From Eledone cirrhosa (lineage: Eukaryota), in NCBI GenBank assembly GCA_964016885.1, contig OZ024740.1, positions 194,618,001 to 194,682,000 on the forward strand: a stretch of DNA of 64,000 bases. Reading direction: 5' to 3'. Positions 1 to 64,000 of the stretch are shown here, one piece after another. The position numbers were made by a program, and so were the translations under genes. How positions within the stretch are numbered: the stretch's first letter is position 1; the number at the start of each line of letters is the position of its first letter. The notes under the pieces were generated by a model, which ran no database searches, was not told where the DNA came from, and saw only the letters and a list, made by a program, of their open reading frames with translations.

Positions 1-1950
1 ATTATGCCTCTATCTAGCTAAGGACTATATTGTACACTCCGACATTTAATTTATGGGATGTAGTGCGACTCTTGAACATATTGAATTCCTACTTTCTGCT
101 ATCCTCTCTACACCTGTAGGATTCGTGTTGAGGTGGAAAATATAAACTCAATCAAAGCTGACATCTGCTGTTTCTCTAAACCTCTCTGAAAGTGTTGTTA
201 TTGTGCATTACATTGACTGGTCAGCCTAACAAGTGTATTTTATTGTTTCGTAAGTGGGTATTGAGTATTTCTGTATGTATGTGTATCGGGAATTGGAGTT
301 AAAAGCTTTGCTAACGTTGACAGTGGCTGGAATGGTACATGTATGAGGATTTTGTCGAATCTATCGTGTATTTAGTGTGTTAGTTTTGAAATGGTATATT
401 CTAAATCCGTGTTATGATTTTAAAAGACAGTATTTAGGTTGTGATGTCAACGATTATTATCCTTTCTATATTTTTTTTTAATTGAGCATAGATGGCTAAT
501 TGTTCTTTATGGTGTTACTTTTCTTGTGTTTTTATAATGATACATAATGAAATTATTGTGTACAGTGCTCTATTATTGTGTACAGTGCACTACAACTCAT
601 CAAAGGTGCATGTATAGTATAGAATAATGTACAAATGTCAGGAAAATGAACTGTGTACGAATCATGAAATACATGTGTGCGTGTGTATGGAGGGGGGACA
701 TCAGGTGTAGTGTTGGCGAATCAGTGATGATGGAATCTGTTTCTAGATTATGTACGACTTTACTCTGCTTCTTGAATTGTATAGTATTTGTATGAGTAAT
801 TGTAGATTGGTAAGTGGCGTGATTCTCTCAGTCTCTAGATGTTTTATGTGTATTATTCTGTTAATTTGTTTAGCCTTGAGGCATTTGGGATTTTTTAGAT
901 TTCCTGGTTGTTGTTTGGGTGGCTGGGGAATACATGGATCCAAATTGCAGTGATGATGGAAGATGTGTTGTTTTTGTTTTGTATTTCTGTCTGCTTTGTG
1001 TGCTTTTATCACTGATTTTCGAGAAAGGAATGTATGATGAGAAAGTTTAGTTTGTTACAATGTGAGTACGTTATTTGAAGTTGTTTTTGAAACATAAAGT
1101 GAGGTGTGCCAGTTGTTTTTATTAATCATTAGTCTATATAGTGTTTTTCTTTTAGTTTTGCTGGATACACACGTTTGTCAGCTTTCTGTTGGATACAGTT
1201 TATTTATTATATTTCCTTGCTATTTTGCTGCATGCTAAGTTTTATTTCGTTTGCCACTGTTTCCACCAAGATTCGCTATATTTGTTGTTTAATTAGAGTT
1301 ATATATTGTTTTGTGAATGTTGCTTTTTGTGTCTGTAATCATTTTGTTGCTGCGGTGTCTATGTCGGTAATTGGGTTGTTGAATTGTAAAAGGTTTTTAT
1401 TCAGTTTCTTGGTGGAAGATATTCCGTTAAGGTGATTTTCAGGTTTGTAAAAGTGTTTTTGCATACTCCATAAATGTGCAGATGTGCTGTAATGTTAATT
1501 GGTTGGTGGTCGGAGGAATGTTAAGGAATAGTTGAAACTGATTGCTGTAGCTAGGTATGAGAAACAGAAAGGGGTGTCATGGAAGTGTTGTTCCGTCTCT
1601 ATACTATTTGAAAACCAGAAGTGTTGAATGCATTGACGTCTCTTCCAATTATGGTGTTTACGAGAGAGTTGAAAGGATTTAGTTAGGTTCCGTAACGTGG
1701 CGAGAGCTTGCTAAGGTTGGATCTGCCAGATATACGCTTCTTATTAACATGCTTTGCGTTGCTAGTTTATAATTTGAATGGATGCCTTTTAGTGTAGTAT
1801 CATTTCTTATTAGATAATGAATACCATTTGTCATATCGGTACACTGCATAAACGTTTTTGTGTATGCTATAAGATTAGTCCTGTTGTAAAAGGATCTGCC
1901 TAGTCTGACTGGAATATAATTTGAAATGGTGGATGTTCTGAATGAATATC
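1..1950 (-). mobile_element. Degenerate APE-type non-LTR retrotransposon (I/Jockey-like) ORF2 remnant, running off the window start
   Basis: Manual minus-strand translation gives broken motifs: IIGRDVNA (~1640, APE GDFNA-like), HGFR...VNVSKAFNS (~300-420, RT QHGFR/DISKAFD) and FKSRTTSHKLNVGV (~35-80, preceding GVPQG). Many stops and frameshifts. Confidence 0.65.
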
Positions 1951-2744
1951 ATGGGTAACGATAAAATCGTTGTTTTTTTTTATAAGGTGTTTTCTGTATC
2001 CTGTATACAAAGTATATTTGTGTTTGTGAAACGTTTATTGTTTATTGTCTTGTTTGTGAGTGAACCTGTGACAATGACTTAATAGAATACAGAAAAACAT
2101 TCGTATATCCGATCCAAAAGGAATCTCAGGCGGGTGCTTGAATACTTCATATATAAGACAAATATCCCTGAAATCATACCCAGCCATCTTAAAATATATA
2201 AGGTACATTGGTTAATCTTGTACTACATACATTGCCTAAAATGAGACAAAATTGTAACGCTTGGAACAACTTTGATCATAGATCTTCTTAATCAGAGCTG
2301 ATATAGGACTAAACAGTAGTTTCCATGTTCCGCACACCAATCACGTTTTTCAGATACTTTTCCTAATCCATCGTGTTAATTATCATATAGAGTCCAGACG
2401 ATATACACTTCCTGGCTTAACCGTATCAACTAAATTTATCTCTTTTGCGATTTTTCTTATCGCTGACCCTCCAATTTTGGGTTCTGCTTCAATGAGTATA
2501 TCTCACCTCCAATTACTATATTTAGACAGCAAAAGCTAGCAAGACCTGAGATACTTTTTTTTTTTGCCGTTACGATTCACATCTGTACGTGTTTAGCTAG
2601 CCTCGCATGAGGTTGAATCTCACAGGAGGTTTATTTTGTGTTTTAATGACATGGACCCCAGTTCTATCCTCACACCACTATCCGTGTGGCAGGAGATGAG
2701 ATTTAAACTCAGAGCGCACACTACCGCTCAACAAAATCCATAAA

Positions 2745-2895
2745 TGTCATCACAGAATGGTACTTCATTTACCGACCTAAAAAAATGAAACGCAAAGTTT
2801 ACTTCGTCAGGTTTTGAATTCAGTATGTAGAGACGTAGGCTAAGTACTGAAAGGCTTCTAATCTGACGCTCTAACAACTCAGCCAATTCGCCGTT
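2745..2895 (-). mobile_element. tRNA-derived SINE with Meta/MESC-like central domain
   Basis: Reverse complement resembles the better-preserved SINE at 17052-17270 (GTTCAAA B-box-like motif, then AACTTTGC.TTTCAT...GGTCG.TAAA.GAAGTACC). Confidence 0.6.
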
Positions 2896-3905
2896 TGTGA
2901 TGAACAAACGAGTTTGGCAATTAAATTAAATTGATTAACTGTTCTAATATATACCTGAACGATCCAAATATACAATCATATACTTGAGAAAATATAGGTT
3001 TTGACATCAAATTCCCATTTAACCCTTAATTGTATTGATTGTCTCTTCAAAATAACATTCGAAATAATTCACTCCCATTAATTATATTTCGAAATTTGCA
3101 ATCGAGTATTTTATAAAAACCAATAATATAAAAGTAAATGAAGCATTGCTAGAAAAGTAAGAATTTTGATTGCATTTGATGTTTTTATGGTGAGTGATTT
3201 GTCCTATTTTATTGGTGATATAATCCTGGTAATGCAGACAACACGGTACATTTGTAGTAGTGAGGTTTTCTCTTTACATATAAATGTAATTGCAACTCTT
3301 CAATGTCAAAAGAGCTGAATTATACGAGTGGCTGTTTATTAAAATACATGAAACTAAGATCGAAACTGTACGAGAAAATTAATGTTTTGATGTTTAACAT
3401 TGGCTAGCTAAATTTACAAGGAGGTTAGTGTTATTGAACTGCTGAATGATGTTTACTCTCTTGTTGATTGATCAATGTCAGAACTTGATTAAATTTACCG
3501 GTCTATTAGGAAATCCACCAAGAAACATGTAAAGAAATAAAATTTGATTACAAGAAAGGTTTCCGAAAAATAAACATCACTTCACTTAACTATTTTATTT
3601 AACTCTACGGAATATTCTTCTAAATACAAATGTTATTCTATAAGATAATATTGGTTTCTTTAGACTAGGTACAAAGATTCTATACCTTTTTAGAAATGAC
3701 ATGTGTGTTCGGACGTTCTTACTTTCTCCATGGGCTGCCAGAAGTAAGTGAATTTGTTTCATACACTGTTTGTTTGAAACTATTATCTTTTCAAATGTTA
3801 CGGAAGTTGCTATTTTCTCTCACGACTGTATATTAAGACTAGCAGAAGTACCCGGCGTTGCCCGGGTGTAAGTCGACTTTGCTCTGTTGTTAAAATGTGT
3901 GAATG

Positions 3906-4187
3906 TTACTTCCCGCGCATCACAGGTGCAACGTTGTTGTTGGGGTTCACGCTGTTGTTGGTGTTGTTATTGTCTACACCAAAGGAGGTCATCATGAAAC
4001 AGGAGTTGTATTTCCACATGTTACGGCGGAACGTTGTAGCCGTAGTGTCGTCACCTGTAAGTAGATTCAAAAGACCGTCTGGCGGGTCAGCCAATGCCTC
4101 TAGTTGCACCTTACCTCCTGCACAGCACATAGAAGGCACCTCGCCTGCCAACTTCATTGCATTGCAGGATGTACAAACATTATCCAT
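3906..4187 (-). pseudogene. Helitron RepHel N-terminal zinc-finger region fragment
   Basis: ORF reads CTSCNA...CCAGGKVQL...FRRNMWKYNSCFMMTSFG, matching the typical CxxC..CC..GK...F..NI..YN..F.MTS.G segment that precedes the Helitron Rep domain. Confidence 0.8.
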
Positions 4188-4334
4188 TTTGCCAATGGAA
4201 CCTGTAGGCAGAAGTCCGTAATCCTCAGAGGGGTTATATCTGAAGGCTGCTTTTGCCCAGCCTGAGCTCTTGGCAGCAATAGCTAATGTATGCCGGGAAC
4301 GTTTAGCAGCAATCCTATTGTCTCTGTCTGCCGT

Positions 4335-4600
4335 GGACTCCTCTGCAAGCGCTTGTTGACGACGAAGGCGAACCCCAGCAAGCCTCGTCTGACGGGATGT
4401 TGGTGACTCCTCTGCAAGTGCTTGTTGGTGACGAAGGCGAACGCCAGCAAGCCGCGTCGTACAGGATGTTGGTGACTCCTCCGCCAGCGCTTGTTGGCGA
4501 CGAAGGCGAACACCAGCAAGCCTCGTCGTACGTGATGTTGGTGACTCCTCCGCAAGCGCTTGTTGGCGACGAAGGCGAACATCAGCAAGCCTTGGTGACT
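4335..4600. repeat. 63-bp tandem repeat (~4 copies) inside the Helitron
   Basis: Unit GGTGACTCCTC.GCAAGCGCTTGTTGGCGACGAAGGCGAACACCAGCAAGCCTCGTCGTAC.GGATGTT recurs every 63 bp, preserving frame (21-aa repeat). Confidence 0.9.
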
Positions 4601-5095
4601 CAAACAGCCGGGAAAGACGTCTATCAGCGAGTCGAGATTCGCACTCAGCAGGTGTTTCCTAGAGAAAGTTAATTAATGCTACTGGTTAGCTAAGCCAAAG
4701 GCACTGTGCCAATAGTAAATGAGAAAAGTGTAATATGAACAAAAGGGAATCAAGGTAAGACAATAAATTTAATATAACTACGATTAGAATGTTGTAGTTG
4801 CTTAAAAGTGGTGACAGTTAGGATAAACGCAGTGCTTGCTAACATTAAGAGAGAATATTGCATAAAGGATTAACCAATTGTGAATGAACGCATACCTGAG
4901 AACGCCTAATTCGTCGTCTCAAAGCAGTAGCTGTATCATTTTTAGAGGTAAGACTTGAACGTTTCCGTGTGGGCATAACGACGTGTAACGAAGCTGTTAG
5001 GTTAGAGAGGGGTGATTAAGTACAGAGAGAGGTGACACCAGATTTGCTAGCATGGTTACTGGTGAATGGGAAGGTTTGAAAATATTATTATAACT

Positions 5096-5347
5096 CACTG
5101 AATTTTCCGGCCTATAAAGTGCAATTAAAATACCTAAATTTCATCAAAAGACAGCTCTGCGCTTTATACTCCGGTGAGCCTTATGTATAAATAAAAAATG
5201 GTAATCAATCACGGCTCTAACAGAAGTAATCGATCTAGACTAAAAGTAAAGAAGATAGCATTTTCCTGGTTGGCCTTACACGCCGTTGCGCGGACCTGAT
5301 GATACGCCTTATATCCCGGTGAGCCTTATAGAGCGGAAAGTACGGTA
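5096..5347. mobile_element. pogo/Tigger-like MITE nested in the Helitron
   Basis: Left end CACTGAATTTTCCGGCCTATAAAGTGC and reverse complement of right end TACCGTACTTTCCGCTCTATAAGGCTC form imperfect TIRs. Internal repeats of CCGGTGAGCCTTAT. Confidence 0.55.
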
Positions 5348-7194
5348 TCTATTGGAAAAGAATACGAATTCATGACCAAAGTGTGACAAAATTGGCGTCT
5401 ATACAGTGCCTGAAACAAACTTATCCAAAACCCTGGGATCTTTCTCGTTCAGTATCAACCCAAAAGGAACCGTTTCTTAGTTACAAAAAATAACCAAAGA
5501 ACAATATATTCAAAAAGTTTTCTAAAGTACATTCAATCTCTCTTTTTGACCGATGTCTTAATAAGCAAATTATCGATTTTTTTTATTAGCTGTCAGTGTT
5601 TATCTGCATGCAGGTGTGTACGTGTGCGCAATCAATTGCACTGCATGCAGATGGTCTATGACAATAATTAAAAAATTAAAGAACAATGAGAACCCTGAAT
5701 ATATGTTTTTAAAGCCTTTCATAAAGAAAGGCGTAGATTTGCATATTTCCACAATATTGTGTCATTGATAATTAAACTATGAATAATTGTCTGCCCTAAC
5801 TCTTAACGGTCTCATTTAACGCATCATTTATGAGTTTAAAAAAACTTTCTGAATGTTTGCAGCCTTGGAATAACTCCTAATGGATCTATTATTGTGGTAA
5901 TATCAAATTTCATTGAAATCGGACGAATTCTGAAAATATCGATTTTTGCCTCTGGGGGTCCGATTATCCAGTAGCCTATTCCAATCTACGGGTAGAGTTT
6001 TATATATGTGTCAAGTTTCATGAAAATCGGATGAACGGTGTAGCCTGCAAGTTCGGGACACCAAACAAACAAACAACGCCCAACTTCACATTATATATAT
6101 AGATTATTATATGTTCTTAAATATTAAATTATATTAAGAATGATAATGTCCATATCGATGGGATTTTGACATTTAGTATAGCAATGCTACTTTTGTCAAC
6201 TTCACTACCCCTGCAGCATAAAATGGAAAATGCCAACTTTTATAGTCGATTAAATCGGATCAATATATATATATTACTGGTATTTATTGTAGCGATAAAA
6301 TAAGGATGAGCGACAAGGGTTCGATCGAGTTAGACTTATACTCAGAGCTTGTAAAGATGGATCTAAAACATTCAAACCCGTATCTTACTACCTCACTACT
6401 TATACATATTACTGGTAGTTATTTTAACGATAAAATAAGGATGAGATTCAAGGATTCGTATAGAGTGAGGCATACACTCAGAGCGTGTAAAGATTGAACT
6501 AAAATATTTAGGTCGGTGTTTTACCACCTCACCACTTTCTTCAAAATACTATTTTATAGCGAAAGTAATTTATCTCATGTCTATATAGTCGCTAAAATAT
6601 GTTTAATGCTTCATATCTTAAAGTAGTTCAAATATATCTAAATGATTCGAATGCATCATTTACTGAACTTGAGGATAAACACACTGACGCGTGTTCAATG
6701 AACTGTAAGAAAAATTTGTTGTACAACCCATACCATTAATAATATCATATTTCGTTTCTATGATGGGAAATTATTTCAACTGGTTGAATGAATCAAACCG
6801 CCAGAAATTAATGCCTTACTGTACACAAAAATGTAAAATCCGGAACGTCAGAAAGATGGTGGTAGTATGTGTCGGCAAAAGCTAATCCATAAAACGTTCG
6901 TAGATAAAGATGAATTGCAGTGCATTGATTGCTGAAAAATCTAACGTTTTAGATACTTGTCCTTTGGAGTGATTTATAACTCCGCCGCAGAAACATTAAT
7001 GACACAAAATTAACACAAAAGATTACTCATGTATTATGCATGTATGCATAGTCTCGTAACTCCTGAGGTAGTCGTTGGGGCGCCGTATTGACACACAGCG
7101 TTCGTAAGGCATTTTATTTTAGACCTGACGGAGCCCATCCCTCTCCAGGTCTGAAAACAGCAGATTTCTTCCAAAGAAGTGAGAGAAAGGAAGT

Positions 7195-7378
7195 GAGAAA
7201 GATATATAGAGGACGAATCGACTTTAGTACTAGGCTGGTACTTTTTTTTATCGACCTGGAATGGATGAACGGTAAAGTTGACCTCAGCAGGATTAGAACT
7301 CAGAGAGCAGAGAGCCGAAATGAATACCGCAAAGCATTCTATCCGACGTTCTAACAACTCTGTTAATTCTCCGCCTCA
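7195..7378 (-). mobile_element. tRNA-derived SINE (Meta/MESC-like)
   Basis: Reverse complement contains GAGTTCTAATCC..GAGGTCAACTTTACCGTTCATCC...GGTCGATAAAAAAAGTACCAG. Confidence 0.7.
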
Positions 7379-9409
7379 CTCCTGTCTTGTGATAGAGAAT
7401 AGAAGACATTAAGACATGGATAATTCGATAAAGATCTTAGAATTCTGCACTATGAATTCTCGGATTCAATGTGCGACTTATATTTACTCCTCTGTTTAAA
7501 TCATCATGTCTGAGTACCTAGTCATCCAGTAGTTTTGCAAACTTGAAATCACCGATATACGAACGGTCTCAGGAAAACGTGTTTTCTACAACCAGGCTCC
7601 CGGCCAGGAAGGATAACACTGGCCCATGACGTATCGATACTGTTTATTCGGTTCCACAGTTTTTTGGAGATTACATGTAGAAGCGGTTTCGCAGCAGAGC
7701 CTAGCCACCAAATGAGCGCGACTTAGCCTCGTGAGTAACGGTAATTCATCAGTTGAGGTTTATTTCCTCTCCAGTAACAAAGATTCATCAAATATAAATA
7801 GCATTTAATCCCTCTTGTATAACAACAGTAGTCCTTGATCCAGCACTTCATCCTAACAATCCACGTATACTGTGAGATTTATGACCAAGTGAGGTTACTA
7901 AAGCTTAAATTCCCCACCCTTTATGCATAGTCGATCTCTACTCCCCACTGAACACTTTATATTCCAGCTTAACTCTGAAAAGAATCAACTTTCCCCAACA
8001 CTTAACTTACTCTCTCTGTCTCTCTTCCTTTCTTTCTCTCTGTATGTGTCTCCCTCGCCCTCTCTCTCTCTTTCTGTGTGTGCGTGTGCCTCAGTCTCTC
8101 CCTCTCTCTCTCTCTCATCAAAATCACCAAAAAAGATTCCCAGTTACTCTGGCTCATACTTTCATTTCCTCGTTCATACCTCTGTACCTGGGCATATGTA
8201 ATGACTGTAAATGTATTGACCGTTCTTATATCGATGGTGAACTAGCTGTGACACGACATATAATGTATATACTCCTTTATTACCGTGTGTTAGTGGTGTC
8301 ACTATCTCTTTCTTTCTCTCTCTCCCCCTCTCTCTCTCTATATATATATATATAGGGCGGGGGAGAGAGAGAGATAATTAGATAAAGAAAAGGGGAAGAG
8401 GCGATAAAAGAAGAGAAAATTGAAGCGAGGAATGTTAGCGTAGAGGTAGGAGTTACCTGTTTGACGAGGGAAGTAAAATCGATAACGGTTTAAACATCAA
8501 GTAGATGTTGTTTTTTTTCACTTACAGATTACCGAATTGATAACGATATCTATGATGAAATGTTTCTATTAAAATATGTGTAATTCTCTATTAAGCATTA
8601 GTTGTGAGGATTACAGACGGTTACTTACATCTTGAAATATCTAAATAAGATGAAATCCGTCATATTCTTGTATTGAAGTACTGCAACGAGATGCTAACTT
8701 CAAAGTTATTTGAAGTTTTGTTAGTTTTAACAGTTTTGCCAGTTCATTAGTGTTAAGTTACAAATGGAATGTAAGAAGTGGAATTTGATACGTAGATGCC
8801 ATAAATATATATTAGGTTTGGAGATTTACTAGTATAAATTGTTTCATTGGTTTATAAGTTCTTATGCCAAGATGTTGCAAGTTATAAGAGGATGGTACTA
8901 TTCAAAGCTTTCAAATGTGCAGAGCTGATAAACCTTGTTATTAGTGAATGGTTTGGGAATCAAATATTTTTACGTTTGTTTATAATTAATGCTGTTCGAT
9001 TTATGTCACCATATCTACATTAAAAGTGATATGTTAGTACATCTGGAGTCAGCAGCTACACGGGCGCTAGTTAAACCTTAATTTAAATGGATTAACGTTT
9101 AATTTGATGTATAAAGGGGAGTGGGTATTGATTTGAAAAGTAACACAATAGTCCAGTTCTTTAAGTTTTCTTTCGTCACCTTATGGGTACAATTCCGAGT
9201 TGTGATGTTGCGGTTAGAACTGACTGAATATAATTTTCATTGATTAAAGTTTTATATGGATTGTGCAAGGTTTTTGTTGTAGATAATTTAGATAATTTAG
9301 TGTAGATAATTTAGATAATTTGGTGTAGGTTTTGTTAAAAATCGGGTTTGTTGGGTATTTGTAGTAGATTCTGAAAATTGAGGTGTGTAAAAGTAGTTTA
9401 AAATCTATC

Positions 9410-9660
9410 TTAGCCTTGAGGCCAATGAGGCCAGTGCTTATCCTGGTTTGTGTGGTGTTAAGCAACTGTGAGTAGAAACCTCACCCCTGGAGAGGACGCT
9501 ATTCTATCGCAGATTTGAATCACTACAGTTGGTACTGTTTTTCAGCTGAATATACTGAAGCAACTGTTTTTCTCAAGAATTCAACACACAACACAGTCCA
9601 GGAATCGAAGCCATAACATTATGAACGTACATCAAACACACCATTAGGCTATGCGCCTCC
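9410..9660 (-). mobile_element. tRNA-derived SINE of the second (CORE-like) family
   Basis: Reverse complement shares TTCGATTCC, TCTTGAGAAAAACA and TTCAGCTGAAAA with the copies at 13505-13730, 45330-45670 and 54390-54720. Confidence 0.55.
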
Positions 9661-10485
9661 AATTGAGGAGACTATTTGTAAATTATGTGCTTTATTATAA
9701 CACACAGCAAAGCCCCTCCTCTTTCCATGTATTATTGAGTTTTGGTTCTCAATATATTGATTTATCTGGGAAGTTACTTCGATTAAAAGACTCGTTATAA
9801 TTTGAAACATCCTTAAATACTTATTCATCAGCTGAAAAGCTGGAAAACCTTAATATGTTTTTCACTAGACTATTGTTGATATTTTTGGTGATTTGAAAGT
9901 TTATAGATGTAATGGAGAGCTTCATTTGACTTTTTATAAGGTTTATACTGAGAATTGCCTAAGTTGAACGTAACATCCAGAACGTTTACAATTTTAGGTT
10001 ATAGTCCAATAGGAAATTCTAAATTTTTAAAAAGGGCATAGAGGGTTTTCAGAATATTTCTGACTTTAGCCGGTTAAAGTTGCACAGCCATTATAATATC
10101 TCGTATTTGTAGAATCTACCTGCAACAGCTGGAAATCAGGAATATAATTTATTTAAAATATATAAATCAATGATGACGTTAACTTCTGCAGAATTATTAG
10201 ATCCCCTTCCATGTCAAATTTTATATTCGAATGCCTTTTATGATTTATCGTTAAGAAAACAGATTTATTTTGCATGGAATGGGATGTTGAAATCTGAGTC
10301 TTTAATAGGTCTTATTTGTCTTGATAAATTGATATACGAATAATAATAAAACATTGGATCACAGCATTAGTGCTATTCCATAAAGTTAATACATGTTTAT
10401 AACGGTCTTTTATATAATAGTGTCTAAAATATGTTTTATGATAATACCTTTACGTTTTTCATTGAATTAATCAATCTAGCGATAA

Positions 10486-11205
10486 GCACCTGGGAAAGAA
10501 TACACTACACTAAATGATTTGGAAGTTCTCGAACGGTGTAAGTGCATGAGCATAGAGAGCATGATCTATCGGCATCGGTTGAGGTGGTGCGGCCACGGGG
10601 TCCAGATGTCTGATGATCTATTCCAAAGCTACTTCTCTACGGTGAACTGTGCGAGGGAATAGGAACACCACACAAAACAAAAATGCGGTACCGGGACTGT
10701 GTCAGGGCCACCTTGGCTTATGCTGGAATTTCATCTGATGAATCGGAAAATATGGCTGAGGAGCGTGTAAAGTGGAGACGTTTGATCAAGTCAGAACCTG
10801 AACACCTAACATTGAAAGGGAAGGTGAGGAAAAAGGACTGTTCTGAACTGCCTGCTGTTGAGCAACATCTGGTTTGCCAGCACTGTGGCCGAGTCTGCCT
10901 GAGCAAAGTTAGTTTGATTAGACATGAACGAAGTCATATGAGTAGACCTCATGTAGATTATGATCTGAAAAGGTGTAAGGAATGTGGCAAGGAATGTGCT
11001 AGCATGTGAGGTCTCAAAAGACACATGAGAACACACAGTCAGAACCAAGAAATGGAAATTCATAGAAGAGCCTACAATTGGTATGTGTTTGCCAGAGGGT
11101 GCAAGTCTTTGGCTGGTTTAAATAGCCACATTCGTACCTCACATTTTTTAGCATTTTATCGGGCGATGGAAATGCTCGAACACTCAGTTTGCAGCCATCA
11201 TGTAT
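10486..11205 (+). mobile_element. RTE-clade LINE 3' fragment with C-terminal C2H2 zinc fingers
   Basis: RHRLRWCGH..RM...LLLYGEL..G.R, then RYRDCVRATL...W.RLI, then CQHCGRVCLSKVSLIRHERSH and further CxxC...H fingers. Ends ...GCAGCCATCA + TGTATG. Confidence 0.8.
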
Positions 11206-11209
11206 GTGC

Positions 11210-11283
<74 letters not shown>

Positions 11284-11362
11284 GTTATATATACATATAT
11301 ATATATATTTATATATAATTTATATATATTTATATATATATATATATGTAATATATATATGT

Positions 11363-11418
<56 letters not shown>

Positions 11419-11420
<2 letters not shown>

Positions 11421-12676
11421 AAAAGAATGAAACGAAATTTCATTTCTCACTCTTATTACGGCTGTTACTTAAATGTAAGTATGTATGTATACGTACATAC
11501 ATATATTTATACAGACGTACAGTAGTATGTATACATATACATACATGCACACATATATATATATGTACGCATGGGTTTACCGAACATTTATTATAATGCT
11601 CGGTTTGTTTGTAGACAAACAGCCCGAATTACGCCGTACAGTGTTCAGGCAAACATCGTCACCTTATTGTTCAACACTGACACAGGAACGATGTACAAAT
11701 GTCAAGCTTATTAGCTATCATCAGCATCGTATACCTTTCTGTCAGATGATTGAACGTCTAAAAGTATATACGAGTACATCGTTCCTGTGTCAGTGTTGAA
11801 CAAAAAGGTGACGAAGGTTGCATGAACACTGTACGGCGTAATTCGTGCTGTTTGTCTACAAACACACCGAGCATTATAATAAATGTTCGGTAAATCCATA
11901 CGTACATATATATATATGTGTGCATGTATGTATATGTATACATACTACTGTACGTCTGTATACATATATGTATGTACGTATACATACTTACATTTAAATA
12001 ACAATCTTACTAAGAGTGAGAAATGAAATTTCGTTTAATTTTTTCCGTTTATCGTTTTCGGTGCACCCGGCCGATTAACCCACTCGATATGCAAATTGGG
12101 CTACTCAGCCGTTAATATGCATATTACGTTCAACAATCTGGCAGGAAGGTATACGTTGCTGACGATAGCTAATAAGTTTGAAACTAGTACAGCGATCCTT
12201 TGTCAGTGTTGAGCAAACGAGCAACGATGGTTGCTAGACACTACGGCTTAATACGGGATGTTTGTTTACAAACACATCGAGCATTATAATAAATGTTTGG
12301 TGAATCCATACGTACATATATATATGTGTGCATGTATGTATATATATATACATACTACTGTACGTCTGTATACATATATGTATGTACGTGTACATACTTA
12401 TATTTAAGTAACAGCCGTATTAAGAGTGGGAAATGAAATTTCGTTTCATTTTTTCCGTTTATCGTTTTCGGTAAACAAACATCCCGTATTAAACAAACGA
12501 GCAACGATGGTTACTAGACACTATGGCTTAATACGGGATGTTTGTTTACAAACACACCGAGCATTATAATAAATGTTCGGTGAATCCATACGTACATATA
12601 TGTATGTGTGCATGTCTGTATATATATATACATACTACTGTACGTCTGTATACATATATGTATCTACGTGTACATA

Positions 12677-12678
<2 letters not shown>
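11419..12678. mobile_element. Family A hammerhead repeat cluster (direct copy, inverted copy, tandem and partial copies) between (TA)n tracts
   Basis: Same ~460-bp unit as at 36444-37120 and 60259-61570. Orientation flips at ~11772. Confidence 0.85.
12154..12194 (+). ncRNA. Type I hammerhead ribozyme (family A)
   Basis: CGTTG-CTGACGA-TAGCTAATAAGTTT-GAAA-CTAG-TA-CAGCG. Stem I CGTTG/CAGCG, palindromic stem III, GUA cleavage triplet. Confidence 0.75.
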
Positions 12679-12723
<45 letters not shown>

Positions 12724-12731
<8 letters not shown>

Positions 12732-13152
12732 AGATCAAAAGATGGTTAAAGGAGTTCCATATATTTTATTATGCGCATTTCAAAAACAAACATCATCATG
12801 CAATAATATTTGTGTTTTCATCAGTTAAAACAGGAGAACATGATATGAAGGCTAAAAAACACTTGTGGATAGTGCAGTTTTAAATCAACATATCATGATA
12901 TGTTGATTTAAAACTGCACTATCCACAAGTGTTTTTTAGCCTTCATATCATGTTCTCCTGTTTTATCAAATGAAAACACAAATATTATTGCATGATGATG
13001 TTTGTTTTTGAAATGCGCATAATAAAATATATGGAACTCCTTTAACCATCTTTTGATCTTATATTATGCATACTCCAGTCCCACAAACTGTAGAGTGCTT
13101 CTTATCCGATATCTGCATTGCTTTATTGTACTACAATAAAACTCACCTCCTA
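12724..13152. mobile_element. Family D: 344-bp near-perfect palindrome (12724-13067) plus short unique tail, flanked by (TA)n
   Basis: Arms are reverse complements about TATCA|TGATA (12895/12896) with no spacer. Confidence 0.85.
12762..12832 (-). ncRNA. Type I hammerhead ribozyme (family D)
   Basis: Reverse complement: TGTTTTAA-CTGATGA-AAACA...TGTTTTT-GAAA-TGCGCA-TA-ATAAAATA. The mirror arm has the core mutated to CAAATGA. Confidence 0.7.
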
Positions 13153-13153
13153 C

Positions 13154-13185
<32 letters not shown>

Positions 13186-13201
13186 TATATATATATATAA
13201 T

Positions 13202-13236
13202 CTGAAGATCCGCTAAGGTGAAACAATTGTTCTCGG
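13202..13236 (+). ncRNA. Hammerhead core, 5'-truncated at a (TA)n tract
   Basis: CTGAAGA-TCCGCTAAGGT-GAAA-CAATTG-TT. The 5' strand of stem I is missing. The same GTGAAACAATTGTTCTCGG 3' half recurs at ~58274. Confidence 0.5.
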
Positions 13237-13402
13237 TATGGTGAACTAACTGGTGTGTAACCACTTCTCTATATATATATATAATATATATATATATTAT
13301 ATATATAATATATATATATATATAATATATATATATATTATATATATAATATATATATATAATATATATATATATATATACATATATATATACATATATA
13401 TA

Positions 13403-13433
<31 letters not shown>

Positions 13434-13442
13434 CATACATAC

Positions 13443-13499
<57 letters not shown>

Positions 13500-13504
13500 T
13501 ATAT

Positions 13505-13730
13505 CTTGGACCGGGTGATGTGTTGTTTCCTTGAGCAAGACACTTTATTTCACGTTGTCCAGTTTACTCAGCTGAAAATGAGTACCAGCAATAGCTGGAG
13601 GTTTAACCATGCGATGGACTGGCGTCCTGTCCAGGGGGGAGTCTTGTACTCTCAGTCGCTTCACGCCATGAAACCGGGATAAGCACCAGCTAAATGAGCC
13701 TTCTGGCTTAAGACAGACTTTAGACTTACG
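13505..13730 (+). mobile_element. tRNA-derived SINE (CORE-like family), 5'-truncated
   Basis: CCTTGAGCAAGACACTTTATTTCACGTTG.CCAGTTTACTCAGCTG...GCGATGGACTGGCGTCCTGTCCAGGGG, ending in short AGACT(T) repeats. Confidence 0.7.
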
Positions 13731-14449
13731 GCCTGCCCGCCTAGCCGGAGGGATGGCGTCATCGTATGGCTAAAACAGCACGTGCTGTTACCAGCGTCAC
13801 CGAATGGCGCCCGACAGACTGGTCGGTCAAAGTGATCAAGGGGATAATATATATCTACTAGACAATTCTGTTGATTGGTTAATTATGTGTCTTTCTTTAA
13901 TAACATCTAGTTGAGAGCTTCATTCTGAATGTTAGCGGAAATTATAATATTTCCTTTGTTTAACACTTCCAATCTACCCGCCAAAACCGAGGGTTGCTTC
14001 CCTTGTTGGAAATAACACGTGATAAATAAATGTGCGTTCAGCTCGCTCATAGCGGCAGCATTTAAAATCCACCTCGCTTTTGGAAAGAACGGAACTCCTG
14101 TTGATGAAATGAATTCTCTGTTCGTCATGGAATACCACGAGCGTGCCTGTTACGTAAGTCGGATATTTGATTTCGGATTTCACAGAAACACTTTGAACGT
14201 TTACCGTTTAATTTGTCCAGGTGTATCTTGTTTAACCTGTTAGTTTTTTCGTTGCTCTGGTATTGTGTGTTAGGTTTTGCCTACCACAATGTTCAATTTG
14301 TCAAGCTATTTAAACGTATGTTGTTACTCTCAGGACCTACCCTTATCGAGTGCTTTGCTAACTCATTCATATTGTAGGTTGACTTTGCTTGCCCACAGCC
14401 AAAGCTTCGATTTTACTAAGCCCCCATATGTAATATATTTATATATATT

Positions 14450-14824
14450 ACAGATGGTGGATGGGTGCTGCACGAGAGTGCTGAGGATGGCTCTGAACAT
14501 TGGTCGGTGTACACTGGGGATGAAAAACTCAGAGCTGTGTGGGAGCATCCCGGAGGTCAGCTCGGGAGTGACACAGGGGGGACTGGGGTTGGCTGGACAT
14601 GCTCGCCGACGTCCAGAGTTGACATTGCACTCAGTGCTCCTTTGGGAGCCCCTACATGGACACACTAGAAGAGGAAGACCAAGGTTAACGTATGTTGATG
14701 CCCTAAGGACAGACACTGGTCTGTTGGAGACGCAGGACATGGTAGCGATAATGAGGGACAGAGACCGCTAGAGAGAACTCGTCCATGGATCTCGGGAACT
14801 TTACCCGCCTTAGATAGATAGATA
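14450..14824 (+). mobile_element. RTE-clade LINE 3' end with (TAGA)n tail
   Basis: DGCCTRVLRMALN...LAGHARRRPEL...LLWEPLHG..RRGRPRLTYVDAL..DTGL...MRDRDR. Nearly identical to 55062-55466. Confidence 0.85.
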
Positions 14825-15083
14825 AATATATATATATACATATATATAATATATATATGTACAGAAATAATTTATATAGAGATAGATAGATATAAATATA
14901 ATATATATATATTGTATATACATATCATAATATGTATATATATAATAGTATATATATATATTCTTAACAACTACTGAATGCGATTTAACGCAAAGTAATC
15001 TGCCATCAACTTATGTAAGATTTCTTTGCTTCTTAGATGTCATAATTAGTTATCCCACTTGCAGCTATTAAGTTAGACATCTA

Positions 15084-15152
<69 letters not shown>

Positions 15153-15549
15153 CCTCTCTCTCTCTCTCTATCACACACACACACACACACATACACACAC
15201 ATATACCAATTTCCTAATGGAATAGAAAACTGTGGAAAATCCACTTTTTTAATCTTCTTAAATACTTGGTTGTCTTTTTGTTATCTGATATTGGTTTCTT
15301 TAAATGTTTTTTTTAATTTATTCTTTTTTGCTTGGCTTTGGCTTTATTATTATTTTTTTATTTTATTTTATTTTCGTACCATCGTGACCAATGGTAAGAT
15401 CTTCTATCTACTAGTAATAACAGAACTGATCATCATCATCATCAACATTACCACCAAATTAATCATCGTTGTCGTTGTTATCCTCCTCATCATTGTCATC
15501 ACTATCCATTGCATCGTCACCACTACCACCCTATCATAATCATCATCAT

Positions 15550-15574
15550 AAGTAGTAGTAGTACTAGTAGTAGT

Positions 15575-15628
<54 letters not shown>

Positions 15629-15706
15629 TATAGTAGTAGCAGCAGTAGTAGTAGTAGTAGTTATAGTAGTAGCAGCATCAGTAGTAGTAGTAGTAGTTAT
15701 AGTAGT

Positions 15707-15758
<52 letters not shown>

Positions 15759-15880
15759 ACAGCAGCAGCAGTAGTAGTAGTAGTTATAGTAGTAGCAGCA
15801 TCAGTAGTAGTAGTAGTAGTAGTTATAGTAGTAGCAGCATCAGTAGTAGTAGTAGTAGTAGTAGTAGTAGTTATAGTAGT

Positions 15881-15912
<32 letters not shown>

Positions 15913-16048
15913 TAGTAGTAGTAGCAGCAGCAGCAGTAGTAGTAGTAGTAGTAGCAGTAGTAGTAGTAGTAGTAGTTGTAGCAGCAGTAGTAGTAGTAGT
16001 AGTTATAGTAGTAGCAGCATCAGTAGTAGTAGTAGTAGTAGTAGTAGT

Positions 16049-16079
<31 letters not shown>

Positions 16080-16100
16080 ACAGCAGCAGCAGAAGCAGGA
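15550..16100. repeat. Compound (AGT)n/(AGC)n microsatellite
   Basis: Direct reading. Explains the poly-Ser ORF. Confidence 0.95.
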
Positions 16101-17051
16101 TCATCACCATCATTATCACATCCATTATCATCACTTCAATCATCATCACCACCACTGGCATCATCATCATCAACATCTTCGTCGTTGTCGTTGTTATCGT
16201 CACGATCAAGTCGAGCTACAACATAAAAGCACTTTGTTGGCTCTCTAGTGTTATTGGATATTAATCAGTGGTGACCAATTATTAATTATTAATAAGTGGA
16301 GTCATCAGAGAAACGAGTCGAATGATACGAAGTATTTGTTCCTACTTTCTGCACTCTGAGTTTTAATACCGACGAGGCCAACTTTGCCTTTCATCCTTTC
16401 AGGGCCCATAGATGTAATATCAATCAATAACATTGGTCAGGTGGAATTGCTAGAATAGTCATGAGCAAATTGCCATCCTTCTGCCTTTCTGAATGGCAAG
16501 CCTAATTTCAAAAATTACTTTGAATCTTTTAGTAGTGCGACCGTCCTTATCATATGAACCACATCCTATGCGACACCCTGCTCAAAAAAGGTTGTCCATG
16601 CCTGTGCTAGAGCATTAGACGAGATTAATTCTGGTATCTACTACAGCTCTGAATTCAAAACGCACTGCCTATCCCCGGCCTCCTCAAGTAACGAAATGCA
16701 GCCTTCAGGATCCGGATAGCCTGATAAACATCTTATGTCAGACGAAACGACATATCGATTGCAGCAATATCTCTGATGTATGAATATGGTGCGTGGATCC
16801 TGCACAGGTTTTGGGATAATCGTTAGGACAGAAATATTTCACTGGTAGTAGTAACAGTGGGATATTTTTTCAGGTATAATTTCAGCAGATATTACACAAG
16901 CATATACAGATCTAACCTCGGTGGGATGTGAATTCAGGGGTTCATTTTGCTTTCCACCGTTACGGGTTTAATAAAATATAGTAACAGTAATGCAACGGAG
17001 TCGATTTATTCGACTTTTACCTTGCCTTCAAATTGCTGCCCATGTATCAAA

Positions 17052-17270
17052 TGTAGTGGCAGTATCGGTAGAGAGTCGCACACCATGCTTTGCAGCATAG
17101 AGTTATGGTCCTTTACGGTCTGAGTTCAAATCCCGCCGAGATTAACTTTGCCTTTCATCCTTACGGGGCTCGATAAAATAAAGTACCAGTCATGCACTGG
17201 TGTCGATTTCATCGACTTTCCCCCTCAAAAAAAAATTGCTGGCCTTGTGCCTATATAAGAAACCATTATT
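17052..17270 (+). mobile_element. tRNA-derived SINE (Meta/MESC-like)
   Basis: A-box-like TGGCAGTATCGG, B-box GAGTTCAAATCC, core AACTTTGCCTTTCATCCTTACGGGG.TCGATAAAATAAAGTACCAG, tail GGCCTTGTGCCTA..TAGAAA. Further decayed copies near 16300, 16880, 29845, 33890(-), 44700 and 48050. Confidence 0.75.
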
Positions 17271-17479
17271 ATTGTCGTTGATGATGTTGTTGTTATTTGT
17301 TAATTTCTACTGTATTACCGAGTGTACCTCCGTGCTCCTAAAGTGTTTGCAGCATGTGTGTTCTTACTTTTGCTGAGATCAGGGAGTGTAGATAATTCCT
17401 TATAGTGTACTGCAGTCATGTTATGTTATAGTGTTTAGCTTTTGTTTCGTCTCATTGTATAGTTCTATTGTATATGGTA

Positions 17480-18200
17480 TATATAATGTGAGTTGTATTA
17501 TTGTTCTGTTTCATATAGTGTATATAATGGGATATGTATTATTGTATAGTTCTGTTGGATATAATCTATGATGTATATAATGTGAGTTATGTTATAGTTC
17601 TGTTGTATATGGTGTATATAATGTGGGTTGTGTTATTGTTCTGTTGTATATGGTGTATATAATGTGGGTTGTGTTATTGTTCTGTTGTATATGGTGTATA
17701 TAATGTGGGTTGTGTTATTGTTCTGTTGTATATGGTGTATATAATGTGGGTTGTGTTATTGTTCTGTTGTATATGGTGTATATAATGTGGGTTGTGTTAT
17801 TGTTCTGTTGTATATGGTGTATATAATGTGGGTTGTGTTATTGTTCTGTTGTATATGATGTATATAATGTGGGTTGTGTTATTGTTCTGTTGTATATGGT
17901 GTATATAATGTGGGTTGTGTTATTGTTCTGTTGTATATGGTGTATATAATGTGGGCTGTGTTATTGTTCTGTTGTATATGGTGTATATAATGTGGGTTGT
18001 GTTATTGTATAGTTCTGTTGTATATGGTGTATATAATGTGAGTTCTGTTATTCTATAGTTCTGTTGAATATGGTGTATATAATGTGAGTTGTGTTATAGT
18101 TGTGTTGTATATGGTGTATATAATGTGGGTTGTGTTATTGTTTAGTTCTGTTTTATATGGTGTATATAATGAGAGTTTTATTATGTATAGTTCTGTTGTA
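17480..18200. repeat. 41-bp minisatellite array
   Basis: Unit GTTCTGTTGTATATGGTGTATATAATGTGGGTTGTGTTATT, near-perfect in 17600-18000 and decaying at both edges. Confidence 0.95.
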
Positions 18201-18279
18201 TATAATGTATATAATGTACATATAATGTACATATAATGTATATAATATTTTATTGAATATTGATATACGCAGATTCATG

Positions 18280-18535
18280 TAAATTACATCTGAGATGACG
18301 TTGACACTTAACCCGTTGTTACTGTTGTGGCACAATTTTATACTCAGTAGTGACGTAATGGTTGGCGATATGTGGTCTAGTGAATACGGGAGTCCTCCTA
18401 GTCGCCTCAAGATGATTCTGGGGCTGTATCCTGGAGTAGATTCTACAAGAAGGTTTTTATAACTGGTAGAACAGAGCAGAAAGCGCAAATGCTACATATG
18501 TGGTAGTAAAGTACATTTAAGAGCTTTCAGCCCAG
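18280..18535 (+). pseudogene. Possible retroelement Gag/ORF1 remnant with a CCHC-like zinc knuckle
   Basis: Manual translation at ~18484-18535 reads RKCYICGSKVHLRAFSP (CX2CX4HX4C spacing, last Cys replaced by Ser). No intact ORF. Confidence 0.4.
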
Positions 18536-20688
18536 AAAACAGTAAGTTGTGTGGAGAGGGGTGATGTTCCTAGGAAAGCCAGTCATAGTTTTAGAAACGT
18601 CGGACGAGATTTTCACGTCCTGTGTGCCAACAACTGACTAAGACGTAGAATCGTGGGTGTGATTTTAAAGATATTTTGCCTGTCATGTCTGGCATTGTAA
18701 TTGGCCACGTAATGTCTCATTTATGGACTGCAAATAGTTTATCAGTTGTTATTTTACTTAGCATCGTCGTCATCATTGACTGTTAAATCCCAGGTCAGCA
18801 TTGATCAAGCAGGCAAATGTTCAGAGACATTTTAGGCCATGACTTTCTCGTCATTAGCCTGAGAAGAGAACATGTGCTGAGCCATGTGCAGAGAACACTG
18901 AATCACATTATCCAATATATCCTTTTATAGATGACAATCCTAAGTCTGCCTCAAGCCGGTGCTTATCCGGGACTACATGGCGTGAAGCGACTAAGAGTAC
19001 AAGACACCCGCCCCGCTTCATCCTGAACAATACGCCTGTCAATCACAGGGGTAACCCCCTCCCCCCACCTATTGCTGTTACTTATTTTCATCTAAGTATA
19101 CCGGAGCAATGTAAAATGAAGTGGTTTGCTCAACACACAACCCAATCCAGGAATTGAACCCACGACATTATGATCTGAAGTCCAACATCCTAGATGGTAT
19201 CATGAGCATGATTCGAAGGAAATTTTGCAATCATCTCCAGCATAATAGGCAACCACGTAGAGTCTTATTCATTGGCTCCAAAGAATCAGCAACTCAGTCA
19301 TGTGATGAGGTCAATTCAATCAACTACATCTTTTTCTCCTTTGCAATTTGTGGCATTATGTCAAAGTGAGAAATCAATACTTTTATCAATGTCTTTATAT
19401 ATTACTTTTGTTTTTGTATTTTATACACACACACTACCCTCACCTTTTTCATTGGTACTAATGTAATTTTCACCAACCCACCACCAACACAGATCTTATG
19501 CAATCTTACATGTTTGATTACTTCTAATCTATATATGCATTTCGTCTATTTATATTGCTATTCAACTGATAATTTTTGTATGTTGTTTTCGTTGTTTATT
19601 TTTTATTAATGGTGTTAGTATCGTTTACCTCCTCCCCTATTCAATTATTTCATTTTATTCTAGTTCTTTTTTAGTTCTACTCTTGCTATATCTTTTCGGT
19701 TTGCTTTTTCTTGTTTAATTTTGTGGGTTTCGTTTTCTTCTTAAATGTTCGCTGTAGATTGTATCGTGTGAATTCAACTTAGCAAATGATTGAAATTTTA
19801 ATGCAAAAAAACAAGATATGCAGAAAAAAAAACGCAACGGAAAAAAACCCAAAATATCTTCTGGCAGACTTTATTCATCTCTGGCAGTAACAATGTATGT
19901 AACAGCAACGGAATAGTGGTAGTGTTTGCACTATAGTTCTAATTGTTGTTGTTGTGCTGGTGGTAGTTGTGGTGGTAGTGTTGTTCGAGGTGATGGTGGG
20001 GGTGGGATGGGGGTGATGGCTGTCGTCGTCGCCGTGATAGTCATCGTCATGGGTGTGTGGATGTGGGTGAAGGATGCTGATAGAAGAAACGATTGGGATG
20101 CTGGTGTGGTAGATGTGATGCTGGTATTGAAGGTGAGGGCAAAAGTGCTGTAATGCTGTGGTGCAGTTACTGTTCTTTAGCTCCAAGTTAGCTCTGATTC
20201 AGCTGCCCAAAGGTCAAAAATGTATATTCATTGCTATCCTCTATTTCCTGCAGTAAATAATGGATCTGGTACCCCAGTATCCAATTCACTCGTCCTTCTT
20301 CTAAGGCGGCAGAGCATGGTTTGAGTGAGATTTGACTTCTGTTTCTGTCAAAACGAACGATCACATAGAGGGATTCTCATGAATCTACCCTCAGTAATAC
20401 TGACGGTGATAGTAACGCTAATGTATGAAAGGAGGGTGGGACTGAAGACTATTTCCAAACGATGTGTTATTGCCTGATATATAAGATATCTTGACAAATT
20501 AAATTAGCTACTTTAATTAGTTTATACAGAAATGCTTGTGGTTTATAGTTTCATATATTTTCCTTTTCTCTTTTTGTACTATTTAATTTCCATTTTTCTT
20601 TTTGGTGATTTGGAAGAAATGGTTTGCAAGTGAATATGCATGTATGTGTATATATATATATATAACGAACATAACACAAAAAGGATAT

Positions 20689-20752
<64 letters not shown>

Positions 20753-20826
20753 TTTTTGCGTTATGTTCGTGATGGAGCAATTTGAAAAATATATGAAAAC
20801 ATATGTAAGAAGCACGCCATAGAGGT

Positions 20827-20906
<80 letters not shown>

Positions 20907-20908
20907 CA

Positions 20909-20939
<31 letters not shown>

Positions 20940-21563
20940 ATAAGAAAATAGAAATAAGAAGGAATTGAAAATGAATTACAATTTTGTTTACATTTATTTA
21001 ACTGATCTGTACATTACAAGCTGCCAATACTCATTTAAATTATGTGTACATGTTTCCATTTGCATATATGTATGCATAGGGATTTATTCTCCTCTACTTT
21101 ATTCCCTCTCTCCTTTACTCTCTTTATCTGTATATCTATCTATGTATGTATACATCTCACCAGTTATATCTGTCTCTATCTTTTTCCATTTCTTTTCTCT
21201 TTTTTTCTCTCCTATAAAGGGCAAATGTGTCCGAATCGTCAAATGCTTCCCCTGTAATTTAGCATCAACCTAAAACATTTTTATAGTGTTATTCGTTTGT
21301 TTGAATCTCTCTCTCTCTCTATCTATCTATCAAACTATCTATCTTTCTTTCTTTCTCTCCCTCACCCTCTCTATCTCTCCCTTCCAATATATACATATAT
21401 ATATATAATATCATACATACACAAACACACAAACACCCATATATATCCAAAATTAAGATTAATTGCTTACACACTTTTACAAATTATCCTTGTGATTGTT
21501 TCATATGTTTAATTATATGTCAATCAATTTCTAGTTGATATATATATATATATATATATTTAC

Positions 21564-21645
<82 letters not shown>

Positions 21646-22046
21646 ACATATATAAACATACAGAGATAAGTGTACGCTTATACTTATATATACATGCATA
21701 TACACACATACACACACAAATTCAATGTAAGCGTGTGTGTATATATGTGTGTGTATGTATGCGTGTGTCACGTTAATAGATATGTAAATGAGTATGCAAT
21801 CTTTCAGACTGAATGTCGCCTGTAAAACTACTTTGTCTTTGAGATGTAATTACTTGATGTCTTCCTTTGTAACAAAAGCATTTATTGAAGAGATGATGAT
21901 GCTATGGTGTTGGTGATAGTGATGGTGATGGTTGTGGTGGGGAAGCTGGTGGTTTTAGTTGTAGTGGTGGTTGCAGTGATGCCAAGAAAGAAAATGATAC
22001 TGATCTTGATTATAGAGGGGAGTAATGCGAAATGAGAATGGTGATG

Positions 22047-22077
<31 letters not shown>

Positions 22078-22079
22078 TG

Positions 22080-22129
<50 letters not shown>

Positions 22130-22580
22130 TATTATTACTATTATTATTATTACTATTATTATTATTATTTATTATTGTTATTATTATTATTATTATCATC
22201 ACAATCATGGAATCAACGACAGAGAGAGGCAGAAGTTGACGATGAGTATGATTATGGTAATGGCGATTATGACAACGACGATGGTGTGACTTTAATGATT
22301 AAAAGGCGGCTGCTACTGATGATGATTATTATGATGATAATCATGATGATCATGATAATCATCATCATGAACATGATTGCAATGATAGCAAAGATAGCAA
22401 TGGTTACGACGGCGTCTATGGTGCCACCGACACCATACTACCACAAGTAACATTACTGCTAATTATTAAAATGAAGCTGTTATGGTAAAACATTAAGATA
22501 CAAAGCATTTGTCCCGAAATTATAAATCAAGTTTATTAATTGTTATTTATCACTCATACATAATGTGGTGGGGGGGTATC

Positions 22581-22617
<37 letters not shown>

Positions 22618-22670
22618 GAAAAAGTGAAGACTAACATGGTCAACAGTACAAAAAAAGGGAATTTATTTAC

Positions 22671-22778
22671 AGTCTAACAATTGTTTCTCTGATTGAGTTG
22701 TCTAAAAATTGCTGAACACAAGAAGCAGTGCCACTCAATTTTAAATGCGATGCTCGCTCAATCATGTCATCAGAAACT
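22671..22778 (-). ncRNA. Type I hammerhead ribozyme with long stem II
   Basis: Reverse complement: AGTTT-CTGATGA-CATGATTGAG...CTCAATCAGA-GAAA-CAATTG-TT-AGACT. The unit is bounded by (TA)n. Confidence 0.65.
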
Positions 22779-22788
22779 CATATATATA

Positions 22789-23067
22789 CAATGATATTTA
22801 ATAAATGGAAACTATATTTATAAAACCATATTTATTCTATTTTATATATTTCAAGGATATCAAAACTTTGGTACGCTTTCATCAGATAAAATACAAAGTT
22901 TGTTTTATAAATTTTGACATAACCAAGAAATGATACCTTAACGGATCAAGTTTTTCTTGGATACTATCCAAGAAAAATTTGAACCGCTAAGGTATCTTTT
23001 CAGTGCTCTGAATCAGTTATAAACATTTATATTTGTTGAATTACCAACAAATTGAATATCCCTTTTG

Positions 23068-23070
<3 letters not shown>
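22789..23070. mobile_element. Family B hammerhead element (partial); ribozyme on - strand at ~22833-22893
   Basis: Homologous to 37150-37595 and 52025-52330. Reverse complement: TATTTTAT-CTGATGA-AAGCGTACCA...CCTT-GAAA-TATAT. Confidence 0.75.
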
Positions 23071-23110
<40 letters not shown>

Positions 23111-23151
23111 CTTGGCAAGCTATTTAGAGCACTGGTTTAACCGCTTTACTT

Positions 23152-23188
23152 CCCTCCGAAGAAGAGATATTATCTCGAAAATTAAGGA
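23152..23188 (+). ncRNA. Hammerhead-like motif with variant core CCGAAGA
   Basis: CCT-CCGAAGA-AGAGAT ATT ATCTC-GAAA-ATTA-AGG within a (TA)n-bounded unit. Confidence 0.45.
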
Positions 23189-23387
23189 CATTTAAATAAA
23201 TCTAAGGTAAAAGACTAATTGTCAACAATATCTTTTGCATTTGCATTCGTTATTCTATGTCCATACCTGCATTGTTGTGGCTTTATTATACATATACAAA
23301 CGTTTATATATATATATATAATATATATATCATATATATATGATATATAATATATACTATGTATATATATACATATAATATATATTT

Positions 23388-23419
<32 letters not shown>

Positions 23420-24574
23420 ATATATATCATATATATATTATATATTATATATACTATATATATACATATAATGTATATTTTATATATCTATATCATATAT
23501 ATATTATATATAATATATACTGTATATATATATATATACATATAATGTATATTTTATATATATATATATATCATATATATTATATATAATATATACTATA
23601 TATATATATATACGTGTATGTGTGAAGGAACATGTGCTTATGTATATGTATTATATATATATATTATATATATATATATATGTTTTATTAATTTTTTATC
23701 CATAAGTGGTGCATTAACATCAGCTGGCTCTAATCCAAAAATAAAGCAAAGGACATGTTTAGCTAAACTGGAGAATTATTGGATTTTATTTAATATTTAT
23801 CTGAAGTAAAACTGGGATTTGTATGTGTGTTAGCTGAAGTGGAACAATTTATTTTTGTATTATTTAATTCTAATGTTTCACGTATTGCTTTTCCTCTCTG
23901 ATTTATGGCTTATGCACACCGTCAATACTTTCCTTCAATTTCAATGTTTTACTTTGCTATTAAAATTCGTTGCCAAACTTGCTGAAGCACGACTGTGTAA
24001 TTTCTTACTGTGGCAATTGAAGCAGAACTGTGAAATTGGTCGTTGATGTTCTTGGCTTTGTTCTTAATTTTCATCTTCTTCTTTGTCGTCTTCTTTCTCC
24101 ATCTCGTTTTCCTTCTGTTTCTTCATACTAGCTTCTTGTTCTTTAGCTTCACGTCAAGCCGGATGGAGGAAACCTCTGATTATAGAAATTCTATCCATGA
24201 CTATTCCATATTATTTTATCTTGGACTACATTGACCAATGTGTCTTTCCATTGCATGGTAGCTTAACGTGACCAAGTTGATTTGGTTGATATTTCTCACA
24301 GATGAAATAATCAAACAGAGGGTTTCTCCGTGTCTCATCGGTGTGTTATACCCTCCAGGTAACATTCTATTTATTTACTATTTATTTTTTTGCTGGAAAA
24401 TAATCTCCACATGTAAGACGTAAAAGAAGGAGTTGTCGTGGGTTAACCTCCTCTGTTAGTATTTCTCTTATTTTCCAGCCCACACTTCTATAGAACAGAA
24501 TGAAAAGCAGCTTATAAAATCTATCATTCAGTGAATGTTTTTCATACATACTTACACAGATACTCACACACGCA

Positions 24575-24647
<73 letters not shown>

Positions 24648-24685
24648 CAAGTAAGAATATTTTCGAAACAGCGATTGGGTTTGAA

Positions 24686-25025
24686 ATTATTAGAAATGTA
24701 AGCTATCGCCGTATTTTGACTAAAGAAATTAAAGAAATTATTTAGCCTGATAGTGGGATTAAGAACCCTCGGAGAAATGGAAAAAGATGAGTATTGACGT
24801 ACATGGGAGTCGAACCCATATCTTTGTTATCCGGACCAACACATCACGGGTGATGTGTTGGTGTAAATGGTAGCACAGTGGTCCGGATAACCAAATATGT
24901 GGGTTCGACTCCCATGTACGTCAATACTCATCTTTTTCCATTTCTCCGAGGGTTCTTAACCCCACATCAGGCTAAATAATTTCTTTAATTTCTTTAGTCA
25001 AAATATGGCGATAGCTTACATTTCT

Positions 25026-25031
<6 letters not shown>
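24686..25031. mobile_element. Family E: fold-back palindrome between (TA)n tracts carrying a tRNA-like sequence
   Basis: Arms reverse-complementary about CATCAC-GG-GTGATG (~24849). The left arm has a ~20-bp deletion in the tRNA-like part. Confidence 0.85.
24852..24923 (+). tRNA. tRNA-like cloverleaf (probably non-functional or SINE-type head)
   Basis: 72 nt. Acceptor GATGTGT/GTACGTC, D stem GTGT/GCAC, anticodon stem TGGT/ACCA with loop CCGGATA, T arm GTGGG-TTCGACT-CCCAT, TTTTT 10 nt downstream. C33 and T37 are non-canonical. Confidence 0.6.
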
Positions 25032-25091
<60 letters not shown>

Positions 25092-25779
25092 TAAGAGAGA
25101 GAGCTAGAAACTGATTACTGGTATTGTAATCAACTTCTGTTTGACCAGTTTTATTTCGCAAGGAACTTTTATACCTTTGATTTTATTGGAAAAGGTAAGA
25201 CATTCTTCATATTGTCCATAATTGCTAATTTGAGGTTACAATTTGACGGCTCATTGCATCCTATGAATTGGAATCAAAGGGGCTCATAGGTAAAAGAATT
25301 TTGAGAACCACTGATCCAGACAAATGAAATATCTGATTTCGTCCTTGATATAAATAGAAATTATGATAGAGAAAGTCACTGTTGTGTACGTAATATTTCT
25401 TGCTACTGCTTGTAGATACAGGAAAGAATGTCTAAAATGAAGCTGAGATCAAAGACTTTGTGTAATATTGTTTAATGATAACTGAAGTGGAACATTTGAA
25501 TTTCATGGTGAGGAAACGTGTACATTATTGTCAGATTTGCCTTTGTGAAGTAGTGTAATTTTTTGTCAACCGATACGAACAGTACTAGAGACTCTTGATC
25601 GTCGGCTTCTGACACTGAGAACGGGGGTGGTTTTAATTCCATTTTCATCGGAACTATCCTTAGGCTTGTGATTTCTGTAGCTCTGAATATAGCAGCCAAT
25701 CATCTTAGAGCTTTGAATTATGATGTTCTAGAACCAGCACCTAGCGTTCCTATGGCTGCATCTGTTATTGTTTGTTCTC

Positions 25780-27215
25780 TCTCTATCTATGGATACTGAA
25801 TACATTAGACATGAATAAAGTAAAGCCAACAATAAAATCCTTTATCAAGCATTCTATTAATAAGTGGCAAACAATTTTGCAGATACAATCGAAGAATGGA
25901 ACTATCAACAGGGATATTTCAAGGAAACTCACTATCACCACTGCTTTTCTGCCTAGCACTGATCATCATTACATGAAAGAATAAAGAGAACTGTAGATGC
26001 TACAAGAAGAACATTAACATCTGTATATGGGTGATTTAAAGTTGTATGGTACAGACGAGAGACAAATTGGAATACTGTTACAGTCAGTACACAAAAGAAA
26101 TAGGCGTGAAATTTGGACTACGGAAATACGCCAAGGCAACTCTGAAGAGAGGAAAACAAAGAGAAAAATACTGGTAAAACAATTGAGACAAGACAATTCA
26201 ATGAAACAGAACGGACAAATACTTAGTAATGAAGAAACTAGACTGGGTTGAGCACTCGCAGATGAAAGGATTAAATTACTACTTAAAACAGAACTAAATG
26301 CAAAGGATAAGATAATTGGCATCAATACTCTAGCGATCTCAGTAGTAAGCTTCAGTTTTAATATTGTGAACTAGACACTAAATGAACTAGCAGGAATAGA
26401 CAAAACAAAACAAGAAAACAATGACTGCATTTAGAATACGCCGTCAGAAATGAGGTCTAGAAAGATTATACCTACCGCAAATACTAGAAGAAAGGGGCCT
26501 TATTCAACTAGTAAGCTATTATTAAAAAAACTATTGTAAGACTGTAACAACATCTGATGGAAAACAGGAAAATTAATAGAAATAACCACATATCATGAAA
26601 AAATCAAAACATTGTTCTGTCTTAAAAAAAACCCAAACAATTCAAAACGAAAGTTGGATTGACAGATGAGGATTGGGGAAAATCAAAACAAAGAAACAAC
26701 AGATATTTTGAAAGATATACTATCAAAATTGAAAACAGAACTCCAGAATGTCATGCTAAAACGATGGCAATCACCGATAAAGCTAAATAGAGGAATTAGA
26801 CGAGCAAAAGTGGCCACGCAGTACATCAGAACCTCCCGACAAGAAACTGCAAGAAGTACATAACGAAGCAGAACACAGAAACTGCAGAATATATGGAGGT
26901 GGAGAAGAAACAATTAACCACATTATTTCTGGCTGCCCAGTCTTAACCAAAAAAGGAATATATCCACAGACATGATAGAGTTGAGATTTGCATACACTAG
27001 AAGCTATACCAGCACTAAAAAATAACAACAGAAAAAGGATGATACAGACACTCACAAGAAAAAGTGCCTGAGTTTGACAAAGCAGCCATATTCTGGAATA
27101 TGCCAATACACACAGACAGAGTGATCAAAATCAACCAATTGGGTTTTATAGTCAAAGGCCACAAAGAAAAATATATCTTCTAATTGATGTATCAATTCCC
27201 ACAGATATGATAATA
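25780..27215 (+). mobile_element. Old degenerate R4/Dong-type RLE retrotransposon (RT to RLE)
   Basis: Broken frames give LYMGDLKLY (RT YxDD), ELNAKDKIIGINTLA, RLYLP...GLIQL, TINHIISGCPVL.KKEYIHRHDRV, ILW..PIHTDRVIK and FLIDVSIP. Confidence 0.75.
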
Positions 27216-27353
27216 CTATCATGACTGCATGTTTTCATTTTGAAAATATTACATGTATGCATGTATGCTATATGTATGTATGGTTATATGCCTGTACGTA
27301 TGTATGTATGTATGTATATGTGTGTGTATGTATGTATGGTTGTATGTGTGTAT

Positions 27354-27950
27354 GTCAGGTCACCAGTTGGTGTTACTGGTAACATGTATCCCAGTACAAC
27401 CTGTCTCATGGTCGGGTCGTTGGCGACTAAACTGGCAACCCCACCAAGGTTTCTTGGTGAGGAGGGTGACTTTGGACATCCGGCAGGACAAAAAACAAAA
27501 CCTGTCAAAGGGCAAAGGAGCTCTTAAGAGTCAATGGCCATCCAAAATCACGGGGAGAGATGACCCCTTAGCCTTTGTCAAGGCAGAATTCTAGGAGAAG
27601 GAAAACTCTGCAACCCTTATGGTATCCAATGATGTTGACTTGTTCTTCTTTTTGGTAAATATCATCTTGTTTAAGAGAGTGGGATTGGCTTTGTGCAGTG
27701 CCTTTGCTCACTAAAAAAGCTTCACAGCACAGGCATTGCTTTATATCTGGAGATCTCTCTGCACTTGTCGTCACATGGTACCATGGGCCCAGCACTATGT
27801 GTCAATAATTGTCACAAGTGTAGTGTTTGTACAAGAGTTTTCAAGTTGCTGGCTGGACTAAAAAGTCACACTCGTTCAGCGCATCAATAAGGGTTCTCCT
27901 ACATGGATATAAAGTAGTGGCCGTACTCGAAAACGAGTTGGCAGCCACTA
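27354..27950 (+). mobile_element. ~600-bp non-autonomous RTE-derived retroposon, full copy, within (TATG)n
   Basis: High identity to 40093-40706(-) and 31768-31958(-). Contains CTAGGAGAAGGAAAACTCTG, a terminal C2H2 finger ([24 protein letters not shown]) and a 3' end resembling that of the RTE at 10486-11205. Confidence 0.8.
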
Positions 27951-30341
27951 TGTGTGTATGAATATGTGTGTATGCATGTATGTATGTGTACGTATGTACG
28001 TAAGTGTACGTATGAATGTACGTACGTATGTATGTATATACGTATGTTTCTATGTATGTATGTTTGCGTGTATGTATGTTTTTATGTGAGTGTATGTATG
28101 TATGTATGTATGTATGTATGTACGTATGTATGTATATACGTATGTTTATATGTATGTATATACGTATGTTTATATGTATGTATGTTAGTGTGTATAAATG
28201 TTTTTATGTGAGTGTATGTATGTATATTTGTACCTATATCGTTGATTTTTTTTCCTTTGTTGTTTTCCAGGAAACTTTAATATTCTTATTTTACAAAAAT
28301 TCTGTTTACATAAGTTCTTTCAACAGAAACCACTTGAGGATTGTGTCAACCACCCTCTCTCCCTCTCCCTCTCCCTCTCCCTCTCTCACTCTCTCTATCA
28401 GTATCTATCATGTTACACTTGCTTCTTTATCATTTCTCCTTAATCTGATGTCTGTGAATTAGAGAGATTTGTCTGGGATTCAAAAAACCATCTCTTTCTT
28501 CATTTTAACATTTTTAATTCTATATGAAACTGAGGCAGACATTTGTTATTGCTGCTGCTCGTGTTGTTGTTCTTGTTCTTGCTGTTGCTGTTGCTGTTGC
28601 TGCTGCTGTTTTTGTTGTTGTTGTTGTTGTTGTAGTTTAGTGTCTCATCACAACGGTTTAAGTTGTTCTGTAAATTTGTTTCATTTTTACATTGTTATCC
28701 AGCTTATCTTCTTGCACTTTTGTTACCGTTTTGTAGATAAACCAACCCGTATCTTGGTGGGATAATTTGTTTATCTATCTGTAGCCTTTAGGGGGGCTAA
28801 ACCCGTGTTTATTTACCAAACACGCACCAATTTCTTTTAATAGACTACATAGTTGGTCCAGCAAAGTAAACAAACATACTTTTTAAGCTTATTTTACCGG
28901 TAAAACCTAAAGGGACGCAACTCTAGCCGGGGTCCCGGAAGCTTATTTTATCGTTAAATAATAAATAGTGTTTTAGAATCCGGGTAGTGACTACTATTTT
29001 AACCCAGATGCTGACTTTCTGCTAAAATTCTTAATTTCAAAAATATATTTGACTCTACTAAAATTCTTGAGCCATGGAACTCAGTAGATGTGTGTGTATG
29101 TAACTAAAGTGTACCGTACATTACGAATGGACTAAACACAAGCAGAATTATAATAAGATGATGACTAAATGATTTTAATTTATTTTTTACAATTGGAGGA
29201 AATGATTTCAAATTGTGTTAACAATTGTCTTAACTCGGACTGCAACTCATGGTGTCTGACACTCTTATCGGCTAAATAGCCTGAAAGTCTATTTTACCGA
29301 GACCGGCTTCATGGCCGCTTCCTTTTTTTATCGGAATTAAAATAACGGACAAAACTTTTGCGTCCGCTTGACAGAATAGTTGCCAATACAAACACCGCTG
29401 CCCCCAGCAGCATCATCAACATTACCCACACAACAATAACAACCAACCACACATACACCAAATTTTGTGCTAGTGAGAAGGGCCAATGATGAATTGATGG
29501 CCCTCATAGCACGAAGTAAAGATATTGAGAGAGAGAAGAGGAGATTTTCGGCACCAGCACTTTGAAAATGCCACAAACATTAATGATGGTGTGAAGGTCT
29601 CTAGACACCTACAAAAACATTAGGGATAGTTTCCTCCATGTCATTAGAACCCCTCATGTAAAAGCCACGAGTAAACTTTTAAACGGGTTTCCTAAGGAAA
29701 CCTCACCAAATATAGAGAGAAAACCACCCTATCTCCAAACACCACATTCAAGAAAAGTAGCCCTCCTTTTTCTCTAAATTCTAACCAAGCAGCATTGCAA
29801 TTCTATGAGTATAAAGCAGAAACCATTATTTTTAAGGGCACTGGATTGGCAGTATCATAAGAGCGTCGAGCAAATGTTTTGCAATATTTTTTCAGCTCTT
29901 TATATTCGGAGCTCAAATTCAACTGAAGTTAAGGTGACGATAAGATAAAGTACTAGTACTAGTCAAGTATTGCATCGACATAATCAACTAACCCGTTTCT
30001 CTGGTTTGCTGGTTTTGTGCCTGAATTAGAAACCATTCTCTTTCTATTCAGCGTAAATATATACATTATACTCATTGTTCATAGGTTTCTGCATATATTT
30101 TGTCAACTGTGTATCTTTCTTTTTTCAAGTTTTCAATTTTTGTTTACATAGTTTTGACCTCTTACGCTTTAACTGTCTTTGTGTCTTGTCTTCTCCACAT
30201 ATATACACTTACAAATACATACATACATGCATACATACATACATACATACATACATACATACATACATACATACATACATACATACATACATACATACAT
30301 ACATACATACATACATACATACATACATACATACATACATA

Positions 30342-31612
30342 AGGAGAGAACCAGAACTGAATACCTCAGAAGAGTAAAGAAAATATGGTCATCAGAACTG
30401 TCAGCATACAACAAATACATTGCCCACAATACTTATGCTGTGCCAATTCTAACGCCAACATTTGGCCTACTGAACTGGTCATTGCAAGAACTAAGTGAGA
30501 TGGATGTTAGAACTCGAAAACTTCTCAGTGTTACTGGCAACTTTAACATCAATGGTGATGTGGATAGGCTATACTTCTCACGCAAGGAAGGTGGCCGGGG
30601 TCTAAAATCAATATTAACAACATATGAGACCCGGATAGTAACACTGAAGCAACACCTTCAACAGAGGAAAAAGGTTGGAAACCATCTTGCCCAGGTTTAT
30701 GAGCATGAAAAAAGAAATATCATTAGAATAGCGACTGATCTGGAGGAGACATATGGAATAAAGCCTGATATAAATCTCTCACCCAGAGAAATCGGAAGAT
30801 CCTATTCAATGTTCAAACAAGATAAGAAAATTGACCAATTTACAGAAAAAGTTGTGCATGGATACTTGAGGCGTAAAACACAGACCATAGAGGGGATAAA
30901 CCACTCAAAAAGCCTGGCATGGAGTTCCGACAAGTTTATGACATCACACCTTGAGGGATATCTCTATGCAATACAGGAACAAGAACTCCCTACCAAATAT
31001 CTGCTGCACAAAAGAGGAGGGCCAGCAGCTGACAATAAATGTAGGCTATGTAAAACAAAGATCGAGGATGTAAGCCACATTGTTGCCAGCTGCGAAAGAA
31101 TGTCATCTCGCTACTACCTCCCCATGAGACACGATGGGATAGCTAGAACCATCTGGAACGCACTTCGGAAAACAAAATTAACAACAAACGAGGAAGAATA
31201 TATTGAGACAGATGGCACTAAGGAATACTGGTGGAACCTGAAAATAAAAACTGCCACCAAATTAAAGCACAACCGGCCTGATGTTGTAGTTTGGGACCAC
31301 ACATTTAAAACGTGTTCTGTTGTGGAGATCAGCTGTCCACTTGATGTAAACGTTGTCAGAAAAATACAGGAGAAGGAGGACATCTACGGACCATTGATGA
31401 GGAGTTTACAAATCCAGTATCCAAGATACACCTTTAGCTTCATACCCATCATTATTGGTGCTACGGGTTATATACCAACCCGCTTGGACCAAAGTATGAC
31501 TGAACTTGGATTTGCGGACAAAAAGCGCAGCTCCCTAATTCATAGTCTGCAGATGGCTGCTATAGCTGGCACCTTCAAAATTTGCAAAACATTCTTGCGA
31601 TTCAAGGGATGA
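30342..31612 (+). CDS. C-terminal part of R4/Dong ORF (thumb, zinc knuckle, restriction-like endonuclease)
   Basis: Real part of ORF 30179-31612. The N-terminal HTYI repeats are microsatellite read-through. Confidence 0.85.
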
Positions 31613-31693
31613 CAATTTCTTTTCTTTTACAACCTTGCCACCAGGAAGGTGGCCGGTCAAAAAAATATACTCGAAATTAAGAGAAAGAGAAAA
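30342..31693 (+). mobile_element. 5'-truncated R4/Dong-clade non-LTR retrotransposon inserted in (CATA)n
   Basis: Open frame to 31612 with RLYFSRKEGGRGL, CCHC knuckle CRLC...HIVASC, RHD and RLE motif NRPDVVVWD...VVEISCP...KEDIY. Short 3' UTR with GCCACC-AGGAA-GGTGGC hairpin. (CATA)n on both sides. Confidence 0.92.
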
Positions 31694-31767
31694 CATATAT
31701 ACATACATACATACATACATACATACATACATACATACATACATACATACATACATACATACATACA

Positions 31768-31958
31768 TGGTGACTGCCAACTCGTTTTCGAGTACGGCCA
31801 CTACTTTATATCCATGTAGGAGAACCCCTACCGATGCGCTGAACGAGTGTGACTTTTTAGTCCAGCCAGCGACTTGAAAACTCTGGTACAAACACTACAC
31901 TTGTGACAATTATTGACACATAGTGCTGGGCCCATGGTACCATGTGACGACAAGTGCA
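31768..31958 (-). mobile_element. 5'-truncated copy of the RTE-derived retroposon within (CATA)n
   Basis: Matches the last ~190 bp of 27354-27950. Confidence 0.85.
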
Positions 31959-31982
31959 TACATACATACATACATACATACA

Positions 31983-32116
<134 letters not shown>

Positions 32117-32605
32117 GATAAATGTCTTCGACTGTACCCCGACGACCTAAGAGTTTAAGGGTCTTACCACTAATTTGTACTGGCTGATGTAGCAGAATGT
32201 TGCTACATACACAGTAAGCCAACCTTATCGCCAGTGCTTAATTAATGAAAACATTCAGTATTTGTTATTCATTTCTTTCTTTCTATCTTACTGTATTTCT
32301 CAAGCTATCTATCTCTCTTTCCCTCTCTTTCTCCTTCTCTTCCTCTTTGACACACACATATATTTTATTTCTCAGTCTCTCTCTCTCTCCCTCTTTCTTT
32401 AATGCTTTCTTCCTTCTTATTTCTATTCTCTTGTTTCTTTTGGTAAATTCTCTTTTCCTCTCACTCGTTACTATTCTCTCTTACTGTATCCTTTATATTT
32501 GCTATTTGTCTCTTTTATCTTACCCTTTATCGTCCCCTTGGTTAGTCTCACTCTTTCCCACTTCAATTTTCTCTCCTTATATCTTTCGCCCTCTCTTTGA
32601 CACTT

Positions 32606-32676
<71 letters not shown>

Positions 32677-34095
32677 CTTTCTCTCTCGCGTTCTCTCTTT
32701 CTTTCTCTTTATTTATCCAGCATTTTCTCTTCCTTTTCCCCTATTGCACATATTTTCATAGACACTTTCTCATTTCTGACTTTTTTACAACCACTAAGCA
32801 CCTCATCTCTCATTCTCTCTTTACCACCTCCTTATCTGTAATCCCTTATTTTATTTCTTTATCTTAACGTTTCACTGCATCTTCCAATAACTATCCGTTT
32901 TATGTGCATTATATTGTTTAGATCGATCCTTCTCTGGAAGAAATCTGCTGTATTCAAACCTGAAGAAGAGATCGGCTACGCTGTGTTTAAAATGCCCTAG
33001 AAACGCCGTATGTCAATACGGAGCCCCTACGATTTCATGAAAAGCTACGGGACTATGCCATGCCATGCCATTATTTCTATCTAAATCAGCTCTCACACAG
33101 CTAACCTGTGATCAAATACGTTTAAACCGTGGCAATTCCGTCTTTTATTTCATCATCAATAGTGAACCTCTGACTACATGATCAAATATGTCTTATTTTT
33201 TAATAGGATATGGTGTTGTTTTAGTGAGATTTAGCTGCTAATTCTGTCAGTTTAAGTTGTCACGTAGGGACTCTTCCACAGGTTCACCTCGTCATGTTCA
33301 GTATTGACAACCCTAGCAATGTCAATATATCATCTAGAATGGTATGGTTCCATAATTCCCAATGGAGTCATAAGGGTGCCGTAGTGGCATGCGGCATTTC
33401 TTGGACATTTTAAGTCAGTCGGAGCCCAACCCTCTCCAGCATATTTCTCCCAGAGAAGGCTAGAAAGTGTGAAAGAGATATAGAAGAAGAATTGGTATAT
33501 TTTATCTAACAAAACACCATTTTATCATATGATTCTTTCTTTTTGATAAAGACTTCTGTCATATGTTGAAAAAATAAACTATTTGATTTCTAGAATAAAA
33601 GTAGCCCCCAGACTCTAATATCTACATATGGTTAGAGAGGATCTTACCTTGAAAATGTTCATGCATTCCAAAACTGCGGACAAACTTCATCTAATCAGAA
33701 TTAACTTAATGGTCGCTATATATATATTTTTTTTTGTTTATTTGTTTATTGTTTTTGTGTGCGTGTTTTTTTGTTGTTGTTTTTTTGTTTCTTTCTTTTC
33801 GTCCGGAGATAGGAAACAGCAAAGGTGGAATAACGATTCTGAACTTTCCAGCTTCCTCAAAAAATATATTTCACTCTACTTTTAATATTGATTTCTAAAT
33901 TAGGCACAAAACCAGCAAATTCAGGGGGAAAGGGCGGAGTTCATAAAATCAACTCTACTTGAAAATTGCTTTATTTTATCGACCCGAAATGAGGAAAGAC
34001 AGAGGTCACCTCGGTGGGATTTGAACTCCTTTACTTTTAATATTACGTATTTTCTATTCTCCTTCTTGGACGTATGTATGTGTTATTATACATAT

Positions 34096-34126
<31 letters not shown>

Positions 34127-34152
34127 CATACTGAGGGTTTAAATCAAAATTC

Positions 34153-34183
<31 letters not shown>

Positions 34184-34203
34184 CTGAGGGTTTAAATCAA
34201 TAT

Positions 34204-34276
<73 letters not shown>

Positions 34277-35029
34277 TGTGTGTGTGTGTGCGTGTGTGCC
34301 TATATGTTCAATAAAAACATATCAAGAATTCTGACATTGACGTCTAGTGCCATCTAGTGCACTAACAGAAAAGTTGTCTTGCCAATCTGTCATGTAACGA
34401 AGCTTAGTGGGGTTTTACTAACTAGAATGTGTACATTGTACCATACATACATACATACATATATACATACATAATAGTATAAATGTGCGTGTGTGTGTAT
34501 GCGTGTGGAATCGAATGGACCTTCGTCGGTTTCGATGAAGAATATATTATTTCTTCGTTCACCTGTGGAGACTTCACATGAAATTAACATGTTAGTGGCT
34601 CAGCATTCCACAGGGATATACTTCATCTGATTCAGCGTTACAGACCAAAGAATACCGTTGCTCCTTTATATTACCGGTGTAGTCCACTCGACGCGCTTCC
34701 AAACAGTTTCTGTTTACTAAAACTCATGTACAAATCTTGGGCCATCCCATGGGTATATTGCATGAAACTTGCGCTAAGATGCCACGCACTGTGACTGCAG
34801 CCTTGACCGGAGTGAAATTCTTAACAATTCAGCCATGCTTTCCACATATGTGTATATGTGTGTGTGTATTTGTCGTCGAAACGGCATTGCTCATCCGACG
34901 AGCACTAACTTTTTACAATGCGCACAATCTACTTTCCTAAATATTGAATACATGGCTAAACAATGGCCGTACTATTCTAAACTGGTAGCTCCCAATATAT
35001 ATATACATATATATATATATATGTATACA

Positions 35030-35322
35030 TATTGTTATACTTTGGGAGGGTCATGTTGCCAATAAGAAACACACGCACCAGTGATTTCACTTCAATTTAT
35101 TATAATAAATTTATAAATTTCTGGTTGGTTGGCTGGTTCCACAACCAGATGATTGTTCATATATTGTCAAAGTTCTTTCGCCACACATTATGTCACCTCT
35201 TCAGTGACTAGGGATTCTTTTCTTTGTTTTTGTGCCTCCCCTTTGACCCTCTCCGTTGACCCTTCCAAAGTATAACAATATCGGTTTCAACACACGTTTT
35301 CAGATAAAGAATCTTGCTAAAC
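35030..35322. mobile_element. Short Penelope-related element with 24-bp inverted repeat and tail
   Basis: TATTGTTATACTTTGGGAGGGTCA (35030) pairs with TGACCCTTCCAAAGTATAACAATA (to 35280). 35257-35322 is homologous to the Penelope 3' terminus at 57497-57562. Confidence 0.7.
35166..35208 (-). ncRNA. Type I hammerhead ribozyme
   Basis: Reverse complement: GTCA-CTGAAGA-GGTGACATAATGTGTGGC-GAAA-GAAC-TT-TGAC. Stem I GTCA/TGAC; stems II and III imperfect. Confidence 0.55.
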
Positions 35323-35741
35323 AAATTCAGAAACGAAATATGTATATATATATATATATAAGTTTATCCCGTGTTCAATCGGGGGTAACCACAGTAAGTA
35401 AGGTACTCAATACAAAGCAGTGTATAAATATTTAATATAGAAATAGCTTCTACAGGACTAAAACTGTTTCATTCGGGAGAAATATATATGTGTGGGGGGG
35501 GGGACTGTGTGTGTGTGTTGGATCTCGATGTATATATATCATGACGAGAGTAAGTGAATACTATACACTATCAGACCAATGGAAATTTCAGTTATTTAAA
35601 AAATTATATGATTGTTGTCTAACTCCTTGCGTGGAAGAATTGAGGCAATTAATGTTAGATCGTGGGAGATGGAAAGGTTTTATCGTCTCACCACAAAATG
35701 GATGAATTTAGTAGTAGCAATAGTATTATTATTATTATTAT

Positions 35742-35795
<54 letters not shown>

Positions 35796-36359
35796 AGTTG
35801 ATTGTTGAAACTTTATAGAGAAATATGGAAAAAATACTTTCTGCTGAAGTCCTTTTTTCCTCTTTTTTCTTTTTTTCTGCAGCGATAGATTTTTGAGATG
35901 GTGTGAAATCTATATAGATATTGCTGAAGGTGCTGACTTAGGAGGGAAAATCTTTGAAAACTAAATTTAATACACTTGTTACTTCTTCCTTCAGTTGTAT
36001 TCCATTTTAATCTTTACATCAAGCATTGAACTCGCTCTAGAAAGAACTGCATGAGAAAATACTGCTTCAGTTCTCTTCGTCATTCCATCGTCTCTATCGT
36101 GTTAAAGTTGTTGTAAATGTGTTGAAATAATAGTTTATTTATAAACAAAAATGATATAAACAATCTTAAGTATGATATCAAATCGAATACATAATCAAAC
36201 TATACTATTGCTCTTCAACGGTGCGACCACATTCGTAACGCTTTATCAAATCTCACTACATTAAAATACATCTTTATTTTCATATTAGGTAAGCCTGCAT
36301 CTGCCTGTACTTCACACCCTGTTCTAGCGAACAAAGTGCGATTTATATATATATATGAT

Positions 36360-36448
<89 letters not shown>

Positions 36449-36546
36449 GAATGAAACGAAATTTCATTTCTCACTCTTAGTACGGCACTTACTTAAATGT
36501 ATGTATGTATACGTACATACATATATGTATACAGACGTACAGTAGC

Positions 36547-36583
<37 letters not shown>

Positions 36584-36732
36584 CAGGCACACATATATAT
36601 ATGTACGTATCAGTTTAGCGAACATTTATTATAATGTTCGCTTTGTTCGTTTGTAAACAAACGGAAAGCCTGATTTAAGCCGTACGGTGTTAAGGCAACC
36701 ACGTCACCTTTTTGTTCAACACTGACACAGGA

Positions 36733-36775
36733 ACGATGTACTAGTTTCAAGCTTGTTAGCTATCGTCAGCACCGT
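36733..36775 (-). ncRNA. Type I hammerhead ribozyme (family A)
   Basis: Reverse complement: ACGGTG-CTGACGA-TAGCTAACAAGCTT-GAAA-CTAG-TA-CATCGT. Confidence 0.8.
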
Positions 36776-36849
36776 ATACCCTTCTGCCAGATGGTTGAAC
36801 GTTCGAAAGTATATACTTTCCTTATGAAAATTAACGGCTGAGCAGCCTA

Positions 36850-36857
36850 ATTTGCAT
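36850..36857 (-). promoter_or_regulatory. Octamer motif ATGCAAAT upstream of the family A hammerhead
   Basis: Perfect ATTTGCAT on + strand, conserved in the family A copies covering this segment (12089, 60674, 61146). Confidence 0.45.
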
Positions 36858-37008
36858 ATCGAGTGAGTTCAGTCGGCCAGGCGCACCGAAAACGATAAAT
36901 GGAATAGAATGAAACGAAATTTCATTTCTCACTCTTAGTACGGCACTTACTTAAATGTAAGTATGTATGTATATGTACATACATATATGTATACAGACGT
37001 ACAGTAGC

Positions 37009-37066
<58 letters not shown>

Positions 37067-37149
37067 GCTACTGTACGTCTGTATACATATATGTATGTAC
37101 GTATACATACATACTTACATTTATATATATATATATATATAAATATATA

Positions 37150-37595
37150 CAATGATATTAAATAAATGGAAACTATATTTATAAAACCATATTTATTTTA
37201 TTATAAATATGTCAAGGGTACCAAGACAACATTGGTACGCTTTCATCAGATAAAATACAAAGTTTGTTTTATAAATAGAGACATACCCATGAAAATCATC
37301 CCTTATCGGTTGGAAATTCACTGGATTATCCAGTGAATTTCCAACCGATAAGGTATAATTTTCATGGGTATGTCTCTATGTATAAAACAAACTTTGTATT
37401 TTATCTGATGAAAGCGTACCAATGTTGTCTTGGTACCCTTGAAATATTTATAATAAAATAAATATGGTTTTATAAATATAGTTTCCATTTATTTAATATC
37501 ATTGAATATTTACTCCAGTAACTGTTGAGTGCTCTAAATCAGTTATAAACATTTATATTTATCGGACTTCCATCAAATTAAATACCCCATCTACT
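37150..37595. mobile_element. Family B: 355-bp palindrome (37150-37504) plus unique tail, flanked by (TA)n
   Basis: Arms reverse-complementary about position 37327. Homologues at 22789 and 52025. Confidence 0.88.
37397..37460 (+). ncRNA. Type I hammerhead ribozyme (family B)
   Basis: TATTTTAT-CTGATGA-AAGCGTACCA ATGTTGTCT TGGTACCCTT-GAAA-TATTTA-TA-ATAAAATA, with an 8-bp stem I. The mirror arm has GAAA mutated to GACA. Confidence 0.8.
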
Positions 37596-38122
37596 TATAT
37601 ATATATATTTATATATATATATATAAATCAGGATGGATTCAGTTTGAAATTGGTTAGACCATTACTCACAAGAGTATTCGATACTTTGGGTGGTAGAGTA
37701 TGGTTATATTATAAAGAGTCGGGACCCCGACGGCCGAGTTCTTGCCGTTTCAACAGCTAGTTCCAAATATATATATATATACATATATATGTGTGTGTGT
37801 GTGTTTGTACAATGTGTGTAGATGCCAGTCAGTTGTTATCATATAAAAATTTGAAATGTTGTGTATATATATATAATAGATGATGTCTTCAACTGTATTT
37901 CATAGTGGAGAATTTCATCGAAAGACCTTAGTAGAATAATGACTACATTGGCTTCTAATTTAATTATCTTTGTTTCTCACAAAAGAGGAAGAACTCAATT
38001 TTCACATACGACTCTTGGTGAACACTCGAATTGCTGAAACATCGTCACTGAGATGTAAGAAATTGAATAAATCAACTTATAAATCCACCAACTCTCTCCT
38101 CTCTTTCTCTCTTTTAATATAT

Positions 38123-38170
<48 letters not shown>

Positions 38171-38713
38171 GTATATGTATGTGTGTGTGTGTGTGTGTGT
38201 ATATATATAAGAGAGATGTATGTTAATATTCGTATTTGTTTGAATCAAATCCTTTAAAAGCAGAGTTTATTTTTATTCATAGCCAACATTTATGTATTAA
38301 TACCTTTGGAATAATTATTGCATAATTTTGTTAAATCCTTTTCGTTTTGTCACTATAATTTTTCAGTCATACAAATATAGTTACTTCCGTTCTTCTGGAA
38401 CTGCTGCAAGTAAAGATTTCCTTACTTTTAAGTTTTCTTCAATTCACCTTTGGTTTAATGAAATTTCCATAGATTTTCATTTATAGGCGCAGGCAATGAC
38501 CGTATAGTTAAGAATGTGTTTTAGAGTTACGTATATTCAGGTTCAGTCCCACTGTCTCCGATGCTGGGTGTCTGCCACTATAGCTTTGTATATGTGTGTA
38601 TATATATATATATGTGTCTGTGTGTGTGTGTGTGTGTGTGTGTATGTATATATATATATATATATATGAATATATATAGATATATACATGAGTGGTGGAT
38701 CATGCATGTAAAG

Positions 38714-38895
38714 TCACATATCTGACAAGACGAGTCGTGGTTGGTAAATCACAACAGTATTTTCCAAGTTTATTGTGAGGCCCAAACCACTGCAAACATC
38801 AGAAAAAGAGTTCATAATATTCTGCATGTCACTTTGTGAATGTGCAAGCAGATCGCAGTCATCTGCATACAAAACCACTCGGATTTTGGATATTA
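38714..38895 (-). pseudogene. RTE-clade reverse transcriptase fragment
   Basis: LYADDCDLLAHSQSDMQNIMNSFSDVCSGLGLTINLENTVVIYQP. Confidence 0.85.
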
Positions 38896-39074
38896 ATATG
38901 TACATACATACATATACGTATATATATATACATATATATAGAAATATATTATATATATATATTGAGAGAGAGAGAGAAAGAGAGAGTGAGAGAAACATAT
39001 ACTGTGTATATATACATAGATATACGTATATATAGAGAGAAACATATATATATATGTAGATAGATACATATACG

Positions 39075-39106
<32 letters not shown>

Positions 39107-39117
39107 GAAACATATAT

Positions 39118-39165
<48 letters not shown>

Positions 39166-39168
<3 letters not shown>

Positions 39169-39625
39169 GTAGCTGCAGGTAGGCCGTACGTGCGGCAGCA
39201 AGACTGAACGGCCTGCCATACCAGCCGAAAGACCCAAGCCTGGCTGTCAGAGGACTTCGTCGACCATACTTCACCTGACATCTGGCCTCCCATCTCACCT
39301 TACTGCAACCCCCTCGACTTCTTTGTGTGGGGCGCAGTGGAACGAGACACCAACAGATCTAGCTGCTATATGAAAGACGATCTGAAGGCCAGGATCACAA
39401 GTGCCTTTAGGGGCCTAAATCGGGAGACAGTGACGAAGGCCTGTAGCCGGTTCCGAGGCCGCCTTCAGGCCGTAATCAAAGCAAATGGTGGGTTTATCGA
39501 GTGCGATCGAAGGAACAAGTCATCAAGACAAACTGACCCAAGTTTGATAAATATATCTTTAAAAATAGAACTACTGTGTTATGTTTTCCTAGACGGTAAC
39601 CTTGCTAACAAATATCCTCCGCACC

Positions 39626-39628
<3 letters not shown>
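39166..39628 (+). mobile_element. Tc1/mariner-superfamily (DDxD-type) transposon 3' fragment in (TA)n
   Basis: WPP...CNPLDFFVWGAVE...DLKARI...KACSRF..RLQAVIKANGGFIE, followed by TIR-like end ...CCGCACCCTG|TA. Confidence 0.85.
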
Positions 39629-39692
<64 letters not shown>

Positions 39693-39720
39693 TGTAATAA
39701 ACAACATAAGATAATAATTT

Positions 39721-39775
39721 CATTTACCAGTGGTTTCTTGAAAGCAAACAAAATTTGCTTTCAGTCATCAGAATG
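39721..39775 (-). ncRNA. Type I hammerhead ribozyme
   Basis: Reverse complement: CATT-CTGATGA-CTGAAAGCAAA TTTTG TTTGCTTTCAA-GAAA-CCACTGG-TA-AATG. All three stems pair; GUA triplet. Confidence 0.85.
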
Positions 39776-39927
39776 TAAATATCCTGGTGTATTAATTGAC
39801 AGTGGATTTGAAAAACAAAAATATGATAAATATGAAAGTGAGGCTGGAGGAAGAAGTAGAAAAAAAGGGAGGGTGGGATAATAAATAAAAATATATAAAC
39901 ACACACGTACACACACACATATACACT

Positions 39928-39961
<34 letters not shown>

Positions 39962-40022
39962 TACACACACATACATATACACATATATATATATCCATAC
40001 ATACACATACATAATATACACA

Positions 40023-40092
<70 letters not shown>

Positions 40093-40095
<3 letters not shown>

Positions 40096-40706
40096 TGGCT
40101 GCCAGCTCGTTTTCGAGTACGGCCACTACTTTATATCCATGTAGGAGAACCCCTACCGATGCGCTGAACGAGTGTGACTTTTTAGTCCAGCCAGCGACTT
40201 GAAAACTCTCGTACAAACACTACACTTGTGACAATTATTGACACATAGTGCTGGGCCCATGATACCATGTCACGACAAGTGCAGAGAGATCTCCAGATAT
40301 AAAGCAATGCCTGTGCCGTGAAGCTTTTATAGTGAGCAAAGGCACTGCACAAAGCCAGTCCCACTCTCTTAAACAAGATGATATTTACCAAAAAGAAGAA
40401 CAAGTCAACATCATTGGATACCATCAGGGTTGCAGGTGTTATATCAGAGTTTTCCTTCTCTTCTCCTAGAATTCTGCCTTGACGAAGGCTAAGGGGTCAT
40501 ATCTCCCGGTGATTTTGGATGGCCATTGACTCTTAAGAGCTCCTTTGCCCTTTGACAGGTTTTGTTTTTAGTCCTACAGGATGTCCAAAGTCACCCTCCT
40601 CACCAAGAAACCTTGGTGGGGTTGCCAGTTTAGTCGCCAACGACCCGATCATGGGGCAGGTTGTACTGGAATACATGTTACCAATAGCACCAACTGGTGA
40701 CCTGAC
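40093..40706 (-). mobile_element. ~610-bp non-autonomous RTE-derived retroposon, full copy
   Basis: Reverse complement of 27354-27950. Flanked by (TA)n on both sides. Confidence 0.85.
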
Positions 40707-41051
40707 AACAATATATATATATACATACATACATACACACACATACATACACACATACACATATATACACACATACATACCCACACACATATAAGGATAT
40801 ATATACATACATACCCACACACACAATTAAGAATAAATAAAAATCAATGAACAACCATATTAGGCCGTCACATACAAATAAGCAAATAAAAATAAGAATT
40901 AAGAAAATAAAAATTATTATTAAGTTGACAGCGATACAGGACGTCACAAATAAATATAAATAACCAAACACACGTGGTAAGCAAATGCACAAGATAAAAT
41001 AAATAAATATATATATATATATAATGTATAATAAACAATACAATATAATTA

Positions 41052-41119
41052 CCTCATTACCAGCGGTTTCCCGAATAAGACGAATACAAGAAACGTCCTT
41101 ATTCGTTCGTCAGACAAGG
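41052..41119 (-). ncRNA. Type I hammerhead ribozyme, probably in the 3' pLTR region of the Penelope remnant
   Basis: Reverse complement: CCTTGT-CTGACGA-ACGAATAAGGACG...CGTCTTATTCGG-GAAA-CCGCTGG-TA-ATGAGG. All stems pair. Confidence 0.85.
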
Positions 41120-41399
41120 CAATTTAAAACATAGTGAAATATTTGTAAAATTTCCTCAAGAAAGGCAAAAGTTTAACGGGCAAAAAAAATATTTAAATAA
41201 AAGTAATGCAAGAGATATATAAAAATAAAATAAGGAAATATAGTAAGAGTATGTGTATAAATGTGTGTATATGCACCTACAAATGTACATATGTGTGTAT
41301 GTACAAATGCATGTGTAGAGTGAAAAAATGTGTGCGTAAGTACATACATGAGAGCAAGCATATCAGTGTATGTGTGACCACAAATACGTATATAATATA

Positions 41400-41784
41400 C
41401 TAGCAGATTTACCCGGCGTTGCCCGGGGTTTGAAATGCAACAAAGAATAAACAAGAAACAAACGATAATATTAGTGATTTATCTTCAAATGAATCTGATG
41501 TTTATATTTCTGTCAATAAGGTTGGTTATCTCCCTTTTTTATAAGGATTGTCAATAAAGCTGGTTATCTCCCTTACATCCATTTTGCTACCGATAATTTT
41601 GATATCGATTTTTTTATTTCTCAACGTGGGTCGATTTGAAAAATGTTTGTGATGTGATCATCTTAGCGACCTGTGCAAGGTGCACAGAAAATTTGGTCAA
41701 ATTCGGTTGGTAATTGTAAAAGTCTTAGGTATTCAAAGTTGTACACAGACTCACACACATCCTCGCTTTTATATGTATAGAAGA
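41400..41784 (-). mobile_element. Short non-autonomous Helitron
   Basis: Minus strand A|TCTTCTATACATATAAAAG ... CCCGGGCAACGCCGGG hairpin-TAAATCTGCTAG|T. Same 3' hairpin as 3839-6103. Confidence 0.8.
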
Positions 41785-42275
41785 TAATGTTGAAAAAAGA
41801 AATTGTATGATAATAGAGTTAGTGTACATACAGAATCAAGGACTAAGGATTGAAATATATACACATACAAGTATGAAAGCACGCGTATAAACACACACAC
41901 ACGCGCAACCACATACATGCAAGTGATATATACAGGGAAGGGAGTGTATCAGTCAAAGCAGTGTCAGACTGAAGGTCGATGCAGATATAAAAATATAAAA
42001 TATGAAAATGAAAAGATATATGAGAATAAAAAAATTAAATCAAAGAGAAAGTAGGAGGGAGGGGTTATCAATTATAAAGTAACACTAGAAAAAATAAATA
42101 AAAAGTAGAAAACATACAGAGGTTCGTACGCACATATATATATATATATATAAATATATATAAATATACGTACAGACAAAAGCACATACATGCGTACATA
42201 CATACAAAGGCGCGCATACATACACACGAAGCACATATATATACATACATGTACATCTAATCTCACGCACGCGAC

Positions 42276-42371
<96 letters not shown>

Positions 42372-42829
42372 TATATATATATAAGTATGTAAAAAATATA
42401 GATATAAAAACACACATACACTCACACACATATACACATACACGCGCACATACGAATGCATTCGTATCCATATACAAACACGTATACACACATATGCACA
42501 CTTACATGCATACATACAATATAAAAACCAGCCGTCTGAATAAATGAGTACAAATTATACGCAAGTAAACATACATAAAAGCGGTTGAGGGACAACAGAA
42601 TATAGCTGGAGTTGAAAACACAATTGAGATGTGATATTAGGTAGTGAAAGAAAAGGGGGAAGTATATATAAAAATTGTGAAGATATAAAGTAAGTGAATC
42701 AAAAAGCAGGGGGGTGGCGGGGTTCACTGGTGGATGTGAAGTAAAAGTAAAGTTAAAAATAAAAATAAAAGTAAATCAGGAAGAGAAGTCTGTAAAGAAG
42801 GTAAGTTAAGGAAAGTGAAGAACAAGAGT

Positions 42830-43250
42830 TTATGGAAAATAAGTATCTGAAAGTGAGTTAAGTTTATATGAGCTAGAAAGCAAGTGTGATTTCATGTGTG
42901 GGCAACTGGTGAAAATTTTTGTTTTTGCATTTAGGCAGGTTTTTGGTGATTTAAGGTTCTGTAAAATCCAATATTTTTCACTTATGCAGAGTGCGCATCT
43001 TCTTGTTCCTCTTGCATATTCTTTAGATTGGTTCAAAATTGACCAATCTAATTTATATTGGATACCTTGGTCTTTCAAATCCCATATTCTGCTAGTCAGA
43101 GCTGTCGTAAATCTTTTTTCAGGATGTCGGAAAGATGTGACATGTGAGTAATAACGCGTTTTGAATTTGTCTCGTGTCATACCCACATATCTTTCGCTGG
43201 TGGCTGGTAGGTTGTTGCTGGTGGTTATCACTTTAGCCGCATATACAATG
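42830..43250 (-). pseudogene. Penelope-like GIY-YIG endonuclease fragment
   Basis: IVYAAKV...YVGMTRDKFKTRYYSH...T.LT..IWDLK...WSIL...Y...RCALCISEK..I...LN. Confidence 0.85.
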
Positions 43251-43721
43251 GCTTTCTCACCTTTCTCTCACCTTCTTTCGCCCCCTCTGTCAGTTACACT
43301 TTCTCTCGACTGACCTCTTCCTCACACTTCCACTCACTCACTCTCTGTTTCTCCCCTTCTCCCTTCCTCCCGTTTGGCTTGTGTGGGTCTCTTCTTGCTC
43401 ACATCTCACACACATCAACACGGTCTGTACTTCTCTCGCTCATGAAATCCACCCAGCTTATGCTGACCGGACAACCATGTTGCTTGTTTATTTTCCTATC
43501 TTCGGTTTGCTTTTATCCTTCTATGTTGTTTACTTGTCCCCCTCGCCTTACGCGAATTCTGGTCCCAATAACTTTTTTTAGTTATTGCTCGCACCAACCT
43601 GAGATATCTGATTTTTAATGCGATGAAATACCAATGATGGTTCGCAAATCACTGACGAAGGACTATTTTTAACATATGTAACCCATGTGCAAACCACGCA
43701 GTATTCTTCTTTCTTCTCATG

Positions 43722-43787
<66 letters not shown>

Positions 43788-43905
43788 TGAAAAAGAACAA
43801 AGGAACTATTATGACATTATAACAAGTTTATTGCCGACAGCCGTCACATATTTGGTAGGTCAGACGTGATCATCGCGATTCACATACGACCTACCATACA
43901 TCTTA

Positions 43906-43956
<51 letters not shown>

Positions 43957-43973
43957 GTTATGGGTTAGTGAGA

Positions 43974-44059
43974 TTCTTGTTATTCTGTAGTTTCACCTGT
44001 GTACTCTTCAAAATAATCGATTTTGTGAGAGCACATGTGAAGCTCCAGAATAACAAGAC
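43974..44059. repeat. Decayed ~40-bp-arm inverted repeat in a (TA)n-bounded unit
   Basis: TCTTGTTATTCTGTAGTTTCAC...CTCTTCAAAA versus TTTTGTGAGAG...GTGAAGCTCCAGAATAACAAGA. Confidence 0.6.
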
Positions 44060-44248
44060 TTAGCCATAATAGCGTATATCTCTACTTCGATATAGTGTAA
44101 TCATTATCACGTCCATTAACATCAGACTGATATATATATATATATTTATATATATACCTATGTAGTTGACGGATATATATATATACATATGTGTGTGTGT
44201 GTGTATGAGCGAGAGTGAGAGAGAGAGAGAGAGAGAGACACACGGAGA

Positions 44249-44320
<72 letters not shown>

Positions 44321-45329
44321 GAGAGAGTGCGTGTGCGTGTGTGTACAGAGAGATAGAGAGAAATACGAGAGTGTATATAATTAGGTCTGCACACTTACAC
44401 ACGCTCTCGCTCTGTCTCTCTCTCTCTCTGTCTTCCTCTCTCACTAACACACACTACACACAATGGGAGTAAGAGTTCATATATTTTTGAAGATTATTAT
44501 CCATATAAATGAAAGCAATTAATTTCTGTCAGTCGTTAAAACTACATTATGTGTTCAGTTTATCGAGAGCTAATACTTTAGTTTACAGAACTAAACCAAA
44601 ATTTAAACTTTCTGATTTAACACTACGACAGCTTTTATAAAAGAAATGTTTCAGTCAGTTGAATTATTTCCGATATATTTCAGATTCTATTGTATTGGAT
44701 TTGTATAGTCGGTAGAGAAATGAAACAAAAACTCACTGTATTTTCCTGTGAACTTTTCCCCTCACAGTTCAAATCTCACCGAGGCTGACTTCGCCTTTTT
44801 TCTCCTGGAGTCGATGAAACAATACCAGTTGAGTTTTAAGGATCGATCTAATTGACTATGACAACTTTTATTCCGCATGTTTATGTAGGAAATCCATATA
44901 TTACAGTTTGCTTATGTTAATCACATGTTCTCGTTAGTTCTGCTACTTTTTTCAGTTGCACATCGAACTGAGGGTGTGCTAGCGCTGTCAAGAAGTTGTG
45001 GATATTTTCTTTATTCATCCAGTCCTGTTTGATTTCATTTTCGCTCCTGTAAGGTTTCTTTTCGTATTTGAAAACCATGTCACAGAGCTTCAATGAAACT
45101 ATAATAGCATGAACCTGACGTTCTCATGATTTGTTTATAAGGTTGGTGTCTTGCAGCTGGTTGGGGTGCGGCTAAAGAAGGAAAAAGGGGTGCAGTGGGA
45201 GGGGAGATGTGATTGACATTGGTGAATTCAGAACTAAGAAATAAAATGTAAACCCATAGATTGAAATAAAATATAAACCTTTAGTTTGAATCTCTTCTCT
45301 TGTCTCAACTCCTTGTTCCATGGCTACAA

Positions 45330-45670
45330 AATGATGACTGACTGACTGTCACTCCGTCAGTTACGACAACGAGTGTTCCAGTTGATCCGATCAACGGAAC
45401 AGGCTGCTCGAGTAATTAACGTTCAAGTGGCTGAATATTTCGCAGGCATGCGTATCCTTAACTTAGTTCTCAGGAAGATTCAGCGTGACACAGAATATGA
45501 CAAGGCTGATCCTTCGAATTACAGTAACAAGTCATTTTTGCCAGCTGAGTGGACTGGAGCGACGTGAAATAAAGTGTTTTATTCAAGGACAAAACACGCT
45601 TCTGGGAAACAAACCAACAGCCTTACGATTATGAGCCAAATACCCTAACCACAAAGCCACACGCCTTCGC
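45330..45670 (-). mobile_element. tRNA-derived SINE (CORE-like family) with (AGTC)n tail
   Basis: Reverse complement starts GAAGGCGTGTGGCTTTGTGGTTAGGG, includes CCTTGAATAAAAACACTTTATTTCACGTCGCTCCAGTCCACTCAGCTGG, and ends in CAGTCAGTCAGTC. Confidence 0.7.
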
Positions 45671-46544
45671 AAAATAATTGTAGTTCAGTAAAATTCATTA
45701 AATTTTCTCGTTGTTTATTTATAGTTGTTTTAAGAGATACCAGAAAAAAATGTAAGCTATAGTCCACTCTTCGGAATTTGAACCCTTAACAAACGGATGA
45801 AACTAAATGCTACTGTACATTTGGTCTCTTCTGTACTAAACTCGATTTTATATTAACTGCAGCAAACCACACCTTTAATTTTCTGCTGCTTTGAATCTAA
45901 ATTTCCTTTGACAAATAGCTGAACATGGAGGAAACAGACATTGACAATTTAGGATTTGTTGATTCATAAATCATTCAATACGAGTGATGTTTTTATGCCT
46001 GCGTTTGTTTCTCAGATTCGAGTGACTGCTGGCAACAGTGATAGAAACTTTCAGTAATTTCTACTCAATGCCTGAACATATAAAAGGAAAATAGAAACAG
46101 AATTATTTTCAAGTAAAAGTGTGATGCAGCAATATTTTTGGGTTTAGAATTACGTTTCGCAAAGCCATAAGTCGTCTTTGTTGTGATTCGTAATATTTGC
46201 ATTCATGCTTAGTTCTAAAAGACTTTAATTTAAAATATCGCTCTTCACATATGACTTTTTCCTCAATAAACAGCTGTCTCTTAAGAAGCTCTTATATATG
46301 ACGTTCAATCTGTATAGTCTTTTGTAAAACTCTTTTTGACTGATATCTATTCTTTTATGAAACTGCTGAGTCTCAGTGGTAAATGTTCTGGCCTATTGAC
46401 TCATACACATTTAATAGAGGAATAGTATATTATTACATAATTTGATAGACAAGTGAGTTATTTATTTGTTTAATCAATGTGTCCACGGTAGTAATATCAT
46501 GGCCTATTCAATATTAGATATTCGCTTATACATTGTGAAAATGA

Positions 46545-47230
46545 TTCTTCTTCTTCTTCTTCTTCTTCTTCTTCTTCTTCTTCTTCTTCTTCTTCTTCTT
46601 CTTCTTCTTCTTCTTCTCCTCCTCCTTGGAAGGGTTGTGGGGCCGAGTCCTCAGGCATGCCTTCAAACGAGTTCTGTCAGAAGCAACCGTCTCCAATTTA
46701 TCCAGCTAGATCAGTAAGTCATCACTCCATCGAAGGTATAGTATTTGCTTTTTTTCGTGGCTAGCATCTTTGCCTGCTTATTCATGGGAATGTAGTAGGG
46801 GCAAAGTCTTCAAACACGCATTCCAGACGGTACAAGATGAACTTCGCCTACTTCAGTGGAACTCCACTTACATGTAGATTGCACTGCGCAGGCTTCCTTG
46901 AGAGGCCGAGTGTCTCAGTCTTTGTAGCACTGATTTTCATTCCTGCCGTTCAGCACTCGGCAGCAAAACTATCAAGTGCATGTCGGAAATCACTTTCCGG
47001 CGAGTTGAGTAGTACTATGTCGTCTGCAAATTCCAAACGATTGATCCTTCACTCGCCAGTCTCTATACCACGTCCAACCCTACTGTTCATATCAATCTTG
47101 TTCGTGAAGATTATGAACAGAAGTGACAGTATGCACCCATGGCGGATTCCAACATCTGCATTGAGGGGTTTCGATTTAACACCATTTATCTGAACACAAG
47201 TGCTAGAGCATCGAATAGAGACTCCTTGAC
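46545..47230 (-). mobile_element. RTE-clade LINE remnant (RT core joined to 3' end) with (GAA)n tail
   Basis: Minus strand reads VGIRHGCILSLLFIIF and EFADDIVLL...SFAAEC*TAGMKISATKTETL. The 3' end runs into (GAA)n. Confidence 0.75.
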
Positions 47231-49699
47231 AGGCACTTAGAATCGACTTTAGTGGCGCCGATTAACAAAGAGATCCATCAATAATTAAAGCAATCTCTCT
47301 TTCTCCTTTTTAAAATAATCGGGATTATCCCGCCTACGCTGTGGCAACCTAACCCTAACACTTGCTTATGTGTGTTTGCAGAGATCCAGGCCATCCAGTA
47401 CACACAAGTCTCCCAGAGGATGTGAAATAAACGACTTTGGCTCAAGAGTTCATATTTGCTATAAAGTGTTTGATGTACTTTTGAAAAGTTCATTTAGCTG
47501 TGAGAAGTAGAGAGTTAAAAGATGTCTTTGGAAAGGTCATGGATGCGTAACTTGGTCCGGGTGGTCAACTAGTAATCTTGGTAATCCCCAATAGGTTTCA
47601 TGCCCTGCTGTGTTCCATAATGCAATTAAAAGTAAATATATAATTAGCAGTCCATGAAGCTTTCCTCGTGAATTTTGTGGATCAGGTTCTGTGGCTCAGT
47701 AATTCTTTCATATCCTAAGAGCAGTACTACATCAAATCAATAAACAAAGTGTTTAACTTCCAAGGTCCAAGTTCACCTAATTTTCAATACTTACTACAGA
47801 GAGTATAGCACAATCTGAAAACAATGGAAGCACTATAAAATTGATTTGTATCTAATTTATCTAATTAGCTTTCAGTGATACGTTGAACGCCTCCCATGGG
47901 TGAATGCTTGGAATAGATTGGCATCCTTTCAAGGGTAGGATTTATTATTGAAACATGTCATTCTCTAGAAATTGGAGTTGCGGAAAATGGATTCTGTAGA
48001 TAAGTGTGAGGTGGAAACAACTTTTCATTTAGATTGTAACTAGTAGACAGTGGATTTGCAGAACCACTAGAACATCGAATAGAATGCCTTGCGATATTAA
48101 TTGCAGCTCTCCCTACACTGGGTTTAAATCCCGCCTATAAATCGGATCCCTAAACAAAGTACTAATCCAGTTGACAGAATTTGTTAGAGCGTTGGATGAG
48201 ATTCTTTGCAATATCTTCTTCCAGCGTTTTGCATTCTGGGTTCAAATTCTGCCTAGTTGTTATTGGCCAGAGCTAATCACCTCCTCACGGAAGTAACATT
48301 TCAACCTGAAACTGGCCGGTCTGAACAGGTAGGTCTACAACCATCATAGATATGGCAACTCTGCCATCACGAGGCTCTCTCATACAAAATTGAAGTGACA
48401 ATGGCGTATTAAGATTGAAAAATATAATTACTGGATCAAATTTTGAGCAGATATTCCTGAGATTACTTACAGAATGAATTGAGGGTTTTGCTGAGGAAAG
48501 CATATTCGATATATTGTTTGTAGAGATTGGCGGATAGGGAGAAGAAATCTGGAAGTGATTTGAAGCAGTAGAGATATAACAGATGGCACATCTATATTCA
48601 TTATGTCAACCTAACAAATCTAAAATATCTAACTTCAATATTTAATTTTAGTAATATTTTCATTACAGCATCGATTCAAATATTCTAAGACTATTTTTAT
48701 TTTGATACATTATCATATTCACATCTAAACAGATACTAAAATTAATTTATATTTTTTTCTACATAGCGTTTTTATTTTTTTAGATTTTATTAATTACAGA
48801 GAAATAAAAACAGATATTTGGATTTGGAGAAGAGTGTGTTAAATTTAATAATATTATCGATGGGTAAAAGATGTTGGTGGTGTTTATTTTCAACCCGAGT
48901 CAACGCTGATTAAGCAGACTTATGGTCAAAGGAATTTCACTCATCTTTTGGTGGGTATTGAGGATATTAAGATGCAGTTTGAAGGAGTCGTGGCTGCTAT
49001 TACTAATGGGTCAAGTGACTGCGCAGATGTTCCCATGCTAGCTCCGAGGACGGGGAGAAATGTAGTTGGTTGTGGTGTTAAAATGTTGGCTTACAAAAAT
49101 AAATATTTTTCACTGGTGTTGTAGTTGCTGGAAGTATTTTATTCCAAATGGTCCAGTTCATTCAAGTATATATACCATTCAAAGGTGATGCTCATTTATT
49201 TGTATATATTGAGAAATGTGTGGTTAATTTGAAGTACTGACAAGTATTTCATTATCCAGAAATGTTTATGAGTATCTTATTAACTTGAAGTGCTACAGAG
49301 TATTAAACCAATTTTCTGGCAAATATTTTATTACCTTGAAGTGCTGTTAGGTATGTTATTAAATTAAAGACTGACATGTAGTAGGCAATGGTCTGCTGAC
49401 TGATGTTCTTAACCAGGTAATGAGATTGCTCTCAAATATTTAACACTGTAAAAGAGAAGATAAGTGCAAACGCATCTCAACCCCACTACAAAATACATCA
49501 TAGATGATCATCAAAAACCCTGACTACGTAGGGAGGTTCTGATTATTAAATATACCATCATTGAATTAACTACGGCCTAAATAAATGTCATCGATTTATT
49601 TTTCCTGATACTAAAGACTGTCTTTGAATCCACTTGTATCATATTGGTAGTAATATTATCGATCAAACATGCACTTAATCCAAGAAAAGAAATTGTACG

Positions 49700-50090
49700 T
49701 TCAAAGTGAGCTATATCAATCTTGTCTCTGTCAACTACAATACTCATATCAAGAAAGCTTCATCGCATCTCATCCCCTACCTTAATCATGAATAGCACAC
49801 AACTAAAGCCTTTACGATTGCTCTAAATGCTAGGCCTTGCTATCACTGAGGATCTCTTATGGCAAATACACTTACCTCGCGTGACGGTAGCACCACATCT
49901 CAAAGAATGATCCTTCTCTTCGGGGAAAGAAATTACGTTAGTCCTTCACTTCAAATTACAAACTCTAAACGATTTGGAGTGGGTCCGTTGATGCACACAC
50001 AGACGTTATGTACTGAATCTAGAGAAAAACCACTCGACTGATTGGCACAAAGTCACTCACACATTCTAGCTTGTCCCACAGACGAATCTT
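49700..50090 (+). mobile_element. Degenerate CR1/L2-group RT C-terminal fragment
   Basis: Broken frames MLGLAITEDLLWQIH...SQRMILL...IWSG...TRLIG resemble the LG.....DL.W..H...W.G....RLI thumb region. Confidence 0.45.
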
Positions 50091-50304
50091 CTCTCTCTCT
50101 CTATATATATATATATATACATACATATATATATTTATATATATATTTATATATATATATACTGTATATTCTTTGCTTAAACTTTAATCTGTTATTTTAA
50201 TAAATATTTGCTCTACGGTTCTTATATATTTGATATATATTTATCCTTATCGAGCCCTCTTTGGATTTTAGTCTTCAATTTTATTATTATTACTATATAT
50301 ACTG

Positions 50305-50388
<84 letters not shown>

Positions 50389-50438
50389 CATATATACATA
50401 TAAATATATACATATATATACATACATATATACATATG

Positions 50439-50476
<38 letters not shown>

Positions 50477-50493
50477 CATATATATACATATAT

Positions 50494-50571
<78 letters not shown>

Positions 50572-50574
50572 GTA

Positions 50575-50684
<110 letters not shown>

Positions 50685-50747
50685 AATATACATATATATA
50701 TATATATACATCTTAACGGTCTGGTTATCTTTCTTCAATTTCTTCGA

Positions 50748-50808
<61 letters not shown>

Positions 50809-50940
50809 AAGCAAAGAAAATTTCAATGATACGAAAGATTTCCTGGTGGAAGTTCAAGTGTACTCAGGATTGGTATCCAGTTTTGGGGGTGAAAATCCAA
50901 TTAGAAAATCCAACGAATATTGAGAGGTCCACGTAAGGGT

Positions 50941-50985
<45 letters not shown>

Positions 50986-51095
50986 TAAACGGAATAGAAA
51001 ATGGTGACAAATTGTTCACAGTTGAAAAATGGTTTAATTAGGAATAAAAGATGTTTTCAACTTGTACAAAAATCCTTAGGGATCTAATTGACATT

Positions 51096-51127
<32 letters not shown>

Positions 51128-51160
51128 GTGTGTGTGTGTATATATATATACAATGTATAA

Positions 51161-51830
<670 letters not shown>

Positions 51831-52024
51831 AGGTTAGTGCATTCATTCATGCATGAAAACATACAAATGTAGACACAATCAAGCATTAGCCCCTAAAATA
51901 GTACAGTGGGCCCTGCAATGCTACTGTAGAACCCTACAATGCTACCGGGGGCCACTATGGCACACTTACCCTTGGGCAACCTGTCAACCTGGCCAGTCCG
52001 CCACTATATATATATATATATATA

Positions 52025-52330
52025 CAATATATTAATAAGTGGAAACTATATTTATAAAACCATAATTATTTTATTATATATATTTCAAGGGCAACCAAGG
52101 CAGTTTTGATGCGCTTTCATCAGATAAAATACAAAATTTGTTTCATGAAAGCGCACCAAAACTGCCTTGGTTGCCCTTGAAATATATATAATAAAATAAT
52201 GATGGTTTTATAAATATAGTTTCCATTTATTAATATATTGAATATTTACTCCAGTTACTGTTGAGTGCTTTATATCAGTTATAAAACTTTTAAGCTTGTT
52301 GAATCCCAACAAATTTAACATAACTTCTGC
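52025..52330. mobile_element. Family B hammerhead element, shorter palindrome; ribozyme on - strand at 52067-52131
   Basis: Reverse complement: TATTTTAT-CTGATGA-AAGCGCATCAAAACTGCCTTGGTTGCCCTT-GAAA-TATATA-TA-ATAAAATA. Same tail as 37505-37595. Confidence 0.8.
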
Positions 52331-52489
52331 ATATATATATATCTTATTTGTTTGTTAAAATAATCAAATTAAATTAATCGAACAGTTAATCACACATAGG
52401 AATAATGGGGTTGTTACCAAGGAGCCAGAAGTTTGACAAGTCGGCACTAAATATGACTAATAGCTCTAGGAAAGCCATCTTTTTAACTT

Positions 52490-53020
52490 TGATTTCGAAA
52501 GTAGGTTTATAATTATCAATTTTCATTATATTTCTGTAGCTGTCGTAGGGCGGTAGATTGGCAGTATCGGTAGAGGGTCGGACGCCATACTTTCCAGCAT
52601 AGTTACGTCCCTTTATGATCTGAGTTCAAATCCCGCCGAGGTTGACTTTGCCTTTCATCCTTACTGGGTCGATAAAATAAAGTACCAGTAATGCACTGGA
52701 TAATTGCTGGCCTTGTGCTTAAAGTAGAAACAATTATATTTCTGTAGCTCTCTCGGTGGCCTATTTGGAGGAATAATAGACGGTGGGGACAATGGTCTCG
52801 AGTTCGATCCTCGTCAGGAGTAGGATTCCCGGTAAACCTTCTCGTTTTTTTTTCTATTGGTTGTAAAATAAAAACTGAAAAAAAGGTTTCATTTACCTCT
52901 TGACCAGGATTAAACACAAGGCCAGGATCACCACCGCCTCTAGTACCTACCGACAGACAACAGAGTCAACTACGAAAATTTCATGAAAATTCATACTTAT
53001 AAACCTACTTTCAAAATTTT
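52490..53020. mobile_element. MITE-like element with ~55-bp TIRs, interrupted by a SINE
   Basis: Left GAAAGTAGGTTTATAATTATCAATTTTCAT...GTAG matches the reverse complement of right CTACGAAAATTTCATGAAAATTCATACTTATAAACCTACTTTC. Confidence 0.6.
52542..52732 (+). mobile_element. Meta/MESC-like SINE with 17-bp target-site duplication
   Basis: ATTATATTTCTGTAGCT at 52525-52541 and 52733-52749 brackets a copy highly similar to 17052-17270. Confidence 0.8.
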
Positions 53021-53287
53021 CAAAACAAAATGATGTGGTGCCTTTCATAATGTTATGGCTCCTATTTAAGGTCGACTTCTAAATCATTTGGGTGTTCCAT
53101 AAACTACATCCTCGTTTTGTTTCACATCTATTTAGACTATATTTTAACCTGTGATCCATGTTTCATTTATGCTGCACCTCATTTCTCCTCCCCCATCTCT
53201 CTCTCTCTTTCTCTCTGTGATATTTGGGGTTACTTTATTCAGATATGTATGTTTTTGCATGTCAGTTTCAAACTTACAATGATTGGC

Positions 53288-53326
<39 letters not shown>

Positions 53327-54389
53327 CGGACTAGGTCTAAAAATATTGGTTGCCAGATGATGGGGGCCCACCTACATATAGAATGCGATCATTTAATTTT
53401 TATAATGAACAAATAACATTTTCAAAAAATACATAAGTGGAAACAAAACAGTGCAATCAAATTTTTGCGGAAAAATATCTTACCCTATCCAATAAAAGTA
53501 TTATGTATTTTTGCGAAATCCAGAGACTTTCAATAGTGACCTTTGGTCTTTCATACTCTCTCTCTCTCTCTCTTTATATATATATATGTATATGTGTGTG
53601 TGTTTGTTTGCCTTTCTCTCTCTGCATGTATATTCAGCGAAATCATTCAATTACTGACGTTTTGTTTTATAATTGGGTCACGTGTGTTGTTTTGGCTAGT
53701 CAGAGACCAGTAATCTGTAAGCCATTTTGGATATTTCAACAGCAGTTAAACATTTTTTTGTTTTACAACACAAACGAACCAAACTCCCACTCCCACTGCC
53801 TCTGTCTCTCCCGCTCTCATCTCTCCAACAAGAAACGGGTTTGTGAATTTCTGAAATACACGAAGCCCAATCTCCCTAGGTTTTTTTTCTTTCTATCTCT
53901 TCCCGTCTACATACATCTCTGTGTATATGTGAATAGTTTGTACCAGTATTGTGTGAATAGTGACAGAATAAGAGGTTAGGTGTGTTTCTGAGAGAGAGAG
54001 AGAAAGAGAAAGAGAAAGAAACAGAGAGTGTGAAAGAAAAACGGTGACAGAGACACATGTTAATATATTTATATATTACCTTAAGACAAAGCTTCGTATG
54101 ACCATATAACAAACGAGGTCCTAAAACTGGTCCAGCTGAGTAATCTGGGGAGGAACATCACCGTACGGCGGTGGAAGGTGCTTCGGCATGTGTTACGCAT
54201 GTTCACGGAGAAATCAGACTGGGTTTTCGACGAATGTATGACTGAAGGGGGGCGTGGAAAACAACGCAAACACGCCAAAACCTGGTTGAGGTCTCTCGAG
54301 AAAGACCTGACAGGCATGGCCTGACTTGAGAGCAGGCTCGCGGTAAAGATTGTAACCATAAGAATAGAAATCTCTCTACGGCCAATGGC

Positions 54390-54720
54390 AAGACCCCCCT
54401 TCGATCACAAATAACCATGGGATTTGCACCTAACAAGTTCTCCTTAGAGGAGAGGTACAAGTCCGGGCAAGGGTATTTGCACCCAGAAAATTCTCCTCCG
54501 TGGTACAAGTCCAGGCAACTGCCTATACATACCAGTCTCACGTCTCCAAGGGAAAGACAATGGCCAGTACAGCTTGGCACCAGTGATGTTACAACTAGTT
54601 TCTACAGCTGAATATACTGGAGCAACGTGAAATAAAGTGTCATGCCCGGTCCGAGAATCGAACCCACAACCTCACAATTGTAAGCTCGACGCTCTAACCA
54701 CTAAGCCATGCGCCTTCACC
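54390..54720 (-). mobile_element. tRNA-derived SINE (CORE-like family)
   Basis: Reverse complement starts GTGAAGGCGCATGGCTTAGTGGTTAGAGCG...GGGTTCGATTCTC (A and B boxes), then GACACTTTATTTCACGTTGCTCCAG. Confidence 0.75.
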
Positions 54721-55061
54721 GTCGGCCAATAATCCATACAAAACAAAAGTAACTGAAGAATAAGAATAAGACTTAGTGTGGGTAGAGAAAAAGTTAATAG
54801 GGGTGTTACTTTCCTTTTTCTCAGTTTACAATTATAAATTTGATGACCTCCCATTGGGAAAGAAAAAAATATATATTAATTTATTCAATTATTTAAAAAA
54901 AGGATTTATCAAACTCTCTGCTTAGAATTCCTCTGATAGTCCGTCGTTTACTTTAAGATATGAATAAGCAAAAACTATCCATATAATATATATTGGCAAT
55001 ATATATATATATATATTTGTTTTGCTAGGTTTTTGATATGAAATCATATATATAGAGACCT

Positions 55062-55466
55062 GAAAATCCGCCTCTTCATTGCTGTAGTGGTGTCTGTGCT
55101 GCTGTATGGGTCTGAGACTTGGACACTGACCAAGAGACTCATTCAGATGGTGGATGGGTGCTACACGAGAATGCTGAGGATGGCTCTGAACATTAATCAG
55201 TATACACTGAGGATGAAAACTCAGAGCTGTATGGGAGCATCCCAAAAGTCAGCTCAAAAGTGACACAGAGAAGACTGAGGTTGGCTGGACATGCTCACCG
55301 ACATCCAGAGTTGACATTGCACTCAGTGCTCCTTTGGGAGCCCCTACATGGACACACTAGAAGAGGAAGACCAAGGTTAACATATGTTGATGCCCTAAGG
55401 ACAGACACTGGTCTGTTGGAGATGCAGGATATGGCAGCGATAATGAGGGACAGAGACCGCTGGAGA
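55062..55466 (+). mobile_element. RTE-clade LINE 3' fragment, cut off by the Penelope element
   Basis: VVSVLLYGSETWTLT...DGCYTRMLRMAL...RRLRLAGH...RRGRP. Similarity to 14450-14824 stops at ~55466. Confidence 0.85.
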
Positions 55467-55540
55467 CCTTAGACAGCCATGACCTTAGATGTTTCTGCCC
55501 TAGTAGACCTATAAGAGGTAGACCCCCCACCATAACCTCA

Positions 55541-56992
55541 ATGGCTAAAAAGACTCCCATAGGAAGGTGGATTGGGTGGACCAAAGCCATACGGACCCCC
55601 CAAAACACTGATCAGGTAAGAAAAATGGTCGCACATGCAATAGGGGCTAGTATCAAAACTACCCTAAAGGACCACATATTTAAGTTCAATGAGAAAATCT
55701 ACACCCAAAATGAGGGAGCAGCCATCGGCGTCAGCATAGCTGGTGATGTTGCCAACCTTTTCATGGTATGGTGGGAAAGGAGACTTAAAGATCTCCTTAA
55801 TGAAAGCTCCATAGACCTCATCATGTACTCTCGTTATGTAGACGATATCAATATAGTTATAAGAACACCCCCACTAGAGAGCACTAACAAGTTTGATTTA
55901 GAACGTAGCACGATGGAAAGCATCCAGCAGATAGCTAATTCCATACACCAGAGTATAACTGTAACTATAGACTTCCCTTCCAAACACCCTAACAATAGAC
56001 TACCTGTATTAGACACAGAACTCTGGATTAACACTATAGACGAGAGAGCCCAAATTCTCCACTCACACTATGCTAAACCCATGGCCTCCAAATACCTGAT
56101 ACTCAAAAACTCAGCAATGTCTAGTAGTGCTAAGTTTAATATTCTGATCGCAGATTTGGTACGAGTGATGAAGAATGTGTCCAGCATGTGCGACCCAACA
56201 GAAATGGAAAGACACATCCAACACTTCATCAACCGCATGCAGTTCTCTAGCTACAACCAAAGAGACAGAGTCAGAGTATACGAAGGAGCCATGGAAAAGT
56301 ATAAGACCCTCATAGAACTGGACATGAAAGGAATTTGCCCACTATACAGGAGCAAATCATGGAATAGCTTAGATAGGGCTAGACATAAGATAGGGAAGGC
56401 CACATCATGGTACGACAACCAGAGATATCAGAGTGTCATGTTTGTGGACGCCACCCCTGGAGGGAAATTAGCTAACCAGTGTAGAAAGGCCTTGAGAAAG
56501 ACCCACTTAAAAATAAAGGTGGTAGAAAAGCCAGGAACCACCATAAAATCCCTGATCAGCAAAACCTACCCTTTTAAGAAAACCCACTGTACCAATAGGA
56601 AGTGTATCATATGTAAGGTGAACCCCCGGATAAACTGTAAAACTAGAAACGTAGTCTATAGCATAAGATGTACAGAGGGTACTTGCAGAAACATGACAAC
56701 AACATACATAGGTGAGACAGCTCGTAGCATAGGTGAAAGGATAGACCAACACTGGGGGGAACTAAAAGGACGAAAAAACGGGTCAGTACTATACGAACAT
56801 GCTAGACAACAACATGACGGTAACATAGACAACATAGAAATTAGAATAATATCTAAACATAGGAATGACCCAGCAGATAGGCAAATCAGAGAGGCCAGTG
56901 AAATAGAAATTAGAAGACCAAAGCTAAACAGAAAGAATGAGTGGAACAACAACAACACCCAAACAAACAACAGTGACCTAAGAGAAGTATAA
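55541..56992 (+). CDS. Penelope-like reverse transcriptase (C-terminal half) + Cys-rich linker + GIY-YIG endonuclease
   Basis: FKFNEKIYTQNEGAAIG.S.AG.VANLFM, YSRYVDD, LPVLD, CxxxxCxxC...C linker, NVVYSIRC...YIGETARSIGERIDQH...RQIREA...LN.K.EW. No stops over 483 aa. Confidence 0.92.
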   Translation: MAKKTPIGRWIGWTKAIRTPQNTDQVRKMVAHAIGASIKTTLKDHIFKFNEKIYTQNEGAAIGVSIAGDVANLFMVWWERRLKDLLNESSIDLIMYSRYVDDINIVIRTPPLESTNKFDLERSTMESIQQIANSIHQSITVTIDFPSKHPNNRLPVLDTELWINTIDERAQILHSHYAKPMASKYLILKNSAMSSSAKFNILIADLVRVMKNVSSMCDPTEMERHIQHFINRMQFSSYNQRDRVRVYEGAMEKYKTLIELDMKGICPLYRSKSWNSLDRARHKIGKATSWYDNQRYQSVMFVDATPGGKLANQCRKALRKTHLKIKVVEKPGTTIKSLISKTYPFKKTHCTNRKCIICKVNPRINCKTRNVVYSIRCTEGTCRNMTTTYIGETARSIGERIDQHWGELKGRKNGSVLYEHARQQHDGNIDNIEIRIISKHRNDPADRQIREASEIEIRRPKLNRKNEWNNNNTQTNNSDLREV

Positions 56993-57267
56993 ATAAGTAA
57001 ATAAATAAAATAAAATAAAATAAGATAAATAAATACATACACAAGCACAATAACAACAAGCACATAAACACACACTAGTCACCCAGCAGACACAACACTA
57101 TACACACTAGTCACACAGCAAACATAACACTATACACACACGCAAACGCATGCGCAAAGAAGACAAAATAAAATAAACAAACAAGCAAATAAATAAATAA
57201 AGATATAGACAGACTGAATAAAAAATGGCGTAGACATACAACACAACAGGAGAAAAAAAAATATAAC

Positions 57268-57310
57268 ACCACTGACGATGTTGCAGATGTGCAACGAAAG
57301 ATTTATGTAA
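57268..57310 (+). ncRNA. Hammerhead core in the Penelope 3' region
   Basis: CTGACGA-T-GTTGCA GATG TGCAAC-GAAA-GATTTA. Stem II is perfect; stems I and III are very short. Confidence 0.6.
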
Positions 57311-58462
57311 ATTATGTAAACTATATATATGTGTTTGTGTCTATATTGTATCTGTATTATTTTTGACCGTCGGTCAGTCAATGGCAACATTGAGGACCGA
57401 TTAAGTTAGATCGCAGATATAAAAGACAGCGAGAAGCGAAAACCAACCAAACAGTGAGTGTGTTCTGTTATTAATTCTGGCAATATTACACAAATATGAC
57501 CCTCCCCAAGTATAACAATATTTGTTTCGACACACGATTTCATATAAAAAACCTCGCTAAACTATATATATATATATTATTTATGTTCATACACGAAACA
57601 AAAGCGCTACCTATGGTTTCGAGGCTCATTATTGACCATATCTCGAGGATGTAATAAGGATCAAATTTGAGACCTAGTTTTCAGATGTTTAGACGAGTTT
57701 GAAGATACCTCTAAATATATAGCTCGTTATATTCTTGTTTACAGAAACGTAGTATAACAAAAGTCAATAACTCAAAGATGTATATTTGAAATGGCTACGT
57801 AGGTGTACTCGTGCTTGTGTGTGTGCACTATAGCAAATATATTGTATTATGTAATATAGAGATTTTAATATTTATTAAGCTATGAAGTTGTGTAATATGA
57901 AAGGTATTATGTAAGTGTCGGAAAAGAAACGATATTAAGAAAGTATATAAATCAATATAAAGGTAGTTGAACATCAGATGAATTTGAGTGTCTCCATTAA
58001 CAAGATGTTGGCCTTTCAGATGTAGACATACTCCAAAAGATTTCGTTCTTTGATACCAAATAAATATTGATCGTAGACGACAAACCTTGTAATATTCTAA
58101 ATTTTTCAAAAATATATCTATATTAATATAGAGAGATGGTAAGGAATATATCATGACGCTGAATTAGTTTTGGTAAAAATTGATTTAATATGTCTTAGTA
58201 TAATTCACACTTCGTGAAATAAGTTCCAACTGTGTTCGGATAAATTGTTCCATAATTAAAATAAGTAGTGTGTGTGAAACAATTGTTCTCGGAAATGGGG
58301 AATTAACTGTTATGGAACTATTTCTATATATATATATAATCTGAGTTTTTCGAATATTAATAAAACATTCGATTCGTTTGCAATTTTGCAAACAAGCCTC
58401 AATTTTATAGCCATGTCAGTAGAATGAACACTTTATTCTTGCTCTTGTGTTGACATGCGAAA

Positions 58463-58503
58463 TGCAGACACTAATGTTTCTGGCATCACCCTTCATCAGT
58501 ACA
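58463..58503 (-). ncRNA. Type I hammerhead ribozyme (family F)
   Basis: Reverse complement: TGTA-CTGATGA-AGGGTGATGCCA-GAAA-CATTAGTG-TC-TGCA. GUC triplet. Confidence 0.7.
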
Positions 58504-58571
58504 GCTCACTGTTCACCTGCCAAACTGTCAGAGCTAGTGAAAATATATGCTATTTTCACAAATACACAGTG

Positions 58572-58680
58572 ACTGATCGGCCTGATTTGCATATTAGCAC
58601 ACTGGCTGATCAGTCAGATATGCATATTAGTAGATCCACTGATCAGCCAGATTTGCATATCAGCAGACTGGCCAGTCAGT
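58572..58680 (-). promoter_or_regulatory. Three 33-bp repeats, each carrying an octamer or near-octamer motif
   Basis: CTGATC.G.C.GATTTGCATAT.AG repeated three times (ATTTGCAT, ATATGCAT, ATTTGCAT). Confidence 0.5.
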
Positions 58681-59484
58681 TTCCTGTATACGAGCGATAA
58701 ATGGCCGACTTTGCCAAATTCAAATAAAAAAGAAAATTTCGCTCTACATGGCTGAATACAATAAATATAATCTGAGTTTTTCGAATATTATTCGATTCGT
58801 TTGCAATTATATATATATACACGCACTGAACACATGTAGCCGCATACATATCCATATAAAAATACATACATATATATGTATCGCAAGGACTCTATATCTT
58901 TATGATGTATTGTTTCGCAAGGACTCTATATCTTTATGATGTATTGTTTTTGTTTATGCCACGAAACTACGTAGTCGAGGAATCTAGGAGCAGTTTAGGT
59001 ATGATACATTTTATTACTAATTATATCTAAATGTTTCTTCTCTCTTCATAATGTATTTTTAACTCTGATACTGGTTCAGTCTAGTTCAACCGGATTGGTC
59101 TGTCCCAGTCATTCATTGAGCAACATCGGTGAAGTTGGCACCCTTAACTCACGGTTGGGTGCGGATGCATTCATGTATATGTGTGTGTCCGCATGTATCT
59201 GTGTGTTTCTAAATATATTGTTAATAACTCCCTCTGGTCGAGCAATCTTTGAGGTGTGGGGACTGCTGGAAAGCTTCCATTACTCATACTTCTCGCCCCC
59301 TTCACCACCTCTTCTACGGCTTCGATATAAATACCCCCTCCGCCTCCGTGGTATTTTCTTCGGGGTTATAAGAGGCTTAGCTCTGTTTCTCGACCGTTAT
59401 ATCGCGTGACTATCTCCCCCTCCGCCTTTTGGGATTCTTTCTCACGTCGTGTAGACGCGTTCTTGAGACTAGTAAAATGAGGTA

Positions 59485-59574
59485 TCCTCTTGATAAGTCG
59501 GCAGACCTCGCAAGGACTCTATATCTTTATGATGTATTGTTTTTGTTTATGCCACGAAACTACGTAGTCGAGGA
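59485..59574 (+). ncRNA. Type I hammerhead ribozyme, U3-A8 core variant (family G)
   Basis: TCCTC-TTGATAA-GTCGGCA...TGCCAC-GAAA-CTACGTAG-TC-GAGGA. Palindromic stem III, GUC triplet. Confidence 0.75.
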
Positions 59575-60077
59575 ATCTAGGAGCAGTTTAGGTATGATAC
59601 ATTTTATTACTAATTATACCTAAATGTTTCTTCTCTCTTCATAATGTATTTTTAACTCTGATACTGGTTCAGTCTAGTTCAACCGGATTGGTCTGTCCCA
59701 GTCATTCATTGAGCAACATCGGTGAAGTTGGCACCCTTAACTCACGGTTGGGTGCGGATGCATTCATGTATATGTGTGTGTCCGCATGTATCTGTGTGTT
59801 TCTAAATATATTGTTAATAACTCCCTCTGGTCGAGCAATCTTTGAAGTGTGGGAACTGCTGGAAAGCTTCCATTACTCATACTTCTCGCCTCCTTCACTA
59901 CCTCTTTTACGGCTTCGATATAAATACCCCCTCCGCCTCCGTGGTATTTTCTTCGGGGTTATAAGAGGCTTAGCTCTGTTTCTCGACCGTTATATCGCGT
60001 GACTATCTCCCCCTCCGCCTTTTGGGATTCTTTCTCACGTCGTGTAGACGCGTTCTTGAGACTAGTAAAATGAGGTA

Positions 60078-60167
60078 TCCTCTTGATAAGTCGGCAGACC
60101 TCGCAAGGACTCTATATCTTTATGATGTATTGTTTTTGATTATGCCACGAAACTACGTAGTCGAGGA
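60078..60167 (+). ncRNA. Second copy of the family G U3-A8 hammerhead
   Basis: Same core and stems as 59485-59574. Confidence 0.75.
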
Positions 60168-60258
60168 ATCTAGGAGCAGTTTAGGTATGATACATTTTAT
60201 TACTAATTATACCTAAATGTTTCTTCTCTCTTCATAATATATATATATATATATATAT

Positions 60259-61568
60259 AAATTGAAACAAAATGAAAACGAAATTTCATTTCTCACTCTT
60301 AGTATGGCACTTACTTAAATGTAAGTATGCATGTATACGTACATACATATATGTATACAGACGTACAGTAGCATGCACATATATATATATATATATACAT
60401 ATGCATACAGGTACACATACATATATGCACGTATCAGTTTAGCGGCGCTTATTATAACGTCGCTTTGTTCGTTTGTAAACAAACTGAACAGCCTGAATTT
60501 ATGCCATACGGTGTTAAGGCAACCACGTCACCTTTTTGTTCAACACTGACACAGGAACGATGTACTAGTTTCAAGCTTGTTAGCTATCATCAGCACCGTT
60601 TACCCATCTGCCAGATAGTTGAACGTTCGAAAGTATATACTTTCCTTATGAAAATTAACGGCTGAGCAGCCTAATTTGCATATTGAGTGAGTTAAATCGG
60701 TCAGGCATACCGAAAACGATAAATTGAAACAAAATGAAAACGAAATTTCATTTCTCACTCTTAGTATGGCACTTACTTAAATGTAAGTATGCATGTATAC
60801 GTACATACATATATGTATACAGACGTACAGTAGCATGCACATATATATATATATATACATATATATATACATATGCATACAGGTACACATACATATATGC
60901 ACGTATCAGTTTAGCCGCGCTTATTATAACGTCGCTTTGTTCGTTTGTAAACAAACTGAACAGCCTGAATTTATGCCATACGGTGTTAAGGCAACCACGT
61001 CACCTTTTTGTTCAACACTGACACAGGAACGATGTACTAGTTTCAAGCTTGTTAGCTATCATCAGCACCGTTTACCCATCTGCCAGATAGTTGAACGTTC
61101 GAAAGTATATACTTTCCTTATGAAAATTAACGGCTGAGCAGCCTAATTTGCATATTGAGTGAGTTAAATCGGTCAGGCATACCGAAAACGATAAATTGAA
61201 ACAAAATGAAAACGAAATTTCATTTCTCACTCTTAGTATGGCACTTACTTAAATGTAAGTATGCATAAAGTATGGGTACACGGTGCTGATGATAGCTAAC
61301 AAGCTTGAAACTAGTACATCGTTCCTGTGTCAGTGTTGAACAAAAAGGTGACGTGGTTGCCTTAACACCGTATGGCATAAATTCAGGCTGTTCAGTTTGT
61401 TTACAAACGAACAAAGCGACGTTATAATAAGCGCCGCTAAACTGATACGTGCATATATGTATGTGTACCTGTATGCATATGTATATATATATGTATATAT
61501 ATATATATGTGTGCATGCTACTGTACGTCTGTATACATATATGTATGTACGTATACATGCATACTTAC

Positions 61569-61570
<2 letters not shown>
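60259..61570. mobile_element. Family A hammerhead repeat: two tandem units (462 and 472 bp), a partial third and an inverted copy
   Basis: Unit starts at 60259, 60721 and 61193, with inversion at ~61275. Hammerheads at 60557-60599(-), 61029-61071(-) and 61280-61322(+). Confidence 0.9.
61280..61322 (+). ncRNA. Type I hammerhead ribozyme (family A)
   Basis: ACGGTG-CTGATGA-TAGCT AACA AGCTT-GAAA-CTAG-TA-CATCGT. Identical antisense copies at 60557-60599 and 61029-61071. Confidence 0.85.
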
Positions 61571-61630
<60 letters not shown>

Positions 61631-61864
61631 TGTGTGAGAAAGAGAAGTACGCGTTTATATATTTTCTAACAAGTATATATTTATAAACTAGCTCCTGACT
61701 TAAGATAACAAAATAAGAATCAAAGATAAGATGTACACACACATCTATATCATCCATAAATATATACATATACTTAAATACAAACATACATATTTATATT
61801 CATTTATTTATTTATTTATTTATTTATGCATATATATACGTATATATATACACGCACCTAACTA

Positions 61865-61899
<35 letters not shown>

Positions 61900-61912
61900 G
61901 CACCTATCTATG

Positions 61913-61944
<32 letters not shown>

Positions 61945-62360
61945 CGTGTGTGTGTGTGTGTGTGTATAAACATATATATACATGTATGTGTGTGTCAGTA
62001 TATATAAATATACATAAACATATATTTATGCATGCGTATGCACAAACTGTTTGCAACGTTATGTGCAAATTTTCACACCTACCTAAAAATATAAGATGCC
62101 AAGAAATATTGCCAAACTATCAAAATGTAGAGACTTTATACAAACTCTATATCATATACATTATATTATTTTATGTGTATTTGTAAATGTTTCTTCTCCG
62201 CCCTCTTTGCTTCTCTCTCTCTCTCTCCCTTTCTCTCTCTCTCTATTCCTATATACGTATATGAATTTTCACTCACACACACACAATCCCCCCCCCACTC
62301 GCATGCACACAGACAATATATATATGGTTAGATATATATATATACATACATAGTTATATT

Positions 62361-62435
<75 letters not shown>

Positions 62436-62454
62436 ACATATGTATGTATATAAT

Positions 62455-62521
<67 letters not shown>

Positions 62522-62839
62522 CGTGCTGGTGTGTAGATGTGATTGTATTTATATGTATGTATATATGTATGTATACATACGTATGTGCTTGTATTAATGT
62601 ATGAATGTATGTAAGTATATAAATAATTTAGTATACATGAGACATTGCTTCAAAGAAAATCCTCAGCACATATTTAACTTTTATATCTAATAACCGATCT
62701 AGATACACATGAAAAGTATATCAACATATATATTTTTCTATGCTTATATATAGACTCCTACATACATACATACATACATACATACATACATACATACATA
62801 CATACATACATACATACATACATACATACATACATACAT

Positions 62840-63820
62840 GAAAAAATATCATTAGAATAGCCACTGATCTGGAGGAGAGATATGGAATAAAGCCTGATAT
62901 AAATCTCTCACCCAGAGAAATCGGAAGATCCTATTCAATGTTAAAACAAGGTGAAAAAATTGACCAATTTACAGAAAAAGTTTTGCATGGATACTTGAGA
63001 CGTAAAACACAGACCATAGAGGGGATAAACCACTCAAAAAGCCTGGCATGGAGTTCCGACAAGTTTATGACATCACACCTGGAGGGATATCTCTATGCAA
63101 TACAGGAACAAGAACTCCCTACCAAATATCTGCTGCATAAAAGGGGAGAGCCATCAGCTGACAATAAATGTAGGCTATGTAAAACAAAGATCGAGGATGT
63201 AAGCCACATTGTTGCCAGCTGCGAAAGAATGTCATCTCGCTACTACCTCCCCATGAGACTCAATGGAATAGCTAGAACCATCTGGAACGCACTTCGGAAA
63301 ACAAAATTAACAACAAACGAGGAAGAATATATTGAGACAGATGGCACTAAGGAATACTGGTGAAACCTGAAAATAAAAACTGCCACCAAATTAAAGCACA
63401 ACCGGCCTGATATTGTTGTTTGGGACCGCACATTGAAAACGTGTTCTGTTGTGGAGATCAGCTGCCCACTTGTGGTAAACGTTGTCAGAAAAATACAGGA
63501 GAAGGAGGACTTCTACGGACCATTGATGAGGGGTTTACAAATCCAGTATCGAAGATACACCTTTAGCTTCATACCCATCATTATTGGAGCTACGGGTTAT
63601 ATACCAACCTGCTTGGACCAAAGTATGACTGAACTTGGATTTGCGGACAAAGAGCGGAGCTCCCTAATTCATAGTCTACAAATGGCTGCGATAACTGGCA
63701 CCTTCAAAATTTGCAAAACATTCTTGCGATTCAAGGGATGACAATTTCTTTTCTTTTACAACCTTGCCACCAGGAAGGTGGCCGGTCAAAAAAATATACT
63801 CGAAATTAAGAGAAAGAAAA
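62840..63820 (+). mobile_element. Second 5'-truncated R4/Dong-clade copy inserted in (CATA)n
   Basis: Nearly identical to ~30705-31693, with one TGG-to-TGA stop at 63361. Same 3' UTR hairpin. (CATA)n on both sides. Confidence 0.92.
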
Positions 63821-63889
63821 CATACATACATACATACATACATACATACATACATACATACATACATACATACATACATAACATATATA

Positions 63890-63975
63890 TCGGAGTTATC
63901 CCAGTTTCCTGAGATGCCTTCTCCTAGAATGCCCTGACAAAGGCTAGGGGTCCTTCACTCCCAGTGGTTTAACCG
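63890..63975 (-). mobile_element. Fragment related to the 5' part of the RTE-derived retroposon
   Basis: Reverse complement GACCCCTAGCCTTTGTCAGGGCATTCTAGGAGAAGG resembles 27562-27602. Confidence 0.55.
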
Positions 63976-64000
63976 TGCGGTACATGTGTACATACATATA

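Follow-up and report, generated by a model that had tools for sequence, protein, structure and literature searches.

The tandem array at 58915-60237 of the window, as the whole analysed stretch of 64,000 nucleotides from Eledone cirrhosa (GCA_964016885.1, contig OZ024740.1) is termed here, probably represents a single insertion of a non-coding tandem element with many copies, classifiable as a non-autonomous Penelope-like element (PLE) or a non-LTR retrozyme, that was copied by a PLE enzyme into a (TA)n tract. The basis for this is observed: the element is dispersed in thousands of copies, its 3' ends fall at two fixed sites while its 5' ends are scattered, inverted insertions have one arm ending at each of the two sites, and there is no long open reading frame (ORF). 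Two alternative 3' ends, together with extra sequence at one end of inverted insertions, constitute the 'tail' signature of PLEs, with a tail that in this case is unusually long.

The repeated unit is present in 2.24 head-to-tail copies, with 7 mismatches between copies, and the originally predicted period of 593 bp holds from 58915 to approximately 60237. With the unit numbered from q1 = 58915, the features of the array and its PLE neighbour are:

55548-57565: 5'-truncated Neptune-like PLE (RT C-terminus, Cys-rich linker, GIY-YIG), 1.3 kb upstream of the array
58881..58914, plus strand: the opening bases of the unit, duplicated over 34 bp at the 5' junction and roughly matching a loop-II hairpin in length
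58915..59507, plus strand: unit copy 1 (q1-q593), with 5' truncation inside its first hammerhead
58957-58981, plus strand: hammerhead 3' half of the first copy, its 5' half lost to truncation
59057..59223, plus strand: 'tail' segment from terminus A (q~140) to terminus B (q~302-309), internal here and terminal in other copies
59326..59344, plus strand: TATA-like and GC-box-like motifs, by sequence, around 150 nt upstream of the hammerhead
59485-59574, plus strand: type I hammerhead 1 (U3 = 59490, A8 = 59495), with predicted cleavage after 59569
59508..60100, plus strand: unit copy 2
59511..59545, plus strand: 13-bp hairpin within loop II, retained across subfamilies by one-sided changes
60078-60167, plus strand: type I hammerhead 2, with U3-A8 core and predicted cleavage after 60162
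60101..60237, plus strand: partial unit copy 3, stopping at fixed 3' terminus A (q137-142)
60238..60258, no strand: (TA)n tract, the putative insertion target

The longest ATG-initiated ORF of the unit is 78 aa, and the unit does not contain the RT and GIY-YIG ORF of an autonomous PLE. Units 1 and 2 differ at seven positions, five of which lie close together within 62 bp (59253-59314 versus 59846-59907) and are all G>A or C>T, and three of these are alleles known at other loci, at least 14 other loci each; a conversion tract, a template switch or hot spots are possible explanations. The alternative that the differences at 59253-59314 are compensatory pairs was rejected, as inspection gave no consistent helix. 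The 34-bp stutter had been read as a sign of reverse transcription around a circular RNA, but its junction 21-mer has a single occurrence in the 3.0 Gb genome and so offers no support for a circular template; a slip at the 5' junction during integration is the likely cause. The position of the stutter at the 5' junction and its uniqueness also rule it out as a PLE tail.

Both complete hammerheads have the architecture that was first proposed, consisting of stems I to III, a GUC triplet and a core in which U3-A8 replaces C3-G8, and these three helices and core identify them as type I. The core reads TTGATAA, followed by GAAA; stem I is formed by 5 bp (TCCTC/GAGGA), adjacent to a GTC triplet, and stem II (GT(C)GGCA/TGCCAC) by 6 bp with one bulge, closing a 45-nt loop, while stem III is palindromic (ACTACGTAGT plus the 15.1-16.1 pair). 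In unit numbering, cleavage is predicted after q62, placing the cut site at q63. A relaxed type I descriptor found only four matches on both strands of the 64-kb window, of which two are these hammerheads, and a 19-nt core pattern from the ribozyme 5' half has 6,327 matches in the genome, which is rich in AT and microsatellites, against none for the reversed control; hence they are not chance occurrences. Likewise, a pattern from the 3' half has 8,674 genome matches at up to two mismatches, and its control none. As anticipated, standard searches overlook the motif: Rfam gave no hammerhead match on the 593-bp element at E <= 10, likely owing to the 45-nt loop II and the variant core, and weakly matched a neighbouring repeat. 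The family is one more that is missed by both strict CUGANGA and Rfam searches. The core itself is no surprise, as natural U3-A8 covariation has been published, in a paper noting that activity of such ribozymes in vitro had been demonstrated before (PMC3088659), approximately 1,300 U3-A8 motifs have been tied to schistosome Cercyon PLEs (PMC4209133), and hammerhead core variants are also addressed elsewhere (PMC7151607).

The U3-A8 pair is maintained in other copies, which was posed as a check on the original prediction. When position 3 was freed in the search pattern, 14 copies had another base there, all with A8; when position 8 was freed, 14 copies had a base other than A there, all with U3. 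By arithmetic, U3-A8 is thus present in 6,311 of 6,339 exact-flank matches, a count that relatives with other flanks would escape. As none of these 6,339 has C3-G8, compensation is apparent only against the general hammerhead consensus and does not appear as covariation within the family. The accompanying claim of selection fared better when the young copies were compared with an older subfamily (< 84% identical, around 22% diverged), from which 25 loci were fetched of 2,301 candidates. Majority bases, taken from 102 young and 48 old segments, disagree at one of the 50 positions in the hammerhead, compared with 117 of the 540 outside it (Fisher p = 1.7e-4), making it likely, on this comparative basis, that the hammerhead is under selection. 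The 5' half is biased in this respect, having been used in finding the first old locus; the unbiased 3' half alone differs at 1 of 25 positions (p = 0.04). In the older subfamily, position 3 is U in 43 of 46 cases and position 8 is A in all 48. The loop-II hairpin, counted over 32 rows filtered for an intact core, is paired in 96.6% of cells, with 10 of its 13 pairs varying on one side only and none on both; across the whole structure there is a single cell with a two-sided change, so covariation adds little weight.

The motifs at 59326..59344, which are assumed here to be TATA-like and GC-box-like and may form a putative internal promoter, are also largely retained in the older subfamily. A candidate intron after the hammerhead, with what were taken to be a donor-like AG/GTAT, a branch-like sequence and a pyrimidine tract, is doubtful, its candidate acceptor AG not being retained in that subfamily.

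A DNA search of the genome produced 1,714 first-look candidates, and all 40 that were scored are full-length matches of 97-100% identity, spread over many contigs. Hence the array belongs to a dispersed, retrotransposed family rather than representing a single-locus segmental duplication, the alternative against which the original prediction was to be checked. Insertion boundaries were scored at 44 loci, comprising the 29 best-scoring from the DNA search (one duplicate having been dropped) and 15 picked by the 3'-half pattern. Freely circularly permuted insertions had been expected, but the 3' ends fall at one of two fixed sites in 66 of 69 arms: 37 at site A (q~137-148) and 29 at site B (q~303-309), approximately 163 nt apart. 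In nearly all cases these ends run into (TA)n. The 5' ends are scattered over the unit, with none at the cut site q63 (the nearest being at 59 and 82), and arm length spans 0.2 to 4.9 units. The copy in the window is a single arm ending at A.

All 20 clean two-armed, head-to-head inverted insertions carry one A and one B end, an arrangement with a probability of about 7e-7 under independent ends. Two further inverted loci are irregular: L030 has an additional piece besides its A and B ends, and L153 combines a B end with a short piece. Among seven inverted insertions in a positional sample, six are A+B (in which set one A end lies outside TA and one old copy is approximate) and one combines A with an end at q489, with no instance of A+A or B+B. 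The older subfamily also ends at A and B, with a minor third site near q266-270 and a few irregular arms.

Like those of non-autonomous PLEs, these insertions end at two 3' sites, have the tail at one end when inverted, are truncated at the 5' end, form partial tandems and arms inverted head to head, and lie in an AT-rich or microsatellite target. Equally, tandem non-coding units each bearing a type I hammerhead, with at least two in a row, in a dispersed high-copy family, are characteristic of non-LTR retrozymes. The element does not display the features of plant LTR retrozymes (a type III hammerhead in LTRs, PBS, PPT and a 4-bp target duplication), a class excluded by the type I topology and the tandem and inverted structure.

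The original proposal of a circular RNA as the template is plausible on the sequence evidence, and fits both the end data and the distribution of locus-private alleles; an uncleaved multimeric transcript fits as well. Calling an allele private by comparison with 68 loci, 22 such alleles are present in all covering units, 139 in one unit and 3 in some units, and at locus L159 one private allele is found in 8 of 8 units across both arms. Together with the long arms and the lack of 5' ends at the cut site, these alleles speak for a single repeatedly copied template. The two units in the window differ at three alleles segregating among other loci, forming six haplotypes, which one circle would not produce unless those sites mutate repeatedly, as they may. 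Run X6 yielded a 621-nt wrap-around contig of unit length, as expected from a circle and a tandem DNA array alike. Among the contigs listed for the left junction as assembled (the 58881 stutter side), none bridges it. Runs X5 and X6, labelled as two other organisms (B and C), contain near-identical unit sequence at low depth, which could represent relatives, contamination or mislabelling.

The form in which the ribozyme might act bears on the same question. The monomeric active fold is predicted to lie 3.1 kcal/mol above the minimum, and in a two-unit context the predicted pair probability of stems I and III is near 0; by contrast, two stem III palindromes are predicted to form a self-duplex at -12.9 kcal/mol. 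As the monomer fold is disfavoured in context and the palindromes can pair, these models suggest that a dimeric or assisted form is likely. An unlikely alternative is that the templates of a non-autonomous PLE were linear multi-unit transcripts that had not been cleaved, or that its copying involved template jumps, with the fold kept for protein binding or for slow, protein-assisted cleavage. The disfavoured fold is in keeping with such copying, as are the three segregating alleles between the units in the window, and there is a precedent in the anole PLE, which inserted mainly unprocessed RNA without hammerhead cleavage, the ribozyme cutting only with protein and cleaved ends being absent from RNA-seq (PMC11167929). 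However, arms of up to 4.9 near-identical units and private alleles shared by all units require arrays to lengthen, which truncated linear copying alone would not achieve.

Mobilization of a SINE-like element by a TA-targeting LINE of the RTE or CR1 type is highly improbable: LINE-type fragments are present in the window and the 3' ends abut a simple repeat, but 3' ends at two internal sites, tandems that span the junction and inverted ends that face outward all fit descriptions of PLEs, and (TA)n is present on both sides of insertions, indicating that the repeat is the target rather than a tail. There is similarly a very slight probability that the repeat is satellite-like and spreads at the DNA level by unequal exchange or rolling-circle DNA, carrying a fossil hammerhead, an idea encouraged by the tandem arrangement and by the local amplification proposed for pLTR-derived repeats (10.64898/2026.07.22.740005). 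The pattern of ends, with 3' ends fixed in (TA)n, 5' ends that vary and arms that are inverted, has largely refuted this idea, which is also at odds with a hammerhead that is conserved while its flanks diverge and with strand-specific folding of the unit (plus-strand z of -5.6, against -0.87 for the minus strand), a folding bias that speaks for selection as well.

Under the preferred reading of copying by a PLE enzyme, a multi-unit transcript would fold two hammerheads into a dimer via the palindromic stem III, and cleavage would release 593-nt units that could close into circles. A PLE RT-endonuclease would then nick (TA)n and prime inside the RNA, approximately 80 or 243 nt past the cut site, with reverse transcription crossing the junction and continuing for 0.2 to 4.9 units. 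Often the opposite target strand would prime another cDNA from the alternative start, which would produce inverted insertions; the copy in the window would be a single arm that was primed at site A and extended over 2.24 units, with one slip at the 5' end. Rather more tentatively, and with some doubt, it can be proposed that a dimeric PLE enzyme primes the two strands at obligatorily different sites around 163 nt apart on one circular RNA, such that every two-armed insertion is A+B. If true, insertion would obey a coupling rule and the tail would have four times the reported length, which would link retrozyme circles directly to PLE integration. The insertion anatomy is the more useful part of the analysis, comprising two fixed starts of reverse transcription, a one-of-each rule and multi-unit arms in thousands of young copies. 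The ends of these young copies make two questions testable at scale: whether PLEs mobilize retrozymes by way of circles, and what gives rise to the tail and the inverted repeats of PLEs.

A search for an autonomous element sharing the unit's sequence found none in small samples of 30 Neptune-like, 30 GIY-YIG and 15 hammerhead-picked loci, these 75 coming from 10,595 GIY-YIG and 44,985 protein first-look candidates. Variant-flank patterns and a hammerhead scan of all fetched loci similarly revealed no autonomous partner, and an adjacent insertion at GIY-YIG locus L142 proved unrelated. The PLE at 55548-57565 is labelled Neptune-like from the Cys-rich linker between RT and EN, as described in PMC8557442. 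It has a minimal canonical hammerhead near 57263-57315 and belongs to a young family, with 99% protein identity in 88 other scored places and several open frames of 1,217 aa. The ends of this family lie in (TA)n at two sites around 43 nt apart, and it has no significant sequence in common with the 593-bp unit. A GIY-YIG fragment at 42830-43267 on the minus strand, with similar ORFs in L149, L155 and L156, is presumed to resemble Hydra-clade PLEs. Most of the 30 best GIY-YIG matches (L117-L146) resemble degraded members of a small number of related families, possibly remnants of Naiad.

Several other repeats were observed. A second, unrelated element occupies the same (TA)n tract at 60257-61573. 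It repeats a 462-472-bp unit approximately 2.2 times on the minus strand, has an additional inverted arm and carries canonical CUGAUGA type I hammerheads at 61268-61338 (plus strand) and at 60545-60607 and 61017-61079 (minus strand); its two arms end around 59 nt apart in the unit, likewise a two-end pattern, and it has a 78% relative in L141. Related minimal hammerhead-like motifs at 37405 (plus strand) and 52123 (minus strand), whose core is CUGAUGA and whose stem III is short and nearly palindromic, represent another family, and a further hammerhead family with a CUGAAGA core has seven matches in the fetched loci (including L003:1126, L056:719 and L126:1035). A non-LTR retrotransposon ORF with a zf-RVT match, which is taken to be of the restriction-enzyme-like class, is represented twice by its 3' part, at 30173-31612 and 62842-63741. 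Just upstream of the array lie pieces of another very high-copy repeat (58239-58400 and 58700-58810) and a 33-bp triple repeat (58565-58680).

The literature covered on hammerheads, retrozymes, PLEs and cephalopods, which lies outside most subscription journals and whose supplements may list such elements, contains no account of this family or of the one-of-each rule. The closest general parallel is with metazoan non-LTR retrozymes, a class that was defined, and its circles demonstrated, in PMC7229834, and has since been argued to derive from PLE pLTRs, with cleavage in one of nine Xenopus retrozyme dimers (10.64898/2026.07.22.740005). Their tandem units are non-coding, each with a single type I hammerhead, and number in the thousands, with a GC content < 50%, a well-folded unit and co-occurring PLEs, as here. 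The 593-nt unit exceeds the 150-450 bp of the former study, yet falls within the 51-972 bp of the latter; the U3-A8 core and 45-nt loop II are further differences, and the circle is only predicted in this case. MRC1 and other non-autonomous Chlamys elements are likewise non-autonomous PLEs with head-to-tail multicopy insertions, although most of them are without hammerheads and their 3' sequence is shared with an autonomous family (PMC8557442), whereas no partner was seen here in 75 loci.

The hammerhead itself most resembles those of the Schistosoma mansoni Cercyon pLTRs (PMC4209133), which are type I with a short stem I, a palindromic stem III and U3-A8, and occur in inverted pairs; the same report described dimeric forms with a palindromic stem III and proposed that circles serve as the template when more than one unit is copied. 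The Cercyon motifs are mostly single and heterogeneous, in contrast to the homogeneous young tandem family described here, in which there is no unpaired base between 9 and 10.1 and the bulge is instead inside stem II, as in D. virilis Penelope. In their integration, the insertions parallel the Penelope/Poseidon and Neptune PLEs (PMC11167929, PMC3846280, PMC8557442): both kinds show 5' truncation and partial tandems, end at two 3' sites downstream of the hammerhead, have an inverted arm with the tail at one end only, and lie in AT-rich or microsatellite targets. A PLE protein has been found to nick AT-rich DNA on both strands, with two internal starts of reverse transcription defining the tail (PMC11167929), and tails of 30-40 bp, present at a single end of an inverted insertion, have been described, as have the targeting of microsatellites and tandem PLEs that are non-autonomous (PMC3846280, PMC8557442). 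Relative to these systems, the Eledone element has no ORF, a tail of around 163 nt rather than 30-40, and ends that abut (TA)n via A/T-rich bases fitting both sides.

What the first reader, a model, noticed from the sequence alone, without database searches (positions are those of the whole stretch)
60259..61570. Family A: ~465-bp tandem unit with a minimal hammerhead, present at three loci
Three independent loci (11419, 36444, 60259) carry the same unit in head-to-tail plus inverted arrangement, and all start at nearly the same position. The ribozyme has a palindromic stem III (ACTAGT) too short to close in a monomer, which fits the dimeric cleavage known for minimal hammerheads. Stem I varies between loci but stays paired (ACGGTG/CATCGT versus CGTTG/CAGCG), suggesting selection on structure. 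Cleavage at successive units would release a ~470-nt monomer.
Basis: partly seen in the sequence, partly recalled or inferred. Interest (0 to 1): 0.8.

Follow-up and report, generated by a model that had tools for sequence, protein, structure and literature searches.

The report
Ribozyme repeat riding Penelope retrotransposons
A protein-free repeat of about 420-540 bases with a hammerhead ribozyme motif occurs in over 24,000 copies in this animal genome, and its insertions carry the same two-ended fingerprint as the genome's Penelope-like jumping genes, so those enzymes likely spread it, which bears on the open question of what moves animal 'retrozymes'.

Summary
Window 60257-61573 is one insertion of a non-coding repeat: 2.2 tandem units (462, 472 bp) on the minus strand plus an inverted 302-bp arm, between (TA)n runs, with three intact type I hammerhead cores. 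The motif has 24,211 exact matches in the 3.0-Gb genome (control 0). The core is more conserved than its flanks (0.99 vs 0.89, copies picked without the ribozyme) and stem I covaries. New here: in 40 of 40 classifiable inverted insertions (53 examined) one arm ends near unit position 316 and the other near 257, both in (TA)n. This one-sided 59-nt tail is the Penelope-like element (PLE) signature; an RT+GIY-YIG-coding PLE of this genome shows it too (6 of 6) and has a hammerhead of the same build. Copies read through the cleavage site and do not stop there, so the template is likely a circle or an uncut multimer, not the cut monomer. It is a non-LTR retrozyme-type element likely moved by PLE protein. 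The kind is known; cleavage, circles and the partner enzyme are untested.

The parts
60238..60256 (.). (TA)n run at the left end of the insertion (likely target)
   Evidence: sequence
60257..61280 (-). Long-ended arm: unit positions about 230-472, a full unit, then 1-316
60257..60315 (-). 59-nt 'tail' (unit 258-316), present on this arm's end only
60563..61034 (-). One full 472-nt monomer, cleavage site to cleavage site; 36% GC; predicted highly self-paired
60557..60599 (-). Hammerhead 1 (type I; stem I 6 bp, stem II 4 bp on U.U, palindromic stem III); predicted cut between 60563 and 60562
61029..61071 (-). Hammerhead 2; predicted cut between 61035 and 61034
60674..60681 (-). Octamer ATGCAAAT, 88 nt before the catalytic core (second copy 61146-61153); candidate promoter element, untested
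   Evidence: 36 of 40 arms intact; 23-nt module shared with another hammerhead family
60787..60910 (-). Internal TA-rich block, variable in length, predicted long hairpin; accounts for much of the spread in monomer size
61272..61280 (.). Head-to-head junction of the two arms with a 9-nt overlap
61272..61573 (+). Short-ended inverted arm: unit 428-472, then 1-257; holds hammerhead 3 (core 61286-61316)
61574..61627 (.). (TA)n run at the right end
36445..37123 (-). Second insertion: long-ended minus arm (to 37066, hammerhead core 36739-36769) plus a 60-nt inverted plus arm ending at unit 257 (about 37062-37123), between (TA)n runs
11413..12686 (.). Third insertion: long-ended minus arm 11413-11771 with a broken hammerhead (11694-11724), short-ended plus arm 11770-12686 with an intact core (12159-12189); arms only 88% alike, composite

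Best explanation
This is a non-coding retroelement of the non-LTR retrozyme type: tandem 419-538-nt units with one hammerhead each, likely copied into (TA)n microsatellites by the reverse transcriptase-endonuclease of a Penelope-like element, likely from a circular RNA. Steps: (1) an array is transcribed on the ribozyme strand (inferred); (2) two neighbouring hammerheads pair their ACUAGU palindromes, cut after GUA, and the monomer or dimer is ligated into a circle by a host ligase (inferred from PMC7229834); (3) a PLE protein nicks both strands of a (TA)n run and primes two cDNAs, one at unit position 316 and one at 257 (ends shown; enzyme inferred from PMC11167929); (4) each cDNA runs a variable length through cleavage sites, up to 7, and the two are joined head to head, often at short overlaps (shown in the DNA); the result is two diverging arms with a 59-nt tail on one side only.
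For: Copy number 24,211 vs control 0. Conservation and covariation of the ribozyme; a 310-bp sibling family keeps the same build with all four stem II pairs and the stem III palindrome changed. 53 diverging two-arm insertions vs 1 converging neighbour among 150 arms; 40 of 40 classifiable pairs have one long and one short end, 20:20 left/right, exact ends 316 (31 of 40) and 257 (33 of 40); 21 of 21 among pairs picked by the ribozyme alone. Ends run into TA repeats (67 of 75 long, 53 of 55 short). ORF-coding PLEs of the same genome show the same two ends before (TA)n; family 'f' (RVT_1 + GIY-YIG) gives 6 of 6 classifiable pairs long/short (7 examined) and has a hammerhead with the same U.U base and a 6-nt palindrome. 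Two arms of one insertion are nearly always one subfamily (mean 96.8% vs 89.5%, 31 pairs). Read-through of the cleavage site without a pile-up of 5' ends fits a circle. Predicted circular folds keep stems I and II formed, z -4.3 to -11.2, 4 monomers. Literature: tail on one end, inverted 5'-truncated copy and (TA)n targets define PLE insertions (PMC8557442, PMC3846280); the tail lies between two RT start sites and the protein cuts and extends both strands (PMC11167929).
Against: No cleavage, circle, strand or RNA end could be tested. The one run that behaves as RNA (X6) holds the sequence only modestly (72 contigs; summed depth 107-5,392, at most about 1% of the DNA run, against about 11% for an unrelated intronic repeat), which read-through could explain. 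PMC11167929 found hammerhead cleavage dispensable for PLE insertion in vitro and no RNA-seq reads ending at the cut. One array alternates A-B-A-B with 14-16 differences (L038), which a monomer circle cannot make. No sequence shared with any sampled PLE identifies the partner. Stem I covariation is essentially one or two subfamily events (2 of 29 pairs change on both sides; that count is no higher than in shuffles, 473 of 500). The sample is the first 25 Mb of one contig plus the window, and three pairs lie in one duplicated segment.
Confidence: 0.55

Rival explanations
1. Same element and same PLE enzyme, but the template is the uncut multimeric transcript; the hammerhead acts late, rarely, or only with protein help, and no stable circle is involved.
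For: PMC11167929 (unprocessed RNA is the main substrate; ribozyme mutants still insert). A-B-A-B array and non-identical neighbouring units. Low share in the RNA-like run. Weak stem II base (U.U) and 2-nt loop III.
Against: Strong conservation of the catalytic core across subfamilies says cleavage chemistry matters at some step; arrays of up to 7 read-throughs persist although copying linear arrays with a median arm of 407 nt would shorten them; tandem type I repeats of coral, mussel and axolotl do make circles (PMC7229834).
Confidence: 0.3
2. The repeat is just the truncated terminal repeat (pLTR) of an autonomous PLE whose ORF I did not sample.
For: All insertion features are those of PLE ends; the ribozyme build matches PLE family f; only 50 GIY-YIG loci (30 of 150 scored hits plus 20 longer stretches) and 31 PLE C-terminal ends were examined.
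Against: Units join head to tail with no room for an ORF, up to 7 in a row. No PLE 3' region and 77 matches the unit except as nested insertions behind a (TA)n run. The only shared 5' extension was a local duplication with 2 copies genome-wide. Family f shows no such short-period tandems in its first 100 listed hits.
Confidence: 0.08
3. A SINE-like element moved by a LINE, with inversions from twin priming.
For: LINE fragments are common nearby; twin priming gives 5' inversions (recalled).
Against: Twin priming (recalled) gives one 3' end and non-overlapping arms; here both arms have their own fixed 3' end 59 nt apart, cover the same sequence, and lack poly(A).
Confidence: 0.04
4. A DNA-level satellite or MITE spread by recombination or a transposase, with an idle ribozyme-like motif.
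For: Inverted ends and tandem units; A-B-A-B alternation can come from unit-pair duplication.
Against: Fixed unequal 3' ends with scattered 5' breakpoints, strand-asymmetric folding (ribozyme strand more stable in 4 of 4) and selection on the catalytic core point to an RNA step.
Confidence: 0.03

Closest known systems
Metazoan non-LTR retrozymes (Cervera & de la Pena 2020, PMC7229834), especially axolotl Rtz353 with HHR_Amex2
   Same: Short ORF-less tandem repeats, one type I hammerhead per unit, GC under 50%, tens of thousands of copies, highly self-paired predicted circle, weak helix III, and a U.U at the base of helix II as in Amex2.
   Different: Monomers 419-538 nt (reported 150-450 bp repeats, 170-400-nt circles); an internal TA hairpin; (TA)n targeting with diverging arms and a one-sided tail, which the text I read does not describe; a conserved octamer module, whereas PMC7761336 says retrozymes seem to lack promoters; circles not tested here.
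EN+ Penelope-like elements (pLTR, inverted copy, tail; PMC8557442, PMC3846280, PMC11167929)
   Same: Head-to-head inverted arms, tail on one end, scattered 5' truncation, (TA)n targets, hammerhead 250-320 nt upstream of the 3' ends with a small palindromic helix III (PMC4209133).
   Different: No RT or GIY-YIG ORF; tail 59 nt rather than 30-40 (local PLEs range about 40-95); whole units repeat many times.
Non-autonomous Chlamys PLEs such as MRC1 (PMC8557442)
   Same: ORF-less, multicopy head-to-tail insertions attributed to PLE machinery.
   Different: Those share 3' sequence with an autonomous family and belong to a clade mostly without hammerheads; here no parent was found and the hammerhead is the most conserved part.
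Newt satellite 2 (cited in PMC7229834 and PMC2220036)
   Same: Tandem hammerhead repeat that cleaves as a dimer; reported to have an internal snRNA-type promoter, which the octamer here recalls (that such promoters use an octamer is recalled; the 1994 paper was not held).
   Different: The two U2 genes checked here have no octamer within 400 bp upstream, so the promoter parallel is unproven.

Membership tests
Type I hammerhead ribozyme | Core CUGANGA, GAAA, UH with stems I-III in type I order | tested here: met
   35 of 40 unselected arms have an intact 12-nt core.
Type I hammerhead ribozyme | G10.1-C11.1 pair at the base of stem II | tested here: not met
   U.U in all copies; precedent in active axolotl Amex2 (PMC7229834), so this marks a variant, not a dead motif.
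Type I hammerhead ribozyme | Reaches an Rfam hammerhead model's cut-off | tested here: not met
   Best: Hammerhead_HH9 21.2 bits vs cut-off 52, E 0.027; none at gathering level.
Type I hammerhead ribozyme | Self-cleavage (as a dimer) | not testable with these tools
   Only the 6-bp ACUAGU duplex was computed (-6.8 kcal/mol).
Minimal hammerhead (min-HHR, PMC4209133) | No helix III nucleotides; long helix II with an extra 5' base and G-C | tested here: not met
   4-nt palindromic insert CUAG, 4-bp helix II.
Non-LTR retrozyme | Short tandem repeats (150-450 bp) each with a type I hammerhead | tested here: met
   34 full monomers in 14 segments, 419-538 nt, partly above the reported range.
Non-LTR retrozyme | No protein-coding region; GC under 50% | tested here: met
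   GC 32-39%; longest ATG frame 49-114 codons, not kept between subfamilies (5 monomers).
Non-LTR retrozyme | Highly self-paired predicted circle with a free-folding hammerhead | tested here: met
   64-71% paired, z -4.3 to -11.2 (25 shuffles each); part without the TA block z -4.4.
Non-LTR retrozyme | Expressed as linear and circular monomer RNA | tested here: inconclusive
   Contigs only: RNA-like run X6 holds the sequence and crosses the cleavage site, but shows no strand, end or circle.
Non-LTR retrozyme | No PBS or PPT; long target-site duplications when present | not tested
   PBS/PPT not searched; TSDs cannot be read in (TA)n targets.
Autonomous Penelope-like element | Single ORF with RT and GIY-YIG endonuclease | tested here: not met
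   no parent.
Penelope-like insertion (works-like test) | Inverted 5'-truncated copy, one-sided tail, (TA)n targets | tested here: met
   53 diverging pairs, 40 of 40 classifiable long/short, 120 of 130 standard ends in TA repeats.
Non-autonomous PLE (MRC1-like) | 3' sequence similarity to an autonomous family | tested here: inconclusive
   None found in 31 PLE ends and 50 GIY-YIG loci out of 10,595 first-look candidates.

The most novel reading that the evidence does not exclude
An animal retrozyme caught with the fingerprint of its carrier: a PLE protein dimer copies a ribozyme-made RNA circle twice at once from two fixed start sites, one per DNA strand, building every inverted insertion with exactly one tail; the unit carries its own octamer promoter module, making it a self-transcribing, self-circularising parasite of PLEs that borrows only an RNA shape and shares no sequence with its host element.
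Probability: 0.3. Interest if true: 0.72.

Novelty: new member of a known kind. Interest (0 to 1): 0.48.

Why it matters
Papers on animal retrozymes name PLEs as the likely but unproven carriers, resting on shared hammerheads and co-occurrence, and say the repeats show no motif that reveals the carrier (PMC7229834, PMC7761336, PMC11722881). This family shows the PLE insertion signature itself, with base-level predicted start sites (unit 257 and 316), next to ORF-coding PLEs with the same signature. With the published in vitro PLE assay (PMC11167929) this makes two questions directly testable: which enzyme moves retrozymes, and whether the template is a circle. The strict one-long-one-short rule also constrains how PLEs build inverted copies. 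At 24,000+ motif copies (36,770 with sibling families) it is a notable part of this genome.

Tried and rejected
DNA search of the own genome with a 276-nt stretch gave 0 because very common words are skipped; patterns were used instead. Rfam: only a tRNA-like hit at gathering level; the miRNA hits come from the TA hairpin and are far below cut-off. First end classification gave 30 long/short and 11 short/short pairs because local alignments slid into flanking TA runs; requiring matches to specific blocks gave 40 and 0, in line with the BLAST ends. Thirteen pairs stayed unclassified (10 with one non-standard end, 3 with no call). The 60-nt inverted arm at 37062-37123 was missed by the arm filter, so some of the 44 'single' arms may hide short partners. 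Sequencing runs: no RNA holder listed. X4 and X5 (organisms B, C) hold one low-depth monomer contig each but no GAPDH of this genome: likely carry-over, no evidence. A shared 5' extension at L031 looked like a parent element but is a local inverted duplication. PLE fragments beside arrays in L032, L034, L048, L182 are separated by TA runs and are nested insertions. snRNA-type promoter: no octamer upstream of two U2 genes. Metagenome contigs: 0 matches. Earlier findings by sequence and by genome: none. Lunse et al. 2017 and Coats et al. 1994 were not held; the supplement of PMC7229834 could not be read and may list this or related families.

Full report
OBSERVATION. The window lies at G000:C1:194,618,001-194,682,000 of a 3.0-Gb genome rich in (TA)n. 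The organism was not identified. At 60257-61266 a unit repeats 2.2 times (462 and 472 bp), followed by an inverted 302-bp arm (61272-61573), all between TA runs. On the minus strand each unit carries ACGGTG-CTGATGA-T-AGCT-AACA-AGCT-T-GAAA-CTAG-TA-CATCGT, a type I hammerhead layout. Six copies lie in the window, none expected by chance; five have an intact core and the one at 11694-11724 is broken. I number the monomer from the base after the predicted cut (1 = 61034, 472 = 60563).

FAMILY SIZE AND SELECTION. The 31-nt motif has 24,211 exact matches in the genome, its reversed control 0; a flank anchor has 28,145; a relaxed pattern for the same build has 36,770. I merged fetched loci into 82 segments (546,012 bases; first 25 Mb of C1 plus the window) holding 34 full monomers of 419-538 nt in several subfamilies about 77-100% alike. 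To avoid selecting on the ribozyme I took the first 100 flank-anchor hits; 48 run on past position 316, giving 40 arms. Column identity is 0.990 in the 12 core positions, 0.995 in stems II/III and 0.889 in 171 flank positions; frequent polymorphisms 0 of 22 vs 42 of 171 (Fisher p=0.005); 35 of 40 cores intact. The variable hammerhead positions are N7, one loop II base and one stem I pair (U.G 19, G.U 15, A-U 5, U.U 1). On 37 distinct rows 97.0% of cells pair (0 of 500 shuffles as high; slid controls 29-44%), but only 2 of 29 pairs change on both sides, no more than shuffles, so within-family covariation is a few events. Across families it is clearer: a 310-bp tandem family (L034) keeps the U.U, the AAUA loop and a 6-nt palindrome with stem II TTCT/AGAA and ACGCGT. 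Rfam does not call the motif (best HH9 21.2 bits, cut-off 52). Predicted circles are 64-71% paired with stems I and II formed; the ribozyme strand folds better than its complement in 4 of 4.

INSERTION ANATOMY. Of 150 arms, 106 form 53 diverging (5'-to-5') pairs; one converging neighbour was seen. 3' ends cluster at position 316 (50 arms) and 257 (45 arms), and 120 of 130 standard ends run into TA repeats. In 40 of 40 pairs with both ends classified, one arm is long (296-322) and one short (248-268); no long/long or short/short; 20:20 by side; chance under independence 9e-13, though the 40 pairs lie in 34 segments and three share one duplicated segment. Part of the sample was chosen by a tail anchor; among the 28 pairs chosen by the ribozyme alone, 21 of 21 classifiable obey the rule. 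A first, looser rule gave 30 long/short and 11 short/short through alignments sliding into TA runs; I tightened it, and 13 pairs remain unclassified. All three window loci obey the rule (the short arm at 37062-37123 read by eye). Junctions show 1-9-nt overlaps (16), blunt joins (2), extra bases (11) or longer overlaps (11). The two arms are usually one subfamily (96.8% vs 89.5%; 31 pairs). 5' breakpoints are scattered; 92 of 130 arms cross at least one intact cleavage site, up to 7, and stops at the site are 7 vs 4.4 expected. A cut linear monomer is therefore not the main template.

LOCAL PLEs AS CONTROL. The genome holds many GIY-YIG elements (10,595 candidates, 150 scored). PLE families found beside the arrays show two ends before (TA)n, for example 99 vs 193-195 and 62-66 vs 155 nt from the core. 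Family f (L174, RVT_1 + GIY-YIG; 5,901 motif hits) has a hammerhead with U.U at the base of stem II and the palindrome AGTACT; 6 of its 7 diverging pairs are classifiable and all 6 are long/short, about 40-50 nt apart. No sampled PLE shares sequence with family A beyond nested insertions, and the one shared extension was a local duplication.

RNA. No run was on record as RNA. Run X6 (organism A) has a GAPDH contig of depth 18,409 joining three introns with CT..AC ends that DNA run X1 lacks, so it behaves as RNA. It holds 72 contigs on the monomer and one crossing the cleavage site at depth 1,299. Contigs give no strand, end or level, library type is unknown, and the share is lower than for an unrelated intronic repeat. 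This shows presence only.

OCTAMER. ATATGCAAAT is intact in 36 of 40 arms. A 23-nt module around it (19 of 23 identical) recurs in another hammerhead family at window 58400-58760, 93 nt before its core against 88 nt here (0 of 500 shuffles). A promoter role or common ancestry would both explain it; two U2 genes lack the motif.

MECHANISM. Shown: sequence, copy number, selection on the core, fixed unequal ends, TA targets, read-through. Inferred: transcription, dimeric cleavage, circularisation, the PLE enzyme. PMC11167929 (parts 1-2 of 4 read) shows a PLE protein, predicted dimeric, cutting and extending both strands of AT-rich DNA and starting at two internal RNA sites that bound the tail. 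One start per strand followed by head-to-head joining would give the 40 of 40 pattern. I put PLE transport at about 0.9 (including the pLTR rival) and the circle at a little under two to one against the uncut multimer; an A-B-A-B array (L038) needs a dimer template or later duplication.

COMPARISON AND NOVELTY. PMC7229834 (parts 2-4 of 6; supplement unreadable) defines non-LTR retrozymes, includes a U.U variant, and names PLEs as candidate carriers. PMC4209133 (parts 1-2 of 4) describes minimal and palindromic-helix-III hammerheads in PLEs. PMC8557442 and PMC3846280 (passages) describe the inverted copy, one-sided tail, (TA)n bias and non-autonomous multicopy Chlamys elements. PMC6765202, PMC7761336, PMC11722881, PMC2220036 were seen as passages. 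Searches found no paper describing this family or the tail signature on a retrozyme; the library is partial and Lunse et al. 2017 was seen only as a title in reference lists. Earlier scan notes on other genomes report similar PLE-type non-coding insertions, so the pattern is probably widespread. Verdict: a new, large member of a known kind, with unusually clean evidence on its carrier. Interest 0.48.

Noticed in passing
L174:2722-4629(-) and L186, L098, L198-L220: ORF-coding PLE family (RT + GIY-YIG) with a hammerhead of the same build as family A, 5,901 motif hits, long/short diverging arms; best candidate partner by ribozyme build only.
   Followed up: partly
L034:6273-8337: Sibling 310-bp tandem hammerhead family, seven units plus an inverted arm, ends 160 vs 194 nt from the core (34-nt tail), compensatory stems II and III.
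   Followed up: partly
window 58400-58760 (-): Another hammerhead family (core 58467-58499) with three 33-bp octamer-like repeats upstream; shares a 23-nt module with family A; relatives in L151, L180, L183.
   Followed up: partly
window 58915-60237: 593-bp tandem repeat (2.2 units) ending in the (TA)n run into which the finding inserted; no hammerhead found on either strand; the same flank abuts a family A arm at C1:19.62 Mb (97% over 796 nt).
   Followed up: partly
window 55481-57560 (+): 5'-truncated PLE (503 open codons, weak RVT_1 hit) with its own hammerhead near 57270 and a long 3' end before (TA)n.
   Followed up: partly
window 37145-37509, 52075-52123, 12719-13150: Palindromic two-arm insertions of other hammerhead families with long stem II, ends about 100 vs 195 nt from the core; the L049 relative lies in front of a 775-codon PLE ORF.
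   Followed up: partly
window 41058-41113(-), 39725-39771(-), 51577-51604(+), 13203-13235(+): Further hammerhead-like motifs of different families; the window holds at least eight kinds.
   Followed up: no
L038:3054-4768: Array alternates two unit variants (420/422 nt; 14-16 differences between them, 0 between the two 422-nt copies), implying a dimer template or a pairwise duplication.
   Followed up: partly
L048:4290-4345 and relatives: A PLE family with a variant core (CAGAAGA instead of CUGANGA) kept in 11 copies; another (L171/L172) has the same variant with palindrome ACCGGT.
   Followed up: no
window 24852-24923 (+): tRNA-like match (Rfam RF00005, 40.8 bits), possibly a SINE head.
   Followed up: no
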